Sequence record: NC_023557.1
Length of the DNA stretch: 64,000 bases
Direction: 5' to 3' (one strand)
The position numbers and the translations under genes are program-made. A model generated the notes under the pieces. It did not search any database. It worked only from the letters and a program-made list of their open reading frames with translations, and was not told the origin of the DNA. Positions 1 through 64,000 of this stretch are shown in pieces (within the stretch, counting starts at the first letter, position 1; each line of letters begins with the position of its first letter).

Positions 1-1
1 G

Positions 2-289
2 TCTGCAGATCGTGGCTACCCTGATCTAAAGAAATACATCCGTCGTGCTGTACAGTACCGTTACAAGCGCACGGCAGTCATCAACATGAACACCGTCATC
101 GATGAGTCGATCGAGCACATGGTAGAGAAGTTCGGGGATGGCGGTTATGCCTGGGAGAGCTACCCGACGTATGCAGCAGTGATGCACGGTGATGCGATCC
201 AACAAGTGAAGCAACAACTGCGCAGTAAAGAAGGAAAGGCGCAACTCAAAGAGTACGCTGAACTCCACTTTGATGAGTGGGTAGAGTAA
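2..289 (+). CDS. hypothetical protein, 5'-truncated by window edge
   Basis: Frame of ORF 86..289 is open back to position 2; followed by a hairpin terminator. Confidence 0.7.
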   Translation, partial: SADRGYPDLKKYIRRAVQYRYKRTAVINMNTVIDESIEHMVEKFGDGGYAWESYPTYAAVMHGDAIQQVKQQLRSKEGKAQLKEYAELHFDEWVE

Positions 290-297
290 GCTACGTG

Positions 298-326
298 GCC
301 GGAGGTAATCCTCCGGCTGTTATGCC
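298..326 (+). terminator. hairpin + TTATGCC tail
   Basis: GCCGGAGG-taat-CCTCCGGC then TGTTATGCC. Confidence 0.65.
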
Positions 327-449
327 TGTTCTTTCTTCTTTGTAATTCCCAACACATTCGGTCTTTGTTATACAAAGGCTATAATCTTTGTCCCGAGCTA
401 AGGGTAACGTGAACAGTTATGCTGGCTTACTTTTTAAAGGTATCTTTTC

Positions 450-980
450 ATGGATGTTTTATTTAATCTCTCCTCATGGCAATCGCTTTTACTTGTGGTA
501 GTCGTACTCCTACTGTGGTTGTATTACCAACGACTTCAACACCTGCGTCGTAAGTATCATCGTCGTAATGAACGCATGATGGCGCAGAGCGTGGTCATGA
601 CATCCCGGCTGTTACTGAGTACCTTCTCGGAGATTGTGGAACGTGCTAAGGAAGAGGACATCTACCAGCGTGATCCTAACTCCCCGATTGCGGCAGACCG
701 GGCCAGTGCGATGGCCTGCTCCTCCATCTTCAGTGGGTTGTATAACCTGGTTGTGGTGCCCGTCACCACCCTTGATCCGGTGTTCAACGATTTATTGATT
801 ACCGGTACTGAGCGGGAAGATGTTGAGGAAGGGGTCTTTGTGTCGTTTTATTTGGGTGAACAGCGTAATGATGTGGTTAGGCATTTTATACCCGACCGGT
901 CGTTACAGGCCTTTATCACCCAAACGCGTGCCTTCAGTGCTTACCTGCGACAGGCTGCGAATACAAAACCACCACAATGA
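450..980 (+). CDS. N-terminally membrane-anchored protein, paralog family A
   Basis: Hydrophobic N-terminus then basic patch; C-terminal pattern shared with 989 and 5067. Confidence 0.75.
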   Translation: MDVLFNLSSWQSLLLVVVVLLLWLYYQRLQHLRRKYHRRNERMMAQSVVMTSRLLLSTFSEIVERAKEEDIYQRDPNSPIAADRASAMACSSIFSGLYNLVVVPVTTLDPVFNDLLITGTEREDVEEGVFVSFYLGEQRNDVVRHFIPDRSLQAFITQTRAFSAYLRQAANTKPPQ

Positions 981-988
981 GGTGACAC

Positions 989-1519
989 ATGACCAATTAT
1001 GGTTTTCTGCTGAACACAGTACTTCTGGCTTTTCTTATTTGGTTTGGTTACCGACTGCACACGTTGGTAAACAACAGCGAGAAAGCCACCCTCGCCGCTG
1101 ATCATAACGCCAAGCTGCGCTTCCTGACCTATGCAGCCCGGCAGATAATGAGTGACTTGTATACGTCGCTCAATCTTCCGACGCTCACCGGGTGTGCGAA
1201 GATGTATCTACGTGATGACGGCAAGCTTGATAATATTGAAGTCATTATGCGACTCTTCATGAAAACCCATAATGAGATTATTACCAAGCTCTCCGAGGGA
1301 TTGGTGTCGGATCATTTGAAGATCACCGATGTTAAAGTTACCCATGATCTGGTGACCAACGAAGTGCTCATCACACTCTTGTATCCGAATAAAGTCACTG
1401 ACATCCTGGTCTTCCATCATAACCACCTGGCGCAGGCGATCTACCAGCTGGATCGATTGCAGCATCGGCTCTCAACGTTCCACAAAGCGGTGCCGAACCG
1501 CGACCTGTACCAACTCTAA
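989..1519 (+). CDS. N-terminally membrane-anchored protein, paralog family A
   Basis: GAGG RBS, single TM, alignable by eye with 5067..5672. Confidence 0.8.
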   Translation: MTNYGFLLNTVLLAFLIWFGYRLHTLVNNSEKATLAADHNAKLRFLTYAARQIMSDLYTSLNLPTLTGCAKMYLRDDGKLDNIEVIMRLFMKTHNEIITKLSEGLVSDHLKITDVKVTHDLVTNEVLITLLYPNKVTDILVFHHNHLAQAIYQLDRLQHRLSTFHKAVPNRDLYQL

Positions 1520-1522
1520 ACC

Positions 1523-1551
1523 AAGGGAGGGCTTCGGCTCTCCCTTATGCC
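1523..1551 (+). terminator. hairpin + TTATGCC tail
   Basis: AAGGGAGGGC-ttcg-GCTCTCCCTT then ATGCC. Confidence 0.7.
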
Positions 1552-1639
1552 ACCCGTTCTTCTTTTTTGGTTATTACTATGAATTGCAAGATTCACCACG
1601 TAGTTCGTTTCACTTATTAACCCCTAAAGAGGAATAGTC

Positions 1640-3562
1640 ATGACAGATAGCACTACAGCGCAGAGCCCGACCGTGACGTTAGACCAAGTCATTGCGTCAG
1701 GCGGCCAGATTGTCTTCCTGGACAATGGGCAACTGAAAAGCTTTCCTGTCTCTCAGATCACTGACTTACTGAAAAGCGGCATGTCTACTGACGTGTTGGG
1801 TCAGGCTGATTCTCTGAGTATGTTTGGTCAGGTGGAGTCGTTCGAGGCTCTACGTAAGCTTAAGCCACAGAAAGAAGGTGCACGCATCTCTCTTCGTGGT
1901 TGGAACAAAGGCAGTTGTCTGGGTGGTGGTGAGTTCATTGGTCATCTCGTCACCAAAGATCTTAAAGCCCGCCCAGATGATGGCGGTATGATTGCAGCCG
2001 GTAGCGGGTTCTTCTGGGAACGTGTGTGCTCGGATTGTGGGCAAATGAATGTCACTCACTTCGGTGCGCTTCCTGGCGCAACTGCAGCGACTGATTGCGT
2101 GCCAGCAATGACCGCCATGCTGAACTGGAGTAATGCCAACGCTGTTGGTTTAGGAATTCAATTCCCAGCCGGTACTTTCTTCGCTTCCAGTTTAAAGTTC
2201 ACCAAAGAGATCGGGTATTTCCGTATCGCCGGTAACCACATCAACTTTGGTTATTTTGCTAACACGGTATTGGTGAGTGACGCTACTGAAAACTTTATGT
2301 TGGATGTTGCGGCCCGTCGGGTTGAGTTGGCAAACATCATCTTCCGCGGTGTGAGTACTACTGAGAAGCCGAATAAGAAAGGGATCTTTAATAACATCGT
2401 CATTGGTGGTCAGTACTTCAACATGACCTGTGTGCGGTTTGAGAAAATCGGCGGGACCTGTGTTAATCTGATCGATACTCTCGATACCAAGATGACACAA
2501 TGGTACGCGTCACAATGTACTGGTGATGTGATCGTTAACAAATGGTCCGATCGTCAGGCAGGTGGCTGGAACCATACCACTGCTGTTGAAATGACCAACT
2601 TTAACATCCAGAAGTGTGTTGGTGGTAAAGTGTTTGACATGCAGCGCTGCGCTCAGTCGTTTATCACTAATGGCTGGATCGAGCACTGTGATGATCCAGG
2701 CGACCTGTCTAATGGTCAATGGACGGTAAATGGCCTGAGTATCGAAGATTGTAAGAAACCATTAAAGGCCTCTTACGCTCGCTTTATTGAGATCCAGCGT
2801 AACCTGCAGTCCGGGTCACGGATCGACTACTCCATTGACCCAGAGCTCGAAGAGTGGCTGAGTGAATGGGAACGCGGTCGTCTGGATATCGCCAACCACG
2901 GCATCTTCATCGACGGTACCTTAGAGCCGGGTACGATCATGTCTCGCAACAAGCTGAGCAACAGCAGCGACAAAGCGAAATGGTTCCGGGTCGGTACCTG
3001 GTACAGCCCATCTGAAGGCGATTCCATTGACATCAACTTGGTCGGCACCGGTAACTTCCTGTCGGTCGCACCAAAGCTTGATGATATCGATGGTGTGCGT
3101 CAAGGTGGCGGTAACACCCTGATCCGTGTGCAGTTGAAGAAAGACTCCGTAGGTGCGACCTTAGAACCACATGGTTCAAGCCCCCTGCAAGCGGCGAAGA
3201 TTGCCAAAGTCGGTGCCGGTAAGTTTGTGATCTACGCCCAGCTGAAACCGTATACCCGTAATGTGATCCCGGTGATTGTTGCAACCGGCGCCACGCACTA
3301 CGAAGCCGGTGTCTCTTATTACTTCCGTCCGGCGATTGCCTCGATGAGTGATGAAGAGATCGCAGCAGTGCCGGATGCGGTGGTGATTGCTGAACAGTGG
3401 TCGCTCGGTCAAATGGCCGGTGTGGGCGCCACTAACGAAGGTAACCTGATGCTGAAGAGTAAGATCGTTAACGATCACTTGCAGGTACAGGTCATGGTTA
3501 GCCAAGCACAATGGGCGAAACCAGAACTTCGTTATATCGAGCTGAAGAAAGAAGCCAAGTAA
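1640..3562 (+). CDS. exopolysaccharide depolymerase / tailspike (amylovoran depolymerase, AmsF-like beta-helix)
   Basis: 640 aa; tailspike-type N-terminal motif RISLRGW..GGGEF..DDGG, beta-helix-like central region; resembles Erwinia phage EPS depolymerases; GAGG RBS. Confidence 0.75.
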   Translation: MTDSTTAQSPTVTLDQVIASGGQIVFLDNGQLKSFPVSQITDLLKSGMSTDVLGQADSLSMFGQVESFEALRKLKPQKEGARISLRGWNKGSCLGGGEFIGHLVTKDLKARPDDGGMIAAGSGFFWERVCSDCGQMNVTHFGALPGATAATDCVPAMTAMLNWSNANAVGLGIQFPAGTFFASSLKFTKEIGYFRIAGNHINFGYFANTVLVSDATENFMLDVAARRVELANIIFRGVSTTEKPNKKGIFNNIVIGGQYFNMTCVRFEKIGGTCVNLIDTLDTKMTQWYASQCTGDVIVNKWSDRQAGGWNHTTAVEMTNFNIQKCVGGKVFDMQRCAQSFITNGWIEHCDDPGDLSNGQWTVNGLSIEDCKKPLKASYARFIEIQRNLQSGSRIDYSIDPELEEWLSEWERGRLDIANHGIFIDGTLEPGTIMSRNKLSNSSDKAKWFRVGTWYSPSEGDSIDINLVGTGNFLSVAPKLDDIDGVRQGGGNTLIRVQLKKDSVGATLEPHGSSPLQAAKIAKVGAGKFVIYAQLKPYTRNVIPVIVATGATHYEAGVSYYFRPAIASMSDEEIAAVPDAVVIAEQWSLGQMAGVGATNEGNLMLKSKIVNDHLQVQVMVSQAQWAKPELRYIELKKEAK

Positions 3563-3586
3563 GGCAAGCGCGTTATACCGCTAACT

Positions 3587-3616
3587 GGAGGAGGGGATTC
3601 CCCTCCTCTTTATGCC
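3587..3616 (+). terminator. hairpin + TTTATGCC tail
   Basis: GAGGAGGGG-att-CCCCTCCTC then TTTATGCC after depolymerase. Confidence 0.7.
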
Positions 3617-3633
3617 GCCCTAGATTTTACCAG

Positions 3634-3652
3634 ACCTATATTACCCTTGTGA
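3634..3652 (+). promoter_or_regulatory. putative phage early promoter
   Basis: ACCTATATTAC-cctt-GTGA; one of 9 intergenic copies; contains the phiKZ early TATTAC core. Confidence 0.65.
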
Positions 3653-3735
3653 TCTCTGTAGAAATAAACGGAGTCGCCCAGTCTTATATCCCGCTGACCA
3701 AACCGAGTGTCGGCTAAACAAAAAGAGGAAATACC

Positions 3736-4437
3736 ATGACTACCCGTAAGATTGCTCGCTTAGACAAACTCGCTAAATTTGTAAACGACAATTTTGATCG
3801 TGATTACAACCTGCCATTTGCGATCGAGATCGAACAGCATGAAGATAAGTGGCACGGTGTTCGATACAGCCTCAACCTGACTCAGCCAGAGTGTGACGGT
3901 AGTCCTGTAAAAACGTTATTCCGTTCGAAGATGTTACCGGCTGAATTCGTTGGTGATCGGTTTACACGGCTAGAAGGCAGTGTGGCCGGAATGGCATCTG
4001 GGATTGAACTCCTGGGACAAGTTGCCTGGTACTGGATGTTATCAGGGGTAAACGGCAGTGATCGCGAATTGGGTGTGCAGGTAGCGTCGATGGCCTGGGA
4101 TGCCTGGACACTGGCAACCGCCATATTTGATGGCTCTAAAGCCCGTGATCTCTTCGAGCGTGACGATTTCCTTTGCCCTGGCGTAACACTGAATCAGCAC
4201 GTCCTGTGCGAAAAGTTTGTCAGCATTGACCGCGAAGTATGGCTAAAGCGTCGCACTAAACTGCTCGATAATGCGGTGGTTATTGAAAGTCGTTGGACCT
4301 TCGTAAAACAATATATCGGGGCAGGTGGTCTGGGTCATGAAGAGAAACACACTGTCGCCGAGGTCACCAAACGCAGGCAAGTACCCGCGCCTTTTGAAAT
4401 TATCTTTAAGGCCAAATCGTCTCCTTTTAATCCATGA
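3736..4437 (+). CDS. hypothetical protein
   Basis: 233 aa, GAGG RBS, downstream of early motif. Confidence 0.75.
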   Translation: MTTRKIARLDKLAKFVNDNFDRDYNLPFAIEIEQHEDKWHGVRYSLNLTQPECDGSPVKTLFRSKMLPAEFVGDRFTRLEGSVAGMASGIELLGQVAWYWMLSGVNGSDRELGVQVASMAWDAWTLATAIFDGSKARDLFERDDFLCPGVTLNQHVLCEKFVSIDREVWLKRRTKLLDNAVVIESRWTFVKQYIGAGGLGHEEKHTVAEVTKRRQVPAPFEIIFKAKSSPFNP

Positions 4438-4498
4438 GAATGAGGAGGGGGTTTCGACCTCCTCCATTATTGCTATTTTAAGTTGCAGAAAATCTAAC

Positions 4499-4517
4499 GC
4501 CTACATTACTAATGGGA
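4499..4517 (+). promoter_or_regulatory. putative phage early promoter
   Basis: GCCTACATTAC-taat-GGGA. Confidence 0.6.
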
Positions 4518-4554
4518 TAGGCCTGATCAACAATTCTAATTAAGGGAATTTGTA

Positions 4555-5025
4555 ATGAGTGAAATAACGTTTAAAGACGCGCGGTATTACGACCTGATTA
4601 CCAAAGAACAATTGCAACCTGGACACACCATCCTACTGAGCCTCAAAGGTCAACCAGCGGGTGTCATGACCCCAGCAGTACAGTGGGCTAAAGACAACCT
4701 GGAAAACACGGTCGTGGTGTACGGCACGGTTGACGATCTGCAATCAATCCGTAAAGAGATCAGTACTTGCGATCAACCGGTAGCTGTGGTCCTTACCGGC
4801 GGCTATCACGCAACGTATGAACTTACTCACTGGGCACGGGAAAACAACGTAGTGGTGTTCCTGGCTTCAGATACCAATGCACCGCGTCCACGTTATGCAG
4901 TGCTGCTCGGTACCTGTCTGATCCAGCTGACTTATGATCATACGGGTCGAGTGAGTTCTGCTACCGCCATTCGTAATCAAGCAACCGCATCAGGCTGGGT
5001 GATCGACTTCACCGCTGACGCATAA
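4555..5025 (+). CDS. hypothetical protein, possible degenerate DnaB/RecA-fold
   Basis: WARENNVVVFLASDTN resembles DnaB LAKELNVPVIALSQLN; no Walker A. Confidence 0.5.
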   Translation: MSEITFKDARYYDLITKEQLQPGHTILLSLKGQPAGVMTPAVQWAKDNLENTVVVYGTVDDLQSIRKEISTCDQPVAVVLTGGYHATYELTHWARENNVVVFLASDTNAPRPRYAVLLGTCLIQLTYDHTGRVSSATAIRNQATASGWVIDFTADA

Positions 5026-5066
5026 TCCTTTATTCATCTTAAATTAATTTAACCTGAGGTAATATC

Positions 5067-5672
5067 ATGCAACTTCATCAATACGTCGCCCTCTTACTCG
5101 GTGTGGGTTTAATCACGATCATTCTCGTTATGCTGGTCGGTTGGCTCGTGCTTGAAAACCAACGCAAATACGCTGCATTCCAACGGGTGCGTTACGAAAA
5201 CATGCTGCGCTATCGCCTGACCGATTTCAGTAACCAGGTGACGGCAGATCTCTCCGCCATGTTCTTGCGCTACTTGCTGTCTCCGCGGGTTGGTAGTACT
5301 GAGCGGGTGAGTGTCGAAGCCATTGCCGGGACGGTTCAGGGAATGTTGCAAGCGATCGTCGCTCACCACAACCACGAGTTTAAAAGCTCAGAGGTCGGTG
5401 ATACGTTACTGGGTCTGTTGATTAAAGAGGTCTCTTATGAAACACAGAGCGACCGGATCATCTTTACCTTGACACGTCCAGGCACCACGAACCTCACTTA
5501 TACCCTGACACATCCCGAAGCGTACGGTTCGATGCTCTGCTGTGAGCTGGAAGACTATCGCATGCGTCTGCGTGACCGCGCAACCCTGCAGATCAAGCGT
5601 GAGTTCGATCAGGTACCGCAAACGTATAAAGCCGCCTTCCCTAACTCGGAGCGGATTAACACAACCGCGTAA
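5067..5672 (+). CDS. N-terminally membrane-anchored protein, paralog family A
   Basis: GAGGT RBS, single TM, similar to 989..1519. Confidence 0.8.
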   Translation: MQLHQYVALLLGVGLITIILVMLVGWLVLENQRKYAAFQRVRYENMLRYRLTDFSNQVTADLSAMFLRYLLSPRVGSTERVSVEAIAGTVQGMLQAIVAHHNHEFKSSEVGDTLLGLLIKEVSYETQSDRIIFTLTRPGTTNLTYTLTHPEAYGSMLCCELEDYRMRLRDRATLQIKREFDQVPQTYKAAFPNSERINTTA

Positions 5673-5676
5673 TAAA

Positions 5677-5705
5677 TGGGAGGCCTTGCCTCCCTTTATT
5701 TTTTG
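5677..5705 (+). terminator. intrinsic terminator
   Basis: GGGAGG-cctt-gCCTCCC followed by T-tract. Confidence 0.65.
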
Positions 5706-5771
5706 TCATTGTAGTAAATGTGTACAACTTAACTAAATCATTTAGTAAACGTAAAAAGGAAAGTCAGCATC

Positions 5772-6068
5772 ATGTCAAACGAAGCCATTCTGAAAGCCCT
5801 GGAAACCATTGCCACTACGTACCCAAAAGTTGAGGTGGTGTCGATTGGTGGGATTATCGCCTGCTTCGGCACGATGAAAGATGGAAAGGTAGAAACCACG
5901 GTGTTTGGCAATCTGCCCGAGTTCACTGTCGCCAATGTGAAGAAGCTTTACAACGCGAAGTGGTCACAACGTCAATTGGGTTATATGTACGGCACATCAC
6001 AGGCCCAGATCGCTAACTTCATGAAGAACCGTGAGGTTAACGTTCCCAATACGGTAAAAGGTTATTAG
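5772..6068 (+). CDS. small protein with C-terminal helix-turn-helix
   Basis: WSQRQLGYMYGTSQAQIANFM fits an HTH pattern. Confidence 0.55.
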   Translation: MSNEAILKALETIATTYPKVEVVSIGGIIACFGTMKDGKVETTVFGNLPEFTVANVKKLYNAKWSQRQLGYMYGTSQAQIANFMKNREVNVPNTVKGY

Positions 6069-6069
6069 C

Positions 6070-6360
6070 ATGAAATGGTACGAACGACTGGTCGAGAGCA
6101 CGGTGTTGCGGTTTATGGCAACCTTCCTCTTAGCCTGCTTGTGGTCCCTGCTCCTCTTAAGCCAATGCTCGTTAGCGCTCGATCTTACCTTAAGTGTGAT
6201 CTCTCTGGTGATCGTGTATAACCTGCGGGATTTCTTAAAGGACCTGCACCACGGTGTTTCAACCCGTCATGACTTCGCAGGCTGGTTTGTGCTGAACGCT
6301 GCTGGTATGGCATTGCTCTCGGCAATCATTAACGCCCTGTTCATCTTACATAGACTCTAG
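6070..6360 (+). CDS. small multi-pass membrane protein
   Basis: Three hydrophobic segments in 96 aa. Confidence 0.7.
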   Translation: MKWYERLVESTVLRFMATFLLACLWSLLLLSQCSLALDLTLSVISLVIVYNLRDFLKDLHHGVSTRHDFAGWFVLNAAGMALLSAIINALFILHRL

Positions 6361-6368
6361 GAGCTCTC

Positions 6369-6950
6369 ATGTCAAAGAAACTCGATACCCGTAAAAGTAT
6401 GTTCCTGGCCTTGGTGTTACGCCACCGTCCTGAGGAGATCGGAATTACCCTGGATGAGAACGGCTGGGCTAAAGTCAGCGAAGTGATCACCGGGTTTACC
6501 TTTACCGGGCGTGGACTCTCATTACCTGAACTTGAGATCATCGTTGAGACAGATGAGAAGAAGCGTTACCAGCTCTCTGACGACAAGTGCTATATCCGGG
6601 CCGTGCAGGGGCATTCTCACGAGAGCGTGATGAACATGCAGCTGGAAGTGGCGACACCGCCAAAGTACTTGTATCACGGTACCCAACAGATCTCCTGTGA
6701 ATCGATCGAGCGACAAGGGATCTTGCGCCTTAAACGTTTATATGTCCACCTAACGGATGACATCGAAGCGGCTTGGCGCGCAGCAACTCGTAAACGAACA
6801 GCCGGTGCAGTCTACCGAATCGACACCGAGAAGATGACGCGGATGGGCCATGTGTTCTATCGCGCTGAGAACGGGGTCTGGCTGGCGAAGCGCATTCCTT
6901 TCTCAGTCATTGAGATGGTTGATGCACATGACGAAGAAACAAGTACCTGA
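6369..6950 (+). CDS. kptA: RNA 2'-phosphotransferase (Tpt1/KptA family)
   Basis: LRHRPEEIG.LDENGW, KKRY, IRAVQGHS, LYHGT, VHL and ENGVWL motifs. Confidence 0.92.
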   Translation: MSKKLDTRKSMFLALVLRHRPEEIGITLDENGWAKVSEVITGFTFTGRGLSLPELEIIVETDEKKRYQLSDDKCYIRAVQGHSHESVMNMQLEVATPPKYLYHGTQQISCESIERQGILRLKRLYVHLTDDIEAAWRAATRKRTAGAVYRIDTEKMTRMGHVFYRAENGVWLAKRIPFSVIEMVDAHDEETST

Positions 6951-7212
6951 GTGGTGGAACAGCATCTTGTTACCGGTTGGTTTCATGATGATCTGGGCAG
7001 GGTATGTAATAGGTGGGCAGTTCCTCAGTTTCTGGGGGTGTATCTGTGTCACGTTGATTTGTGGTGGGGTTTCGTACCAGCACTGCATGCGCTCAACCAA
7101 GTATCGCAAAAATTCCGTAAGCTGGTTTATCTGTTGGAATGCTTACGGTATCATCGCGTGTTTGGGTATTGGGTTTATGGTAGCAGCAATTTATCTAGGC
7201 GGAGTCAAATAA
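6928..7212 (+). CDS. small multi-pass membrane protein
   Basis: Start MTKKQ.. overlaps kptA end; three hydrophobic segments. Confidence 0.65.
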   Translation: MTKKQVPEWWNSILLPVGFMMIWAGYVIGGQFLSFWGCICVTLICGGVSYQHCMRSTKYRKNSVSWFICWNAYGIIACLGIGFMVAAIYLGGVK

Positions 7213-7485
7213 GTGAAAAGTAAAACAGGCAGTAAGTTAACACGCACGTTGTTGTTTTGTTTTGGTGCTTACATCACGGGGATGTTTGCCTTGATGATGA
7301 TCCTGTCATCACAAAGCACTGCGGACATCACTGCAGGGAACTATGACAAAATGAGCGTGGATGACTCGCCTGAGTTTATTTTAACAGATCGCAGTAATGG
7401 ATGTAGATACGTCTATGACTCGGTTACCAAAACAGCCCACACTGCCACAGGCTTCGATTACTGTCTGTCGCTAAGGAAAGAATAA
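7213..7485 (+). CDS. small membrane-anchored protein
   Basis: GTG start after GGAG, N-terminal TM, two Cys. Confidence 0.6.
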   Translation: MKSKTGSKLTRTLLFCFGAYITGMFALMMILSSQSTADITAGNYDKMSVDDSPEFILTDRSNGCRYVYDSVTKTAHTATGFDYCLSLRKE

Positions 7486-7557
7486 TGGTTCGTGCTTATC
7501 GACACTCTGAGCTGCTACGATGGCCGCATCCCGCGGCCTGCACTCGGAGTTCGTTCT

Positions 7558-7785
7558 ATGTCTATTGCAGTCAACCGTCACCACGCTAAACGTTTAAAGG
7601 CCAAACGTAAACACTACTGGAACGTCGGCGGGAAACGCCAGAACAACAAGGCGGTGGGAATTATCTTCCATACCCCGTGTAAATGCAGCTGTACCATGTG
7701 CGGTAACCAACGCAAGCATTGGGGACGTCCGATCCAGGAAGTGAAACAAGCGGCCCGTTTTAGTGATACGGTCACTGACATTTAA
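7558..7785 (+). CDS. small basic protein with CxCSCxxC putative Zn site
   Basis: GGAG RBS 8 nt upstream of ATG 7558; TPCKCSCTMCGN motif. Confidence 0.7.
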   Translation: MSIAVNRHHAKRLKAKRKHYWNVGGKRQNNKAVGIIFHTPCKCSCTMCGNQRKHWGRPIQEVKQAARFSDTVTDI

Positions 7786-7833
7786 CCATGCAAGGGGAGT
7801 TGTTGGCTCCCCTTCTTTATTTGAGGAATCCGC

Positions 7834-8199
7834 ATGAAACGCGGCTACCCATCAGGCCAGCCGATTGAAGTCGAAGTCGGTGGAGTCATGTACCAATTTA
7901 ACCCCCTTGAAAACATGCTGGCTGATCTGTGTGCCAATAAGTTGATCATCGTGTGTTGCAGTAATAAGAAGCGCGCCATTACCGATATCTGGATGTGTGA
8001 TAGCGAGATCGACTACTCGACGCAGTCACGCATGGAACACATCCTGGTGAGCGATCGTTGCAAACAGTTCACCAAAGACTACGCCTTAACGCGAGTGGTG
8101 GATGTTGATAGCCGGTCATTGACGATTGCCGGCCCAGATAAAAAGATGCTGTCGATGGTGATTATGGGGGATACCCTCTACGCCGTTAAACCAAGCTAA
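7834..8199 (+). CDS. hypothetical protein
   Basis: GAGG RBS, 121 aa. Confidence 0.7.
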   Translation: MKRGYPSGQPIEVEVGGVMYQFNPLENMLADLCANKLIIVCCSNKKRAITDIWMCDSEIDYSTQSRMEHILVSDRCKQFTKDYALTRVVDVDSRSLTIAGPDKKMLSMVIMGDTLYAVKPS

Positions 8200-8219
8200 C
8201 AGAACAGAGGGCTAACCAA

Positions 8220-8342
8220 ATGACTTTATTAAAGATCGCAGCTGGCGCATTGTTCCTGGGTTGGATCATTACTGGAGGCATCACCACCATCGATGCGTAC
8301 CTTTCCCCTGAACCTACCGAAGGGAAGTCTATCCACTTCTAA
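8220..8342 (+). CDS. 40-aa membrane peptide (not in ORF track)
   Basis: MTLLKIAAGALFLGWIITGGITTIDAYLSPEPTEGKSIHF; GAGG upstream; fills the gap between genes. Confidence 0.6.
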   Translation: MTLLKIAAGALFLGWIITGGITTIDAYLSPEPTEGKSIHF

Positions 8343-8364
8343 CCGGTGCCATGAGGTCTGTTTG

Positions 8365-8853
8365 ATGAAAAATGATTTAAGCAGTTTCATGAAAAATACC
8401 ATCAGTACTTTAACCATAGTGCCAATGCGTATTGGTGGTAGCTTTTGTGCTTTCCTCTCTGCTGAACACCATGCGGAAGCGATGGCAAATGATGCCGGTG
8501 GTAAACACAGTGACCATGATAACCTGGTGAACGGCCTCTTCAATACAGATTGGTTTCCAGTTGGATTTGGTGATACTGTTAAAGAAGCTATTGCGGATCT
8601 TGATGAGCGCGTCACTAACTTCACCAACGACCCTGACGATGAAAATGGTATTATTTACAAATACCTTTTCGACATGCTCGTCTGTCGAGCTTATCGGGAA
8701 ACAGGAACAGGTCATTATACTCTACAACCTGGTTTCTTTCCAAACGCCATTCCTGAATGGCTTAAGTCATTTAGTAAGATTAGTGAAGATCTTATCGACG
8801 CTTATGTTGAACATGTTCCAATTAAAATGGACTCGGGCTGGACCCCTCTATGA
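8365..8853 (+). CDS. hypothetical phage protein
   Basis: GAGGT RBS supports start at 8365. Confidence 0.7.
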   Translation: MKNDLSSFMKNTISTLTIVPMRIGGSFCAFLSAEHHAEAMANDAGGKHSDHDNLVNGLFNTDWFPVGFGDTVKEAIADLDERVTNFTNDPDDENGIIYKYLFDMLVCRAYRETGTGHYTLQPGFFPNAIPEWLKSFSKISEDLIDAYVEHVPIKMDSGWTPL

Positions 8854-8951
8854 ACAATGTTTGGCTTTTAGTAATGGCCCTTATTTATACAACAGGGCTT
8901 ATTGCCGCATGTGTGGTTGCACGCATGGCAGTCTTTCATCATGTGATTTAA
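8850..8951 (+). CDS. 33-aa hydrophobic peptide (not in ORF track)
   Basis: ATGA overlap with previous stop; MNNVWLLVMALIYTTGLIAACVVARMAVFHHVI. Confidence 0.55.
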   Translation: MNNVWLLVMALIYTTGLIAACVVARMAVFHHVI

Positions 8952-8960
8952 GGGGTCATT

Positions 8961-9239
8961 ATGAGTAAAGGTACTTTGAAAGGCCTTGGTGTGGTCCTGG
9001 CGTGTCTTGTGATCGGCGTGTTGTTGTTTGTTTTTGCAACCGCTGTTCAAGCTGCTGATACACCGGTTAACCCCCACTGCGTCGCTATCACCAATGACAG
9101 TACAATTACCACCCAGTGCGACGACGGTACCGTGGTCATTACCAACACCGCAACCTCGACGGTGATGGTGTGTCATGTAAGTAAAGAAACAAAAGGTCTT
9201 CCGCAATGCGTGAAAGACCGGGTTGTCATTTCTAATTAA
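8961..9239 (+). CDS. small exported protein, Cys-containing
   Basis: Signal-peptide-like N-terminus (AVQA) and four Cys in the mature part. Confidence 0.65.
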
Positions 9240-9262
9240 CGTTATTCTTCGGAGCTACACAC

Positions 9263-10396
9263 ATGCAGTACAGTACCTTTAATACCACTAAAAACGATCA
9301 GATGGCTGAACCGATGTTCCTGGGTCAGTCGGTTAACGTCTCACGTTATGATCAGCAGAAGTACCCCGCGTTCGAAAAGCTGATTGAGAAACAACTTTCA
9401 TTCTTCTGGCGACCTGAAGAGGTGGATGTTTCGCAAGACCGTATCGACTTCCAGGGGTTGCCAGATCATGAAAAACACATCTTCGTTTCTAACCTGAAAT
9501 ACCAAACCCTGCTGGACTCGATTCAGGGTCGTAGCCCGAACGTGGCCTTGCTGCCGATCTGTTCTATCCCGGAACTCGAAACCTGGATTGAAACCTGGGC
9601 GTTCTCTGAAACGATTCACTCGCGCTCATACACCCACATCATCCGTAATATCTTTACTGACCCCTCCATCGTGTTTGATGACATCGTGACCAACGAACAC
9701 ATCAAAGCGCGTGCTGAGTCCGTCACGGAGTATTACGACCAGCTGATCGAAATGACCATGTACCTCAACTTACTGGGTGAAGGTACTCATGTAATCAATG
9801 GTAAGAAAGTCGTGGTCTCGATGCGTGCTATCAAGCGTCTGGTCTACCTGTGCATCGTGTCGGTCAACGTGTTGGAAGCCATCCGCTTCTATGTCTCGTT
9901 TGCCTGCTCGTTTGCCTTTGCTGAACGCGAGCTGATGGAAGGCAACGCCAAGATCATTAAACTGATCGCCCGTGATGAAGCCCTGCATCTGACCGGCACC
10001 CAGCACATGATCATGTTAATGAAGTCCGGTGCTGACGATGCTGAGATGGCGGAAATCGTTAAAGAGTGTGAAGCAGAAACATACGCACTCTTTAAGGACG
10101 CTGCAGAGCAGGAGAAAGACTGGGCGAACTATCTATTCCAGGACGGGTCGATGATCGGTCTGAACAAAGAGATCGTGTGCCAGTACATCGAATACATCAC
10201 CAACATCCGTATTCGCGCCATCGGTTACGATGACATCTACGCCGGTGTCAAAGCTAACCCAATCCCATGGATCAACTCCTGGTTGGTTTCTGACAACGTG
10301 CAAGTCGCTCCACAGGAAGTGGAAGTAAGTTCTTATCTGGTCGGTCAGATAGACTCGAAAGTGGACGCCAACGATTTCGACGATTTCCAACTGTAA
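9263..10396 (+). CDS. nrdB: ribonucleotide reductase class Ia beta subunit
   Basis: [53 protein letters not shown]; enterobacterial type, uninterrupted. Confidence 0.97.
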
Positions 10397-10444
10397 CTGC
10401 CAGGCACCCATGCTTCGGTGTGGGTGCTGTATAAAGGAGGATGT

Positions 10445-11041
10445 ATGGATGTAGGGCAACGCAATGTCCAGATCTCAGATCAGTATGAGATTATCGGCAT
10501 GGCGGGTGTAAACTACCTGCCTTTAAAGAAGTCTTCCTCCGATACATACCGCGTGGTGTTGTGTCGGTTGGATGGGTTAGGACGTGACAATACTAACTTG
10601 CATTATGACATCGATGATGCTTTTACTGACCACTACCGCTTTATCACCCAGCAACTCCCCTTTGCCGAATTTGATGGTAGGGATCGTGTCACCACACTCA
10701 TGCAGAACTGGCAAGGCAAAGCAACCACCGAGATCATTGACAATATCTTTAGTTCAATTGATCCCGATGCAGGTGCCTTTACGCTAGAAAGCATCAGTGT
10801 GGAAAACGGTTACCTTTATGGCGAGGTTAAATTAGCCAATAGCATTGTGGGAACGAACCTCTCCATGATGCTGAACCATCCACGTCCCGATCAGGCGGCC
10901 ATGATCTTTGGTGTTCGCTATCTGTCAGTCAATACCCGGCTTGACGGACTGCAGTATGCTGACGTCAAGAAGATCTGTGCGTATGACGTGAATGTCGTCA
11001 GCGAAACCGAATTAACCCAACGTCGTAACGGGGTAAAATAA
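10445..11041 (+). CDS. possible degenerate paralog of the phiKZ gp175-type (S80) prohead protease
   Basis: Pattern YRVVL..L / AEFDG / LYGEVK...G..L...L.HP...FGVRYL...KKI.AYDV; catalytic His and Ser positions appear substituted. Confidence 0.45.
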   Translation: MDVGQRNVQISDQYEIIGMAGVNYLPLKKSSSDTYRVVLCRLDGLGRDNTNLHYDIDDAFTDHYRFITQQLPFAEFDGRDRVTTLMQNWQGKATTEIIDNIFSSIDPDAGAFTLESISVENGYLYGEVKLANSIVGTNLSMMLNHPRPDQAAMIFGVRYLSVNTRLDGLQYADVKKICAYDVNVVSETELTQRRNGVK

Positions 11042-11075
11042 TGAACCGTTTAAAAGGTGCTGTGAGAGCCTATAA

Positions 11076-11693
11076 ATGAAAAGAACAAAAAATATAAAGC
11101 TTGATCGTTTTCGTAAGGCATGGAAATTTAAGAAGGTTACGCTGGCATTGATGGTGGTAACCGGATCGTTTTACCTGGTGGCGTGCGATGAGCCGCGTGA
11201 TCAGCAAGTGCAGATGTATCAGAATGCGGATGACTGTAGTCGAGCTCGCCCGCAAGACAAGCAGCACTGTTCTGATGCGTACAATAACGCCCTGCGTGAA
11301 TCTGAACGTACCGCCCCGCGTTACGGATCGAAAGGAGATTGTGATGCCGAGTTTGGCTCTGACAATTGCTACCAATCCACGGCCCATAGCCCGACCTGGA
11401 TGCCGTATATGGGCGGATACATGTACGGACGCAACGGGAGTTACGCACAGCCGTTGTATTCCTCACGGGTCACATCAAGTCCTGCCTATCACCGCTACGT
11501 CGATGCTGGCGGGCATAGCTACGGCAGTGCCATCTCTGGACGCTCTATTAATACCACACGCAGCGCGTTAGCACCCAAGCCTGCAGTCACTTCAACCATT
11601 ACCCGTGGCGGATTCGGTGCAACTGTGGCACACATGAGTAGTTCTCATTCTTCGTCCAGTCACAGCAGTGGCGGACATTCATCTGGCGGTTAA
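11076..11693 (+). CDS. ygiB: DUF1190 (YgiB/UPF0441) lipoprotein
   Basis: RFRKAW, lipobox LVAC, YQNADDCS..C..AY, APRYGSKGDCDAEFG, TITRGGFG, Ser/Gly tail. Confidence 0.85.
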   Translation: MKRTKNIKLDRFRKAWKFKKVTLALMVVTGSFYLVACDEPRDQQVQMYQNADDCSRARPQDKQHCSDAYNNALRESERTAPRYGSKGDCDAEFGSDNCYQSTAHSPTWMPYMGGYMYGRNGSYAQPLYSSRVTSSPAYHRYVDAGGHSYGSAISGRSINTTRSALAPKPAVTSTITRGGFGATVAHMSSSHSSSSHSSGGHSSGG

Positions 11694-11702
11694 GGAACAG
11701 TA

Positions 11703-12224
11703 ATGCAAATCCCCGGTATGCCAACTTCATTTGAAGAGCTGTGCAGTATCATTGTTAAACTCGGGTTAGTTGATGCCTCGGTTGAAAAGACCACTGAGCT
11801 TTTGTGGCAGTCTGTCGAAGACCACGGTTACACCCATCGGTGGGACGACCCAGATCAAGAGATGACGTCAACAGAACGTTGGTTCAGCCGAGCAGAAGAG
11901 TTGAAAATGACGCTCCATGGCGATGTTGTCGCCATGCTGGTCGATTGGTCTATTATGACGGGTCGTATGGCTCAGTACCATAATGACATTAATTATCAGC
12001 AACATTGTCGTAACTGGCTGGCTTCGCAAATCAGTGTTAAGCTACAGCTCGATGATGAAGGCGTCACCGAAACGACCTTACATCCACCAACCTATCGCTA
12101 TCTTCAAGGTGGCAAGATCTTTGTCATCAATACGGCGACTTCTGGTAACGGTGGTGGGATCAACTATTACACCCTGTCATTAGAGGAGTACGTGAAGTAC
12201 ATTAAAACGCAACCGGCTATTTAA
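11703..12224 (+). CDS. hypothetical protein
   Basis: AAGGA RBS, 173 aa. Confidence 0.7.
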   Translation: MQIPGMPTSFEELCSIIVKLGLVDASVEKTTELLWQSVEDHGYTHRWDDPDQEMTSTERWFSRAEELKMTLHGDVVAMLVDWSIMTGRMAQYHNDINYQQHCRNWLASQISVKLQLDDEGVTETTLHPPTYRYLQGGKIFVINTATSGNGGGINYYTLSLEEYVKYIKTQPAI

Positions 12225-12257
12225 TGTAAGAGCCAGCTATCAGTAGGAGAGTTACGT

Positions 12258-12560
12258 ATGGCGAACAAAAGTGTTATCGGCGTGATCAAATACAGTCGGG
12301 TGGACAACAAAGACACCTGGACAGTCTATCAGCACGGTAAACACGTTGAGCTTTTCCAGAAAGCTTTCCAGCATCCCATCGAGGCGTTTAAGCTTCGGGA
12401 TATTTCCAAAGTAGGTCGACCTGAAGTCAGTCATGCCTCGGGTCATTATCCGATCGTTGATAACCCCAGTATCCGCGTCTTCTACGAAGATGGCAGTATC
12501 GGTGTGGGTGCTGGCGCGTTAATCAATATCATGTTGCAGCAGTACCAATTAACGGAGTAA
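12258..12560 (+). CDS. hypothetical protein upstream of HigA-like gene
   Basis: AGGAG RBS, 100 aa. Confidence 0.7.
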   Translation: MANKSVIGVIKYSRVDNKDTWTVYQHGKHVELFQKAFQHPIEAFKLRDISKVGRPEVSHASGHYPIVDNPSIRVFYEDGSIGVGAGALINIMLQQYQLTE

Positions 12561-12564
12561 CGTC

Positions 12565-12855
12565 ATGGGTAAAGTCAAAGAGATTTTGTATGGTCGTCGC
12601 GGTAGCACGGCCGGTGAGATTCTTAAGTTAGAATACATGGAGCCGTTAAACCTCACCGTCGATGAAACAGCAAAGAAACTGAAAGTTGCAAAGTCTACCA
12701 TCAGCCGGATTATTAATGGCCGTTGCCGCTTGAGCAAGCCCCTTGCCACCAAACTTGCCAAAGCGTTCGCCACTACTCCGGAATACTGGATGAACTTTGC
12801 TGACAACTGCACCAACCCCTATCCAAACTTGCGGGCCAAGGGCTGGTACAGATGA
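12565..12855 (+). CDS. higA: HigA-family antitoxin (XRE HTH)
   Basis: GEILKLEYMEPLNLT...AKKLKV....ISRIINGR..LS..LA.KLAKAF.TTPEYWMN. Confidence 0.85.
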   Translation: MGKVKEILYGRRGSTAGEILKLEYMEPLNLTVDETAKKLKVAKSTISRIINGRCRLSKPLATKLAKAFATTPEYWMNFADNCTNPYPNLRAKGWYR

Positions 12856-13073
12856 ACATCGCTGAACCCATCTATGAGGTGGAAGTCGGCAAAACGTATC
12901 TGTCACCTTCGGGCCTGCTGTTCGAAGTGTTGTTCTTAGCCGCCCATGGTCAGGACTGCACGGTACCGATGGTGGTATACCGCAACCTCACCCCGACGTA
13001 CGACAAACCTGCAGGGCAGATCTGGACCACATCGGAGTCACTCTTTCTAACACAATTCCGCGTGCCTGCGTGA
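12852..13073 (+). CDS. DUF1653-like protein
   Basis: GKTY..PSG.LFEVLFLA.H..D...MVVYR.L...G.IW pattern. Confidence 0.65.
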   Translation: MNIAEPIYEVEVGKTYLSPSGLLFEVLFLAAHGQDCTVPMVVYRNLTPTYDKPAGQIWTTSESLFLTQFRVPA

Positions 13074-13117
13074 TGCTATGGCGGTAACTGACCGTCTATC
13101 ACTGCAGAGGCAAGCGC

Positions 13118-13423
13118 ATGTCTACGAACGAGAACTTTCATGTATCCGATCAGGCGATTATCGATGCCATCCTGGAATACACCCGTAACGGGAAAGAGCC
13201 AGCTGTAGTCAAGTACGACCCCGATGGCCCTGAAGCAGAACGCATGAGTCAGGAGCATCGGATTGTCACCTGGTTTCAAGACATCCGTACCATTGTTGAC
13301 GCGGTATGTCAACGTCCAGGTTTCTCCGGGCTTAACGTGCTGAAGATCGCAACCCGTGCTATGGAACAGGATATCATAGCACAGTCAGCGGGACCGGCAT
13401 CGCCCATTAACCCTGAACTGTAG
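13118..13423 (+). CDS. hypothetical protein
   Basis: GAGG RBS, 101 aa. Confidence 0.65.
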   Translation: MSTNENFHVSDQAIIDAILEYTRNGKEPAVVKYDPDGPEAERMSQEHRIVTWFQDIRTIVDAVCQRPGFSGLNVLKIATRAMEQDIIAQSAGPASPINPEL

Positions 13424-13444
13424 AAAATAAGAAGACTTTCACAC

Positions 13445-13702
13445 ATGCAATTAAAAGACCTGCTTACCTGCATTCGCCCGGGTGATGTTATCACCAATAC
13501 CGCCTGGCCACAGGGACGGACCTTTACCGTCTCAACGGAGTTCATGAAGTTTCATACCGGTCGTGGTACGGATGTTCATGAACGCAATTCATGCCCAGAT
13601 GGTGCGTGGCACGGTTGGTCGGTGGCAAACAAATATGCCACTGTACTTAACCGTCGTGCAGTAGCGCAATCCCACAACCCGATTAAAGAGGACGTTTCAT
13701 GA
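13445..13702 (+). CDS. DUF2829/Tad2-like small protein (divergent)
   Basis: N-terminal M.L.D.L..I..G..I....W and later S..D.....W.V match Tad2 spacing. Confidence 0.4.
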   Translation: MQLKDLLTCIRPGDVITNTAWPQGRTFTVSTEFMKFHTGRGTDVHERNSCPDGAWHGWSVANKYATVLNRRAVAQSHNPIKEDVS

Positions 13703-14100
13703 TTACCATTACGGACATGCACGATGAAGAAGGGTTCACTGACGAAAAGAAAGATGCGTTAGTGAAGCTTCTGCCAGAAGACAACAACGGTCTTGCACAC
13801 ACCTATCGTTTTACTGATGGTGCTGAAGAGAACCCGTTTGAAGGTTTCCTGATCATCGGCGCCCCAACGCTGGTTTATCACTTTATCCGCACCGGTAAGA
13901 ATGACGCGGGTGAGGAGGAAGAGACCTACCTGGGTCAATACGTCCCAACGGTCGATGGCGGTGTGATGCCAGAGAACGGTCTGGGCCAGAACCTGAGCGA
14001 CAACGTGGGTACTCGCGTGGCAGAGTTTGAATCTGTTATTCGTAGCTTCCACCGTAAAGTGCTCGAGCGTCTGGGTCAGCCAGTCCCTGGCGCACGGTAA
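13699..14100 (+). CDS. hypothetical protein, paralog of 15117..15515
   Basis: Shared Y.F.DG..F.GFL.I..P.L.Y..R..PEN..RVA.F..H..V. Confidence 0.75.
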   Translation: MITITDMHDEEGFTDEKKDALVKLLPEDNNGLAHTYRFTDGAEENPFEGFLIIGAPTLVYHFIRTGKNDAGEEEETYLGQYVPTVDGGVMPENGLGQNLSDNVGTRVAEFESVIRSFHRKVLERLGQPVPGAR

Positions 14101-14106
14101 GATGAC

Positions 14107-14135
14107 ACCCGGGGGTTCTCCCCGGGTTTTATGCC
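14107..14135 (+). terminator. hairpin + TTTATGCC tail
   Basis: ACCCGGG..CCCGGGT then TTTATGCC. Confidence 0.7.
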
Positions 14136-14206
14136 GTCTTTTTATTTTTTGTTACAGATTACATAGATGGTACTTATTATACACCACTACTGAAAAGGAA
14201 TACATC

Positions 14207-15112
14207 ATGTCTGAGCAAGCCGCTGTAAAACCGAAGAATTATACCAACCTGACTGTCACCATCGCCGGTAATGACCCAGTTGCTGCCACTGCCGTTGCCA
14301 GTGTGTTATCAACGTACCTGAACGAAAAGGGTCTGGCCGGTCGTCGTCTGGGTGAGAATGCTATCGCCCCTGACTTCGCGGTGCAATCTGTTGAAGGCCT
14401 GGCTGCTGACCAGAACAACAGTGTAAACGTTTCTGTTGACACCCTGACCATGGAATCCCTGCAGGGCAGAACGCAGGTCTGGGACTGGCCAACCTGGGGT
14501 GACAGCGAACAACCCTGGACCGCGCTGGTCGGTGACGAACTGCGTAACCTCTGGTCAACCTTCTCCGGTGTGCAGAAGCGCGCTATCTATAAAAGCCTGT
14601 CGGCACTGAACATCGTGGTGGAAGACGATGAGATGACTGAAGAGAAAGCACAGGACATCATCAACAACTCTGAAGTTTATGTTGATCTGCGTGATGTGCG
14701 TAACGACGGCAGTTATAACCGTGTACTGATTGACGGCGCTGCGACCATTGAAGAACTCGACGCCATCAAGTTCATCTTCCAGACCGCACGTGAAGGCAAC
14801 CCAGTCACGCACGAAGACATCACACTGCAACAGCAGCAGGATGCCAGCAACGGCGCGCATGCAGCACCTGAACTGCCAGATGGTCGTGAGACACCAGAGA
14901 TGCCGGATACTCTCGAACCGCTGGCCAGTCCGGAATACAACCCGGAAGATTTAGAGCCGGGCACAGGCATTCCCGCGGTAAACCCAACCGACCCTTCGCT
15001 GGCCCCACAAACTAAACAGCAGGCTGTGTCGTTTGATAACAGCGACAAAGCTACCCTGGCTGCCGCGCCTACTTCAGGAACCGTCCGTCCATCCGACGAC
15101 ATGGGAGACTAA
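14207..15112 (+). CDS. hypothetical protein with acidic Pro-rich C-terminus
   Basis: AAGGA RBS supports start at 14207. Confidence 0.75.
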   Translation: MSEQAAVKPKNYTNLTVTIAGNDPVAATAVASVLSTYLNEKGLAGRRLGENAIAPDFAVQSVEGLAADQNNSVNVSVDTLTMESLQGRTQVWDWPTWGDSEQPWTALVGDELRNLWSTFSGVQKRAIYKSLSALNIVVEDDEMTEEKAQDIINNSEVYVDLRDVRNDGSYNRVLIDGAATIEELDAIKFIFQTAREGNPVTHEDITLQQQQDASNGAHAAPELPDGRETPEMPDTLEPLASPEYNPEDLEPGTGIPAVNPTDPSLAPQTKQQAVSFDNSDKATLAAAPTSGTVRPSDDMGD

Positions 15113-15116
15113 GTCA

Positions 15117-15515
15117 ATGCTACCGAAGTCTGAACCAATCTCCATCTTCAGCGTCTTGAGTGTTCAACTGACCGAAGCGTCAGAAGCGCACTTTCGTAAA
15201 GAGCTGAACGAGGCAGATGCCATTCACTCTGTCTACGCCTTTAAAGATGGCTCGCAATTCGGTGCCCGCTTTAATGGCTTTCTGGTGATCACCGGCCCTA
15301 TCCTGGCGTACCAGCTGTTCCGGGGTAGTGAACTGGAGTCGTCTGAGTTCGTCGGCACCTTTATGTACGGTGAAGGCGGGGAAGCGATTATCCCAGAGAA
15401 CGTTAAAACGGTGTTCAGTCAATATGATCGTAATCGAGTGGCGCAGTTTAAGGCACTAGCCCAAGCACTGCACTCGGCGGTCACTGACCACATCAAAGGG
15501 GTACGGCGTGACTGA
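15117..15515 (+). CDS. hypothetical protein, paralog of 13699..14100
   Basis: GGAG upstream; see alignment at 13699. Confidence 0.75.
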   Translation: MLPKSEPISIFSVLSVQLTEASEAHFRKELNEADAIHSVYAFKDGSQFGARFNGFLVITGPILAYQLFRGSELESSEFVGTFMYGEGGEAIIPENVKTVFSQYDRNRVAQFKALAQALHSAVTDHIKGVRRD

Positions 15516-16212
15516 TATCACTTCAACACCAGAAGCAGCGGCGGCCCTGCCGGCGTTTAAAGGGGTGTTGGGTGAACAGGTAAAAGGCTTCGGAGCAAGC
15601 CAGCTCACCGGCTGGCATATTGTGGTCGCTGATCCGACTGACCTGCCAAAGGGGGTGCAAGAAGGCCTCAGTGCTTTGGTGGGTCGCTCCAGCATCTTTA
15701 CCTATCTCGGTGCCCGCTGGGTATTTGACAGCATCGGCACCGGTTACCTGCAACGCACCCGTATGGTCATTGACCCTGATACGGTCAACATCGAACAGAT
15801 TGAAGACCGGTCTGCTCAACACGGTATCGTCCGGGGAAGTGAAGATCGTCGAGAGTGGAACCTGGGTAACTGGGTCGCACACCTCGGGGGTCGCATCAAC
15901 CGGGATAGCTACCTGGAGTTCGGTAGTCTGTATGCATTAGATCAGATGATCAATCAGATGCATAAATTGATGTTTCGCACCAAAGATGATGAGCTGAAGA
16001 TTCACATCGTGGGCGGGTCACCTGATGATCAAAAAGTTATTGCCCTGCTGATTGGCGGTGTCTTGGACGACTACGATGTCACCCCGAGCACCAGTCTTGG
16101 TAAACTCATTGAAGAGGCATCAGTTAATCCCCCTTCAATGGATAGCCTGAATGACACAGCGGATCATTCGTTGCGTCTTAAAATTGAAATTAATATCGTG
16201 CCTCGTAACTGA
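15508..16212 (+). CDS. hypothetical protein
   Basis: GTG start overlapping previous gene, 234 aa. Confidence 0.7.
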   Translation: MTDITSTPEAAAALPAFKGVLGEQVKGFGASQLTGWHIVVADPTDLPKGVQEGLSALVGRSSIFTYLGARWVFDSIGTGYLQRTRMVIDPDTVNIEQIEDRSAQHGIVRGSEDRREWNLGNWVAHLGGRINRDSYLEFGSLYALDQMINQMHKLMFRTKDDELKIHIVGGSPDDQKVIALLIGGVLDDYDVTPSTSLGKLIEEASVNPPSMDSLNDTADHSLRLKIEINIVPRN

Positions 16213-16241
16213 GGCCTTATTTCTCGTCGAAGGAAAAAGAG

Positions 16242-16889
16242 ATGGCTGACATTAACTATTACGAACTGATTCGCAACTGGGGTAAAGCCCGTAACATCAT
16301 CGGTGGTGGTTCTACCCCGATCGATCAGTTCATCAAAGGCACTACGGAAGCGGCAGAGCTTTGGGCCAATGTGTTGGGTAAAGAACCCGCTAAGCTGAAA
16401 GATGACATCGGCGATACGCTGGTCTGTCTGACGCAGTCTTACGGTATTGCCGGCAGTGTGGTGATTGAAGACGCAGCATCGCATGCTGACCAGCACCTGG
16501 CATCACTGCGTAAAGATTACGAAGCCTACGGCGAATGGGCACTGAAACGCTTTGCTCTGAAAGTGTTGCGTAGCATGTCTGATATCTCAACGCAGATTGA
16601 ACACGCTCAGTTCGAACCTGACCGTCACTGCCCGGACCGTCTGTCTGATGAAACTGCAGAGCTGGTAGCCGTCCTGACGGTGATTGCAGAGAACCAGGGC
16701 TGGACGCTGGAAGAGTGTCTGGAAGAGGCGTACAACGACATCAAAGACCGTAAAGGTGTGATGTTCAACGGTGGCTTTGTAAAAGAAGCGAGCCTGTCAG
16801 TTGAGCGCGCACAAGAGATGCTGGCCTCGGGCACCGTTGGTGGCGTGGGTGCGGAATACCTGAACGGTTACATCAGCGCAAACAGCTAA
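16242..16889 (+). CDS. MazG-like nucleotide pyrophosphohydrolase
   Basis: QFIKGTTEAAEL, KDDIGDTLVCL, CLEEAYNDIKDRKG.M.NG.FVKE. Confidence 0.8.
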   Translation: MADINYYELIRNWGKARNIIGGGSTPIDQFIKGTTEAAELWANVLGKEPAKLKDDIGDTLVCLTQSYGIAGSVVIEDAASHADQHLASLRKDYEAYGEWALKRFALKVLRSMSDISTQIEHAQFEPDRHCPDRLSDETAELVAVLTVIAENQGWTLEECLEEAYNDIKDRKGVMFNGGFVKEASLSVERAQEMLASGTVGGVGAEYLNGYISANS

Positions 16890-16905
16890 CTGTAAATAAA
16901 GCTAA

Positions 16906-16924
16906 ACCTACATTACCTAAGGGA
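16906..16924 (+). promoter_or_regulatory. putative phage early promoter overlapping a terminator hairpin
   Basis: ACCTACATTAC-ctaa-GGGA. Confidence 0.65.
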
Positions 16925-16949
16925 TAGTGAAAGCTATCCCTTTTATGCC
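16920..16949 (+). terminator. hairpin + TTTATGCC tail
   Basis: AGGGATAG-tgaaag-CTATCCCT then TTTATGCC. Confidence 0.65.
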
Positions 16950-16970
16950 AATTATAATTGAGGAGTCAAA

Positions 16971-17351
16971 ATGAAACAGGTTGCTGCTAACGTAAATGTT
17001 CTTTCTGTCGATTATCGTTTCGGCGCTAAACAGATGGAGACCTACGCCAAGTTTATCACTGACGCATTAACAGCGGGCCGGAAAGTCTTTATCCATGCCG
17101 ATAAAGAAGCGCGAGCAAAAGTGAATGAGCTCTTTCCTAAAGTCCTCGGCCAGGAGGTGATGGAGAAGGTACTTGTTCGTCCCTACCCCATCAGTGAACT
17201 GACCGCGGTTAACGTCGGGCGGGGGATGTCCAACGTGTCGGCAATCTTCATTAGTGAAACCGGACGTTATACCGATCTGATCACGAAAACGTTTTCAGCC
17301 GTCAAAGACCATGATGCGTTGATTGTTGAATGCAGCGAAGTGGTGGCGTGA
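16971..17351 (+). CDS. hypothetical protein
   Basis: GAGGAG RBS, 126 aa. Confidence 0.75.
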   Translation: MKQVAANVNVLSVDYRFGAKQMETYAKFITDALTAGRKVFIHADKEARAKVNELFPKVLGQEVMEKVLVRPYPISELTAVNVGRGMSNVSAIFISETGRYTDLITKTFSAVKDHDALIVECSEVVA

Positions 17352-17701
17352 TGTCAAAGGCTAAAGCAGTCTGGGATGACCTCTCATACACCCTGCTCAT
17401 TCTGGGCGCGTGGCTTCTGTATATTGTCTTTGTTGGTTGGTGCGCTTATTTCTTCCCAGAGAAAACTATCATCAAGAACGATGAGGATTTGCTGGCGTAC
17501 CAGGAAGGCGATGGGCGTTTCAATCGGTTTGTTAACGAAGCATTAGAAACGGTGATTGCTGACACGGAATGCTTATACCCCATCACAATCACTAAACGCG
17601 GGCATTGGTTCTTTGCCGCAGATATGTTTACTGTTCAGAATGCCAAATGCATAAGTCAGGTTGGTCTCAATAATAACGTGACGACTACCCCGATCATTTA
17701 A
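17351..17701 (+). CDS. membrane-anchored hypothetical protein
   Basis: TGATG coupling, one TM. Confidence 0.7.
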   Translation: MSKAKAVWDDLSYTLLILGAWLLYIVFVGWCAYFFPEKTIIKNDEDLLAYQEGDGRFNRFVNEALETVIADTECLYPITITKRGHWFFAADMFTVQNAKCISQVGLNNNVTTTPII

Positions 17702-17758
17702 CCCTCAAGGGAGGTAATTCCTCCCTATCACTCATTAACCTACTTGTGGAGATTTGCC

Positions 17759-18175
17759 ATGACAACGTCGCGTACTGACTTGATTACTAGCCGGATCAAA
17801 GAAGCATTGAATGGGGTCCGGGTACAAACCAGTGAGCTGTATCATGAATCGACTGATGTCGCATCGTTCGGTGCGGTAAAAACGGTGATGTTCTTTTGGA
17901 ATGTAGCTGACAATGATTTAACTGCTGAGATGGTTGAGCGTGAAATCCTGGTCCGACTACAGACCGAGAACATTTACGTGGCCTTTCACAAAACCCGCCG
18001 GCGTGAAGGGGAGCGCTTAATCGCGGCCAGTATTGCCTGTAATCCGAATAACCCGAATTACACCTACGGCAACCTGCGGGGCTTCACCCAGATGTGGCTA
18101 CAGAAAAGCTTCGGGGCAACAAAAGAACGTCTGCAGCAAAAACAACGTGACAGTAATTTATTTATCCGCCGTTAA
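17759..18175 (+). CDS. hypothetical protein
   Basis: GGAG RBS. Confidence 0.7.
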   Translation: MTTSRTDLITSRIKEALNGVRVQTSELYHESTDVASFGAVKTVMFFWNVADNDLTAEMVEREILVRLQTENIYVAFHKTRRREGERLIAASIACNPNNPNYTYGNLRGFTQMWLQKSFGATKERLQQKQRDSNLFIRR

Positions 18176-18191
18176 TTAAGGAAAAAAGAAC

Positions 18192-18767
18192 ATGACGCAA
18201 GAACAGTTTGAAATAACCAAAGCACAGAACGTCGAAGAACCACAGTACCGTGATGTTATCGTTACTGTTGATGGCCTGAATGTTCTGAACATTAATCTGC
18301 CGGGCATCGGTTCCTGGTCGCCACGTTTCAGTGTGCAACTATCTGGTGACCGGGCGCTGAACGATAATGGTCAACGCCATGTCTATAATGCCGCTGCTGG
18401 CATGCTACATGCCTTGATTGTCGGTGACACTGAGCTAACCAACCTGGTACCGCATGCCAATATCAGTCGTGAAGATCTCGACAACGATATCCTGCAGGCT
18501 CGTGAGCTGGTAGAGAAGGCCGTCAATCAGCTGCGGGATAACCCAGGTGATTTATCGTTGTATTGTCACTCGCTGGCAATCACCGTTACCACGGTTGATT
18601 TCGACTTAATCGAAAAGCGCATCCTGAGTGATGAAGCAATGGACAAAGTCGAAGCATTGATCGCACAACCTGCTGAAGCGTCGGAAGCTCTCACCAAGCT
18701 AGTGACGGGTCCACGTAAGTATCTCATCCGTGAAGACCTGGGTAATGATGACCAGTCACCAACCTAG
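18192..18767 (+). CDS. hypothetical protein
   Basis: AAGGA RBS, 191 aa. Confidence 0.75.
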   Translation: MTQEQFEITKAQNVEEPQYRDVIVTVDGLNVLNINLPGIGSWSPRFSVQLSGDRALNDNGQRHVYNAAAGMLHALIVGDTELTNLVPHANISREDLDNDILQARELVEKAVNQLRDNPGDLSLYCHSLAITVTTVDFDLIEKRILSDEAMDKVEALIAQPAEASEALTKLVTGPRKYLIREDLGNDDQSPT

Positions 18768-18936
18768 TAATTAAATACTAGACAGTGTAATCATATACGT
18801 AAAGGGGTCTGGTGAAAGCCATATCCCTTTTGGTTATGCTGTCTTTTTTTTTGGTTAAGAAATACTAGCCTTCTCCATTATATGCAATTTACACGATACA
18901 CTTTTCTATTTATTACATCAGCAAGAGAGATAAGAC

Positions 18937-19080
18937 ATGAGCGCACCTGAAGAATTTGATATGGACGGCCTGGAATCACTGGATCTGGAAGGCGCTGAGA
19001 AAGCGGCAGAAGAGAAAGCAGCCGGTGGTGGCGAAGCCCTGTCTGACGGCGAAGCAGATTGCGAAGGCTGCAAGATCTAA
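18937..19080 (+). CDS. 47-aa acidic peptide ending in an NrdA-like redox tail (DCEGCKI); not in ORF track
   Basis: MSAPEEFDMDGLESLDLEGAEKAAEEKAAGGGEALSDGEADCEGCKI*; purine-rich RBS region; codon usage like neighbouring phage genes. Confidence 0.75.
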   Translation: MSAPEEFDMDGLESLDLEGAEKAAEEKAAGGGEALSDGEADCEGCKI

Positions 19081-19133
19081 ATGCCGTGATGTGAATCGGG
19101 TCTGATATGGGATCAGTTAACCGAGGAAACATC

Positions 19134-19433
19134 ATGAACATCTATCTTGTCCAACGCAAATCAGAGTCCCGTTACACACCGGATTCATTTATCGCTGTTG
19201 CAACATCGACCGAAGAGGTGCTGATGATTCACCCTAGCTACTTTCAGGGAAAGAACACGCCTGTGAAGTTCGACGAGGCAATGGCCGCCCTCTGGGCGAA
19301 TGAGTTATCCGATCGTCCAATGGATCATCAATGGGTTACCGATAAGAACGAGCTCGAGGTCACCTATCTGGGTCAGGCTGCGATGGAGTTCACCGGCCCC
19401 ACGATCATTGAGATGTGGTACGGGTACGCCTGA
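19134..19433 (+). CDS. conserved phage hypothetical protein
   Basis: GAGGA RBS; MNIYLV...Y..DSFI.VA...EE...IHP pattern. Confidence 0.7.
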   Translation: MNIYLVQRKSESRYTPDSFIAVATSTEEVLMIHPSYFQGKNTPVKFDEAMAALWANELSDRPMDHQWVTDKNELEVTYLGQAAMEFTGPTIIEMWYGYA

Positions 19434-19439
19434 TCATAC

Positions 19440-19466
19440 GGGGAGGCTTCGGCCTCCCTTTATGCC
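19440..19466 (+). terminator. hairpin + TTTATGCC tail
   Basis: GGGAGGC-ttcg-GCCTCCC then TTTATGCC. Confidence 0.75.
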
Positions 19467-19510
19467 GGTCGTTATCCTATGACTTGTATTTGGCAGGTCT
19501 GAGGTGACGT

Positions 19511-20122
19511 ATGTTTAAACGTTTCATGTTCTATCTGTTCAGTAAGTTATTTGACCATAAAGGGGAGTACACCATGTCCGAAGCAGTGAAAGATCAGCAA
19601 AGCAATGATGTTAATGCAACCAACGATGTTGAGGTGCAGCCAACACCTGCTGAGACCTCTGCACCGGAACTGGCATCTAACGATGTGGTTGCCGCACCTG
19701 AAGCCGCAGGCGATGCCCGTCCTGAAGTCCAGGATACGGCAGAGTCGACGCCAGTGGTGATTGAACCGGTTGCAGTTGCTGAACCATCCGCACCTGTCGT
19801 GGCACCTGCTCCTGTTGCTGTACCTGCGGCTGAGCCAGCTCCCGCACCTGTAGCACCGACCACCCCGACCGACAGCGATAAGACTGAAGGCGAACCCGAT
19901 ACCAATCGCTTCGACCATCTGGCCAGCACCTTGAAGAGTTTACTTCAGGTAGCCGGTCATGAGCTCGACGAAGCATTTGACGATGCAGTACCTTTGGCAA
20001 AACAGATCGCTTCCAGTGACGAAGAGTTCGGTGACAAGCTGAAAGACATCCTTGTGGTTGTCGGTCGTGAATACGGCGAAGCTTTCCATCATTTCTTCAG
20101 CTATGCGAAGAAGCACATCTAA
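19511..20122 (+). CDS. Ala/Pro-rich protein with duplicated C-terminal helical motif (alternative start 19572)
   Basis: GAGGT RBS at 19511, GGGGAG RBS at 19572. Confidence 0.75.
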   Translation: MFKRFMFYLFSKLFDHKGEYTMSEAVKDQQSNDVNATNDVEVQPTPAETSAPELASNDVVAAPEAAGDARPEVQDTAESTPVVIEPVAVAEPSAPVVAPAPVAVPAAEPAPAPVAPTTPTDSDKTEGEPDTNRFDHLASTLKSLLQVAGHELDEAFDDAVPLAKQIASSDEEFGDKLKDILVVVGREYGEAFHHFFSYAKKHI

Positions 20123-20128
20123 GAAAAC

Positions 20129-20159
20129 AGGGGGTGGGATTTCCTGCCCCTTTTATGCC
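20129..20159 (+). terminator. hairpin + TTTATGCC tail
   Basis: GC-rich stem then TTTTATGCC. Confidence 0.65.
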
Positions 20160-20200
20160 GATTATCTTATAACTGACTTACATCATTAAAGGGTTTTACC

Positions 20201-21166
20201 ATGACAGTTATTCAGCACGAGGCTATTGGTTATTGCGGGCATGCCATAATGGTGCACCAAATGGAAAAAGATCAAGTAACCATTAAGCAATACGCAAAGC
20301 AGTTGGAAGGTGCCGGGCTGGAGGCGTTTGATACTCCTTCGCACAAACTGGTACTGCAGGGTATGTCTGCTCGCTACGGCGACTACATGAAACTTGGTTC
20401 TGGCCAGGAAGGCTTGGGAACAATGGTTCTGTTGGGAGTGGCTATCGGTGGTGGGGTAGCGGCATATAAGAAATTGATGCTGGCGAAAAACTCGCCGATT
20501 ACAAAAGATATCAGTGATGTATTGAGTAAGGTCACTGAAACCTACACCCCGAAATGGCTCGAAGGTAAAACCTCGGTTAATAAAGATGTGACTTGCGGAA
20601 AACTGAATAAGTTATTCGGTGGGTCGGAGTTGTCAGTACTTGATACTGCAGCCATCAAATACGCCACCCAAGCTGAACGTGAAACAAAAGCAGCCGGCGT
20701 ATATTTGACAGGTGCGTGGGATAAAATAAAACCTCTGTTGGAGCGGTGGAAGAAAGCTGGTGAAGGGGAGGAGGATGAAGTCATCGAGCTAATGACTGAT
20801 CTATACCCAGAACCACCTTACTCCACCATGCCTGTTATTCACGCCACTACCCCTGGCGGTAAAGGTGAAAAAGTTAAAGCTCTCTCAGAGGCTGAATACC
20901 CTAAAGCCGTTGCGTTATTGAAAGCACTCCTGAAAGCCGCCGAAGAAGTCGACGGGATGTCTTATGATATTGCCAATAGCGTTGGATTTAAAGATCACTG
21001 GTACGAGGGTATCCCGACCGAGAAACGTGGCGAGGAGCACGCATTCCAATATGGACACTACCGCTACTACCTTGACCATTATGGCGTAAAGACGTGGAAC
21101 CAACACGAAGCATTGATCAATGCAGCGCGCGGCGTCGAGGAATGGATCACCAAGTCATTTAAGTAA
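20201..21166 (+). CDS. probable internal head (virion) protein
   Basis: N-terminal AGLE / SGQE prohead-protease-type sites; WITKSFK end typical of phiKZ-like head paralogs. Confidence 0.55.
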   Translation: MTVIQHEAIGYCGHAIMVHQMEKDQVTIKQYAKQLEGAGLEAFDTPSHKLVLQGMSARYGDYMKLGSGQEGLGTMVLLGVAIGGGVAAYKKLMLAKNSPITKDISDVLSKVTETYTPKWLEGKTSVNKDVTCGKLNKLFGGSELSVLDTAAIKYATQAERETKAAGVYLTGAWDKIKPLLERWKKAGEGEEDEVIELMTDLYPEPPYSTMPVIHATTPGGKGEKVKALSEAEYPKAVALLKALLKAAEEVDGMSYDIANSVGFKDHWYEGIPTEKRGEEHAFQYGHYRYYLDHYGVKTWNQHEALINAARGVEEWITKSFK

Positions 21167-21174
21167 TCGCTACG

Positions 21175-21205
21175 AGGGGAGGGATCACACCTCCCCTTTT
21201 ATGCC
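21175..21205 (+). terminator. hairpin + TTTATGCC tail
   Basis: GAGGGGAGG..CCTCCCC then TTTTATGCC. Confidence 0.7.
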
Positions 21206-21250
21206 GGGCGCGGAATCGTATAGGTGCTTTTGCCAACGAGGAATCTTATC

Positions 21251-22033
21251 GTGTTTGAAATGCTTTTAGGCGGTAGTCCGAACGGGAACTTGCCATTTGG
21301 GCAGTTGTTAGCCAAAACAACAACAGACTTTACAGTCCCTGCTGGAGTGACCGATATTTCCGGTGTTGCTATCGGCGGTGGGGGCGGGAACTCACGCGGC
21401 AACACCATTGGTGGGTCAGGGGGTGATTTGCGCTGGCGGAATCACATTGCCGTTATTCCAGGTGAAGTGCTGTCACTTATTACCGGTGTGGTAACAGCGG
21501 CTGGGAAACCGGGCACCTCCAGTAAGATCATCCGTAAGTCAACCGGCGAAGTATTACTGATCGCTAAAGGCGGTGACTCCACTGATGTATCAACACCGAT
21601 CAATGGAGCTGATATAGGTGGCGGGAACGGTGGTGCTGGTACCAATCCATCAGGTGGTGGTGCTGGCGGGTATACTGGCAATGGTGGTAAAGGTGGTTCA
21701 GCTGCCGATGTTGACTCTGGCGGTGGTGGCGGTGGTAGCTCTTATACCTTCAGCGGAAACAGTTTTGGTTGTGGTGGTGGGGGTGTCTACCCTAACGGCA
21801 AAGGCGCTGATGGTGGTGCGCCGCCTGTCAATACCGGTAGTCAGGCATTTGGTGGCAGAGGGGGTTCTGGTGGTAATCCTGGTCAAAACACGAATGGGGG
21901 CTTATACGGCGGTGGTGCTGGCGCACCCGTTAGGATAACCTTTGCAACAGCAGGGGCTGCTGGATGTGTCCGACTCATCTGGGGTTCGGGTCGTGCTTTC
22001 CCGGCTACAAAGACCGCAGATATTACAGCATAA
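21251..22033 (+). CDS. glycine-rich virion/tail-fibre-associated protein
   Basis: GTG start MFEMLL; F.VPAGV..IS.VAIGGGG; paralog of 33529..34368. Confidence 0.7.
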   Translation: MFEMLLGGSPNGNLPFGQLLAKTTTDFTVPAGVTDISGVAIGGGGGNSRGNTIGGSGGDLRWRNHIAVIPGEVLSLITGVVTAAGKPGTSSKIIRKSTGEVLLIAKGGDSTDVSTPINGADIGGGNGGAGTNPSGGGAGGYTGNGGKGGSAADVDSGGGGGGSSYTFSGNSFGCGGGGVYPNGKGADGGAPPVNTGSQAFGGRGGSGGNPGQNTNGGLYGGGAGAPVRITFATAGAAGCVRLIWGSGRAFPATKTADITA

Positions 22034-22092
22034 ATGTTAAGGGGTAAATAGGTTATAAATATATGAAACCCTTTCCTCAGTGAGATTGAATT

Positions 22093-22671
22093 ATGGCCAA
22101 GATGACTTTCTATTATGCTTCGATGAATGCCGGCAAATCCACCGCCTGCATCCAAGCAGGTTACAACTATTTAGAACGCGGACTGCGGGCCTTGATGATC
22201 AAGCCTGAAGTTGATAACCGCGATGACACAGAGAAGGTCAGCTCGCGCGTCGGTCTCAGTGCGAAGGCGGTTGTTTTTGACAGTGAGGTTAATCTAACCG
22301 AACTGGTATTACACCAGATGAAAACTTCCAAGGTCTCAGTGGTGCTGGTTGATGAGGCGCAGTTCCTGACACCGGATCAAGTCAAAGAGCTCAGTGACAT
22401 CGCCGACTTCGAAGACACCCCCGTGGTCTGTTATGGTTTGCGTACTGATTTCCAGGGTGAGCTCTTTCCCGGGTCTGCGGCCTTGATGGCTCGCTCAGAT
22501 CGCCTTAAAGAACTGATCGGTGTTTGCCACTGTGGCAAGACAGCTCACTTCGTACTGCGTCGTGATGACAAAGGTCAGGTGGTGAAAGAAGGCGAGCAAA
22601 TCCTGATTGGCGGGAATGACCGCTATGAAGCAGTGTGTCGCAAGCACCATCGCGTTGCTATGCTGAGTTAA
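22093..22671 (+). CDS. tdk: thymidine kinase
   Basis: YASMNAGKST, SSRVGL, VLVDEAQFL, CYGLRTDFQGELFPGS, CHCG, IGGNDRYEAVCRKH. Confidence 0.97.
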   Translation: MAKMTFYYASMNAGKSTACIQAGYNYLERGLRALMIKPEVDNRDDTEKVSSRVGLSAKAVVFDSEVNLTELVLHQMKTSKVSVVLVDEAQFLTPDQVKELSDIADFEDTPVVCYGLRTDFQGELFPGSAALMARSDRLKELIGVCHCGKTAHFVLRRDDKGQVVKEGEQILIGGNDRYEAVCRKHHRVAMLS

Positions 22672-22686
22672 GCCTAAGAGGTAGGT

Positions 22687-23403
22687 ATGTTAGAAATGAT
22701 AATGGCGATGCCAAAGGCGCTGATACCTAAAGCCGGTCAGCCGCTGATGGGGTTTAACTTTGATCAGGGTAAAAGCATTAGTGCACCGAGTGCAACCGCG
22801 TACTCCGGCGGGGCGATTGAAACACTTAGCGCCAGTAACGCCCTTGCGGGATATGGTCGTAGCTTGCGTTGTAATGGCACTGTCACCAACGTTACCCCGC
22901 TGAGCGCATTATCAACCCTCGGGCTGGGTGATTTCACTTTAGAGTGTTACGCCTGGATGACCACGATTCCCAGTGCCTATTTCCAGCTCTTCCTGCTCCA
23001 GTTCGCTAACGGCAAATACCTCACCATCCGTGTGGGTGATGGCGGGTACGGCCAGCGCATGCAGGTAGGGATCGATTTAGGCAATGGCGGTAACTACTGC
23101 AGTAGCAAGACTGGTCCTTCATTGCGTAACGGCTGGCACCATTATGCTTTTGTGCGTAAAGCCGGGAAGTGTCGCTTCTTCATTGATGGGCAGCTTCAGT
23201 TACTGGCGCTGGGCACTAGCACCACCTTTAACCTCACTGAGTTTAACGGGAACTTTGATCTGTCGGGTAATTTGAGTTCGTTCGCTATTGGTAAAGCCAA
23301 CTCCGGTGTAGGTGATATGTACATGCCTGAATTCCTCTTGTCCAATACCGCACGCTATCAAGAAACCTTTACACCACCTCCCGGTCCTATCTACCGCCCG
23401 TGA
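22687..23403 (+). CDS. LamG/concanavalin-A-like domain virion protein
   Basis: GDFTLECYAW, WHHYAFVRKAG..RFFIDG, E..LSNTARY..TFTPP. Confidence 0.75.
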   Translation: MLEMIMAMPKALIPKAGQPLMGFNFDQGKSISAPSATAYSGGAIETLSASNALAGYGRSLRCNGTVTNVTPLSALSTLGLGDFTLECYAWMTTIPSAYFQLFLLQFANGKYLTIRVGDGGYGQRMQVGIDLGNGGNYCSSKTGPSLRNGWHHYAFVRKAGKCRFFIDGQLQLLALGTSTTFNLTEFNGNFDLSGNLSSFAIGKANSGVGDMYMPEFLLSNTARYQETFTPPPGPIYRP

Positions 23404-23409
23404 CATTCT

Positions 23410-23436
23410 GCCAGGGTTTGTCCCTGGCTTTATGCC
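23410..23436 (+). terminator. hairpin + TTTATGCC tail
   Basis: GCCAGGG-tttgt-CCCTGGC then TTTATGCC. Confidence 0.7.
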
Positions 23437-23452
23437 GCCCAAAGTATCTCAG

Positions 23453-23471
23453 TCCTACATTACCCTTGTGT
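23453..23471 (+). promoter_or_regulatory. putative phage early promoter
   Basis: TCCTACATTAC-cctt-GTGT. Confidence 0.6.
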
Positions 23472-23526
23472 AGAAAACAACATTGTTAACTTAACCTATA
23501 GTGTTTTAGCTGGGAGGTTTCTTAAG

Positions 23527-23889
23527 ATGAATCACTTATTATTGGATGTGACCGAGAATGTCACCCCGATCACGCGCCAATTTACCAATACCGATTGGGA
23601 TGGCATCTTGCGTGATGTTAGCTTGTACATCATGCGCCTTTACTGTGCCTCCCGAGTACTTGGCGAGCATATTCCCCATAACCCTGCGGCGCACTTAAAG
23701 GACATTCAGTGGCGCTATGGCTTTGACCCGAATGACGGGCCGGTCTCGGTAGAGTTTGTGAAACTGTATAAATGCCTGAGTGAGGCCATCGGGCTTTATG
23801 TGACACAGACTAACCCCACTAAACTGTTAACCGTAGTACGTGTTTCAACGGCTAACAACATTTTTCAACTGCACTTAGGATATGCCTGA
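23527..23889 (+). CDS. hypothetical protein
   Basis: GGAGG RBS; translationally coupled to next gene. Confidence 0.75.
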   Translation: MNHLLLDVTENVTPITRQFTNTDWDGILRDVSLYIMRLYCASRVLGEHIPHNPAAHLKDIQWRYGFDPNDGPVSVEFVKLYKCLSEAIGLYVTQTNPTKLLTVVRVSTANNIFQLHLGYA

Positions 23890-25598
23890 TGTCATCATTA
23901 ACCACCAATGAAGTTGTTGAGCATTTAGACCAGTACGTAATTGGACAGGTAAATGCCAAACGGGCGATCGCATTGGCGTATCGTGAACGAAGCTTGAAAG
24001 CGGAGAACAGCGGCGAAGGCTGGCGTTATATCACCCCGTCTAACATCATGATGGTCGGGCCGTCAGGCAGCGGTAAGACGGAACTGGCTAAGCAGTTAGC
24101 GGACATGACCAACTCACCTTTTGTAAAATGCGAGATCACGGAGTTCACACAAGTCGGTTACTACGGGCGTGACGTTAAAACCATTTTGACTGATCTGTTG
24201 AAAGAAGCCATTCGGATTGCTCCGGAGATCTGGCGGAAAGAGAACAAACCAAAACTCAGTAAAGCGAACCGTGACCTGCTGGCACTGATGCTCAAAGACC
24301 CAGAGACGTTGGATGCCTTTGCTAAAGCACTGAACATCACCGCTGATAAATGCACCGTGCCGTTTGTGGAAGAGAAACTCCTCAACGGCACCACCCTGCG
24401 TAAGCTCAATGTGCGTTATGGCTGGCGGGCGAATCCTTTATTGGCAGCCATCGATAAGCGGGCGGATAAACCGGAGAAGGGAGAAGAAGAGCCCCCAATG
24501 GAAGATGCAGCGGCGTGGACACAGTGGTATGTCCGCACCAAGATGAACTTTAGCAAGCTCGGGTATTCAGGCACTGAAGACAGCCTGGTGAAAGAAGCCG
24601 CTCGCGTGTTAGAAGCGATTCCTATTAAGGATAAGATGGAACCGGTGCTGATTGAGGTGATTGGCGAAACCCTTAATGAGAAACGCAAAAAGATCATCGC
24701 TGCCCGCGGTGCCAGTCAACCGAAACTGATTCGCCTGTTGCTGGATGAGAAAGACTACAAAACCCTATGCCGTAAGCTACTGGAAACAATGGGTTCCCGA
24801 CTGTGGATGAAACTTGATACCATCATCGATATTGGTGATGCGCTGAATCAAAGCAAGAACCCACCGCCGGACTTCATTGTTAAGCTGGTTGAAGAACGTG
24901 GCATTGTCTTCATTGATGAGTTCGACAAGATCTTCCTCGACAGTCGGGGTGAGAACGTCGGTAACATGGGTGTAGTGCGTGACCTGATGCCTTACCTCGA
25001 CGGGGTCGTGACTGAAGTCTCTACGGTCAATGAACGTGAGCGGGGCGGTGGGTTATTTGGTGAACGTAACGAGAAGTACATCATCAATACCGCTAATATC
25101 CTCTGGATCGCGTCAGGTGCGTTTCATCTCGCTAAGGTGAGTGATGTGCCCGCTGAGATCTTAGGACGTCTCCCAGTGCATGTGAAGCTCAATCGCTTGA
25201 CTGCAGACGATCTGGAAAAGGTACTCATCAAACCCCACGGGTCAATCATTGCTGGCGTGACACTGCTGATGTCAGCGGAAGGGGCTGAGTTCGTTATTGA
25301 CGCCGCTGCAATTCGTGCTATTGCTGACCTGGCCTATGAGTGCAATACCGTCGGTGAGGATACCGGGGCACGTCGTCTGAAAGGCGTCTGCTTCGAGTTG
25401 TTCCGCGACATGCTCTATGGTGCATCGAATCTATTACCTGACCAAAAGAAAGTGCACTTCACCGCAGAGCAAGTAATGGCTGAACGTGAACGCATTCTGG
25501 CGACTGTTGAGCGCCGTAAAGAAAAACCCAAAGAAACCGACCCTGCTCAGCGCTTTGCAAAAGCCATGAAAGAGCTCGGGACTTTGGTTAACAATTAA
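23889..25598 (+). CDS. HslU/ClpX-like AAA+ ATPase
   Basis: LDQYVIGQ..AKR, Walker A GPSGSGKT, EFTQVGYYGRD, Walker B IVFIDEFDK, GRLPV, GARRL. Confidence 0.88.
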   Translation: MSSLTTNEVVEHLDQYVIGQVNAKRAIALAYRERSLKAENSGEGWRYITPSNIMMVGPSGSGKTELAKQLADMTNSPFVKCEITEFTQVGYYGRDVKTILTDLLKEAIRIAPEIWRKENKPKLSKANRDLLALMLKDPETLDAFAKALNITADKCTVPFVEEKLLNGTTLRKLNVRYGWRANPLLAAIDKRADKPEKGEEEPPMEDAAAWTQWYVRTKMNFSKLGYSGTEDSLVKEAARVLEAIPIKDKMEPVLIEVIGETLNEKRKKIIAARGASQPKLIRLLLDEKDYKTLCRKLLETMGSRLWMKLDTIIDIGDALNQSKNPPPDFIVKLVEERGIVFIDEFDKIFLDSRGENVGNMGVVRDLMPYLDGVVTEVSTVNERERGGGLFGERNEKYIINTANILWIASGAFHLAKVSDVPAEILGRLPVHVKLNRLTADDLEKVLIKPHGSIIAGVTLLMSAEGAEFVIDAAAIRAIADLAYECNTVGEDTGARRLKGVCFELFRDMLYGASNLLPDQKKVHFTAEQVMAERERILATVERRKEKPKETDPAQRFAKAMKELGTLVNN

Positions 25599-25613
25599 CC
25601 CTCTGGAGTTGTC

Positions 25614-26153
25614 ATGGACCACAATACTGAGCTTTGTACGTTAAACCCGAAAGTCTTGATTCAGAATGAGCTGTGTCGCTTCATTCGTCTGTACGCTTTG
25701 TTTAATGACATGGATGTCCACGATGTGAACGCAATAACCAAGAAGATCAATTCTGGCGATTGTGGTCTGGCGGCAATTACTGTGCACCATCTGCTAAAGG
25801 AAAAGTACAAACTGGATACGGATATCCTGATGTGCCGTAATCACTGTTGGCTGGCTTATCAGGAAGGTGAATACGATACGGCCTTTCCCGGCGGGTACAC
25901 GAAACGGGTGGTGGAAGTCTGGGACGGAAGCCCGGATGAGTCTGTCCACTACTTGACCTTTCAAGAAGCGTGTGATGAATGGATGCCGTTGGATGTCAAA
26001 GGGGCTTACATTGTAAAAGCCTTCTGTGCCATCACGTGGACACAGTTTCCCAAAGAGCTTCAGCATTGCTTAGACAATGCGGACGAATATGAGATGCCGG
26101 GTATTGCAGCGCAGTATGAGGCGAAATGTAAATTTGTCACTGACAAGATGTAG
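25614..26153 (+). CDS. possible transglutaminase-like cysteine protease
   Basis: SGDCG..A..V..LL, NHCWL, EYD: Cys-His-Asp order. Confidence 0.5.
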   Translation: MDHNTELCTLNPKVLIQNELCRFIRLYALFNDMDVHDVNAITKKINSGDCGLAAITVHHLLKEKYKLDTDILMCRNHCWLAYQEGEYDTAFPGGYTKRVVEVWDGSPDESVHYLTFQEACDEWMPLDVKGAYIVKAFCAITWTQFPKELQHCLDNADEYEMPGIAAQYEAKCKFVTDKM

Positions 26154-26160
26154 GTGGATT

Positions 26161-26700
26161 ATGTCTGACGTTATCGTTATTCCTCGTTTAAGTGTAGTGA
26201 AGGGTGGATCGTATCAGCAGGTCAGTGGCGGTGTGTTAGCACAGCTGCGACTTATCCTTGGTCCGGATATCCGCAACGTTGTACTGCATGGCGCTCAGCG
26301 CAGTCATGCCAAGCTGTTAGTGGATGCGCTGCGGGCGGAGTACGAGCCCTTTGGTGTGACGCTGCAGTTCAACGCCAAGCCGTTGTATGACACGCTGGAC
26401 ATCAGCTGGCCAGACAGTGATGCGGTGACGATCCTCACCCTTCGCCCTGAAGAGTTTGATATCGAAGCGCCGTTACGTCTGAGTCACGATACCCACATCG
26501 TGGTTATCAGTACCAAACCGATCCTGACCACCCAATTGCTCAATCTCTACGACCATGCCGTTATGAGCGGTGTGCACGTCACCCTGTTCACCACTGGGTA
26601 TGTCCCAGCTGGGATCGTGTTGCTCGAGCCGTTGGAAGGGTTTGTTTATCAGCCGATGATTGACAACGTTATCAAGACACGGGCGATGGCACACGTGTAA
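26161..26700 (+). CDS. hypothetical protein
   Basis: AGGTGG RBS supports start at 26161. Confidence 0.7.
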   Translation: MSDVIVIPRLSVVKGGSYQQVSGGVLAQLRLILGPDIRNVVLHGAQRSHAKLLVDALRAEYEPFGVTLQFNAKPLYDTLDISWPDSDAVTILTLRPEEFDIEAPLRLSHDTHIVVISTKPILTTQLLNLYDHAVMSGVHVTLFTTGYVPAGIVLLEPLEGFVYQPMIDNVIKTRAMAHV

Positions 26701-26724
26701 TTGGCGACATAATCTGCTGTTTAT

Positions 26725-27144
26725 ATGTTAACCGGCCTCCTGGTTATTCCGGGAGGCTTTTATAGCAGCATTCATTTTTTATCGAGGTTGGGTATGGTTG
26801 GTATTGGCTTATCTATCTGCTTTCGTTTACGTGCAGAAGAAGTCGACCCTTTCTTGGTGGGGGTGTGTAATTACGATGTCCTGATCACCGAGGAGCGGGT
26901 GCCCAGTTTATTGAAAGAGCTGGAGGGGATGTTTAAGCGGGTGATGTATCGTTACGATCACCAGTGTGATTTCAAACTGGAAGGTAACCTGCTGGAGATC
27001 GTGTTGCCGTTTCACCCTAACCCGTTTGAAGGAAAGCTCGCACCGGCAATCACCGTGCGCATCCCTAAAGATGTGAACTATGCGGTGAACGGTTGTATGA
27101 AAGAAACCCATGAAGTGTTGTATCCGCTGACCAAAGCAGCTTAA
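26725..27144 (+). CDS. hypothetical protein (start uncertain)
   Basis: 139-aa ORF in operon orientation. Confidence 0.6.
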   Translation: MLTGLLVIPGGFYSSIHFLSRLGMVGIGLSICFRLRAEEVDPFLVGVCNYDVLITEERVPSLLKELEGMFKRVMYRYDHQCDFKLEGNLLEIVLPFHPNPFEGKLAPAITVRIPKDVNYAVNGCMKETHEVLYPLTKAA

Positions 27145-27155
27145 AGAATTTATAA

Positions 27156-27174
27156 ACCTACATTACTCTCGTGA
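27156..27174 (+). promoter_or_regulatory. putative phage early promoter
   Basis: ACCTACATTAC-tctc-GTGA. Confidence 0.65.
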
Positions 27175-27203
27175 TGTAAGATAATTAACTAAGTGGGTGC
27201 ATT

Positions 27204-27821
27204 ATGGCCTGGAATGGGTATGTCCTGGAATTCTTGGGCAATGACCTCGGGAAGTATTACCTGGGAATCAGTAACATCGATGCTAAGCAACAAGATGAGT
27301 TGATGCTTGCAGCATTACGTGCCGGTGGTCCTGCGTTACCAGTAGAAATCCAAACAGCCTATAAACAGATGGCTGAGAAAGAAGTCTTGCTGTTTACTCA
27401 TGTTCCGTTTAATGCGGAGTATGCGGTTGTGGAAGCCTGGCAGAATGATCACATTCATGCACAGTCTCTGAAAGCACGCCGGTTTCGATTCCCGAGTCAT
27501 CGACGAGAGACGCTGTTCCAATGCATCAATGCCGAACAGATCGTCAGTAAGATAAAGCAATTGCGCAGTCGAGTAACCGTGCAAGCCGGTATCCGCTTTG
27601 ATGGTTTTTATCATCCACAGCTGATGATGACAGACCAGCAATGGGTGCAGGAGCTGGAGATGCTCAATCAACTGCAATCGCTTTATTATTATCTGGGCGA
27701 TTTCATTGAGTTCTTTGATGAGGAGTTCAAGGAGTTCAAAGGTACCGAAAGTGTCAAAGCGTTACCGTACCGCAATCCTTATTTTATCAACTTAGGATTG
27801 CAGTTAAGTCAGATGTGTTAA
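27204..27821 (+). CDS. hypothetical protein (weak GIY-YIG-like N-terminus)
   Basis: GYVLEF..GKYYLGIS; family call weak. Confidence 0.6.
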   Translation: MAWNGYVLEFLGNDLGKYYLGISNIDAKQQDELMLAALRAGGPALPVEIQTAYKQMAEKEVLLFTHVPFNAEYAVVEAWQNDHIHAQSLKARRFRFPSHRRETLFQCINAEQIVSKIKQLRSRVTVQAGIRFDGFYHPQLMMTDQQWVQELEMLNQLQSLYYYLGDFIEFFDEEFKEFKGTESVKALPYRNPYFINLGLQLSQMC

Positions 27822-27873
27822 CCCTCCTACCTTGGCCTATCATGGCCGCTTACTAAAGCAAAGAGAGATTACC

Positions 27874-28503
27874 ATGAATATCATCAACACTGTATGTGAA
27901 CTGACCAACATCTCCATCGCCATCAGCATCACCCATGATGAGGAGGTGAACTCCACCCTAGTGGCATTGGATATCAACAATGTCCCGTTCTTCAGCTACC
28001 AGTGGGGTCAGGTAACCAAAGGTCAGCGTAAAGTCCAGCTGGGTGCTACAAGTCATGGCCTGAGTGCGTTGTATCTGCACCTGCATCACAATGTCATCGA
28101 CAGCCGTAACACCGACATCGCCCAGTGCTATCTCACCAACCGGGATGAGATCTTAGCCGTAGTACGAGACCTTGGTGTGATCTTTAATGGCACTGAGTGG
28201 ATTGAGAAACTCGATATCTCGCATTACCGTCTGGCAATCGAAGAGCAGTTCCCAGGGGAAACCAAAGCAGTGATGGTGCTGACCAGCAAGGGTGATGAAC
28301 ACCGCGCGGCGTACACTTTCACTGCTAACAATTTAGGTGACCTTATGGGGACCGGGATCAAGCGGGGTGAGACGGTGGTGTTGAGCGGGCACAACAGCCG
28401 GTTTGTTCACGACTACGCATCCACTGTAGTGCCGCCTCAGATCAGCGATGTTATCAGCACTCATGCCGATACATTGAAAGCCCGTTTTCCGGCGTTAGTT
28501 TAA
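27874..28503 (+). CDS. hypothetical protein
   Basis: GAGAG RBS, 209 aa. Confidence 0.7.
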   Translation: MNIINTVCELTNISIAISITHDEEVNSTLVALDINNVPFFSYQWGQVTKGQRKVQLGATSHGLSALYLHLHHNVIDSRNTDIAQCYLTNRDEILAVVRDLGVIFNGTEWIEKLDISHYRLAIEEQFPGETKAVMVLTSKGDEHRAAYTFTANNLGDLMGTGIKRGETVVLSGHNSRFVHDYASTVVPPQISDVISTHADTLKARFPALV

Positions 28504-28536
28504 TCTCCCCTTTTCCTTCTATTTAGAGAAACCGTT

Positions 28537-30177
28537 ATGCACATTCAAGATATGACCTTTCACCTTCGCGTAGACACTCACGTTAACCCCGGGCCAACTT
28601 ACAATACCCTGCGTCTTGTTAACCAGGATGAAGCTGTGGTGATCGAGCACCCGATCACCATTGGTGCCCTGAACGACATGAGTAATGGCGGGGATTACGA
28701 TAGCGACGAGTTTAAGAAAGCAGCAGCAGCTTTTCTGTATACCGCTTATCTCTACACTCGTGATTACCCAGAAGGTAAAGGCGCGGCAAGCTACGACTTC
28801 CATCGTACAGCTGGTATTATTCTGGCGCAATATCTGGATGAAGAGCATCTGGGTGAGTTTGAGCCCGATGACTGGAACCGGGAAGAAATCAGGGTGCCTG
28901 GAAACCCAGATGGTGTCAGTGCCTTTGTGTTCAGCAACGATGGCTCCGATATCAACATCCGTATCTATCGCCAAGACCGCGGTCTGGTGAATGAGCGTCT
29001 GTTTACCTACAGTGATGAAGAGACGGTTCCTTCTATTGAAGAGATGCTTGCGCAGTGGGATGCTGATATTGCCCCTACCGCCGATCCGGTACAGGAAAAC
29101 GCAGCCAGCATCTCGTTTGGCGACGTCTCCTTTATTTACAGCCTGGACATGAGCAAGGAAGGGCGTGAGCAACGTAAAGCTATCATGCAGGTGGTAATTG
29201 GTGATCGCCTGGTGGCACAGCAGAAAGTCCATGAGAACACCCAACCGCTCATGTATTACATGATGGAAGTGTTCAACATGCTGGCGCTGCGTATGACCGT
29301 GGGTCCGGTAGAAGGCATTAACGCGCAAGACCGGGTAACCTTACTGACAGCTATCAGCGGGTTTGTGGGCGGGCATTTAGCGATGCCAGATCAGGTGCAG
29401 ATCGCAGAAGGTATGCAGTACATGCACGAAGGTGCGATCAGTGACGAAGTAACCTACATGGTTTCACATCAGCTGATTGCCGACAACCATCTGCGGGCGA
29501 CCTACCAGTTCAATACCGTGGTCGATGAAACGATGCGTCGTTCAATCACCATGTGTGATGAAGTGAGCTACCTGGAAAACCCGATGAGTCCACAGGCGTT
29601 CTTCACTGCGTATCAGGCAGACCTCAGCCGTGAGCTGAAACTGTCTCGGATGTTTGACATCGCAATGATTGCGGCCATCGATCGCGGTCAGGGTCTCGGT
29701 AAAGATAACGAACTGCTGTATCGTATCAAAGAAGACATGAAGTACTTCAAAGAGATGACACTGCATTCACCGGTGATCATGGGACGGAAAACATATGAGT
29801 CGTTACCGAACCCGTTGGTAGATCGTCTGAACATCGTTATCACTACCGCCCCGACCAACACCTATACCACCCGCTCAGGTGTGGTGTTCGTCAACAGCAA
29901 AGAAGAAGCCCTGTTGCACGCGAAAGGTTATCTGGCTGAACATGGCGGTGATAAGATCTGGATCATCGGAGGCGCGAGTATCTATGCTGCATTCCTGCCG
30001 GATGCCAAAGAGATCCATCTGACCACCATCGGCACTGAGCGTGAAGATGCTGATACGTTCTTCCCGGAAGTTGATCTGCGTCAGTTTAACGCTGCACGTC
30101 AGTTTGAGGAAGACCAGGTGTTCGAGCGTGAAGGTGAAACCTTTGGCTACAACCGCGTCATCCTGACCCGTAAGTAA
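28537..30177 (+). CDS. dihydrofolate reductase fused to about 380-aa unknown N-terminal region
   Basis: C-terminal IAAIDRGQGLGKDNEL, EDMKYFK, VIMGRKTYESL, RLNIVIT, IIGGASIY, ADTFFP; one continuous ORF. Confidence 0.9.
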   Translation: MHIQDMTFHLRVDTHVNPGPTYNTLRLVNQDEAVVIEHPITIGALNDMSNGGDYDSDEFKKAAAAFLYTAYLYTRDYPEGKGAASYDFHRTAGIILAQYLDEEHLGEFEPDDWNREEIRVPGNPDGVSAFVFSNDGSDINIRIYRQDRGLVNERLFTYSDEETVPSIEEMLAQWDADIAPTADPVQENAASISFGDVSFIYSLDMSKEGREQRKAIMQVVIGDRLVAQQKVHENTQPLMYYMMEVFNMLALRMTVGPVEGINAQDRVTLLTAISGFVGGHLAMPDQVQIAEGMQYMHEGAISDEVTYMVSHQLIADNHLRATYQFNTVVDETMRRSITMCDEVSYLENPMSPQAFFTAYQADLSRELKLSRMFDIAMIAAIDRGQGLGKDNELLYRIKEDMKYFKEMTLHSPVIMGRKTYESLPNPLVDRLNIVITTAPTNTYTTRSGVVFVNSKEEALLHAKGYLAEHGGDKIWIIGGASIYAAFLPDAKEIHLTTIGTEREDADTFFPEVDLRQFNAARQFEEDQVFEREGETFGYNRVILTRK

Positions 30178-30232
30178 TTTAACCCCCTGGGGAGGCAACT
30201 CCCCATTCTTGTCTATAAAGGAAACATTTCTC

Positions 30233-30865
30233 ATGGCGATTGAAAAAGCAGCAGTACCGGCAAATGTAGTTGAGATCACTGGCAAGACCCTGGACCAGGC
30301 CCGCGGTGATATCCCGAACGCCATCATGTTACTGGACAGCAATACGGTCGATGTGCGCTACACCCCGGCATTCAATAAACTACCTGCTGATCTGCAACAC
30401 GTCATCCTGGTTGCACAGACCGGTAACCCAGTGATCTCATTAGAGCGCCCACTGGATGCGACCGGAAAGGTTGACGCGACCAACCCGAACATGGTGATTG
30501 CCGCAGCAGTACAAAAAGATGGCCAGCCATTAGGGATCTACCACCCTGCTCTGATGGGTCGTCTGCGTCAAATTCCAAACGGCTATCTGCTTTATACCCA
30601 CTACCACACCAGTAGTAAAGCGGACTTCTCTTATCCGGCGTTTGAGAAAGCCTTGGCGGAATATTGCATGCTGGCGTTTGCGTTAGGTACGAAAGAGCAA
30701 CCGGTGGTAATTAACATGCCCGGTCTGCAATGTGCCAATAGCTTCGTCTGGGAAGAGATCAACGGTGAGCGTGTACCGGTACTGAACCCACGTCATCTTG
30801 AACGTGTGAAAGAAGTCATTGCTAACACCATGTTCGCCGGGTCAACGGTTTATCTGGTGCTGTGA
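30233..30865 (+). CDS. divergent macrodomain-like protein
   Basis: LYTHY, SYPAFEKAL, INMPGLQC...WEEI follow the phage macrodomain C-half pattern; N-half degenerate. Confidence 0.45.
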   Translation: MAIEKAAVPANVVEITGKTLDQARGDIPNAIMLLDSNTVDVRYTPAFNKLPADLQHVILVAQTGNPVISLERPLDATGKVDATNPNMVIAAAVQKDGQPLGIYHPALMGRLRQIPNGYLLYTHYHTSSKADFSYPAFEKALAEYCMLAFALGTKEQPVVINMPGLQCANSFVWEEINGERVPVLNPRHLERVKEVIANTMFAGSTVYLVL

Positions 30866-31056
30866 TGAAAGCGTGCCCTCTCTGTGCTTCATCGGCTAAG
30901 ACCTACAAATACGCGTTAGTGTTCTGGGGTGTGCGTTGTACCAGCTGTATGTTGTTCCTCAAAGATATGAACACCTCTGAGGCGGCGGCTATTCGTCAGT
31001 GGGATACGCGCATTACCCCCGAAGAGAAAGCAGCAAAGAAACGCAAGAAAGCTTAA
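30862..31056 (+). CDS. Lar-family restriction-alleviation-like Zn protein
   Basis: KACPLC..VRCTSC..SEAAAIRQWDTR. Confidence 0.7.
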   Translation: MMKACPLCASSAKTYKYALVFWGVRCTSCMLFLKDMNTSEAAAIRQWDTRITPEEKAAKKRKKA

Positions 31057-31077
31057 CCCCTGGATAAAGGAGTCATC

Positions 31078-31392
31078 GTGCTGAAAAGAACAGTACTGAG
31101 TTTGGTCACCTGCTTTATGCTATCGGGCTGTGGAATGGCAGAATCCGAAGATGTGCCGGTCAAATCGGTTGAGGGTGTTGTGATCAGCGATGAGGTCTGT
31201 CAAGTCGGTCAAAAGTGTGAGGCAGTGATTGCCCGCGATCAAACCGCCTGGACATACCAGATTGCAGAAGGGCCTTTTAAGAAAGGCACGGTGCTTTATA
31301 AAGCGTGTGCATATCACCGTACACACGAGCGCTGCAGTTCGGTTTGGTCACCCACTCCCGATCGGTTTATTCCGCCGGAGTCAAAGAACTAA
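31078..31392 (+). CDS. lipoprotein
   Basis: AGGAG RBS, GTG start, lipobox LSGC. Confidence 0.75.
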   Translation: MLKRTVLSLVTCFMLSGCGMAESEDVPVKSVEGVVISDEVCQVGQKCEAVIARDQTAWTYQIAEGPFKKGTVLYKACAYHRTHERCSSVWSPTPDRFIPPESKN

Positions 31393-31452
31393 TTTGTAAC
31401 CACGGCGTGTCATGCGCCGTTTTAATTTAACCCTGCTGTAAGGTAACTCACC

Positions 31453-32541
31453 ATGAAAGACTCAGAACACCAAGATACTACAATTGATAATGTCTCTCAG
31501 TATGCGGGAGAACTGGCGGACCTGATTGAAGAGTTTGTGGCAGACCGATTTACCTTAATGGATGATGCGGTTCTTGAATCCCTTTATGCCGACTTACCGG
31601 ATGTCACCTATTTGAAAGGTGTGGTGAAAGGCTTACGTCGAAACCTGATGCGGCAGGCAGCGTCGATCAATGTCGAAGACACATACCCGAAAGTTATGGT
31701 GTTTAAAGAACAACCGTTAACCGCTGAGGATATCAAAGAGATTATCCAGGCCGATTGCCCGGACATGCCGGCGGATGAAGTTACACAAACCGTAACAGAA
31801 GTCATCACGGCAACTGATGAAGACGACGATGACGATAACAGCGAAGCGCTGCGTCTACGGGAAAGCAACAAACCGGAACATATCCCAAGCCTTGATGAAC
31901 TGATGCAAGCGGAGGGGAAAGGTTGGGGTTCGGTGAGTGCGGTGATCACACCCCCGCCAGTCATTGAACCTGCTCGTCCTGCAAGACCATCGCGCGCTGA
32001 ACGCTTTGGCACCTCAAACGTTGAGTTAGCTGAATTACTGAGCCAGGCCAAACCGGGCAGTGTGTTCTCTGTTGACACCATTAAATCTGCAAAAGATAAA
32101 AACCTGGTGTTGGTGAAATCCCCCGAGACAAAACACTTTGAACCCCTGCGTTTGTTAGAACGTTCTGATCCGCAATATTACCAATACATGTGGCCAGCTT
32201 TATTCGAAGCCCTGGAAGCTGTGTTGAATGACACAAGCTTAACGGTGAATCGGATGCGTCGTCTGGATGAGGAGATGCTTGCGCGCTTTGGTGATACCTT
32301 AGCTGCCGCGGTCACGACTATCCTGAGTATTGGTAATCACGATCTGTTGATTAAAGAGAACGTCAACTATTTCATGCAGCAATGCAATGACCGTGGACTG
32401 GATATCAAGCTCTATATGGGCGCCAAGGTTTATAAGCAAGGTCGCTGGACTGACACCTGGATCGATGCATCATTACAAACCCCTAAAGGCAAGTTTATCT
32501 TTGGTACCCCGGAGGTGGATGTGGTATGGCAAGCGAAATGA
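31453..32541 (+). CDS. hypothetical acidic protein
   Basis: 362 aa, AAGGT RBS. Confidence 0.75.
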   Translation: MKDSEHQDTTIDNVSQYAGELADLIEEFVADRFTLMDDAVLESLYADLPDVTYLKGVVKGLRRNLMRQAASINVEDTYPKVMVFKEQPLTAEDIKEIIQADCPDMPADEVTQTVTEVITATDEDDDDDNSEALRLRESNKPEHIPSLDELMQAEGKGWGSVSAVITPPPVIEPARPARPSRAERFGTSNVELAELLSQAKPGSVFSVDTIKSAKDKNLVLVKSPETKHFEPLRLLERSDPQYYQYMWPALFEALEAVLNDTSLTVNRMRRLDEEMLARFGDTLAAAVTTILSIGNHDLLIKENVNYFMQQCNDRGLDIKLYMGAKVYKQGRWTDTWIDASLQTPKGKFIFGTPEVDVVWQAK

Positions 32542-32843
32542 TTGAATGGGAAAAGCTCTTTAACTCACTAAAAGCGATTGAACAAAGCGACCAGGTCTGT
32601 GACTTACCGACACGCAATCTGTCGGTCATGATGGCACAGCGGCGTCTCAAGGCAGGATTGCAACGCTCAGTGAAACGGGTGGATGCGATTATGAGTGCAC
32701 AGGTACAAACCGATGAAGCGTACGATGAACTGATGCATCGACTGCAAGCGCTGGCATTGCCTGTAACTGTGACGCGCTTTACCGGTGGGAAGTGGAATCA
32801 TGGAGTGATCAGAACCAAGAAAGGTACGATCATGTATGGTTAG
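32538..32843 (+). CDS. hypothetical protein
   Basis: ATGA overlap with previous stop. Confidence 0.7.
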   Translation: MIEWEKLFNSLKAIEQSDQVCDLPTRNLSVMMAQRRLKAGLQRSVKRVDAIMSAQVQTDEAYDELMHRLQALALPVTVTRFTGGKWNHGVIRTKKGTIMYG

Positions 32844-33156
32844 AAATAATGTTGTCTCTATTTATAAACCGACGTTTCGTAAACGTCTCGCTGTGGACCC
32901 GATGGTACTCATCGCCGAGTTGCAGCATGTCTTTACAGTGATTGAACTGTGTAAAGCATCTAACAAATATGACCATCGTGTGTATGGTAAATTGCTGAAA
33001 GATGAGGTACAATTAGTTCGTGACTGTGCAGCGGTGCTTGTACGACATGTGCAGACACCATCCATCGTGCAGATGTTGCAAACCGCAATTACCCACGAGA
33101 AGCCGGTTGAGTTGATTGCAGCCCGACACGGTGAGTTTTTACAATTGATAAATTAA
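32836..33156 (+). CDS. hypothetical protein
   Basis: Overlaps previous stop, 106 aa. Confidence 0.7.
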   Translation: MVRNNVVSIYKPTFRKRLAVDPMVLIAELQHVFTVIELCKASNKYDHRVYGKLLKDEVQLVRDCAAVLVRHVQTPSIVQMLQTAITHEKPVELIAARHGEFLQLIN

Positions 33157-33182
33157 CCCCTGAGTATAAGGAAAATAAAAAT

Positions 33183-33473
33183 ATGGCTAAGAAGATTACC
33201 GCAGCAGCTTTAGAGAAAGACATCTTTGATCACGAAGGCATCCGTGTCATCTTCCGTGTACCAACTGGTAAGCGCATTGCTGAACAGAAATACACTGAAG
33301 TCTTCACGAATCGTTCGCCAAAGAACTACACGTTAAAAACCTTACGCGAACGCATTGTCCGTGTGGTGGGCGAGAACATTGAGTTCTCCATCATCACAGG
33401 CGGTGGCGAGATTGCAAACGGCAATTACAAGATCGGTAACTTACGCACCACCTACGAAGTAATCGAAGAGTAA
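33183..33473 (+). CDS. conserved hypothetical protein, possible beta-grasp-like fold
   Basis: AAGGA RBS; EGIRVIFR..T...LRERI..G.G..G..KIGNLRTTY. Confidence 0.7.
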   Translation: MAKKITAAALEKDIFDHEGIRVIFRVPTGKRIAEQKYTEVFTNRSPKNYTLKTLRERIVRVVGENIEFSIITGGGEIANGNYKIGNLRTTYEVIEE

Positions 33474-33478
33474 TAGAC

Positions 33479-33518
33479 GGCATAAGAGGAGGAGCATTTG
33501 CTCCTCCTCTGTTTATGC
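33479..33518. terminator. bidirectional hairpin with TTATGC tails on both strands
   Basis: GGCATAA-AGAGGAGGAGC..GCTCCTCCTCT-GTTTATGC between convergent genes. Confidence 0.75.
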
Positions 33519-33528
33519 TGCTTTTTTT

Positions 33529-34368
33529 TTATCCCGCGACTACAGTCTGGTCGGCAGTTAATGCAGAAGGGAAGCTTCGACCTTTACCCCAGATGATACG
33601 AATCCCGCCTGTACCTGGTGTATACGCACCTCCCATCCCAGCGGCGCCACCGAATCGCCCACCGGTACCACCATTTGCGGCTGTACCGGCAGACCCGGCT
33701 TTACCAAACTGCGTAATTGTACCACCTGCTCCGGATGTGCTGCCGATTGAGATATCCCCACTGGTACCTTCGCCGTAGAGACCAACACCCCCGCCCCCGG
33801 CACCATAACGGTTACCGTTGTAAGACCAACCAGCACCACCGCCACCGCCACCTCCTTTACCGGCCTGACCATCCACTGTAGGACAGCCACCCATTCCGCC
33901 ATCACCGGAGTAGCCACCTGCGCCACCGCCACCGTTATTGGTGCCGGCAGTCTGTCCACCCAACCCACCGTTTCCACCACCGAGAAGAGGTAGACTAATG
34001 GGGGTACTGGTGCTGGTCGAATCACCACCCCTGGCTAGCAACAAGACCGTATTGCCCCTTAAGAGTTTACTGTCGTTGCCGGTCATGTCACCAACGATCA
34101 GGGTCAGAACTTCACCCGGGGTCACTTTCAAACGGTTCACATAACGTAGATCGCCACCACGCGCACCGATATGAGGCGTGCCGGTAAGTCCTTTGCCACC
34201 TGAGCCAACCGCCACAGCACAGATATCAAACACGCCGGCAGGTACCGTCCAAGAGGTGGTCCCGCTGGTTGCAAATATCTGCTGACCTACCGCAGTGGTG
34301 TCACTATCCGGTAACGGGCCTCCCCCGGATACTGGTCGGTAACTTGAGTTCAGTAACAGTTCAAACAC
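33529..34368 (-). CDS. glycine-rich virion/tail-fibre-associated protein
   Basis: GTG start MFELLL after AAGGAG; paralog of 21251..22033. Confidence 0.75.
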   Translation of the reverse strand: MFELLLNSSYRPVSGGGPLPDSDTTAVGQQIFATSGTTSWTVPAGVFDICAVAVGSGGKGLTGTPHIGARGGDLRYVNRLKVTPGEVLTLIVGDMTGNDSKLLRGNTVLLLARGGDSTSTSTPISLPLLGGGNGGLGGQTAGTNNGGGGAGGYSGDGGMGGCPTVDGQAGKGGGGGGGAGWSYNGNRYGAGGGGVGLYGEGTSGDISIGSTSGAGGTITQFGKAGSAGTAANGGTGGRFGGAAGMGGAYTPGTGGIRIIWGKGRSFPSALTADQTVVAG

Positions 34369-34377
34369 GGTAACTCC

Positions 34378-36501
34378 TTACCAGCTAAATGCTTTATTGG
34401 CACGTGGCATAGTCACTTCCATTGGGATGTCTTCCGTGACGAGCTCTTGGCTTTCCAGATCGTCTAACCACGCTTCCATTCCTGCTGAGAGGAACTGGTG
34501 CTCGTGTGCACTTTCTTCAAACGATTCCAACCCTACTGCTTCAGCGATCTCTTCAACTTCAACGTTCGAACCATAACGGTCCAAACCCATCAGTGCATCG
34601 ACCTGAGACTTCGACCAGGCCATGATGTCTTCTGAGCGTGTTGAGATGTTCGGCATGGCACCGGTATCCAATACGAAGTTAAAGATGTACACTTCGTCTT
34701 CCTGACCAATACGGTGCATACGTGAAACAGCCTGCTCGTAGTGGTGGAAGCGGAAGGGTTTGTTCAGCATGAGACCACAGTTTGCTTCAGTCAGAGGTAC
34801 GGCTTCTGCCAGTGAGCGGAAGGTGGCGATCCCGGGGTTAACGTCTTCAGAAGCACGGAACGACTTCACCATCTCAACCAGGTCTTTGTTGGTATCGCCG
34901 TAAACCACGACGGGCTTATACCCCAGACCCCGACAGATCAACGCCATGGTTTCCAGCGCGGGCACAAAGTCAGTGAAGATCAGGGTCTTCTTCTTGGCGT
35001 TGTCAATGTAGGTGCCGAACGGAATCGCTTCAGCAAGCTCTACGTGACACATGGTGCGTTCTTTACCCAACACCCTACCCAGACACTCCCCTTTGATCTT
35101 CAAGTCCACATACTTGATTACAGAGCGGGCATCTTTGAACGTCTTACGCATATGGTCCGGGAGCACCGGGATGATACGCTTGAGTTCGTACTCGTTACAA
35201 TACTGACTCATGTAGGCCATCGAGTAGGGATCAAACCCCTGGGTGACAAACGTGTTCACATATTGGTTGTAGAGTTTGAAGTCCTCTTTCTCTTTGGGGG
35301 AGTGCAAGGTCTTCTCATACCACCCCAGTGCATCGTCGTAGATTTTCTGGTAGGCCGGCTTGTTGTCGGTATAGAACTTAAACCGCTCTTGAATGAACGC
35401 CATCATGATCCGTTGGATGTTATCCAGAGTATAATGCGCACCATTCTTAATCTTGATCTTCACCGTCATCTCGATCGGCTTGGTGGTCATGAACTTCGAC
35501 TTCGGTACTGAGAAGCTCACAATCCCCAATCGGTTCGCCAGGATGTCGTTGGCTTTGGTGGCGGTCTTGCCCCAGATTTTACGCATCGCTAATTCAACAT
35601 CATTAGTGAAACCGGGGATCAGGGTACGGAACAACGGTACAGCTTCAGTGCCCATTGCGGTCAGCGCAGTACCGGAAGCCCAAACGATATCCTGCGACCC
35701 TGAGGTCTGGCAGAGTTCCACAAACAGGTTGGTGCGAATCGACTCTTTGGTTTTCTGGTTTAAGTTGTGTGACTCATCGAGGATAATCCCGACGTTAGGT
35801 AGACGCAGCTCTTTCACCATCTTCACCACTTCGTCCAGGCGCTCGTAGTGCGCAACGATCCATTTGGTGCCTTTACGGTATGGTTGGTCATACTCCGCAA
35901 CCCAGACCGACTCCTCTGTCGTAAGTTCTGTGGTGATCGTGCGCTCCCAAACATCGCGTGTGGCTTTCTTGGGGGCAATGACAATCACGTAATCTTTCTT
36001 ACGACAGAGCATGGTCATGATACTGCAGAGCGTCTTACCGGCACCGGGGGCGGCAGAGAGTAAAGCACCGCGCAGGCCGTAACGTGGGATCACGGTGTTG
36101 TAGTAGTTCAGCCAGTTGCGTTGTTCAGGTAGTGGGGTCTTCTTAACGTACTTCAACTGGTTCAGGTCGATGATATCTTCATACTGCTCCTCGAGATTGC
36201 GCATCCAGGTGTTCTTGCGCAGCAGCTCCAGGATCTTACCCAGACCCCGACGATCTGACCAGGTCTTATCGTGTTCGTAGAGTTGCTTTAAGATGTACTC
36301 GACTTCGATGGCAAAGAAGCTGTTAAAGCTGATCTTGTTCTGGGTTACCTCTCGAAAGAGATAGCCGGCAATTTTACTGGTCTTCCAGACCTTGAGAATA
36401 TCGCGCGTTGCCAGTGGGGCATTAAAGCCAGTGATGGTAATGATATCGTTTTTCTCTTCGACGTTAATGAACCCTAACGCCCGACGCAGGTAGTCAAACA
36501 T
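34378..36501 (-). CDS. SF2 (SNF2-like/DExH) helicase, phiKZ-type
   Basis: APGAGKT, ILDESHN, SGT, EQAVSRMHRIGQ. Confidence 0.9.
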   Translation of the reverse strand: MFDYLRRALGFINVEEKNDIITITGFNAPLATRDILKVWKTSKIAGYLFREVTQNKISFNSFFAIEVEYILKQLYEHDKTWSDRRGLGKILELLRKNTWMRNLEEQYEDIIDLNQLKYVKKTPLPEQRNWLNYYNTVIPRYGLRGALLSAAPGAGKTLCSIMTMLCRKKDYVIVIAPKKATRDVWERTITTELTTEESVWVAEYDQPYRKGTKWIVAHYERLDEVVKMVKELRLPNVGIILDESHNLNQKTKESIRTNLFVELCQTSGSQDIVWASGTALTAMGTEAVPLFRTLIPGFTNDVELAMRKIWGKTATKANDILANRLGIVSFSVPKSKFMTTKPIEMTVKIKIKNGAHYTLDNIQRIMMAFIQERFKFYTDNKPAYQKIYDDALGWYEKTLHSPKEKEDFKLYNQYVNTFVTQGFDPYSMAYMSQYCNEYELKRIIPVLPDHMRKTFKDARSVIKYVDLKIKGECLGRVLGKERTMCHVELAEAIPFGTYIDNAKKKTLIFTDFVPALETMALICRGLGYKPVVVYGDTNKDLVEMVKSFRASEDVNPGIATFRSLAEAVPLTEANCGLMLNKPFRFHHYEQAVSRMHRIGQEDEVYIFNFVLDTGAMPNISTRSEDIMAWSKSQVDALMGLDRYGSNVEVEEIAEAVGLESFEESAHEHQFLSAGMEAWLDDLESQELVTEDIPMEVTMPRANKAFSW

Positions 36502-36579
36502 AAATGCCCCTTAGGAAAGTTAAATCATACTAATGTGATCTATAAAATAACGTGCGATATAGAATCTATATTTTTACAT

Positions 36580-36598
36580 ACCTACATTACGGTAGTGA
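36580..36598 (+). promoter_or_regulatory. putative phage early promoter
   Basis: ACCTACATTAC-ggta-GTGA. Confidence 0.65.
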
Positions 36599-36614
36599 TA
36601 TGTTGTACAACATA
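36599..36614. promoter_or_regulatory. 16-bp perfect palindrome, possible operator
   Basis: TATGTTGTACAACATA directly after the promoter motif. Confidence 0.45.
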
Positions 36615-36706
36615 AAACATATTAGTTGGGTATACTAAAGTTTTATTAGATCCACTACACTTTCGAATAGTGTTTTAGTATACAACCAACAACTTGGAGG
36701 TCCACT

Positions 36707-36778
36707 ATGGATCGTTTAATCATTTTCACCGGGGTAATCGTTACATTCGTCATTAGCATTGCGATGACTGTGACGTAA
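36707..36778 (+). CDS. 23-aa hydrophobic peptide (not in ORF track)
   Basis: GGAGGT RBS; MDRLIIFTGVIVTFVISIAMTVT. Confidence 0.6.
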   Translation: MDRLIIFTGVIVTFVISIAMTVT

Positions 36779-36794
36779 CACAAAGGAGAGGGTT

Positions 36795-37208
36795 ATGAAT
36801 CGCCCTACATTGACCGTTCGCGGCATGATCGATGAGCTATTAGCCGCTGCAAAAGCGCAACACCCAGATATAACTCGACTGGCAATAAAGGTCGCATATA
36901 TTCAGAATGAAAAAATTAAGTACATTGTGAATATCACCACCGCTACAGGAGTGATACCATTCACGGATGAAAGTCAGATGGATGTTATGGGAGTTGTCGA
37001 GCATGAGGTGGCAAAGATCACCGAACGCGAACGCAATAGACCCAACGTAGGCGAATTAGACATAGCCAGTAACACCACAATAAACCTGTATACGAAGTTT
37101 AGGCGCATCTTTGGGCCTCGACCCATTATCACAGTGAAATTGGGTTATCTTGATCCCGTCACCCCTAACGTCAACAGGGTTACCGTGGAATTAGACTACA
37201 CTTACTAA
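36795..37208 (+). CDS. hypothetical protein
   Basis: AGGAG RBS. Confidence 0.7.
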   Translation: MNRPTLTVRGMIDELLAAAKAQHPDITRLAIKVAYIQNEKIKYIVNITTATGVIPFTDESQMDVMGVVEHEVAKITERERNRPNVGELDIASNTTINLYTKFRRIFGPRPIITVKLGYLDPVTPNVNRVTVELDYTY

Positions 37209-37213
37209 AGGGT

Positions 37214-37798
37214 TTGACAATAATGTTAAACAAAATCATTACTGAGAATGTTGGACGCATCTCACTGAAGGTCTGGGATAACTGCGAAGATTATTTGCTT
37301 CGCGTTACTCAGGGGATTAAACGTGACATCATGCGGGAAATCAAAACGCATGGTGGTCGCACGCAATTCCGCGTCACTGTCCGTAACTCTCTCGGCTATA
37401 ACAAGGCCGAGGGGATCTTTCACGATCTGCAAGTGGTAGTCACCTGTCTGGCCACTTCCAAAGAACTGAAAGAAACCGTGCGCCTGCCCGTCAGCAAAGA
37501 CAACCCCCTGGCCATTATCCAGGGTACGTTAATGCATGCGGCGATCAAAGCCAATGCAGTGCGCAGCTATACCTCGATGAACTCACGAGCTGATGAAGTC
37601 CGTAAGACACTGAAGGGCAACCTGGATGACATGCTGAAAACGCACTCCACGGTCATCTCAGTGCATCAACACAAATCTGGCCATCCTGAAATTGCTGCGG
37701 AATTCATTCAAACTGACGGTCCTTCCATGGCCGCCTTATTTGAGAAACTTGCGCAGCACTCCCCATTGGGTGGTCTCTCAACACAACCTTCCATGTAA
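37214..37798 (+). CDS. hypothetical protein (start 37214 or 37223)
   Basis: 194-aa ORF in operon. Confidence 0.7.
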   Translation: MTIMLNKIITENVGRISLKVWDNCEDYLLRVTQGIKRDIMREIKTHGGRTQFRVTVRNSLGYNKAEGIFHDLQVVVTCLATSKELKETVRLPVSKDNPLAIIQGTLMHAAIKANAVRSYTSMNSRADEVRKTLKGNLDDMLKTHSTVISVHQHKSGHPEIAAEFIQTDGPSMAALFEKLAQHSPLGGLSTQPSM

Positions 37799-37855
37799 GT
37801 TCTCGTAATCGGCTAGGCGGGTGAGTATCACCGCCTGGCTTTCCAGGAGTCTATT

Positions 37856-38356
37856 ATGAGCGCCTTGCTTACAGAACTCCTCTCTGGACCCGCAATTCCT
37901 TTCGGGTTGGTAATTGGTATACTCGTTTGGTTATTGCATGTGAAGCTGTCAAACAAATCACATCAGCATGTTTACGATGTGGTCGGTCATCAATTGGTTA
38001 ATGATATCGAACACCTGTGCCGGGAGCTAGCCAGCCCATCGGATCATCGGCGTTACATCAAAACCGATCTTCCACCACAAGGTGATCAGATTAACTACCT
38101 GCGTAAGCACATCGAATCGCACCTTAAAGCGCGTGTAACTAAATACATCGATGCTGCTTGTTATAACGACAGGGCAGCCCGTAGACCTCGGGCGAAGTTA
38201 CACGTCAAGGTGGTTAACCTGGCACATATGGGGCAAGGGCTTGAGATAAGTTTTAAACTAGGCCGAGGGATCTTCACCGATCACCGTACCTATTTTAAAC
38301 CATCCACCTATGCCCATGTCAGTCTCTTCTTTAAAGATGAAGTTCTTTCCAAATAA
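37856..38356 (+). CDS. N-terminally membrane-anchored protein (family A-like)
   Basis: AGGAG RBS; TM; KLHVKVVNL..GLEISFKLG. Confidence 0.7.
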   Translation: MSALLTELLSGPAIPFGLVIGILVWLLHVKLSNKSHQHVYDVVGHQLVNDIEHLCRELASPSDHRRYIKTDLPPQGDQINYLRKHIESHLKARVTKYIDAACYNDRAARRPRAKLHVKVVNLAHMGQGLEISFKLGRGIFTDHRTYFKPSTYAHVSLFFKDEVLSK

Positions 38357-38368
38357 AGGAATCAGTAG

Positions 38369-39685
38369 ATGTCAAGCAAAAAAGCAGCCAAAGTCAATCC
38401 AAAGAAACAACACAAACAAGCTGTTGCGCAGCAGACGCAGCAGGTTAACGGTGACCTGGAATGGGCCCGTGGTATCTTTAGCCATATCGACAGCTATTTT
38501 GTTCAGCAGGTGAACAACCTGGTGCACCGTCGTTATAAAGGCAGCGACAACTATCCGAAACATTTCGGTGCCCGTGTTGAGATCAATGAAAAGCACGGTC
38601 GCTACGATATCCTGAAATTCCTGAGCTGGGATGAAGCCGGTGTGCTCGATGACTTCGGTAACCAGACCGGTGAGTTCGAACTCGGCTATGTGCATTTCCA
38701 TCGCCTGAAAGAGATCTCGCAGGATGCACACAAAAACAACCGTCCGGTGGATATCGGCTGGGCCTATGTACCACACGTTGATTTCGAACACTCTGTTGAT
38801 GCAGCCATGAAAGCGGCAGCAAAACATGATCACTTCGAAGCGGCGGTGCGTACACATCTGCAAGGCGCACTGGATGTCTATGCGACACTGGTCGATGAAC
38901 TCAAAGCTGAATACCAGCCTGAGAACGCAGACGGCCAATACGTTGGCGTGTGTTTCTACTTCAACCCGGAAACCAACGTATTGGAATACGTGATGCAGAA
39001 ACACGGCGTAACCGATCTGATCGACGGTAAAGCCTCTGAGCGTGACTTCCGTGATCTGCCGGCTGGCGCAGAAGTTACTGGCCCAATCGTGGTGGATGGC
39101 GATACGGACTTCCGTAACTACAACTCCTGCATGTTGCGTCTGGTCAGTGAAGTGGCGCGTTGGGAGCGTATCAGTAAACCAAACAAAGAGTGCATGGAAA
39201 CCGCAGCAACGGATCTGGTGGGTCGCATGATCACCAATGCCGAAGCAGCGTTTGAGAAAGCCAAAGAGAAAGCCGCTGCTGAAGGTATCACAGCAGATCT
39301 CTCTCTGCGTTACAATGGTCTGCGTGGTCTGCTGGAAGTGGTCTACAAAGATGAGTTGGGTAATACCGCGCTGGTTGATATCGGTATGGACGCAGCCGCT
39401 GTGCTGTTGATCATGACCCGTATCGAACCGGATCTGCAGATGTACGTCACCCCACGTTTCAACAAAGCCTTTGTTGAGCGTTTCGGTGCAGGTGACCAGC
39501 ACGTCAAAAATGACAACGGTGATGTGATTGCTACCGAAGTCCCGGCGCGTGGCCTGACTGCTGACTTCCTCGCTTTTGATGAACTCGCTGTCACTGGTCA
39601 GGCGTCACCGGTACAGGAGCTGGATGATGCGTTTGATAAAGACGACGAACCGGCTGCTGATGAAAACTACGCCCTGAAGGCGTAA
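38369..39685 (+). CDS. hypothetical protein
   Basis: 438 aa, AAGGA RBS, phage-like codon bias. Confidence 0.8.
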   Translation: MSSKKAAKVNPKKQHKQAVAQQTQQVNGDLEWARGIFSHIDSYFVQQVNNLVHRRYKGSDNYPKHFGARVEINEKHGRYDILKFLSWDEAGVLDDFGNQTGEFELGYVHFHRLKEISQDAHKNNRPVDIGWAYVPHVDFEHSVDAAMKAAAKHDHFEAAVRTHLQGALDVYATLVDELKAEYQPENADGQYVGVCFYFNPETNVLEYVMQKHGVTDLIDGKASERDFRDLPAGAEVTGPIVVDGDTDFRNYNSCMLRLVSEVARWERISKPNKECMETAATDLVGRMITNAEAAFEKAKEKAAAEGITADLSLRYNGLRGLLEVVYKDELGNTALVDIGMDAAAVLLIMTRIEPDLQMYVTPRFNKAFVERFGAGDQHVKNDNGDVIATEVPARGLTADFLAFDELAVTGQASPVQELDDAFDKDDEPAADENYALKA

Positions 39686-39695
39686 GTTCGGTTAT

Positions 39696-39740
39696 GGGGG
39701 AGGGCTTAGGCTCTCCCTTTTAACAGTTATCTTTCTTTTT
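39696..39740 (+). terminator. intrinsic terminator
   Basis: GGGAGGGC-ttag-GCTCTCCC then T-rich tract. Confidence 0.65.
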
Positions 39741-39772
39741 TATTTGATTTTTTACAATGCAGATTTTTTCAG

Positions 39773-39791
39773 ACCTATATGACGGAAGTGA
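39773..39791 (+). promoter_or_regulatory. putative phage early promoter
   Basis: ACCTATATGAC-ggaa-GTGA. Confidence 0.55.
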
Positions 39792-39846
39792 ATAGAGCCA
39801 GTAGTCACTGACTCGACAATCTTAATTCACTTACGAGGTATAGATT

Positions 39847-40284
39847 ATGAAACTGAATAAACTGCGTTATGTTCTTTCTAAGGGATTCATTTCTCTTTGT
39901 GCCGACAACATCGAAGCCATGGGCATGGAAAAAGTTATCCGTATGGCCGAACGTCGTTACATGTTCGCTAACCCAAAAGCTGACGAAGTCGAAATCGACG
40001 AGTCTGATGTTAACCGTGCTCTTAGCATCGCTAAGAACAAAGATGCACGCTATGACCGTATTGCTAACCTGTACTCTTGGTTGGCACGTAACATCTCTGG
40101 TGTTCGTAACACTGCGGCGTTAAACCGTGATGTAATGAAAAGCCTGTGGATGAGCTACCGCGGTTATATCACTGCAAACGCTCTGGAAGAACTGTGGGTG
40201 GTTACTAAGGTGTATGACAATGGTACTGACCTCGAAGTTGAGTTCAGTGAAGTTTGTGCCCTGATTGCCAACAGCGAAGTATAA
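39847..40284 (+). CDS. hypothetical protein, probably highly expressed
   Basis: GAGGT RBS; T-ending codon bias. Confidence 0.8.
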   Translation: MKLNKLRYVLSKGFISLCADNIEAMGMEKVIRMAERRYMFANPKADEVEIDESDVNRALSIAKNKDARYDRIANLYSWLARNISGVRNTAALNRDVMKSLWMSYRGYITANALEELWVVTKVYDNGTDLEVEFSEVCALIANSEV

Positions 40285-40294
40285 GGAGCACATT

Positions 40295-40780
40295 ATGTCA
40301 AACGGGGTAATGTGGATGATGCTAGCGGCCTGTATCGCTATCGGCTTCAAGATTATCGGTACGGCCTTATCTTCCCCGGCCTCGACCGTTGCAGATCTAA
40401 AACGCTGGGCTTCTATTAAGACACCAGATTTCATTGATGCGGCTTTCACCGGGGAAACGATGTATTGCATTACTGAGCGTACTGCGAAACGCCATTTGGA
40501 ACTTTATGGTCCAGACGGTATCGTAGGCATGTACAGTGATGTGTTTGATGAACTTAGACAATGTACCACTATGGATGGGTGGTTAATCGACGGTAGGATT
40601 GTCGACAATAAAAACGGAGCAGTACAGATCGCCTTGACCATGACCCGCAACGAAGTGGTTCTCAATAAAGCATACGTTGTCCCATACTTGCAAATCCTGC
40701 GAGTCACCGACACGTTCTCTCCTGAGATTCTCCGTCGTTCTGTTCGTGATGTTCAGGTTATTAATGCAAATGTTGTTTGA
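40295..40780 (+). CDS. membrane-anchored hypothetical protein
   Basis: AAGGAG RBS, N-terminal TM. Confidence 0.75.
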   Translation: MSNGVMWMMLAACIAIGFKIIGTALSSPASTVADLKRWASIKTPDFIDAAFTGETMYCITERTAKRHLELYGPDGIVGMYSDVFDELRQCTTMDGWLIDGRIVDNKNGAVQIALTMTRNEVVLNKAYVVPYLQILRVTDTFSPEILRRSVRDVQVINANVV

Positions 40781-40794
40781 TCCCTCCGAATTTT

Positions 40795-40822
40795 AGGCCA
40801 GGTGCAAACCTGGCCTTTATGC
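40795..40822 (+). terminator. hairpin + TTTATGCC tail
   Basis: AGGCCAGGT-gcaa-ACCTGGCCT then TTATGCC. Confidence 0.75.
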
Positions 40823-40995
40823 CGGCCTGGGAATGGTACCCGTTATGCCACTATCAATTAACCAAAATGTAGAAATGGTAGATTGGCCTAACCAAGGGCC
40901 AACTACCTAGCCGTCATACTGCGCTGGGGGTTCGATGTAACCCCCAGGCAACCCTTATCTATTTAACCTAATTTAACACCAGGGAATTTACTAAA

Positions 40996-41160
40996 ATGGC
41001 TTTTATCAAATCACTGTTCCACAAAGCGTCTTCTACTACTCCTGTTAACATCAGTGTAATCGAAGCCCAGCTGGAAGAGACCCAGCGTATCCTGAACCGT
41101 TTAAACAAACATCAGACATCAACCGTCCGTGGTGAACGTACTCGCCACAATCACCACTGA
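40996..41160 (+). CDS. 54-aa hypothetical protein (not in ORF track)
   Basis: MAFIKSLFHKASSTTPVNISVIEAQLEETQRILNRLNKHQTSTVRGERTRHNHH; AGGGA upstream. Confidence 0.55.
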   Translation: MAFIKSLFHKASSTTPVNISVIEAQLEETQRILNRLNKHQTSTVRGERTRHNHH

Positions 41161-41205
41161 GTGGTGTGCACGAAAGCAAGAAAAGTGTAGTGCAGAAAAT
41201 CTCAC

Positions 41206-41224
41206 ACCTATATAACCTGGGTGA
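41206..41224 (+). promoter_or_regulatory. putative phage early promoter
   Basis: ACCTATATAAC-ctgg-GTGA. Confidence 0.55.
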
Positions 41225-41285
41225 TATACAGTAGTAAATCAATTGCAGTAACCAACTTAACCTAATTGTCTTGTGAGGTATTATC

Positions 41286-41915
41286 ATGTCAAACGTACTC
41301 GAACTGAACACAACTCCTTCTAACCCGGCAATGGCTGAAGCTTTCCGTAAAGCAGCAACCAAGGATCTCTCGCCGGAACTGGGCGGTGATACCTTACAAG
41401 CCGAATTAGCAAACATGGAACGTGCAAAAACTGAACCTGAATCAAACACTGCACGTCTGGCCAAAACCTTAGCGGGCATGACTTCTTCTGTGAAGGACAT
41501 GAACGAGACGCTGCACGAAGCAGCAGGAGAGAACACCATGCATCACACCGATGGCGCTGATAACATGTTCAGCGAAGTAGAAGAAATGATCGAGCCTGAA
41601 TTCACTGGCAGTCATGGTCGTGTCAAAGCCATGGCGCTGCTGTCAGCGGGTTCATTGATTGCGACTACTGCTACTGCTGCGTTATTCACACGTAACAGCA
41701 AGACTGTCAAGTCAGTCGCAGTAACGGGTCTGTTAACCAGCAGCATGCTGATCGGCATGGAAGCGATTCAGGCTAAACGTAATCCGTCTGTGGCGGATCG
41801 TCTGGTTATGGGCAAGAAACGTGCGGCCAAGTTACTTGGCGGTGGTCTGGCAATCGGTGCGGCAACCATGTCAATCGGTTTAACTGTAGGTCGTATCTTT
41901 AACTCCGGAGAGTAA
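41286..41915 (+). CDS. membrane protein, F-x7-EP family
   Basis: GAGGT RBS; three Gly/Ala-rich hydrophobic helices. Confidence 0.8.
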   Translation: MSNVLELNTTPSNPAMAEAFRKAATKDLSPELGGDTLQAELANMERAKTEPESNTARLAKTLAGMTSSVKDMNETLHEAAGENTMHHTDGADNMFSEVEEMIEPEFTGSHGRVKAMALLSAGSLIATTATAALFTRNSKTVKSVAVTGLLTSSMLIGMEAIQAKRNPSVADRLVMGKKRAAKLLGGGLAIGAATMSIGLTVGRIFNSGE

Positions 41916-41916
41916 C

Positions 41917-42297
41917 ATGAGCCAGTTATTCGAGAACATCGATGACGTCATCGAACCAGTAGTCGATCTGAATGTGGCGAAACGTACCCTGATGTTAGCA
42001 TCCGGGGTGCGAGCTGTAGCACTGGCAGTGGGTGTCGGTGTCGGCGCAGCTGCCATGAAGATCAAACCTTCAACTGCGGTGAAAGCCGCAGTGATCCCAG
42101 CGGTGATCGAACTAGGTGCAACTTACCTCGGGGTGAGTCGTGCCAGCGAAGTCGAGATCCTGGATAAAGAAGCAACTGTCAGCAACAAATCACACCTCAA
42201 CGATGCAGCCGTCAATTTCATTGCCGGTGCCGTTGCCATTGTAGGCGGTGCAGTGATTGCCCGTGTACTCAAAGGGCCGGAAACACCGGCTGAATAA
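41917..42297 (+). CDS. membrane protein, F-x7-EP family
   Basis: GGAG RBS; LFENIDDVIEP..AKRTLM. Confidence 0.8.
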   Translation: MSQLFENIDDVIEPVVDLNVAKRTLMLASGVRAVALAVGVGVGAAAMKIKPSTAVKAAVIPAVIELGATYLGVSRASEVEILDKEATVSNKSHLNDAAVNFIAGAVAIVGGAVIARVLKGPETPAE

Positions 42298-42312
42298 TCC
42301 CAGTAAAGGAAC

Positions 42313-42507
42313 ATGACCATGTTTAACAAAACCTGCGAACAGAAAGAGCCAGCTTGTGAAGTCACCATCAATCTTAACGTACAGATCGTAGGCATGGCCG
42401 TGGGTTGTGTTCTTGCGCAGAGTGAGAACACCATGGTCAAAGCCGGTGGCGTGGGCTTGGTAGCCGCGTCCTTCCTGGGCATGATTAAGAAACTGTCTAA
42501 ACTGTAA
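42313..42507 (+). CDS. small membrane protein, F-x7-EP family
   Basis: AAGGA RBS; MFNKTCEQKEP. Confidence 0.7.
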   Translation: MTMFNKTCEQKEPACEVTINLNVQIVGMAVGCVLAQSENTMVKAGGVGLVAASFLGMIKKLSKL

Positions 42508-42573
42508 TTCCTTGTAGTAACCAAACCCAATCAAACTCACTGTAATTAACCTAACTGTAAAAGAGAGAATATC

Positions 42574-42873
42574 ATGGAAAACATCAACGCATCTGCAATC
42601 AACGAAACTGCTAAAACTGCTGGCGCTACTGTTGAAGGTATCGTAAAAGAAACCATGTTCGCGAAAGTGGCAGAAGCTGTCGAACCAACTGTTGCGAAGA
42701 AGATCGCCAAACGCACCCTGATGGCAGGCGGCGTGTTAGCGCTCTGTGGTCTGGGTTACTTCGGCTACCGTGCGCTGAAGAAAACCAAAGCAGTCGTAAT
42801 CATCACCGAAGGCGATGCAGCTAACGAAACCACCACTGACACCACCGTGGTAGCAGACGACACTGCTGCGTAA
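42574..42873 (+). CDS. membrane protein, F-x7-EP family
   Basis: MFAKVAEAVEP..AKRTLM then TM. Confidence 0.8.
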   Translation: MENINASAINETAKTAGATVEGIVKETMFAKVAEAVEPTVAKKIAKRTLMAGGVLALCGLGYFGYRALKKTKAVVIITEGDAANETTTDTTVVADDTAA

Positions 42874-42944
42874 TTTTGTGAGGGCTAGGATATCCTAGCC
42901 CTTTCCTTTCTCACTCTTTTTTTTTTGTTAAAGTAGGGACGCCC

Positions 42945-43415
42945 ATGCATGCAATCACAACCGGTACCGTCGCTATTCTGATCTTCATCACCTTCTTGTT
43001 TATTTCAGAATGGCGATTAAAGGTAAGTAAGAACCTTATCTTCAAAGAAGTCACCCGAATCGCGTACTCGATTATTCGCTACACTGACGTCAAGCAGATC
43101 ACCCCGGAGATCTACCTTATTGCAGCGGAGTTACAAAACCGCATGGTAAAAGTGGGGAACTTCAGTGTGACCGAGAAGGACCGGGAAGTCGCCATGACGA
43201 TTGCCAAGTACATTTCAATCTTTGGCAACCAACGGGTACGTGATCCGGTTATCCTGTTGCACGTGATCGCCAGACGGCTAAATGAGTTCGATGGGATATC
43301 GGCTAAATCGCTGGTCTCCACCAATGGCCGCCTGGAGCTCGTTATAGGGCGTGATGACGCCACAGACTATGATCGGGTCATCTATCGCTTCAACTCCCCG
43401 CAGACGCTCTTCTAG
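42945..43415 (+). CDS. N-terminally membrane-anchored protein
   Basis: AGGGA RBS, TM. Confidence 0.7.
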   Translation: MHAITTGTVAILIFITFLFISEWRLKVSKNLIFKEVTRIAYSIIRYTDVKQITPEIYLIAAELQNRMVKVGNFSVTEKDREVAMTIAKYISIFGNQRVRDPVILLHVIARRLNEFDGISAKSLVSTNGRLELVIGRDDATDYDRVIYRFNSPQTLF

Positions 43416-43418
43416 GCC

Positions 43419-43446
43419 GGCATAAGGGGCAGGGTTTCCCCCGCCC
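43419..43446 (-). terminator. hairpin + TTATGCC tail (minus strand)
   Basis: GGCATAA on + strand followed by a GC stem; ends the minus-strand operon. Confidence 0.6.
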
Positions 43447-43451
43447 ACTTA

Positions 43452-44090
43452 TTAACTGGTTAACCGTGCTTCGTAATCCGCAATGATCGCGCGTAACTGG
43501 GCAATGGTGTTGTTGGCTTCCAGCAATTGTGCGTGTTCCGTTGTCCGGCGTTTAATGGCGTTCAAACGGTTCTGTTCGGCCAGCCGATATTGCTCAGCCG
43601 TCACGGCATTAGTAGAAGGAGCCACCGCAATCGCAATGGTAGGTTCTATCCCGATCAAATCACTGATCGCTGCTTTAATCACATCTTGTGTTTGTTGCAA
43701 TTGATCAATGATCGCCGACGGCACTGCACCCAGCGACATCGACATGACAATGTACTGATATTGAATTGCCGAGTCATCAGGGAACTGGGTGATGTAGGTA
43801 CTGGGGATGTAGATCGGGGTACGACCTACCGCGCTTAAGGTGATGATGTTTGCCGCCACCAATACATCCGCATCCATGTCCGCTTGCTTTAACCCCACCG
43901 GGGTATAGACACGCGCCAGAATGTCCACGCCTAAAGCCTGGAGCTCCTGGAAGGTACGAATGGCTTGCACGGTATAGATCACACCTGGATCAACCCGAGC
44001 AAAATCCGTGACGTTGGCCGCACCCATATACGGGGTGGCGACTTTGAACAACCCCTTCGTTAGAATGGGTGGGGTTAATGACGTTGCCAT
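43452..44090 (-). CDS. phiKZ-like virion structural protein
   Basis: AAGGAG RBS; core-block position; C-terminal coiled coil. Confidence 0.6.
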   Translation of the reverse strand: MATSLTPPILTKGLFKVATPYMGAANVTDFARVDPGVIYTVQAIRTFQELQALGVDILARVYTPVGLKQADMDADVLVAANIITLSAVGRTPIYIPSTYITQFPDDSAIQYQYIVMSMSLGAVPSAIIDQLQQTQDVIKAAISDLIGIEPTIAIAVAPSTNAVTAEQYRLAEQNRLNAIKRRTTEHAQLLEANNTIAQLRAIIADYEARLTS

Positions 44091-44100
44091 GGACTACTCC

Positions 44101-45414
44101 TTATGTATACAGTGACTCAACATAAGGTTTCGCCACGACTAAAAACTTAATGCCATTAACAGACTTCGCTGCACAGATCACACCGTCACGCACCACGCGG
44201 GAGATCTCTGATGGCAACTCACTGAACTCTGACATGGTTTCAGCGGCAATCAGCATCTGTTGCATGGCAAAGATAAACGCCTGGGTCTCTGGTGAGATCC
44301 GGTCAAACTCCACATTGTCAGACGGCAGCAGGGCGTAATCCGGGTAGAGCTCTTTCAGCTTGATCTGGCCACCGCGGTTAGTCGGTTTCGCCACACTGTA
44401 GAGTGCCAGGGATTTATGCAACGCCGGGAAGACCTGCAGTGACGCTTTGATGTGATCGGCTGGATACCACTTCATTACCTTGGTCGGCATCTCCAGCATT
44501 GTTTCATAATCCACAACCGGCGAGTTGGTACCCTTTTCGGTGGTTTTGTTAGGAATGCTATAGGAGCGCCAGTCAGGTGCAATGACATACTCGATCGGGT
44601 TAAAAAGATCAGGGATGACCAACGCCCACTCATCTTCACCGAACTTTGAGTTTGCCAGGATATCGGCTTTCAGCAACTCATAGATCGCATCATCGTTGTT
44701 ACCGTTCTTACCGTAACCGACGATGGTGAAATATCCCGTCTGCCATTTACTGGTATTCTCTTTGTCGTAGATCTTGAATTCAATATCACGGACAAAGGTC
44801 GGCGGATTAATGCCCATGATGGCATTAATGTTCTTGGCGATATCGCCTTTCGTTACCGAATCGATTGCAGTTTTTGCTGTTGCGTAATCTTCGTGCAACA
44901 CATCAATTTGGCTCAATGGGACAGGATAGTCAGCAAAGAGTTCATAGCGCGGGTAGCTCAGCTCGAACGACTCATCAGATAACCAAATCTTGATGGTGTT
45001 GTCATCGCTGCCACTCAGTTTACCTGAGACCCATTCAGGCGCCCAGTACTTACCGTCAGTGATCATGTCACCGATTGCTAAGTTTTCCCATGACGTATCG
45101 AAGTCTGCTTTGATCTGCTGCAGCGCAATCGTCTTGTCATTGGTGAAACGACCATCAGCAATACGCACGAGCATCCACGCCTGCAAACTAAGGATTGCCA
45201 GACTGTAAGTATTTGCTAATTGGAACGCTACGTTATTCTCATCAACTGCTGTGAAAACAAGTAGAGCAGTACCTGGTTTATCCGTGTTAGTGTACGTCCC
45301 AATATCCCGTGAAAAAGACATTGAGAGTTGCGATATTTCGCCAATGGGGTTAGTAACACCTTTCTGGTTGTTATTCAGTGACGGATACACCGAAAACCCT
45401 AAGATCGTTTTCAT
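44101..45414 (-). CDS. phiKZ-like virion structural protein
   Basis: Start MKTILGF at 45414; core-block position next to RNase H. Confidence 0.6.
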   Translation of the reverse strand: MKTILGFSVYPSLNNNQKGVTNPIGEISQLSMSFSRDIGTYTNTDKPGTALLVFTAVDENNVAFQLANTYSLAILSLQAWMLVRIADGRFTNDKTIALQQIKADFDTSWENLAIGDMITDGKYWAPEWVSGKLSGSDDNTIKIWLSDESFELSYPRYELFADYPVPLSQIDVLHEDYATAKTAIDSVTKGDIAKNINAIMGINPPTFVRDIEFKIYDKENTSKWQTGYFTIVGYGKNGNNDDAIYELLKADILANSKFGEDEWALVIPDLFNPIEYVIAPDWRSYSIPNKTTEKGTNSPVVDYETMLEMPTKVMKWYPADHIKASLQVFPALHKSLALYSVAKPTNRGGQIKLKELYPDYALLPSDNVEFDRISPETQAFIFAMQQMLIAAETMSEFSELPSEISRVVRDGVICAAKSVNGIKFLVVAKPYVESLYT

Positions 45415-45492
45415 AGCTCGCCCTTTACATGGGATGGGATTAAGATACATAACATTTAACACAGTGTACGAGGGCCTGTAGGGAGACGAGAC

Positions 45493-45900
45493 GTGTTGTG
45501 GTTAAAGCTATTCTTTTGGAGTCTTCCTTTCATAAAAAAGCGGTCAAAGACTTTCATGGCCGATGGAGCGACTCGTTATAATGCATCGAAAAAAGCACGG
45601 GGTTGGTTCTACGCTATTTCGATGTCATTCTTTCTATTCCTTGGCATCCTTACCTGGGGCTACCGCCAGTATGACTACCTGTCCAAACAGAACCGTCATA
45701 TGACTGAAGAGATCTCCCAGCTTAAAGGTCGCATCAACATCTACCCTACTCTTTCTGATACAATTGAACAGAACCGTTTGTTATTGACACAAAACCATGA
45801 TCTTGCAGAGGAACTCATTAAAACTCGTCAAAACAATAACGAGTTATATAAAGAGAACCAAAAACTGCAAAGTCAGCTTGAAAAAGCATTAGGTAAATGA
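45493..45900 (+). CDS. membrane-anchored coiled-coil protein
   Basis: GGGAG RBS, GTG start, TM then heptad repeats. Confidence 0.65.
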   Translation: MLWLKLFFWSLPFIKKRSKTFMADGATRYNASKKARGWFYAISMSFFLFLGILTWGYRQYDYLSKQNRHMTEEISQLKGRINIYPTLSDTIEQNRLLLTQNHDLAEELIKTRQNNNELYKENQKLQSQLEKALGK

Positions 45901-45974
45901 TGAACACCCGTTTTGGTAATTTATTACGTAGTTGATCAATTATAAGAGAGATATTGTTTATTCGAGGGTGTTTC

Positions 45975-47495
45975 ATGGACAAGTTACCAAGTACCGCACT
46001 GCCAAAGGTGTCAATGGTTTTATACACCGATGGCGGTTGTCGTCAAAACATCGGAGGCTGGGGAATACATGGTTATTCCTGGTTGGTTGAAGACGATGAC
46101 AAAAAGAAAAAGAAAAAGCCGGCGCGTGACGTCCCGTCAACGACTGGCTACATTGTAAAAGACGATCCGAAACTCGACAGTCGTGAAGTGGTCAGGCCCC
46201 ACGAAGTGATTGAAGGGTTTGGTGGGATTTTACCTAACACCACGAATAACGTTGCGGAACTCACAGCAACTATTAATGGTATTGACTTAGCACTACAGCA
46301 GAACACAGAAAAGCTCCTCGTCATCTCCGATTCCAAATATGTCGGCGACAATGCAAAGAACCAATTGCATCGTTGGATGAAAGCCGGCTGGAAGAAAGCG
46401 GATGGCGGGGATGTTGCCAACAAAGAGCTGTGGGAAACCCTCAGCAGTAAACTTGATGAGCTGAAATACCGCGGCATCTCGTTTGACATCGAATGGCTGA
46501 AAGGGCATGCGGGTCACCGTGGAAATCAGTTCGCTGACTACATGGCAACCCGTGGTGTCTTTAAAGGCCGTGTTGGTGACGCTACCCCGTATTATCAGAT
46601 CCAGGATGCCGGTGAGTACGATAAGTACAAAACTGAACGTCCGCGCTTTGTCACGCACTCGCGCTGGTACTTCACGTTACAGACTGAAAAGTTGATGAAC
46701 AAGAACGAACAGGGTTTGTACGAGTATTGCTTTGGCCACCCAAGTAAAGGGGATGCTGATCAGCAGTACTTAGGCAAAGCGTTAGCCGACACCGCCTTTA
46801 GTGTGGTGTGGTTGAAAGCACCTGAAGAGTGTTTGGATCTGGTTTATTCACGCACCAAAGAGATCGCTACCGACGTTTACGGTAACGCCTTCATTGGTCG
46901 CCTGGATAACATTTACAACTCATTCATTCACAAAGAGATCATGGACTACGGCGGGTCGTTATTGCAACGTGCGAATAAGTACAACAATGACATCACCAAC
47001 TGTACCGATGCTCAAGTGGTGCGTGAGTGTAACCCGCCAGGTATCTCTTACCGGGCACTGTCGAATTTAGGACAGCTTAGTAAGATCCTGAATGAATTTG
47101 TCAGCGACAGTTTACCTGCGACAACCAGGGTGGTAGAGATTACTGACAAAATCTACCAGACCGTGAAAGGTAAGAAAGAAGATAAGCTGGCATTGCTCGG
47201 TTCGATTCGTCAAACCGACAAAGCGCTCAAGTTCGATGTACCGTGTGATGTACTCGACAAAGCGATCTCCGTCGAAGTTACAGCCACGCTTGGATTGACC
47301 TTACCCAACCGTAATACGTTAAACGGTCTTACGGAACTCAATCCAAAGGTATACCTGTTCTTGACAAAAGAGTCCGACATTGCATTTCGCTACGGATCGA
47401 TTGTGGTATGCGATGAAGGGTATTGCATCATGGCCAACGTATACGCTGACCTGCGTACGCTGTCAAAAAAGGATCTGGAGCGTTGCGGGCAGTAA
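45975..47495 (+). CDS. rnhA: ribonuclease HI, phiKZ-type with C-terminal extension
   Basis: LYTDGG, TNNVAEL, ISDSKY, VANKELW, WLKGHAGHRGNQFADYMA. Confidence 0.92.
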   Translation: MDKLPSTALPKVSMVLYTDGGCRQNIGGWGIHGYSWLVEDDDKKKKKKPARDVPSTTGYIVKDDPKLDSREVVRPHEVIEGFGGILPNTTNNVAELTATINGIDLALQQNTEKLLVISDSKYVGDNAKNQLHRWMKAGWKKADGGDVANKELWETLSSKLDELKYRGISFDIEWLKGHAGHRGNQFADYMATRGVFKGRVGDATPYYQIQDAGEYDKYKTERPRFVTHSRWYFTLQTEKLMNKNEQGLYEYCFGHPSKGDADQQYLGKALADTAFSVVWLKAPEECLDLVYSRTKEIATDVYGNAFIGRLDNIYNSFIHKEIMDYGGSLLQRANKYNNDITNCTDAQVVRECNPPGISYRALSNLGQLSKILNEFVSDSLPATTRVVEITDKIYQTVKGKKEDKLALLGSIRQTDKALKFDVPCDVLDKAISVEVTATLGLTLPNRNTLNGLTELNPKVYLFLTKESDIAFRYGSIVVCDEGYCIMANVYADLRTLSKKDLERCGQ

Positions 47496-47505
47496 AGGGT
47501 GACTT

Positions 47506-47862
47506 GTGACCACGTTATTCGCCGGTGCACCAACCAAGCTTCCGATGATGGACCTGTCTGCGATCATTGATCCAGATAAGGATATCGAGTCTCGGCTTAA
47601 ACGGAAACTGTTATTAACTTTCGTTTGTCATTGTCGACGTCCTCGTGCGAGTGCAGATGAGCTTAACCGCACACATGCACTATGCGAGGACTCGGCAGAC
47701 GTTGAGCAGTGTCTTGATTACATCTCGCGCATGGGTCCTGAGTTCAGTGAAGCTTACGATGGTGTTGATCTTGAATGTGTGATGGATATCATCGGGCGTA
47801 CGCCTGAATGGCTCCGTTACGGATCTGCTATTGAAATGTGGACAGACCTCAAGCAGTTGTAG
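47506..47862 (+). CDS. hypothetical protein
   Basis: GTG start after AGGGT. Confidence 0.65.
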   Translation: MTTLFAGAPTKLPMMDLSAIIDPDKDIESRLKRKLLLTFVCHCRRPRASADELNRTHALCEDSADVEQCLDYISRMGPEFSEAYDGVDLECVMDIIGRTPEWLRYGSAIEMWTDLKQL

Positions 47863-47901
47863 GGCATAAGAGGAGGGCTCACGCCCTCCTCTACTTTATG
47901 C
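47863..47901. terminator. bidirectional hairpin with TTATGC tails
   Basis: GGCATAA-GAGGAGGGC..GCCCTCCTC-TACTTTATGC. Confidence 0.75.
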
Positions 47902-47912
47902 TGCTTTTTTTT

Positions 47913-48710
47913 TTATTTGACTTCTTTTGCCAACTTCACTGCAGTGTTGTTCAGTGCCGTTCCTGTTGAAATGAACAGGGTATGACAAACACTATAGAGA
48001 TCAGCCGCACGGGCCGTAGACAGCAGCGTCTTCGCCAGGTTGTCGATATCGGCCTTGCTGAGTACCAGTTCACCAGACTCAATCTGACTGAAGACCAGAT
48101 CAGACAGTTCCGCCACGCGTTTCACCGCCAGGTTGAAATTGTAGATCTGCCCACGCTTTAACATCGCCACGAGCTTATTAAAGTCAGTGTAGACGTTGGT
48201 GAATTCCGTCAGGTTTGGGAAGCGGGCGGCGAAGCTGATATCAGTGACATCTTTTCCACCCAGCGACTTACCCAACATTGCTTCCACTTTACCCAGGATG
48301 GCCTTGTCCACGTTCGGGGCGTAGGCCACACTGGCATTACCCGCAGAGACACCCGCGAGCCAGGAGTGCAACTTACTGATATGGGTCGACTCCAGCATGG
48401 TACAGAAAGCCCGGGCGGTTGCCAGGTTCTCAACCCATTCCTGATAGCTGACATTCAGACGCGCCGGTTGATAGATCATGCGATCCATGAAGTCGGTGTA
48501 GTTGTGCGATGCCAGCGCTTTGGATAACGGGCTGAGGTCAGCGGTGATCAGATCCTGTGCAGTGCCGTACGCACGATCACTGAAGAACTTCTTAATACCA
48601 TCAAAGAAGTTGCGGATGGGGGCAATAATGTTTAATGCTTCGAGGCCGGCACCGGTTGACTCACGCAGTTCCTGGTAGTCGGCTTCGAGGTTTTCAATGT
48701 TGTACGACAT
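47913..48710 (-). CDS. probable virion head protein
   Basis: GGAG RBS; N-terminal AGLE processing site; core-block position. Confidence 0.6.
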   Translation of the reverse strand: MSYNIENLEADYQELRESTGAGLEALNIIAPIRNFFDGIKKFFSDRAYGTAQDLITADLSPLSKALASHNYTDFMDRMIYQPARLNVSYQEWVENLATARAFCTMLESTHISKLHSWLAGVSAGNASVAYAPNVDKAILGKVEAMLGKSLGGKDVTDISFAARFPNLTEFTNVYTDFNKLVAMLKRGQIYNFNLAVKRVAELSDLVFSQIESGELVLSKADIDNLAKTLLSTARAADLYSVCHTLFISTGTALNNTAVKLAKEVK

Positions 48711-48791
48711 ATGTACTCCGTGAGATAAAAGTAATCTGTTACATAAGATGACTTATTATGAAGGTATTATTAATTAAAAGGACCGCACACA

Positions 48792-50177
48792 ATGTTGTCA
48801 TTCGGTGAATTTGTTGAGAAGTCACGCCCTATTCGACCTTTCTTGAATATCGGCGCGGGCTTTGATATCCCAACCGGTAGCTATCGTTTCGGTAAGCACG
48901 GTGAATCTATTCTTAATGGTGGTCTGGCGCCATTCATTGCGATTGTTGGTAAAGGCAACACCTTTAAAACAGCGATCGGTTGTTTCATGATGACCCGCGT
49001 GCTGGAGCGCTACAATAACTCTAACGGCCTGCACTACGATACCGAGTGTACGTTCAGTGCTGATCGTCTTACCAGTCTTACCAGTCGTCTGGGTCCGAAT
49101 GCTGCTGCAGAGTGGCTGGCCAACGAACGTATCTACCTGACTGATGACTCCATCATTAAAGGTAACCAGTGGTTTAAGAAGTCGGTGCAGGAATACTCCG
49201 AAGCGAAGAAGAAAGCCAAAATGGGTACGCTGCCGTTTGTGGATAAAGATGGGAACCTGATTCCTTATCCATACCCGACAGTCAACTTTGGCGATTCCAT
49301 GTCTGAGATGAAATTCGACGATCTGGAAAAGAACTACGCCAAGATGGAAATCGGCCAGGGTGAAATGCAAACGGAAGCCATGCGTGTGTCGAATGCCAAA
49401 CGCATGTTAATCGAAAAGACCCAGGGTTACGCCAACGCCGGCGGCATGTATGTCATCATGACAGCGCACTTAGGTAAAGAGCTGAACATGGACGGCAAAC
49501 CACAAGAGAAGAAAACCACCTTTATGAAACAAGGTGACAAAATCTCTAAGGTGCCTTCACAGATCCTCTCTCTGCCAAACAACGCCTGGGAGATCTCTAC
49601 CGGTACGGTGTTGATCGATAAGAACACCAAAGAGTGGATGTACCCGAAACAGGGTCGCAATGACGTGGATACCAATGGTAACCCGGACATGATCACTCTG
49701 GTGGCGAAGAACCTGCGCGGGAAGAATGGTCCGTCTGGTGTGCCGTGGGAATTCGTGATGTCACAGTCTGAAGGCCTGCTGCCGTCCCTGACTGAGTTCC
49801 ACTACATTAAGAACAACGGCCGTTATGGCCTGGGTGGCAATGACCGTAATTATTATGTTGAATTGTGCCCAGATATCAAGCTGCAGCGCACCACCGTGCG
49901 TGATCGCATCGACGACAACCCTGAGTTACGTCGGGCATTAGAGATCACCATGGAGATGTGTCAGATGCGTTTCCTGTGGCACACCCGCGATCCAAAGTAC
50001 AACATGACTCCTCAGGAACTGCGCGAAGGCCTGGAGAAGAAAGGGTACAAATGGGATCAGCTGCTCAACACCCGTGGGTTCTGGACGTTTGAAGAAGACA
50101 ACCATCCATTACCATTCTTAAGCACAATGGATCTACTCCGCATGTATCATGATGAGTATCGCCCATACTGGCTGTAA
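48792..50177 (+). CDS. uvsX: UvsX/RecA-like recombinase, phiKZ gp152-type
   Basis: DIPTG, GKGNTFKT, YDTE, DSMSE, KNLRGKNGPSG. Confidence 0.8.
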   Translation: MLSFGEFVEKSRPIRPFLNIGAGFDIPTGSYRFGKHGESILNGGLAPFIAIVGKGNTFKTAIGCFMMTRVLERYNNSNGLHYDTECTFSADRLTSLTSRLGPNAAAEWLANERIYLTDDSIIKGNQWFKKSVQEYSEAKKKAKMGTLPFVDKDGNLIPYPYPTVNFGDSMSEMKFDDLEKNYAKMEIGQGEMQTEAMRVSNAKRMLIEKTQGYANAGGMYVIMTAHLGKELNMDGKPQEKKTTFMKQGDKISKVPSQILSLPNNAWEISTGTVLIDKNTKEWMYPKQGRNDVDTNGNPDMITLVAKNLRGKNGPSGVPWEFVMSQSEGLLPSLTEFHYIKNNGRYGLGGNDRNYYVELCPDIKLQRTTVRDRIDDNPELRRALEITMEMCQMRFLWHTRDPKYNMTPQELREGLEKKGYKWDQLLNTRGFWTFEEDNHPLPFLSTMDLLRMYHDEYRPYWL

Positions 50178-50257
50178 GTGTACCCACTGTGGGAGAGGGA
50201 TAACCCTCTCCTTCTTATACCGTCAGTAGAGGGAAATAAGCTAATAGGAAGCAGTAT

Positions 50258-50677
50258 ATGCTTAACAAAGAAATACGCATTGTCGTTGCGTCGACTAAAG
50301 GTTTCAACGACGCAGAGCGTTTAAAACTGACTATTGACGGCCTCCTGGAAGATATCTACTACCTCAACGAAGGGGTGGGCGATGAGGACGAGGAGTTGAT
50401 CACTGATGCCAAGATCGTTTTCATCACCAATGGCGAACACAAAACAGCGGCTGAGTTGCTGCCTGGTGTGTTGGGTGATCGGAACATCGACATCGAAGTG
50501 ATCAAGGTTGATTGGTCAAAAGGTAAGAAAGCGTTTTTTGATAACTGCGCTGTATTGGGTGCGAAGTCGACCCACGGCGTCATTTTTACGGACAGCAAAG
50601 ATGACGGGATGCAGACACTGCTGAAAGCATGTCTCGATGCCGGCTCACGCGTTCGTACTTATAGCTCTGCTATTTGA
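50258..50677 (+). CDS. degenerate DUF2493/YspA-like SLOG protein
   Basis: RIVVA..GFND.E.L...D, VDW..GK.A...N, GVIF.D..D.G; lacks GxAxGAD and AGxIRN. Confidence 0.55.
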   Translation: MLNKEIRIVVASTKGFNDAERLKLTIDGLLEDIYYLNEGVGDEDEELITDAKIVFITNGEHKTAAELLPGVLGDRNIDIEVIKVDWSKGKKAFFDNCAVLGAKSTHGVIFTDSKDDGMQTLLKACLDAGSRVRTYSSAI

Positions 50678-50690
50678 GAAAGGTAACCCC

Positions 50691-51137
50691 ATGATAGCCT
50701 CAGAAGCTCACGTTAGTATACTTGACGTTAATGTCACCCACGTTATATGCACAGTTAATTGCGAAGGGCATATGGGTCGTGGCATAGCCTTGTATCTGCG
50801 TAAGTGTATTCCGGGGCTATATGAGCGGTATAAACACCTGTGCAGTTTAGGGATCATCACGGTAGACAAACTCTGGATCTACCCATCACACCCCCGTCAG
50901 ATTCTCTGCTTTCCAACCAAAGATAAAACCTGGGAAGACAGCAAGCTTGAATGGATCGAAGCCAATCTCATAAAGCTTCGTGACAACTACAAAACAAAAG
51001 GCATTGTCTCTGTGGCGATGCCTCCTCTTGGATGTGGAAACGGTAACCTAAAGTGGGATGAGGTGCGGAGCCTCATTTATGCCATCTTGGGTGATTGTGA
51101 CCTTGAAGTCCACATCTGTTTAGGTAAACCGAAGTGA
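50691..51137 (+). CDS. DarG/TARG1-like macrodomain ADP-ribosyl hydrolase
   Basis: VNCEGHMGRGIAL, FPTK, SVAMPPLGCGNGNLKW. Confidence 0.88.
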   Translation: MIASEAHVSILDVNVTHVICTVNCEGHMGRGIALYLRKCIPGLYERYKHLCSLGIITVDKLWIYPSHPRQILCFPTKDKTWEDSKLEWIEANLIKLRDNYKTKGIVSVAMPPLGCGNGNLKWDEVRSLIYAILGDCDLEVHICLGKPK

Positions 51138-51166
51138 GGGAAACACCCTGAATAGGAGCCAGTATT

Positions 51167-52048
51167 ATGTCTGATAACGCACACGTTTTACCCGATCCCC
51201 GCGAAGATGGCAAGACGCACATCAACGTCTATAGCCGCGGCGCTACGTGGTTAGGACAGCAGCTTTCTAATATGTCCTACTACGACTTCGCACATCCACG
51301 CTACGGCGTGTTCGCCTCGTTGGAGGGCTTCTGGTATTGGTTGTCTACGGGCAAGCAACACGAGGAGTTACGGAAGCTTGCCGGTGTCAAAGCAAAAATG
51401 ACTGGCCGGGAGTTCGAGACGATCCCAGATGACAACTTTGAAGAAGAGTTCAAAGAAGCCATGCGCCTGCGTCTGGAGCAACACCCGATCATCGCCAACG
51501 CTCTGGCCGAATCCTTACTGCCGTTAAAGCACTATTATTGTTACGGTGGGAAAGTGGTCGACCTGTATGACCGTCACAAATGGCAGATGGACTTCTACGA
51601 GGAGTGGCGTAAAGCCAATGCCCCGGAAGACACCACCTTGGTGCTGTTGATCTCTGGTTCACGTAAAGAGAAAGACTACGACGCCTTTAAGCACATCGTG
51701 ATGACCTACCTGCAACCGTATATCGACAAGGTAAAGGACACGTACAAGATCACCCTGCTCTCGGGGCTTGCCTGGGAAGGTCCTGATGACATGGCAATTC
51801 GTCTGTGTCGGGAAGAAGGCTTCATGTTGATTGGTCTGCCGGCTAAGTGGAAAGAGCAAGGCAAAGCTGCGGGCATGATCCGCAATGGTGCCATGGGGCG
51901 GTTGTGTAACAAGGCTCTGGTGTTCTGGGACGGTGAATCACCGGGGACAAAAGGGATGATTGATTACCTGAAGAAAAATACTATAGACCATCTTGTGTAT
52001 TTACACGGTAAACATGAACCTGACTGGAAAGCCCCGGAGACATCATGA
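51167..52048 (+). CDS. NADAR (T4 gp30.3-like) domain fused to DUF2493/YspA SLOG domain
   Basis: LSN..F.H..YG.F.SLEGFW (NADAR); ISGSR..DY, SGLA.GPD, AKW..GKAAGMIRN, FWDGESPGTKGMI (SLOG). Confidence 0.75.
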   Translation: MSDNAHVLPDPREDGKTHINVYSRGATWLGQQLSNMSYYDFAHPRYGVFASLEGFWYWLSTGKQHEELRKLAGVKAKMTGREFETIPDDNFEEEFKEAMRLRLEQHPIIANALAESLLPLKHYYCYGGKVVDLYDRHKWQMDFYEEWRKANAPEDTTLVLLISGSRKEKDYDAFKHIVMTYLQPYIDKVKDTYKITLLSGLAWEGPDDMAIRLCREEGFMLIGLPAKWKEQGKAAGMIRNGAMGRLCNKALVFWDGESPGTKGMIDYLKKNTIDHLVYLHGKHEPDWKAPETS

Positions 52049-52719
52049 CCCCAGCACGCGAACAGACCCAGCAATTTGTGATCGAGGCTATTGCTGAGAT
52101 TCTCCCCGGTTCTAAGAACCGGGATATCTATATTGACTTCTTCTCGCGGTTGAGCGATGAGGCGTTTGATGCCCTGATGCAGCGGATGGATGAAGACCAG
52201 GAGATCTTCCCCTTCTACCATCCGAACTTTACCGGCACGGTAATTGATGTTGAACGTGTGATCAACTTAATTGAAAAGCACGGCGACACCATCATGGAGC
52301 AGCTCTGGGATATCGACCCAGAAACCGGGCTGCAGTACCTGACTCCACTGAAGTATCCGGTGCTGTTACTTCCGCTGCGTATTCAGCAGCAGAAGCTGCA
52401 GAAGAAGATGTCGATTCCCAAAGACAACAACCACATTGACGATCTGACTAACCAACCCACCACCGAATCCAAAGGGGCTTCCTTGTCTTACCCGGAAGTG
52501 CAGATCATCTATGCCATGGGTGGCGACAAGATCCTGGAAGAGACCATGAAGGTCCGTGGTGGTGATGAGAAGGCGTTTCGTGATTACAATAACGAAATCA
52601 TTGCAAGCGGCGGTGTCACCATTGGCGCAATCAGCAGTAGCAAGACCAAGGTGAAGTCCACCAAAACCGTGCAAGTGATTCTTGAGGCCATGCACCTGAG
52701 CAACAACCTGGCCAGTTAA
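52045..52719 (+). CDS. virion RNA polymerase beta subunit, C-terminal part (phiKZ gp149-like)
   Basis: LRIQQQKLQKK..DDLTNQPT.ESKGASLSYPEVQ..LEE.MKVRGGD parallels the RpoB C-terminus. Confidence 0.8.
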   Translation: MTPAREQTQQFVIEAIAEILPGSKNRDIYIDFFSRLSDEAFDALMQRMDEDQEIFPFYHPNFTGTVIDVERVINLIEKHGDTIMEQLWDIDPETGLQYLTPLKYPVLLLPLRIQQQKLQKKMSIPKDNNHIDDLTNQPTTESKGASLSYPEVQIIYAMGGDKILEETMKVRGGDEKAFRDYNNEIIASGGVTIGAISSSKTKVKSTKTVQVILEAMHLSNNLAS

Positions 52720-52728
52720 GGATGCAAC

Positions 52729-53289
52729 ATGAGTAGCTTGATAAACAACCTGACCGGTAAAAACAAAGCCGAGTTTAACCCGATTGATCTTGACAGTGAA
52801 GTCGAGCGGGTTGTCTCTGAGTATGTCGGTACATACTTACGTAACCGTATCTTTCTGGCGGCGCAATCGAAGACGTCGGTGAATGACGATCCGGGGTATC
52901 TGCAGATTGTAAACTTCTTGGCGTTGGTGAACATGGAGTTCAACCATATGCGCATGTGGTCTACATCCGACATGACCAATACCGTCTGGCCACAGATCGT
53001 TGAAGATGAGTATGTGTTGCGCTTTGTGTTTAAAGGCACCACCCATGTCAGCGTGCGGTGCTTTGATGGCGATGTGCCCTTTCAGAAACTGGTCGACCAT
53101 GTGGCCGGTTCCCTGAGTTGCATGTCGCACGGTGGAAATGAAATCATCGCTGCGGCGTTAACCCAGGTCCTGCCACGCAATGACGAACTGGTTGAGCTCT
53201 TTACCGGTAACCAGTGGTCGTTGTTCATTTATTACCTGACGCGCATTAACATCATTGAGATTGTGACCAATTCGGGAGGTAGTGTATAA
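52729..53289 (+). CDS. conserved phiKZ-like hypothetical protein
   Basis: AAGGA RBS, operon with RNAP subunit. Confidence 0.7.
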   Translation: MSSLINNLTGKNKAEFNPIDLDSEVERVVSEYVGTYLRNRIFLAAQSKTSVNDDPGYLQIVNFLALVNMEFNHMRMWSTSDMTNTVWPQIVEDEYVLRFVFKGTTHVSVRCFDGDVPFQKLVDHVAGSLSCMSHGGNEIIAAALTQVLPRNDELVELFTGNQWSLFIYYLTRINIIEIVTNSGGSV

Positions 53290-54017
53290 TGGTGGGTGGA
53301 GATCGTATTGGGTGTTACGTCCCCCTGGATGCTTTGTTGGATACCCGCATCGGGGTCATTGACCAAGTGGCCGGGGAAGTAGGACTGGGGTTGGTTGAGT
53401 CGTGGTACCATACTCGTACAGCTGATCGCTTTGACCGAAAGGGTACCGCGTTAACGCAGGCGGCATATAAGGCAGCCTGGGCCGCCCGCAGTGAAGAGAC
53501 CTTAAAGCGTACACGCATGACGTTTGTGCCGATGTACCTGATGAACCTGATCAGTCGCTTTAACACCTCACACGGCATGCCGATCATGGCTGCGACCTAC
53601 AACATCACGGTGAACACGTATCCGTATCGGTTATCCGATGAGCGCAAAGAGCAGCTGCAGAAGATCATCGAAACGTACACGTCGGGCATTGCTGAAATCA
53701 CCATTGATTACATCAGTCCAGCAGACCTGACTGTCGAGTACGTGAAGGCGAACTACTCCGTGTGCATCATGTATGAGTTTGATGAGTGGTTGATGCTGCA
53801 TAAAGACGAGTTCAGCCAGACCCAGATGCCCGGGACCGTAATCCTGGCACCTAAGTTGTATCTGGCGGATGTCGGGGAGGATGTGATTAAGCGGGCAGAG
53901 CAGACCGATGGCTTTGCAGGTCTGAGCCTGGCACTCTGTGCATTGGTGACAGTGGTGTTCCTGGATGTAAGGTTGTTCTCTTATGTCACAGACACACCAC
54001 CGAATCTGGATGAGTGA
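53289..54017 (+). CDS. conserved phiKZ-like hypothetical protein
   Basis: GGAGG RBS, TAATG coupling. Confidence 0.7.
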   Translation: MVGGDRIGCYVPLDALLDTRIGVIDQVAGEVGLGLVESWYHTRTADRFDRKGTALTQAAYKAAWAARSEETLKRTRMTFVPMYLMNLISRFNTSHGMPIMAATYNITVNTYPYRLSDERKEQLQKIIETYTSGIAEITIDYISPADLTVEYVKANYSVCIMYEFDEWLMLHKDEFSQTQMPGTVILAPKLYLADVGEDVIKRAEQTDGFAGLSLALCALVTVVFLDVRLFSYVTDTPPNLDE

Positions 54018-54476
54018 TTACTTCTTTTCGCCGCCTGGGTTCATGATATCATCGTACTCGATGTGTTCACTGCCTTGACGGGTCTCGCCTGCTTTGAACT
54101 CCGGTACCGGTAATTGACTGGCATCCGGGGTTGGAGCAGGGACGGCGGCAATCGAGGTATCTGCCCCTTCACCACGCAGGGCAAAACCACCGGCAGCCAA
54201 CACTTGCTTAACTGCACCGATGATAACAGCACCTTGCGCTTCGTCGTTCTCTTGGGCTTTCTGCTCAAGGTCAAGACGTTGACGGTTAATGATGGATTTG
54301 TCGATATCACCCATCGCGGTCAAGGCGATCTTCAACATCTTCGGGTCTTGTCGGGAGGCCTTGATGGGAGCACCGGACTCAGAGTCCTTCTCATCAAGGA
54401 TATCTTCGACAATCCCTAACCGTCGCATTTGCATACGACGCATCAAGGCCGCATCGTCTAATTCATAATCAGCCAT
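54018..54476 (-). CDS. conserved phiKZ-like hypothetical protein
   Basis: GGAGG RBS supports start at 54476. Confidence 0.7.
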   Translation of the reverse strand: MADYELDDAALMRRMQMRRLGIVEDILDEKDSESGAPIKASRQDPKMLKIALTAMGDIDKSIINRQRLDLEQKAQENDEAQGAVIIGAVKQVLAAGGFALRGEGADTSIAAVPAPTPDASQLPVPEFKAGETRQGSEHIEYDDIMNPGGEKK

Positions 54477-54497
54477 GAGGCCTCCAGAATAATTCAC

Positions 54498-54516
54498 ACC
54501 TACATTATCTAGGTGA
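54498..54516 (+). promoter_or_regulatory. putative phage early promoter
   Basis: ACCTACATTAT-ctag-GTGA. Confidence 0.55.
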
Positions 54517-54541
54517 TCGTAGTGTATTAAAAGGAATCGTT

Positions 54542-55072
54542 ATGCGCTTTTTTAAAAAGCTTGCACTCAAACGATGCATGGCGATGTTGCGTGATGCGAA
54601 GCACGATACCTTCACCGCGCAAGAAAGCATGAACGTTCTACATGTGCTTGATACCGTGATTTCCACGGACGGCATCATAAAATATTTCGATGTTCGGGTT
54701 TCGCTCTCCATATTGATGGAAACACAACTCCCCAATGCGATGGCGATGCTGGACTTGATCACCGAAATAAACAAACACATTCAAAAGGATTTGGATGCCA
54801 CGTTACCGGATCACGGGACACTATTTGCTGAGTTTCGTGATCTGCGAGTCTTAAGCTTATATGACTGGTTATCTGATAGCGCGGGTCGAGTAGTAGATGC
54901 ACCACACTTTTACCAACTGTTCATTGATCAGTTGAACCAATTAATTACCGTTATAGTGAACTGTGAAGACCAGGCAACCCAACAGTATTATCTGCGTAGA
55001 TTGCAACCGCTCTACAACGAATTACTGGGAACAGTGTATGCGGCGTTACACTGCGGAATGCTGAGTCTCTAA
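54542..55072 (+). CDS. hypothetical protein
   Basis: AAGGA RBS. Confidence 0.7.
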   Translation: MRFFKKLALKRCMAMLRDAKHDTFTAQESMNVLHVLDTVISTDGIIKYFDVRVSLSILMETQLPNAMAMLDLITEINKHIQKDLDATLPDHGTLFAEFRDLRVLSLYDWLSDSAGRVVDAPHFYQLFIDQLNQLITVIVNCEDQATQQYYLRRLQPLYNELLGTVYAALHCGMLSL

Positions 55073-55083
55073 GGAGTTATCAG

Positions 55084-55548
55084 GTGTCTGACAAGAAAAA
55101 ACCAAGGGATCAATTGACGGAGATGTTAACCGATCCGACAAAGCGGTCACGGCAGACCGCGCATCCGTTGGTGAGGCTCTGGCGACAATTCATGGCACGG
55201 GAGCTCATCACTCCTTCCAAATGGGGTGCCTTGATTGCCGAGCACATCACTCGATTGCGACAATACAAAGAAATGGATGTCCAGGCTGTTGGTACCGAAC
55301 GGGGTAATTTAAAGAAAGCGTTTATTGAAAAGAACACCATGTCTTTTTCGGCGTTTCAACGTGGCTTACGTTTCCTGGGTTTTGCCAAGGTCACGATCAT
55401 CGTCATTGCGGAACGACCTAATGGCGAGAAGGTTGAAGAGCGTGTCGAGATTGAATTAATTAAGCGTATGTTTACAGCAGGAACACCGCCAGCCACACCG
55501 CCGACAGAGAAAGATAAACCCGATTCTGATAAACCGCCTGAGAAGTAA
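55084..55548 (+). CDS. hypothetical protein
   Basis: AAGGAG RBS, GTG start. Confidence 0.7.
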   Translation: MSDKKKPRDQLTEMLTDPTKRSRQTAHPLVRLWRQFMARELITPSKWGALIAEHITRLRQYKEMDVQAVGTERGNLKKAFIEKNTMSFSAFQRGLRFLGFAKVTIIVIAERPNGEKVEERVEIELIKRMFTAGTPPATPPTEKDKPDSDKPPEK

Positions 55549-55561
55549 AGACGATACTATA

Positions 55562-55605
55562 GAAGATGGGACTTCGGTCCCATCGCTATTCCCTTCTTTT
55601 TTTTG
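55562..55605 (+). terminator. intrinsic terminator
   Basis: GATGGGAC-ttcg-GTCCCATC then T-tract. Confidence 0.65.
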
Positions 55606-55618
55606 TTGAGGTTTGATC

Positions 55619-56689
55619 ATGGCTGGAGTGGATATTGGGCAATCGATTCAAAACTCGATTAAGGCAGCAGGTTCAGTAACAACCAACGCCGTGAACAAAG
55701 TTCAATCAACTTTTGTCGGAGGCGTGAAAGAAGACCTGGCATTAATCGATGCCAAAGCGAAGTCAGCGGTACAAACCCTGAACTCGTTTAAAGATACCCA
55801 GATTGGTGCGATCGATGGCTTTATCAAGAAAGTCTCCGGGGGTGCGCTCAGCATCTCTGAACTCTCGAGCATCATCGACGTACGCAACGGGATCAGCATT
55901 GACTACCAGCGCCTCTATCGTCGACTAGGGGACGCGGCGGGTTTCCCGATGGATTCAATCATTGGGATGACAGCTGATCTTAAAATGGAAGTGGCGAATC
56001 TCCTTGATGCCTATTCCAGCAAGAACTACACCTACCTGCTTAATAAAGCCGGGGTGAAGATCGGGGTCAATGACTCGAGTTACCAAGCGGCGCAATTGAT
56101 TGCTGGTGTGATCAGTAAGATGTCCAAGTCGGACTCTGACTTTAATACCATGGTGGATGAAGCAGCGCAACTGGCGCTGTTAAATGTCATGGTGCGTAAT
56201 GCGGTGCAGGTCGGACTCTGGTCAGGGATTGATACCTTACTGGGTCAGTACACTGATAAAGCAGCCGGGATCACCAACCTCGCGACCTGTGCCCAGATCT
56301 CAATTCGGGGTGGGGATGTCTTTACCACCAAGTACATCATTGATACGGTCGGGATTGCGCGGGTCACTGCACTGAACACGGATTTCCTGACTGACATGTT
56401 GCGTTACTTTAAGTTCAAGAGTGATGTGACTGCGGATCAATACGCGAACTACCTGGCGACGTTGACTTACTGTTTACAGCAGGCCGAAGCCGATTGGGCG
56501 TATATGCAGTTCGGTACAGTGCGGGCATTACGGTTAAAGCCGTTCACCAATGCGTCAACGGATGCGATCACTCTGTTCCAGCATACTGACGAATACCGTC
56601 AGCACGTCATGATTGCCCGGACTTATCCACCCCGTGATCTGATGGATTTACTGAAACAGAATTACCCATACATGGCTGTCGTGCAATAA
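55619..56689 (+). CDS. probable virion (tail) structural protein
   Basis: GAGGT RBS; lies among tail genes. Confidence 0.55.
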   Translation: MAGVDIGQSIQNSIKAAGSVTTNAVNKVQSTFVGGVKEDLALIDAKAKSAVQTLNSFKDTQIGAIDGFIKKVSGGALSISELSSIIDVRNGISIDYQRLYRRLGDAAGFPMDSIIGMTADLKMEVANLLDAYSSKNYTYLLNKAGVKIGVNDSSYQAAQLIAGVISKMSKSDSDFNTMVDEAAQLALLNVMVRNAVQVGLWSGIDTLLGQYTDKAAGITNLATCAQISIRGGDVFTTKYIIDTVGIARVTALNTDFLTDMLRYFKFKSDVTADQYANYLATLTYCLQQAEADWAYMQFGTVRALRLKPFTNASTDAITLFQHTDEYRQHVMIARTYPPRDLMDLLKQNYPYMAVVQ

Positions 56690-56692
56690 CCA

Positions 56693-56728
56693 ACATAAGG
56701 AGAGGGCAAACGCCCTCTCCTCTATGCC
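56693..56728. terminator. bidirectional hairpin with TATG tails
   Basis: ACATAA-GGAGAGGGC..GCCCTCTCC-TCTATGCC. Confidence 0.7.
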
Positions 56729-56767
56729 GTCTTTTTTTTTTGGTTCTAAATTAAATATACGTCCCTT

Positions 56768-58756
56768 CTAGTTCCTATAAGTGCCCTCGACAAATGCGCT
56801 GATAGCCTGCCCGACCAGCGAGGACGAGAAGGTTGCAGCCATTTGGGTTGGAGACACCCACTGTTTCACATCGAGCTGGGTTTTGGCTAACACGCGTGCC
56901 AGTTTGTCTGAACGGTAGATCTGTTCATTCAACCCCATGCCAGACAGCACTGCCAGATAGTCGGAGTAGTTGTTGTCATCGGTCATGAGCTTAGCCGCCG
57001 CACGTGCCGGGTTGGTTAAGTCACCCGGGTTTAACGCAGGGTCGATCGGTGCATGCAACATTGGCGACATATCGGCCACCGAGAACGTCACGTCAATCCC
57101 CAAAGGATGTTTGTCTTTGTTCCAGCCCACGTTACCCACACCACGTTGAATACTCATTGAGTCGATCATCCCTAAACGGGTCTGTGAACGACCTTTTGAA
57201 TACGCTTCGACTAAGAACGGTGAGGTATAGGCCTGAGCGCCCACAGAACGCGGTAGGACCATGTTTAACAAACAAACCAAGGGAATGATCAGGTTCTGGA
57301 TGCGTGCCACTGGGTGGCCGTACGGAGAGCGTAGATTGATGGTGTACGTTTCCCGGGGTAAGGATGCCGTCGACCCGGTCCAGTGCTGTGGGATCTCAAT
57401 ATAACCTTGCCCCAACATCAGGTTAACAATCCCGCCAAGACTAGTGCCCGACGCATAACCTTGGACTACCTGCATACTGGAGTCAATCAAGGCATCGATC
57501 GGTGCAAAGCCAGTCTTACCACCGCCAGCCATGAAGCGAGCATCCTGTGCTGCAGTAGACGCACCGTTCAGTATCCCGGTTAACTGGTTTTCACCAAACG
57601 AACTCTGGAAGGATTCCCCGATCGCCCCGTTATGGTTGACCTTGAAACCAATAAAGGAACCGCCATCCCGCAACTCCGATTCCATGTGGTCGAGTACACT
57701 GTTAAAGAACCCGGTGGATTTCTCCACATCAGTGACCGACGCAGCATCACCTGTGGCAGTTGGTGCAGTTACTCCGGTATCGCCATCAGCATCCGTGGTG
57801 TAGTTCCCCGCCCCTTCCATCCCGGTACCAGACGGATCTTTCACCTGACCCAATCCCGAATTGAAGTAGGACTGCAGATATGTGGTCAGATTAGACTCTG
57901 GGCTGTCGCCAGCCGGATCGGTCCATTCGTTACCGTGTTTGTTAATCGCCCGGATCGCACTGTTACGTTCCGTTACCGAAGAGGACTCGATACGCTGGGC
58001 CAATGCTTTCTGCCAACGAATGTGTTTACGGTTTGCACGGTTAGCAAGATAGAAAAGGTCAACAGAACCATCAGCACGCCACAAACCAGGCAACATGTTC
58101 GCAAGCAGTTTACGCTCGTTCGGTGTGTAAGCAGAGAAGTCAAACGTTTGTTCCTTAGCCTGAGCATGACGCGTACGGAATGCCGGTGGGATAATCCCCA
58201 TGTTGATCATGATGGCGTTCAGCATGTTGGTGCAGGATTTCCAATAGAGCGGCATCGCGTTCTTGGAGTAATAGAACTTGGATTTCGGAATCCCCATCAA
58301 CCAGGTGACGGTAGTGTAGGTGACCGAGATGGCCTGCAGTGGCCAGTGCACAATCGCTGACGCGGCTTCGGCAAAGTGGAACAGCCAGCCCGGAGCACGT
58401 CCGGTACGCGCCAGGTAGGCGGCATTGGCATCAAACATGTTGGCCAGGAAACTGAAGATCCCGTTGAACTCCGGCACCCCCATACGGAAATAGACCACAT
58501 CGGCATTGTCATCGATGTTAGCACTATAGTCCGACCCCATTCCACCAAACTGATCATTCCACCAACGACTGGCACGAATGTCACAGCTCGGTGACCACTG
58601 AGGCGGTGGGTTAATCCAGAAGTTACCACCCGGGGTTGTGTCTGTGAATTTGTTTCGGGCCTTCTGATATTGCCTACGGTCTTTTAACCCGTCATCAATA
58701 TTTACACCAGAAAGCATAAATGCCTGTTGTAAATAATCATGGTCTTTAATGTTCAT
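56768..58756 (-). CDS. tail tip/baseplate protein (phiKZ gp182-like)
   Basis: 662 aa, directly downstream of gp181-like gene; GLGGN-type NKFTDTTPGGNFWINPPPQ start. Confidence 0.7.
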   Translation of the reverse strand: MNIKDHDYLQQAFMLSGVNIDDGLKDRRQYQKARNKFTDTTPGGNFWINPPPQWSPSCDIRASRWWNDQFGGMGSDYSANIDDNADVVYFRMGVPEFNGIFSFLANMFDANAAYLARTGRAPGWLFHFAEAASAIVHWPLQAISVTYTTVTWLMGIPKSKFYYSKNAMPLYWKSCTNMLNAIMINMGIIPPAFRTRHAQAKEQTFDFSAYTPNERKLLANMLPGLWRADGSVDLFYLANRANRKHIRWQKALAQRIESSSVTERNSAIRAINKHGNEWTDPAGDSPESNLTTYLQSYFNSGLGQVKDPSGTGMEGAGNYTTDADGDTGVTAPTATGDAASVTDVEKSTGFFNSVLDHMESELRDGGSFIGFKVNHNGAIGESFQSSFGENQLTGILNGASTAAQDARFMAGGGKTGFAPIDALIDSSMQVVQGYASGTSLGGIVNLMLGQGYIEIPQHWTGSTASLPRETYTINLRSPYGHPVARIQNLIIPLVCLLNMVLPRSVGAQAYTSPFLVEAYSKGRSQTRLGMIDSMSIQRGVGNVGWNKDKHPLGIDVTFSVADMSPMLHAPIDPALNPGDLTNPARAAAKLMTDDNNYSDYLAVLSGMGLNEQIYRSDKLARVLAKTQLDVKQWVSPTQMAATFSSSLVGQAISAFVEGTYRN

Positions 58757-58818
58757 TCACCAACTCCGAATGATTAAGAATAAGAAGGCGGGGTATGACC
58801 CCCGCCTGATGTTACTGA

Positions 58819-61800
58819 CTAGCCATTACCGTACTTGCGAGCAAAGCTCACCGGTGGTGTGCCAGCACCACTGGCAGGTGCTTGCGGTGCCGTCGGGGCG
58901 GGCTTGTTCAACATCTGGGTTTGCACCGCAATGAACTGCTTCATGATCTCAACCAACGAGTTCATGTTATTGTCGATGTTCGCCAGGTGGTCTTTACTGC
59001 CAGAGATCGCCGCAGCAGACTCTTTCGGTAAGACCGGTACGGGTGCAGGTGCAGGGGCTACTGTCGTGACCTGCGGGGCATTAGGAACCTGCCCTTGGGT
59101 CGGCTGCATGCGAGGCGGTGTGTTAAGGGTTGGGGTGGTTGGTGTTGGCGTAGACGCATCAGCGGCTGCTTGCTTATCGATAGCCGATGCCGTGGAGTCT
59201 TTGGCATTCGGTGTCGATGAACCTGCAGAAACGGCTGCTGCTACACTTGGTCCGCTTGTTGACTTCAATGCTGGCGCATCGCCCTGGCCCGGAGGTGGTG
59301 TTACGGCATTAGCCGCAGATGCACCCGGTGCAGTCAGCTCAGCTGCCGTCTTCGCTCCCGACAATGCCGGAGTAGAAGGTCCGCTCTGTGCTTGACCGGC
59401 TGCCAAGGTTTGTGCCTGGTTATCTTCAGCTGCATCACCTTGTGGTCCCGCAGACTGATCTTTACCCGACAGAATGTCATCAAACTTCCCAGTCCCCATC
59501 AGATCCGTATACTGTTTGAACAACTGACCACGTTCAGCTAAACCGTGTGTCCCGCCGTTAACCAATTTGGTAACAGTATTCAGATCCCCTTTCTTCGCAG
59601 CTTCCTCAATCCCATTACGCGACTTCCAATACCACAGTGCTGACTTCGCAGCCATGGTTGGGTCAGTCGAGAGTTTATCGGGATCGGACACCAGATCAAT
59701 GCCGAGGCCTTTACTGGCGGCTGCGTAGTTGGCTTTACCGGTCAGCTGCATGAAGCCACGTCCACGGTACTTCCAACCATCACCCGGTTTATCGTTCCCC
59801 ATACGACCGCCGTAGATCGAGTTAGCAATCGCCACTGGACCCGCTGTCGCTAACTGCTGCGCGGCTGCCAGGGTGGGGAAACGGTTAGGCCAGAGCTTCA
59901 TCAGAGTCTCTGCTTTATAACGCAGGTTTTCTTCGAGTTTGCTAAAGCCTCCGGACTCCAGGTGAGTCTGGGCCAAGAGCATGGCGAGTTCTTGTTTATC
60001 CGTAATGCCGGACTTCATGGCTTCACGAATCAAGATACGCGCACCCTCTTCAGCACCTGGGCCTAACTTAATCGGCCCAACCTTCCCGGTGTTGTCAATC
60101 CCCCCACCTGCACCTGCAGCACCGCCTGCAGCACCACCGCCATAGGCTGTCTCGATACGTCCCGTTTCCGGGTTGTATGTTGTTACCTGACGCTGAGAGG
60201 TATAGACTTGACCCGTGCTCGTCTTCACTTGGTTGTTCACCATGTTACCCGACGAGTCTTTACGCCAATCTTTCTCAGTAGTGCCATCGGCCCGTTGTTG
60301 CACACCGCCTTTTACCGCTTCAGCAGAATACTGCGCTTGTTTGACTTGCGCCTTCAGGTTATTCAGGTGGTTTTGAACAACAGAGGCATCATCATTAAGT
60401 TCACCGGTTGACCACGGCGAGGTCTTAATGGTCCAAACAGAGATCGCATTCACGCCATCGCTGTATTTGGCATTGGTCATCGCTGTCGCTGCAGCGAACT
60501 TCAACTCCGGTGGCATCTTCGGTACAGCAAGCGTCGGTCGACTGTCTCCAGTCTGGGTATAGACCGTGCTGGCAAACGCTAAGTACGCCGGTAAGAAGCG
60601 ACGAGTAAACCACGGCTCCCATGACTTGTAAGACCACTGGTTGGATGGGCTCAAACCAAAGCTTGCAGCAACAACCCGGTAGATGTCTGAGGCTTTACCG
60701 TCAAACGTCGCACCGTTATCTGCAAACTTGATCTTGTTAGCCATCACCAGTTCCAACTGCAGGAGTGTCGATACACGATCAACATCCAACGTTGGCAGGC
60801 CATACACTTTCATCCGCAGCGCAGTGAGGTCATCCATCGCCTGACCGGCTTTAGGCAGTAAACCGCCTAAGAGATCCCCGGCACTGACCACAGTACGATC
60901 ACCGGTAAACCACGACGACTCTTTATGCCCAACCGTTTTCAGCTCAGGGATATCGCCATTTGGGTTAATGGCTTTGACCATGTCACTGCTGAGTTCACGG
61001 CTGGAGGCAACCTTATCTATCCCGGTTGCAAAGACCGACGCTGATTTCCCCGTGGTCATCTTCTGAGCTTTGTTGCGCAGACGATCCAGCACATCTTTTA
61101 CCAGCGCTTCGGTCTGTTTGCGATCGGTTGCATTCAGATCCGGGAAGATACGACCAGTAAACATGTACGGGTGATCAGATGACTCATCGAACTGTTGTGC
61201 GCGTTTGGCGATCTCGTACTTCGCCGCTTCATCCGTCGACTTATCCAGATCCATGAAGGCCTGGCTTGGCAGGACTTGTTTCGCCACGGCTTTGTGGGTC
61301 AGGTAAACCGGCTTGAAGCGATGCAGGAACCAACCCGCGAATTGCTCCACTTGATCACGGTCATTCGGGTCATCAACAAACAATGAACCGAGTTGTGCGA
61401 TTGGGGCTTTCGGGTCGAGTGAGGCATAGCCATCATCGGTGGTTTTGACATACGGCTCTAACGCTGCTTCCAACTTCAGGATGGCCGAGACATGACTGGA
61501 GTCATTATCCGGAACACCATACTGACGCAGACGCATCTGTTGCAGTAATCCCGGGTCATTAAACCAGGTGTATAAGGAACGACCGATAGCACCGCCCCCT
61601 AATGCACCAATGGCCCCGCCCGCAATAGCACCAATGGCTGTACCGACAACCGGCACAACTGAACCGATAGCCGCACCCATCGCTGCGCCACCCAGGATAC
61701 CACCAACACCGGAGCCAGCGGCTTCTGCCACACCTGCGTTATCACCCGATTTGTACGAATCCCACGCTTCCAGTGCTGAGACCCCGGCTGTGACAATCCC

Positions 61801-64000
61801 GCCACCTTTGACCAGTAGCTTCAGGTTACCGGCAACACCACGACCCAACATACCACCTGTACGACCAACAATACCCCGACCGAGACCACGGACACCACGG
61901 GCAGCTTTACCGGCTAAACGACGGATCAGTCCGCCACGTGGACGTGGACCACCGCCTCCGCCAGCACCGCCGCGGTTACGACGACCACCCCGACGCCTGC
62001 GACGCCTGCGACCGCCTTCCTCTTCACCGCCCTCATCATCACCGAGCGCATCGCTGAGTTCATCCATGACGCCTTTGCCGCCGGAGATCACACTACCGAT
62101 CCCTTTGACAATATCGCCGATCCAACCTAACCCTAAGAACTTGGCCAGCCCACCGAGGATACCGAACTCCTTGATACCGGAGACCAGACCAGTAACGGAG
62201 GAGAACAACCCTGCCACCAATCCAAACAGTGTGGTGGGTTTCTCCTTGTCTTTGGCGTGGTCATCAGAGTCATGTGCGTGTTGGGCTTCTTCACGTTCTT
62301 TCTTCTGTTGAGCACGGCGACGAATCAGATCAGCAACCGAGTTATTGCGCACCCCATCGTGATCCGGGTCACTGGCATCTTCCCGTTTCTTATCACGCAA
62401 CATCCGCCATAAGCCACGAGTCGCTTTGAAGCCTAATACTGCCGGCATGACAGTAGTCCACTTCGCAACGGTCAAGACAGGGCTGTTAATATTCGGTAAG
62501 CTTTTGAAGACTTTACGAATCAACCCAGATGACTTGCCTTGGTTACTCATCCGACCCGACAGTTTACGCAACCACCCCTGACGCTCATTCACCGAATCCT
62601 TCATAATGTCAGGATCACCGGTCACTTGCGCAATGGTGGCATCTTTGGTTGCTGTTACGCTATCACGCACAGAAGCCAGGACACCGATGGTTTCACGCAG
62701 CAAGGCATTGTTATCAAGTTGGGCCTGTACAATCGCTGCCGTCTCTGATGCACTACCCGCATCCGGTGCAGTAATCCCTTCAGAAGGTAAGCGAGTGCGT
62801 GAAGCCCGATCCGCCGTACCGTCATTGAACACACCAGAGGAGCGTACGACTTCTGCTTCCTGAGCAATCTCTGAAGCTGCCTCTTCTACAGCTTGACGAC
62901 CAAAGCGACGTTGCAGTTCGGTGGTGGCATTACGCAACGCTTCCTTACCACTGGATGCCGCATTCAGCAACGCTTGTTTCACCGCACTGGTGTCTGGACG
63001 GACTGAGTTGATCTTGCCAAACAAGTTACTGGCACTTTCACCCATGTTACGCAATGAATCACCCAGACCGCCACTACCGCCTGCAGCGCCTGCCGCACCC
63101 GCGCCACCAAAGCCGTTTACGCGATCGCGCAGACTTTGGCCAAGACTGTTATCCAAACGACGAGCAATACGATTAACAGCAGCCTCCCCATATCGCGCAC
63201 GAAGCTGCTGAAGCACCACTTGATAATATTCCGGACTGTTAGCTCGGGCTTGGGAAAGTTGTGCACGGATCTCCTCCTCTTGTTCACGGGTGAGTCGACC
63301 CCGCAGGTTGCCCAGACTATCTGTTACGCCACGACGCAGGTTATCCAGCGTCTCACGCCCCATCTCACCGAGTTCTGCCCCAGGGTTAACATTACTGCCC
63401 CGTTCATTGGAATCTTCCCCTTCACGATCAGGACGATAGTTCGGGTTAGCAATGAACTTCTGCATCATCTCCCAGTACATCTCGTGGTTAAAGACATCCT
63501 GGCCATTAACCCGTTTGATGACGCCCATGTCTTTGAGCTGTGCCCGACTACCACTGTTGGCCATGGTGTTCAGTGACTGCTCGACATTCGGCATATACTG
63601 CGACTGGGCCTGCATAACGTTAGACAGGTTGTTACGCATCTGTGCCAGTTCGGGTGCATCGCCAATCTGATAATCACCAAAGGCTTTGGCCCGACCGGTT
63701 GCTTCCCGGGTATCGAAACGTTTGTGCAAGAACTCATTGATCTCCTGCACTGCTTCTTTATTGGCATTACCCCAACCACTGGACTTCAAGTAGGTGTTGA
63801 CGTTGAAGCCATCACCCGCTTCAGCATCCCGGGCAAAACGCATCGCTAATGCCACACGGGCATTGGGTGAGAGTTCCTGATCGGGGTCGAGGGTTTCCAC
63901 CATGGTATTGAAGGAGCCTGCGGCCGAGGAGAACTCATTGCGATTAAAGATCGACGAACGCAGATCGACGTTCGCCCGTTTCTTGGAAGTGAAGCCGCCC
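58819..64000 (-). CDS. tape measure / tail-associated lysozyme (phiKZ gp181-like) with GH19 domain; 5'-truncated by window edge
   Basis: Frame is open from 63903 to the window end; TM region, Gly-rich repeats; GH19 motifs LAQTHLESGGF..LEENL, YGGRMGN..GDGWKYRGRGFMQLTGKANY, VNGG.HGL..R. Confidence 0.85.
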   Translation of the reverse strand, partial: GGFTSKKRANVDLRSSIFNRNEFSSAAGSFNTMVETLDPDQELSPNARVALAMRFARDAEAGDGFNVNTYLKSSGWGNANKEAVQEINEFLHKRFDTREATGRAKAFGDYQIGDAPELAQMRNNLSNVMQAQSQYMPNVEQSLNTMANSGSRAQLKDMGVIKRVNGQDVFNHEMYWEMMQKFIANPNYRPDREGEDSNERGSNVNPGAELGEMGRETLDNLRRGVTDSLGNLRGRLTREQEEEIRAQLSQARANSPEYYQVVLQQLRARYGEAAVNRIARRLDNSLGQSLRDRVNGFGGAGAAGAAGGSGGLGDSLRNMGESASNLFGKINSVRPDTSAVKQALLNAASSGKEALRNATTELQRRFGRQAVEEAASEIAQEAEVVRSSGVFNDGTADRASRTRLPSEGITAPDAGSASETAAIVQAQLDNNALLRETIGVLASVRDSVTATKDATIAQVTGDPDIMKDSVNERQGWLRKLSGRMSNQGKSSGLIRKVFKSLPNINSPVLTVAKWTTVMPAVLGFKATRGLWRMLRDKKREDASDPDHDGVRNNSVADLIRRRAQQKKEREEAQHAHDSDDHAKDKEKPTTLFGLVAGLFSSVTGLVSGIKEFGILGGLAKFLGLGWIGDIVKGIGSVISGGKGVMDELSDALGDDEGGEEEGGRRRRRRRGGRRNRGGAGGGGGPRPRGGLIRRLAGKAARGVRGLGRGIVGRTGGMLGRGVAGNLKLLVKGGGIVTAGVSALEAWDSYKSGDNAGVAEAAGSGVGGILGGAAMGAAIGSVVPVVGTAIGAIAGGAIGALGGGAIGRSLYTWFNDPGLLQQMRLRQYGVPDNDSSHVSAILKLEAALEPYVKTTDDGYASLDPKAPIAQLGSLFVDDPNDRDQVEQFAGWFLHRFKPVYLTHKAVAKQVLPSQAFMDLDKSTDEAAKYEIAKRAQQFDESSDHPYMFTGRIFPDLNATDRKQTEALVKDVLDRLRNKAQKMTTGKSASVFATGIDKVASSRELSSDMVKAINPNGDIPELKTVGHKESSWFTGDRTVVSAGDLLGGLLPKAGQAMDDLTALRMKVYGLPTLDVDRVSTLLQLELVMANKIKFADNGATFDGKASDIYRVVAASFGLSPSNQWSYKSWEPWFTRRFLPAYLAFASTVYTQTGDSRPTLAVPKMPPELKFAAATAMTNAKYSDGVNAISVWTIKTSPWSTGELNDDASVVQNHLNNLKAQVKQAQYSAEAVKGGVQQRADGTTEKDWRKDSSGNMVNNQVKTSTGQVYTSQRQVTTYNPETGRIETAYGGGAAGGAAGAGGGIDNTGKVGPIKLGPGAEEGARILIREAMKSGITDKQELAMLLAQTHLESGGFSKLEENLRYKAETLMKLWPNRFPTLAAAQQLATAGPVAIANSIYGGRMGNDKPGDGWKYRGRGFMQLTGKANYAAASKGLGIDLVSDPDKLSTDPTMAAKSALWYWKSRNGIEEAAKKGDLNTVTKLVNGGTHGLAERGQLFKQYTDLMGTGKFDDILSGKDQSAGPQGDAAEDNQAQTLAAGQAQSGPSTPALSGAKTAAELTAPGASAANAVTPPPGQGDAPALKSTSGPSVAAAVSAGSSTPNAKDSTASAIDKQAAADASTPTPTTPTLNTPPRMQPTQGQVPNAPQVTTVAPAPAPVPVLPKESAAAISGSKDHLANIDNNMNSLVEIMKQFIAVQTQMLNKPAPTAPQAPASGAGTPPVSFARKYGNG

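Follow-up and report, generated by a model that had tools for sequence, protein, structure and literature searches.

A conserved small protein of Erwinia phages and Enterobacterales with a C-terminus like the redox tail of class Ia ribonucleotide reductase

Several systems are known in which small proteins or protein tails act on the electron supply of ribonucleotide reductase (RNR). Sml1 of yeast and its relatives are small disordered RNR regulators that compete with the tail of the alpha subunit. The C-x2-C tail of yeast Rnr1 reportedly acts in trans on the neighboring monomer, which provides a precedent for an alpha tail that works on the active site of another chain. Among phages, the T4 NrdC thioredoxin and the NrdH-type glutaredoxin-like proteins are phage-encoded redoxins that feed RNR. 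To our knowledge, studies of the C-terminal cysteine tail of RNR have always treated it as belonging to the enzyme chain. In the alpha subunit, the C-terminal cysteine pair restores the reduced state of the active site, and thioredoxins or glutaredoxins in turn reduce this pair (PMC11903788, PMC4078304). In class II RNR, a C-terminal cysteine-rich zinc-finger domain mediates turnover via thioredoxin or glutaredoxin (PMC5704485). No report of a free-standing RNR tail, or of a counterpart to it, in bacteria or phages emerged from our literature searches, which used the motif string as well as the topic. What is new at the locus described here is that a known functional element, the alpha tail, is found as an independent and widely conserved gene. 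This separate, conserved tail gene occurs in three settings, namely in the fire-blight pathogen and its relatives, in jumbo nucleus-forming phages, and in 50-kb phages that lack RNR.

A 47-codon gene of phage Ea35-70 and its transcription context

Ea35-70 is an Erwinia phage (Agricanvirus, 271,084 bp) that is phiKZ-like and, according to its annotation, encodes a nuclear shell protein and the tubulin PhuZ. The window, that is, the whole stretch of 64,000 nucleotides that was analyzed, corresponds to record positions 62001-126000. On its plus strand, positions 18937..19080 hold an ORF exactly as described in the initial annotation: its translation is the one quoted there, 47 residues long, acidic (15 acidic and 3 basic residues) and with the C-terminus C-x-x-C-K-I. 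It had been noted as missed by the ORF track; it is, however, already in GenBank as the hypothetical protein Ea357_107, for which the start is set at an internal ATG at 18961, making that entry 8 codons short. All 47 codons are annotated in the relatives Bosolaphorus (gp108) and RAY (gp108). We consider 18937 the better start, because the first eight residues are conserved in relatives and because a purine-rich, Shine-Dalgarno-like stretch (18923-18929, plus strand) lies 7 nt before its ATG.

The assignment of this ORF as a coding sequence (PHROG 10239) comes from its translation, its homologs, and dN/dS. A tblastn search with the peptide, as had been proposed, returned 16 Agricanvirus records with 97.9-100% identity (a number that includes eight GenBank/RefSeq duplicates) and AH06 with 74.5%, and metagenomic relatives have 83-89% identity. 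Ea357_107 differs from its counterpart in Bosolaphorus or RAY by three changes, all of them synonymous, and comparison with more distant 47-codon genes gives a dN/dS of 0.18-0.25. Ea357_107 is under purifying selection (dN/dS about 0.2), and the 47-residue phage gene is real, conserved, and constrained.

The unit upstream (Ea357_106) is ended by an intrinsic-terminator-like hairpin followed by nine T (18780..18853, plus strand). In RNA folding, this hairpin reaches -31.9 kcal/mol with a z-score of -5.19, and none of 200 shuffled sequences folds as well. The AT-rich leader that follows it (18854..18936, plus strand), read directly, is the presumed location of a promoter; a sigma-70 scan found no consensus in it. 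A 14-mer just upstream of the ORF was considered as a repeated promoter motif and rejected, its 9 matches against 4.4 expected in the window being no enrichment. The gene had been assigned a transcription unit of its own. The strong upstream terminator agrees with one half of that description, but downstream of the ORF the next terminator-like site is at 20128-20146; Ea357_107 therefore probably heads a unit together with Ea357_108 and Ea357_109.

The initial annotation had also read the G-L-E in the peptide as a phiKZ-type head-protease site and raised the possibility that the protein is cut there and packaged into the virion. Ea35-70 does encode a head maturation protease (Ea357_169), and motifs of the type [S/A/G]-x-E are present in the peptide, but there are six of them in 47 residues, as a matter of composition; G-L-E is just one of these six matches in a Glu-rich peptide and therefore carries no information. 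The existence of homologs on bacterial chromosomes, and in 50-kb phages that are not related to phiKZ, also speaks against packaging, as does the lack of the peptide in the lysate proteome of RAY and Deimos-Minion (PMC6690015 Table 3). In this shotgun proteome, RAY gp108 is absent and the gene two places downstream is present (PMC6690015 Table 3), although absence from a shotgun list is weak evidence because the peptide is small and very acidic. With a non-specific motif and a family that extends beyond phiKZ-like phages, the proposal is unsupported, and we regard a virion-packaged, protease-processed protein as highly improbable.

Ribonucleotide reductase genes of Ea35-70 and the NrdA-like ending

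Ea35-70 carries nrdB (Ea357_089; 9263..10396, plus strand), which structure matches, tblastn, and individual residues identify as encoding a class Ia beta subunit of the enterobacterial type. This gene is intact, as had been noted from the sequence: its product is identical to E. coli NrdB at 292 of 376 residues (77%) over the full length, matches E. coli NrdB structures with E 6.8e-204, and keeps all nine of the radical-pathway and metal-ligand residues that were checked (W48, D84, E115, H118, Y122, E204, E238, H241, and Y356). Its C-terminal end is close to that of E. coli NrdB. The Deimos-Minion homolog of this nrdB has been detected by mass spectrometry (PMC6690015 Table 3). The reported lack of nrdA in the window was confirmed by annotation and tblastn, and extending the same two approaches to the full genome, as had been suggested, gave no nrdA in 271 kb. 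Specifically, tblastn with four queries (E. coli NrdA and three phage NrdA) found no NrdA body in Ea35-70 at E<=10; the output was noise, the one exception being a match between the tails at the position of the ORF. The combination of an intact NrdB with the lack of NrdA implies that the phage NrdB works with the NrdA of the host. The nrdB gene shows that the phage invests in the class Ia RNR of its host, and Ea35-70 has other nucleotide-metabolism genes in addition, encoding MazG, thymidylate synthase, thymidine kinase, and dihydrofolate reductase.

These data bear on two suggestions about the origin of the ORF, namely that it supplies the tail of a tail-less phage NrdA or that it is the decayed 3' remnant of a lost nrdA. 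The former is refuted by a complete Ea35-70 genome without NrdA. The latter could draw on the presence of nrdB without nrdA, but NrdA-like sequence is missing from the entire genome, the region upstream of the ORF included, and the ORF is preceded by a terminator, starts with an ATG and a ribosome-binding stretch of its own, is under purifying selection, and is homologous over its full length to a wide family of stand-alone proteins. The lack of upstream NrdA-like sequence and the conservation of the whole 43-47 residues rule out a decayed remnant, and an origin of either kind has next to no probability.

For the comparison with NrdA, we used a degenerate DNA pattern made from the peptide's own last seven codons and the stop, with Asp or Glu allowed at one position. 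Scanning a viral contig collection with this pattern gave 112 stretches, compared with an estimate of only a few by chance. Sorted by reading frame, they comprise 13 long proteins or fragments thereof (the long ones have 750-784 aa), 27 small acidic proteins, 11 longer proteins with an acidic tail, 57 instances of one recurrent 134-codon frame that is non-acidic and unrelated, and 4 others. All 13 long viral proteins have the conserved NrdA C-terminal stretch at their ends and close with the last seven residues of the peptide. Each of the four long proteins tested has the domains of class Ia NrdA (ATP-cone, all-alpha, and barrel), and nrdB adjoins 12 of the 13 viral nrdA genes with this ending. 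Two phage NrdA with this ending were traced, one to T4-like cyanophages and the other to T4-like Cronobacter/Enterobacter phages. The identification of the peptide's end with the tail of the RNR alpha subunit is thus upheld, in that its last seven residues close 13 phage class Ia NrdA.

The NrdA of the hosts has a related ending. At the RefSeq nrdAB locus that was reached via the phage nrdB, the end of E. coli NrdA consists of an acidic run followed by C-x4-C-K-I, and the same arrangement closes NrdA of Erwinia pyrifoliae, E. tracheiphila, E. rhapontici, and Pantoea. Among the enterobacterial NrdA clusters listed, 120 of 120 end in C-K-I. The peptide and host NrdA have in common the acidic run, a pair that starts with Cys-Glu, a glycine inside the pair, and Cys-Lys-Ile at the free end; they differ in the spacing of the cysteines, which is two residues in the peptide and four in NrdA of E. 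coli, Erwinia, and Pantoea. The host-type four-residue spacing does occur within the family, in a metagenomic member (P0008). A phmmer search with the peptide against all PDB chains, including full-length E. coli NrdA, found no NrdA match at E<=10, and its output was a single chance match. At the level of sequence, the likeness between the peptide and NrdA is therefore best described as a short motif plus composition. It is nevertheless convincing, because it is exact, lies at the very C-terminus, and is nearly exclusive to NrdA and the peptide family; outside these two groups, the seven-residue ending is found almost only in one recurrent non-family frame.

The architecture of the peptide comprises three parts, all encoded on the plus strand. 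Alignments A1 and A2 delineate an N-terminal acidic/hydrophobic motif (residues 6-13; 18952..18975). A central helix (residues 17-30; 18985..19026) is predicted from AlphaFold2 and conserved columns. The NrdA-like redox tail (residues 36-47; 19042..19077), defined by the alignments and the NrdA comparison, consists of the acidic run, Cys42 (codon 19060-19062), Cys45 (codon 19069-19071), and Lys-Ile. In A2, which holds 35 phage and bacterial sequences, M1, A20, D41, C42, E43, C45, K46, and I47 are invariant, and at least 90% of the 35 family members share F7, D8, L17, E21, A24, E39, and G44. Both alignments have invariant D41, C42, C45, K46, and I47. The cysteine pair on which the original proposal depended is kept in the homologs, C42 and C45 being invariant in A1 and A2, and the Ea35-70 peptide contains all the family-conserved columns (Phe7/Asp8, Leu17, Ala20, Glu21, Ala24, and Asp41-Cys42-x-Gly44-Cys45-Lys46-Ile47). 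With the 35-sequence alignment as input, AlphaFold2 predicts short helices at residues 9-13, 17-30, and 34-39 with modest confidence (pLDDT about 73-76 in the central helix) and a disordered C-terminal part (pLDDT 52-55), a model that fits a mostly disordered small protein. The peptide has no Pfam family at E<=10, and no Pfam or NCBIfam model matched either the peptide or its bacterial homologs.

The N-terminal motif and the central helix are conserved across the family and have no counterpart in NrdA. A loose resemblance makes it possible to speculate that the N-terminal motif mimics the C-terminal tail of NrdB. The same two elements can also be taken to indicate that the peptide has a partner other than RNR, or that its ending is convergent, so that it would be an acidic adaptor or a metal-binding mini-protein for another host target. 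Profile and structure searches, which link the peptide to no family, and the context of the bacterial gene, which is unrelated to nucleotide metabolism (see below), are in line with such a protein, but it would leave unaccounted a match that spans Asp, Cys, Glu/Asp, Gly, Cys, Lys, Ile, and the free C-terminus and comes after an acidic run. The viral and bacterial scans otherwise found this ending almost exclusively in NrdA, and the variant with the four-residue spacing of the host enzyme also argues for a relation to RNR. We therefore judge a non-RNR partner or convergence to be distinctly unlikely.

The protein family in phages and in bacterial chromosomes

The peptide matches PHROG 10239 with E 9.3e-30 over positions 1-47 of 47; the function of this family is not described, and it has no Pfam or NCBIfam model. 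In a distant DNA search, the last 30-59 bases of the ORF were found at 84-93% identity in unrelated Erwinia jumbo phages. Proteins that match PHROG 10239 and end in the NrdA-like tail are Y3_038 (51 aa), KWAN_259 (75 aa), the product of pEa_SNUABM_11 gene 265 (63 aa), and that of pEa_SNUABM_5 gene 34 (208 aa). Each of the four genes has nucleotide-metabolism neighbors, encoding CMP deaminase, thymidylate synthase, or MazG. Across Kwan, Y3, and SNUABM_5 all three kinds occur near the peptide gene, and in Ea35-70 genes for MazG and thymidine kinase are near Ea357_107. Phages of 50 kb also have free-standing copies, namely the Pantoea phages AAM37 and PSKM, Xanthomonas phage DIBBI (as deposited), Pantoea phage SSEM1 with a group of Erwinia phages, and Proteus phage Myduc. 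Annotation and tblastn revealed neither nrdA nor nrdB in the complete genomes of AAM37 and the jumbo phage Kwan. The peptide is thus present in phages without nrdB or any RNR gene and is therefore not tied to a phage NrdB.

In several phages, the bare tail is fused to a Phage_gp49_66 domain. A word-indexed profile search gave 222 clusters, and a profile scan of 1.84 billion representative proteins gave 31 clusters at E<=0.001, which are either small proteins or proteins of 85-223 aa without assigned function that have the module at their C-terminus. Fusion of the tail to known enzymes was not found in the full-library profile search, which returned small proteins and three unassigned proteins of 169-223 aa. 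Scans with Pfam, NCBIfam, and PHROG that included the fused N-terminal parts identified PHROG 10239 and Phage_gp49_66 only, both without described function.

When the same degenerate pattern was scanned over one genome per bacterial species, at least 120 stretches were obtained, and among the matches listed 114 are acidic ORFs of 42-45 codons. The hosts listed for the acidic ORF are Erwinia, Pantoea, Tatumella, Mixta, Serratia, Rahnella, Ewingella, and Rouxiella as well as Hafnia, Budvicia, Leminorella, Sodalis, and relatives; no DNA match for an E. coli homolog was found in 5,426 genomes. The bacterial homologs are annotated as hypothetical proteins and, in a few UniRef entries, misleadingly as TraD. 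The bacterial proteins of 43 aa align with the phage peptides over their whole length. The E. amylovora homolog (P0124), which is on 323 contigs, has 55% identity to the phage peptide. Judged from these alignments, Ea357_107 is a phage copy of a small protein that is also encoded by its Erwinia host.

Among the matches listed, the bacterial gene lies directly after yedI and on the same strand in 61 of 111 loci, and in most of those loci the gap between the yedI stop and the homolog is 29-48 nt. Its position in the vsr-yedI-yedP-dgcQ region therefore indicates that the bacterial gene belongs to the chromosomal core and not to a prophage. Linkage to nrdAB was found in none of 120 loci among the matches listed. 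The upstream palindrome of the E. coli nrdA type, read from the E. coli nrdA locus (L125), is present only in three Ewingella-type loci, and a regulatory palindrome of this type is absent from the homolog loci of Rahnella, Serratia, and Hafnia.

Possible function and comparison with known systems

Altogether, the sequence comparisons suggest that phages and bacteria seem to make the RNR tail as a separate molecule, which probably acts on DNA-precursor synthesis. The peptide is most likely a trans-acting mimic of the RNR alpha tail in the relay from thioredoxin or glutaredoxin to NrdA. Because family members are encoded by the host and also by phages that have no RNR gene, the partner of the peptide must be host-encoded; a tail copy from phages that lack the alpha subunit can meet host partners only. 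In the model that we put forward tentatively, as quite possible but short of probable, the peptide would be a trans-acting shuttle that is reduced by host redoxins and donates to host NrdA. It would be made from the leader placed after the strong terminator, and its Cys42/Cys45 pair would cycle between dithiol and disulfide as the NrdA tail does. A host thioredoxin or glutaredoxin would reduce this cysteine pair, and the peptide would then reach into the active site of the host's NrdA, which may have either the host or the phage NrdB as its partner, and re-reduce the active-site disulfide there. The added re-reduction capacity could result in a larger dNTP supply during infection. The redox cycling, the contact with NrdA and with thioredoxin or glutaredoxin, and stimulation as the direction of the effect are what we infer in this model. 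We favor a positive role because of the nucleotide-metabolism neighborhoods of the phage genes and the investment of the phages in dNTP supply. Such a model would also explain why a phage has nrdB without nrdA, because both phage products would act on the alpha subunit of the host.

Several observations count against a shuttle. Host NrdA already has its own tail, the cysteines are spaced by two residues in the peptide and by four in the host enzyme, and phmmer against PDB gave no NrdA match. The bacterial gene lies apart from nrdAB, usually after yedI, and has the nrdA-type palindrome only in three Ewingella-type loci; in addition, RAY gp108 is absent among the proteins detected in lysates. 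That the tail is also fused to unrelated domains (Phage_gp49_66 and others) would suit a docking handle no less than a redox shuttle.

Some of these points lend themselves to the main alternative, with the opposite direction of action, in which the free tail would be a competitive mimic that occupies the tail-docking site or the active-site entrance of NrdA, or soaks up thioredoxin or glutaredoxin, and thereby slows the re-reduction of RNR or diverts the redoxins. In this it would resemble the small disordered RNR inhibitors of yeast; for the host the peptide would be a regulator, which the phage would then have adopted. All the evidence for the identity of the tail applies equally to such a brake, and a chromosomal copy in addition to an already-tailed NrdA makes more sense as a regulator than as a spare part. 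With its different cysteine spacing, the peptide could be a poor electron donor and a good competitor, but the two-residue spacing works in genuine phage NrdA. The tail fusions to unrelated domains suggest a docking handle. Against a brake, lytic phages need dNTPs, and the genes of Ea35-70 for NrdB, MazG, thymidylate synthase, thymidine kinase, and dihydrofolate reductase point to a phage that boosts precursors. On balance, we consider competitive inhibition unlikely and retain stimulation by a trans-acting shuttle as the preferred reading.

Extending the proposal to the whole family, we speculate that Enterobacterales and their phages share unrecognized small proteins that present the alpha redox tail separately to act on class Ia RNR. 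The conserved N-terminal motif and helix would then dock on RNR or on a redoxin, and phages would have captured the gene repeatedly and fused it to other domains; we rate this wider scheme as possible but somewhat doubtful. If the peptide works at RNR, bacterial DNA-precursor synthesis would be subject to a new level of control, on which the phages would have a very cheap lever (about 140 bases). If the wider scheme is true, bacteria and phages would have in this family their counterpart to the small RNR regulators of eukaryotes, and phages would control dNTP synthesis of the host without carrying their own RNR. The model provides a testable idea for a family that is so far hypothetical in databases.

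How the peptide relates to described systems can be summarized by comparison, beginning with NrdA. The peptide has the same acidic flexible stretch, cysteine pair, Lys-Ile, and free carboxyl end as the NrdA tail; NrdA of T4-like phages has exactly the same last seven residues, and the end of the peptide is one small deletion pattern away from that of E. coli and Erwinia NrdA. Unlike NrdA, it has no ATP-cone, all-alpha domain, or ten-stranded barrel domain and no catalytic body, and it is a separate gene product with an N-terminal motif and a helix of its own. The zinc finger of class II RNR is likewise a C-terminal cysteine-bearing appendage, but it is part of the enzyme chain, belongs to another RNR class, and is a folded zinc-binding domain (PMC5704485). 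With the 43-aa protein of Erwiniaceae, Yersiniaceae, Hafniaceae, and Budviciaceae, the peptide shares full-length homology, the length class, and the invariant tail, whereas the Agricanvirus form is phage-borne and has a short Gly-rich insertion before the tail. Similarly to Sml1, the peptide is small, acidic, and, as predicted, mostly unfolded, and by analogy it would act at the tail-dependent re-reduction step; Sml1 and its relatives differ in being eukaryotic, they are not copies of the tail, and no sequence relation between them and the peptide was found. Finally, as with T4 NrdC and NrdH, the phage would contribute with the peptide a dithiol component to the path by which electrons reach RNR. 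Their thioredoxin fold takes at least 80 residues, in contrast to the peptide, which is too short for it and has neither this fold nor a Pfam or NCBIfam match. Thus, where NrdC and NrdH provide the donor, the peptide would copy the acceptor, that is, the tail.

A beta subunit gene without an alpha partner

The phage encodes an intact, enterobacterial-type nrdB (window positions 9263-10396) whose product is 77% identical to E. coli NrdB and has all key residues present, and no nrdA was found across the whole 271-kb genome. The presence of a phage beta subunit without a phage alpha subunit implies that phage NrdB forms hybrid enzymes with the alpha subunit of the host. The start of the peptide gene, Ea357_107, is placed in GenBank at window position 18961, 8 codons downstream of the start chosen in relatives, and the residues left out in this way are conserved among homologues. 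Two genes further downstream, and probably in the same transcription unit, Ea357_109 (19511-20122) encodes a 203-aa Pro/Ala/Glu-rich protein; its homologues in two related phages, RAY gp110 and Deimos-Minion gp114, have been seen in lysates by mass spectrometry.

The seven-residue ending on other proteins

In several phage contigs, a Pfam Phage_gp49_66 domain is joined to the acidic linker and last seven residues of the peptide (L058:1913-2266, minus strand; L048:1729-2106, plus strand; L121:8801-9235, minus strand). This domain represents the N4 Gp49/Sf6 gene 66 family, which is listed without known function. In these proteins, the tail behaves as a portable module. Among the matches listed, at least 120 of which are bacterial, a bacterial NrdA carrying the tail with two residues between the cysteines occurs only at L133, in a Polynucleobacter MAG, and at L179, in a Candidatus Scybalousia MAG. 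L133 may be phage DNA binned into the MAG, since its protein shares an identical C-terminal stretch of 55 residues with the NrdA encoded on viral contig L088. The same seven residues also close a recurrent frame of 134 (sometimes 69) codons in 57 prophage-like contigs (L016, L019, L022 and 54 further viral loci) and at L132; this frame, which is Ser/Arg/His-rich, non-acidic and unrelated to the peptide, probably arises when a conserved element is read in the wrong frame.

The chromosomal 43-aa family

At the bacterial loci (L127-L246; at least 120 loci), the gene for the 43-aa homologue usually lies 29-48 nt after yedI (for example, L164:4641-4769, minus strand), the position that yodC occupies in E. 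coli. In UniRef, some entries of this family carry the name "conjugal transfer protein TraD", apparently through misannotation. The 90% cluster of P0055 groups the 43-aa Hafnia peptides with P0066, a putative tape-measure protein of 715 aa, whose placement there looks like a clustering artefact. A -10-like element ~30 nt before the ribosome-binding site is common to the related Rahnella, Serratia and Hafnia loci, from which a 16-nt AT-rich palindrome located ~105 nt before the peptide start in Ewingella-type loci (L154, L170 and L199) is absent. The Ewingella-type palindrome resembles one located 93 nt upstream of nrdA in E. coli.

Follow-up and report, generated by a model that had tools for sequence, protein, structure and literature searches.

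A macrodomain protein and a NADAR–SLOG protein encoded next to uvsX in the nucleus-forming Erwinia phage Ea35-70: a candidate module against ADP-ribosylation of phage DNA

The window analysed here, a stretch of 64,000 nt from record NC_023557.1, belongs to Erwinia phage Ea35-70, a chimallivirus of the genus Agricanvirus. Ea35-70 is a nucleus-forming jumbo phage and its host is the fire-blight bacterium. We observed three adjacent and co-oriented genes, Ea357_150, Ea357_151 and Ea357_152, which are flanked by the genes for a UvsX-like recombinase and for a piece of the virion RNA polymerase (vRNAP) beta subunit (Table 1). A sequence-only reading of this DNA had placed three adjacent genes between uvsX and a virion RNA polymerase subunit; our searches confirmed the open reading frames as well as both flanks (phrog_97 and phrog_3233), and the domains it had called turned out to be right for all three genes in profile, hhalign and AlphaFold-model comparisons. 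The start of Ea357_153 and the stop of Ea357_152 overlap by 4 nt, and the counterpart of Ea357_153 in phage RAY is annotated as vRNAP beta subunit 2. Across the three genes dN/dS ranges from 0.06 to 0.26, which indicates purifying selection. The 14-mer ATAGGANNCAGTAT found upstream of Ea357_150 occurs a second time directly 5' of Ea357_152, at 51152-51165. Its pattern, which was derived after both sites had been seen, has 2 matches in the 64 kb compared to 0.17 expected, and we regard the duplication only as a lead. Scanning for sigma-70 promoters gave 7 sites against 7.4 expected, a chance level that is to be expected since the phage uses its own RNA polymerases.

Table 1. Genes, domains and upstream motif at the locus (positions in the 64,000-nt window)
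Feature	Position	Strand	Remark
UvsX-like recombinase Ea357_149	48792..50177	+	upstream neighbour; phrog_97 1.8e-56
Upstream motif ATAGGANNCAGTAT	50244..50257	+	includes ribosome-binding site of Ea357_150
Ea357_150, stand-alone divergent YAcAr-type SLOG (by homology), 139 aa	50258..50677	+	
Ea357_151, AdfM-type (DarG2-like) macrodomain (by sequence), 148 aa	50691..51137	+	
Ea357_152, NADAR domain, phage gp30.3 (His) type, about aa 9-155	51167..51631	+	
Ea357_152, C-terminal domain, canonical YAcAr-type SLOG, aa 156-293	51632..52048	+	
Ea357_153, RNA polymerase beta-subunit piece	52045..52719	+	downstream neighbour; phrog_3233 3.3e-99

The middle gene, Ea357_151, was matched by the Pfam Macro profile (1.4e-9) and by the DarG profiles of NCBIfam (1.8e-37) and PADLOC (1.3e-40), the latter two covering the macrodomain part only. 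Among solved structures it matched the DarG macrodomains 5m3i (1.4e-22) and 5m31 (1.1e-20), and its FPTK motif (aa 74-77) aligns with the FPTK of both, Lys77 (50919-50921) being the counterpart of K80 of T. aquaticus DarG. The DarG-like macrodomain with its FPTK lysine thus agrees with what had been read from the letters. Of two candidate starts, 50637 and 50691, the latter is most likely the true one: it is the annotated start, it comes with a ribosome-binding site, and the N-terminal residues that it gives are also those at the beginning of the fused homologs. Ea357_151 is the sole macrodomain in the phage genome, and a PF14487 search for DarT over the whole Ea35-70 record gave nothing at E <= 0.1. 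Compared with KTN4_132, the homolog of PhiKZ gp104, the protein shows 34% identity (E 8e-22), and its catalytic Asn23 (TVN, 50757-50759) is aligned with N23 of that homolog. By sequence, Ea357_151 belongs to the family published as AdfM.

AdfM is a DarG2-like enzyme of chimalliviruses that acts in the phage nucleus, where it clears the DNA of DarT2 marks (Morgan et al. 2026, PMC13309987). For the PhiKZ protein activity, localisation and requirement on DarTG2 hosts have been demonstrated, for those of PhiPA3 and Asesino the localisation, and the same work shows that enclosure in the phage nucleus shields chimallivirus DNA from DarT2 only in part (PMC13309987). Ea357_151 resembles the AdfM proteins of PhiKZ (gp104), PhiPA3 and Asesino in being an orphan of about 150 aa that consists of the macrodomain alone, without the DarT-binding C-terminal domain, and it has Asn23 and the FPTK lysine in common with the PhiKZ protein. 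However, Ea357_151 lies beside uvsX, whereas the PhiKZ and Asesino genes are found elsewhere, and it differs further in being coupled to a NADAR–SLOG gene, to which it is fused in sister phages.

The N-terminal half of Ea357_152 was harder to place, as Pfam, NCBIfam and PADLOC contained nothing that matched it. Ea357_152 itself reached the threshold of neither PF08719 (NADAR) nor PF08010 (Phage_30_3), and among 19 homologs PF08010 appeared in two (best 0.15) and PF08719 in one (0.064), none of them significant. Searching the PDB with phmmer gave noise only, and the family profile listed YbiA (0.52) and 8bau (0.76) among eight weak PDB matches, below spurious matches to collagen and chitinase. 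It was hhalign and structure comparison that settled the assignment. hhalign aligned the domain with T4 gp30.3 (80%, E 1.3e-5), and the AlphaFold model of the domain (pLDDT 89.6) matched 8bau over the model range 9-155 with a Z of 11.0, an rmsd of 3.4 over 138 of 189 residues and a Foldseek probability of 1.00. Within the phage protein families the domain matches phrog_652 (5.2e-36), and its family comprises 556 phage records.

The residues expected for catalysis are present in this domain, namely an LSN motif (aa 33-35), Glu53 (51323-51325), Lys63 and His122 (51530-51532). Glu53, within LEGFW, aligns with E36 of T4 gp30.3 (AdfN), which is the catalytic glutamate of NADAR proteins (E43 in PnNADAR), and is kept in at least 90% of the 19 homologs. 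His122, within LPLKHYY, is conserved to the same extent (at least 90%), opens the strand 123-126 and aligns with the histidine of gp30.3; at this position of the last strand a histidine is the hallmark of phage gp30.3, while glutamate marks the YbiA type and aspartate the DarG1 type. The phosphate-binding lysine (K43 of AdfN, K50 of PnNADAR) is less regular: Lys63 lies one position off AdfN K43 in the hhalign alignment, following an insertion of 3-4 residues, and some homologs have Cys, Arg or other residues at its position, most of them retaining a basic residue within 1-2 positions. We conclude that the N-terminal domain is a phage NADAR of the His type, as is T4 gp30.3/AdfN.

AdfN removes the guanine marks set by DarT1 (Johannesman et al. 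2025, PMC11257639), and guanine-specific DNA glycohydrolase activity was observed in all three phage NADARs tested, those of T4, Bas32 and Bas60 (PMC11257639). In one study T4 gp30.3 did not rescue cells from DarT1 toxicity, so that activity of a NADAR in vitro need not mean protection. With the three tested proteins Ea357_152 shares the NADAR fold, the LSNF-type motif, the catalytic glutamate and the phage-type histidine in the last strand, but it belongs to the very divergent clade phrog_652, has no significant Pfam match, carries the insertion before the lysine as well as the SLOG fusion, and comes from a nucleus-forming phage. Our literature search found no activity report for any NADAR of this clade.

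In the C-terminal domain of Ea357_152 the SLOG motifs GSR (164-166), SGLAWEGPD (199-207), IRN (238-240) and PGTK (259-262) are intact and correspond to invariant or nearly invariant alignment columns. The domain matched PF10686 with 1.8e-5, just below the gathering score, and all of its 13 relatives matched this family (best 1.6e-14), with those for which scores are listed (P0004, P0006, P0007, P0013 and P0022) passing the gathering score. PF02481 (DprA) was matched weakly by 7 of the 13 relatives, with a best value of 2.9e-5 below the gathering score, and not by Ea357_152 itself. YAcAr, DprA and cpYpsA were the only Pfam matches of the SLOG family, and LOG- or ThsA-type families were not among them. 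Likewise, DprA ranked first in a profile search of the PDB (E 0.02), where ThsA gave no sequence-level match. At the sequence level the SLOG domain is therefore nearest to DprA after YAcAr, and not to ThsA or LOG. The folds are less selective: ThsA (Z 11.1), ShosA (10.8) and DprA (10.7) score about equally, so that the structure fits DNA binding and nucleotide binding alike, and the matches to ThsA (Z 9.7-11.1, 12-13% identity) include its 3'cADPR-bound form. The gp30.3-like NADAR fused to an intact SLOG, as it had been called at first, is borne out by these alignments and the kept motifs.

Comparing the domain with SLOG proteins of known ligand, we found the Rossmann-like SLOG fold of DprA (ssDNA), ThsA (gcADPR) and LOG (AMP derivatives) at Z values of about 9-11. 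In contrast to DprA and ThsA, Ea357_152 has a single SLOG domain without the flanking domains of DprA or the SIR2 effector of ThsA, and its N-terminal part is a NADAR and not the SAM-like domain of DprA/Smf proteins. Roughly 490 phage records contain the viral YAcAr SLOG family, and we found no experimentally assigned function for any of these viral domains.

The first gene, Ea357_150, encodes a stand-alone SLOG whose relationship is less obvious. It matches phrog_289 (1.6e-6), and all 14 members of its family weakly matched PF10686 (best 3.4e-5). Aligned by hhalign with the SLOG domain of Ea357_152 it gave a probability of 96% (E 1.5e-9), and a features-based search of the ESM Atlas led to YAcAr clusters. 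The structure model is of moderate quality (pLDDT 65) and Rossmann-like, and its best matches, to CARF and other Rossmann-like domains (Z 8-9.4), are generic and uninformative. The sequence comparisons support Ea357_150 as a divergent YAcAr-type SLOG. Whereas the SLOG of Ea357_152 keeps the GSR, GxD, RN and GT elements of members with known ligands, Ea357_150 has lost all four, with ASTKG in place of GSR, TNGE in place of SGxAxGxD, FDNC in place of IRN and DDGM in place of PGT. The sequence-only reading had called it a degenerate SLOG; the SLOG part of this claim holds, but the gene is better described as divergent but constrained than as degenerate, because its dN/dS is 0.12-0.26. The family consists of 21 phage records only, and the gene occupies the same locus in every one examined. 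PDB profile matches of the family to HAD phosphatases (E 0.009-0.03) were also considered and rejected: the DxD motif I that HAD proteins carry behind strand 1 is missing, Pfam YAcAr was matched by all 14 members and HAD families by none, and hhalign gives a far stronger match with the SLOG domain.

Next, we compared the locus with those of related phages. The UvsX-like recombinase forms the left flank in all six other loci examined, one of which, on metagenome contig L008, carries only the 3' end of uvsX, and the vRNAP beta piece is the conserved right flank at the loci examined. Every variant reads uvsX, SLOG, a variable part and vRNAP beta, with the stand-alone SLOG present in all of them. 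The variable part is a single-chain Macro–NADAR–SLOG fusion in pEa_SNUABM_48 and in a metagenome contig, a Macro–NADAR plus a NADAR–SLOG in Salmonella phage SA002 and a Macro–SLOG fusion in Proteus phage 10. This series of Macro–NADAR–SLOG, Macro–SLOG and split genes at one locus, in which the stand-alone SLOG is constant and under purifying selection, is newly described here. In other relatives the NADAR–SLOG core is fused to DUF4326, a predicted ribose-phosphate phosphatase; the distant DUF4326–NADAR–SLOG proteins (L009, L010) had no informative neighbours. The ortholog of Ea357_152 is annotated as 'DprA' in RAY and AH06. RAY gp153 lies at the same genome position and shows 96.8% identity over the first 158 residues, the sole stretch compared. 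It has been published as a DprA-like protein whose location in the phage nucleus coincides with that of the DNA (Prichard et al. 2023, PMC10299810), and the RAY ortholog of the UvsX-like recombinase, gp150, is nuclear as well. We find that the RAY 'DprA' gp153 contains a NADAR domain; in its published description as a recombination protein neither this domain nor the link to a neighbouring macrodomain was noted.

[quoted passage not shown] Host DarT-type ADP-ribosyltransferases would place ADP-ribose on these bases; by analogy with AdfM and AdfN, Ea357_151 would hydrolyse thymine-linked ADP-ribose (the DarT2 mark), and the NADAR of Ea357_152 would hydrolyse the DarT1 mark, ADP-ribose linked to guanine and possibly also to cytosine. 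The SLOG of Ea357_152 would most likely be a non-catalytic accessory module that probably keeps the hydrolase heads in contact with the substrate, either by DprA-like binding of ssDNA or by binding the ADP-ribose-nucleotide moiety, and Ea357_150, probably a paralog whose pocket has been remodelled, would serve as partner or regulator. Since the macrodomain falls into the AdfM family and the NADAR resembles AdfN, we can reasonably infer cover against both DarTG types, as had been suggested at first for one operon, and this view is strengthened by sister phages that have a single-chain Macro–NADAR–SLOG fusion at this locus. The division of labour would be that of bacterial DarG2 and DarG1, where T-ADPr on ssDNA is the substrate of a macrodomain and G-ADPr that of a NADAR; in contrast to bacterial DarTG, Ea35-70 has neither a cognate DarT nor a DarT-binding domain, and both hydrolase types occur in one locus or one chain.

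Some observations stand against the counter-defence reading. The NADAR family is divergent, with Lys63 offset and not invariant, and the DUF4326 fusions are at least equally compatible with a role in processing small ADP-ribose derivatives. On the host side, a pangenome study of E. amylovora (317 genomes) lists DarTG, which is apparently rare, so that the selection may come from a different ADP-ribosyltransferase or a different host.

A further-reaching proposal, which we regard as possible but doubtful, is that the SLOG modules are DNA-directed adaptors with interchangeable heads and that Ea357_150 is an obligate pseudo-enzyme partner in a repair complex that is dedicated to freeing bases of ADP-ribose and works beside UvsX in the nucleus. 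Here a DprA-like SLOG would read ssDNA or the ADP-ribosylated base, and the heads would be the macrodomain, the NADAR or both.

Unlikely, in our judgement, is an action on soluble molecules, in which Macro, NADAR and SLOG would degrade or sequester immune signals or toxins such as TIR-derived gcADPR/cADPR or ADPr-1''P and the SLOG would be the binding or N-glycosidase part. Computational work published in 2021 and 2022 had already described NADAR–SLOG, Macro–SLOG and DUF4326 fusions of jumbo phages (PMC7824862, PMC9503650), so that the novelty first ascribed to the NADAR–SLOG fusion was overstated; we found no biochemical characterisation of such fusions in the literature searched. The architectures of Iyer, Burroughs and Aravind are the same combinations as ours and include DUF4326 fusions as well as a YAcAr SLOG joined to Macro, NADAR or both, and their comparative genomics proposes soluble ADPr-signal processing for the phage Macro/NADAR/SLOG/DUF4326 fusions (PMC7824862, PMC9503650). 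This proposal agrees with the match to the SLOG of ThsA, including the 3'cADPR-bound form (Z 9.8-11.1), with the fusion of the core to a predicted ribose-phosphate phosphatase, and with ORF83, a stand-alone phage SLOG that is reported as an anti-Avs protein and predicted to bind AMP. However, RAY gp153 is found with DNA in the nucleus, while signals of this kind are produced and sensed in the cytoplasm, and members of the AdfM family and the tested phage NADARs acted on DNA in experiments. That the SLOG family matched no LOG family in Pfam points the same way, and the text of the pangenome paper never mentions Thoeris. Nuclear localisation, the biochemistry of AdfM and AdfN and the affinity to DprA thus point to ADP-ribosylated DNA, and the earlier suggestion that the SLOG senses or sequesters gcADPR finds no specific support.

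The likeness to DprA raises another reading, which we hold to be quite unlikely, namely that Ea357_152, perhaps with Ea357_150, is a DprA-like mediator that loads UvsX on ssDNA, the role of NADAR and macrodomain being unrelated or secondary. In each locus variant uvsX is immediately followed by these genes, RAY gp153 and UvsX are both nuclear, no solved structure matches better by sequence than DprA (with PF02481 in 7 of 13 relatives), and it has previously been suggested that SLOG/DprA proteins substitute for UvsY, which jumbo phages lack. The likeness to DprA is nevertheless confined to the Rossmann-like core, and PF02481 does not match Ea357_152. Moreover, ADP-ribose hydrolases, and no recombination domains, are the constant partners in the fusions, the catalytic Glu and His of the NADAR are kept under constraint, and near the distant NADAR–SLOG proteins, whose neighbours are largely unannotated, there is no recognisable recombinase. 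A housekeeping role, in which the proteins reverse or tune the ADP-ribosylation by a phage-encoded transferase or clear away ADP-ribose left over from RNA repair or from NAD-dependent ligation, is very improbable, as the phage genome has no DarT-family gene and the immediate neighbourhood no ART or RNA-repair gene, although macrodomain and NADAR genes near such genes have been published for other phages.

If Ea357_152 is, as the counter-defence reading proposes, another anti-DarT enzyme of the phage nucleus, these phages would also cover the guanine-specific DarT1 branch, and the published RAY 'DprA' would need re-annotation. Should the SLOG modules prove to be adaptors, this would be the first function for the large viral YAcAr SLOG family. 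The split and fused forms that occur naturally at this locus (Macro plus NADAR–SLOG, Macro–NADAR–SLOG and Macro–SLOG) offer ready-made constructs with respect to the contribution of the SLOG. These phages are candidates for the biocontrol of fire blight, and their counter-defence repertoire bears on host range.

The genome of Erwinia phage Ea35-70 (271 kb, genus Agricanvirus) shows 100% identity to the window region, and phage RAY and its relatives show 98%; window position 50000 equals record position 112000. Ea35-70, RAY and these relatives are nucleus-forming jumbo phages (chimalliviruses). The sequence-only reading had placed three adjacent co-oriented genes between uvsX and an RNA polymerase subunit, and this arrangement is borne out by the ORF calls and by the phrog_97 and phrog_3233 matches of the flanking genes. 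The polymerase piece is annotated in RAY as vRNAP beta subunit 2. Intergenic gaps amount to 13 nt (150/151) and 29 nt (151/152). Although the macrodomain ORF could also begin at 50637, translation probably starts with the annotated ATG at 50691, because this codon is preceded by a ribosome-binding site and yields an N-terminus that agrees with the fused homologs.

Coordinates of the gene cluster, of neighbouring features in the window and of features at related loci
Feature	Position	Strand	Basis or description
UvsX-like recombinase	upstream of gene 150		phrog_97, 1.8e-56
Ea357_150, stand-alone SLOG	50258-50677	+	ORF call, record annotation
Ea357_151, macrodomain	50691-51137	+	ORF call, record annotation
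Ea357_152, NADAR-SLOG	51167-52048	+	ORF call, record annotation
RNA polymerase beta piece	downstream; overlaps gene 152 stop by 4 nt		phrog_3233, 3.3e-99
14-mer before gene 150	50244-50257		ATAGGANNCAGTAT
14-mer before gene 152	51152-51165		ATAGGANNCAGTAT
513-aa protein	45954-47495		phrog_3265 'ribonuclease'
Convergent gene	47506-47862	+
Terminator-like hairpin	47869-47892		10-bp stem, 7 G-C pairs
Convergent gene	47913-48710	-
Salmonella phage vB_SalM_SA002, gene pair	L015:3927-5803		290 aa and 326 aa
Proteus phage 10, Macro-SLOG	L016:3927-4757		276 aa
Erwinia phage AH06, extra ORF	L002:5145-5492		113-115 aa
Metagenome contig L012, extra ORF	L012:4663-5004		113-115 aa
Erwinia phage AH06, gene following the cluster	L002:6377-6661		94 aa, phrog_625 'RNA binding protein'
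Metagenome contig L012, gene following the cluster	L012:5889-6173		94 aa, phrog_625 'RNA binding protein'

The 14-mer ATAGGANNCAGTAT stands directly before the start codons of genes 150 and 152; it has 2 matches in 64 kb and none elsewhere, against 0.17 expected for a pattern that was chosen after both sites had been seen. It may represent a shared translation signal, a late-promoter signal or the trace of a duplication that yielded both SLOG genes. Upstream of the cluster a strong terminator-like hairpin lies between two convergent genes; terminator-like sites are commoner in 47400-54600 than in shuffled sequence (14 versus 5.9). In the 513-aa 'ribonuclease' the RNase H domain comprises only residues 93-202, and about 300 other residues carry no assignment.

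Gene 151, the sole macrodomain of the Ea35-70 genome, matches Pfam Macro (1.4e-9) and the DarG models of NCBIfam (1.8e-37) and PADLOC (1.3e-40), covering only the macrodomain part of the latter two. Its FPTK motif aligns on the FPTK of the solved DarG macrodomains of M. tuberculosis (1.4e-22) and T. aquaticus (1.1e-20), so that the proposed DarG-like macrodomain with the FPTK lysine is confirmed. Morgan et al. 2026 (PMC13309987) gave the name AdfM to a chimallivirus macrodomain family that enters the phage nucleus, strips DarT2 marks from DNA and is required on hosts that carry DarTG2. Gene 151 and AdfM of PhiKZ (gp104) are both chimallivirus DarG2-like macrodomains: gene 151 is 34% identical to the gp104 homolog KTN4_132 (E 8e-22), and its conserved Asn23 aligns on N23 of that homolog, a position whose mutation lowers the PhiKZ activity (PMC13309987). 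Because of this similarity and the conserved Asn23, gene 151 is a new member of the AdfM family.

For the N-terminal half of gene 152, sequence libraries match only phrog_652, which carries no function label, and the thresholds of the curated Pfam NADAR and Phage_30_3 models are not reached; NADAR membership therefore rests on the fold, a profile-profile match and the catalytic residues. In the AlphaFold model (mean pLDDT 89.6, built on 19 homologs), residues 9-155 match the Phytophthora NADAR 8bau with Z 11.0 over 138 residues, and Foldseek assigns the match a probability of 1.00. The N-terminal profile aligns with T4 gp30.3 (AdfN; hhalign, E 1.3e-5, probability 80%), superposing the shared LSN(F) motif, Glu53 on the catalytic E36 of AdfN and His122 on the last-strand His of gp30.3. 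Such a His is the hallmark of phage gp30.3-type NADARs, where YbiA-type proteins have Glu and DarG1-type proteins Asp. Among the 19 homologs, both Glu53 and His122 are kept in 90% or more. AdfN also requires K43 besides E36 (PMC11257639); the candidate equivalent, Lys63, is offset by an insertion in the alignment and is not invariant. The gp30.3-like NADAR that had been proposed is thus upheld, and the domain is AdfN-like. Its family comprises 556 phage records, and we found no tested member of its clade.

The C-terminal half of gene 152 matches PF10686 YAcAr (1.4e-4) and phrog_289 (2.9e-20), and in the model residues 156-293 resemble the SLOG domains of ThsA (Z 11.1), ShosA (10.8) and DprA (10.7). 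These fold matches and the retention of all four motifs (GSR, SGxAxGxD, IRN and PGTK) agree with the earlier description of an intact SLOG fused to the NADAR. By sequence, DprA ranks first among solved structures (E 0.02); 7 of 13 relatives match the DprA family and 0 of 13 a LOG family. A phage protein annotated Smf/DprA, ORF83, is a stand-alone SLOG, with amoeba-virus homologs fused to DUF4326, and is reported to be an anti-type III Avs factor and predicted AMP binder (bioRxiv 10.1101/2025.06.06.658234).

Gene 150 had been called a degenerate YspA SLOG. Its SLOG homology stands: it aligns with the SLOG domain of gene 152 (hhalign, 96%, E 1.5e-9) and matches phrog_289 (1.6e-6), PF10686 is weakly matched by 14 of 14 family members, and its ESM Atlas neighbours are YAcAr. 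All four pocket motifs are replaced (ASTKG, TNGE, FDNC and DDGM), the replacements are invariant within the family and dN/dS is 0.12-0.26; the protein is remodelled, not decaying. The structure model of gene 150 is of moderate quality (pLDDT 65), and its matches are Rossmann-like and CARF domains of a generic kind. The family is narrow, with 21 phage records, and sits at the uvsX/vRNAP beta locus in every record examined. A profile of the family also weakly matches the C-terminal half of HAD phosphatases such as N-acylneuraminate-9-phosphatase (E 0.009-0.03) through the TNG, K...F and D..G motifs; since motif I (DxD) is absent, we judged this match spurious or convergent.

Related phages keep the order uvsX, divergent SLOG, X and vRNAP beta but differ in X. 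In Ea35-70 and RAY, X consists of two genes, Macro and NADAR-SLOG. AH06 and contig L012 carry an additional ORF between these two, which has no Pfam or PHROG match, and a phrog_625 gene after them, both missing from Ea35-70. In pEa_SNUABM_48 and metagenome contig L008, X is a single Macro-NADAR-SLOG protein (429 and 422 aa). SA002 has a Macro-NADAR gene followed by a protein that begins with the last 43 macrodomain residues and continues as NADAR-SLOG, as if part of the fused gene had been duplicated in tandem. In Proteus phage 10 the macrodomain is joined straight to the SLOG, without NADAR, and this protein is a natural construct isolating the Macro-SLOG pairing. More distant relatives have DUF4326 fused to the NADAR-SLOG core, or have the NADAR by itself. 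The SLOG is therefore the constant partner of either hydrolase, which suggests that its role has to do with a feature common to both enzymes, the ssDNA substrate or the ADP-ribose moiety.

Most likely, genes 150-152 would form a module resident in the phage nucleus that frees phage ssDNA of ADP-ribose linked to its bases. Thymine marks (DarT2) would be the target of the macrodomain and guanine marks (DarT1) that of the NADAR, which possibly also acts on cytosine, as some NADARs reverse cytidine marks too; the SLOG of gene 152 is probably a non-catalytic adaptor. DarTG is present in E. amylovora and appears rare in a study of 317 genomes, which makes no mention of Thoeris. Prichard et al. 2023 (PMC10299810) observed that in the phage nucleus tagged RAY gp153 ('DprA') co-localises with the DNA, as does RAY UvsX gp150; their text mentions neither a NADAR domain nor the neighbouring macrodomain. 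RAY gp153 is the gene 152 ortholog at the same genome position (96.8% identity over the first 158 residues, the sole stretch directly compared). The idea that the SLOGs sense or sequester soluble ADPR or gcADPR, in line with a proposal of the Aravind group (PMC7824862, PMC9503650) and with the structural match to ThsA and the DUF4326 fusions, is weakened by this localisation and by the fact that AdfM and AdfN act on DNA. A true DprA-like mediator for UvsX would agree with the adjoining uvsX and with the localisation of gp153, but we consider it unlikely, as the constant fusion to ADP-ribose hydrolases would be left unexplained. Reversal of marks set by a transferase of the phage itself is very improbable, no DarT having been found in the Ea35-70 genome as a candidate enzyme.

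The NADAR-SLOG fusion is not known to have been characterised. Macro/NADAR/SLOG/DUF4326 architectures were described computationally in 2021 and 2022 (PMC7824862, PMC9503650); a full-text literature search for NADAR and SLOG returned only these two papers and one phage genome note, with no biochemical characterisation. New here are the series of fusions and fissions at a single syntenic locus, the stand-alone SLOG that is both remodelled and under constraint, and the recognition of the nuclear RAY 'DprA' as a NADAR-SLOG protein, which would make it a likely second nuclear anti-DarT factor.
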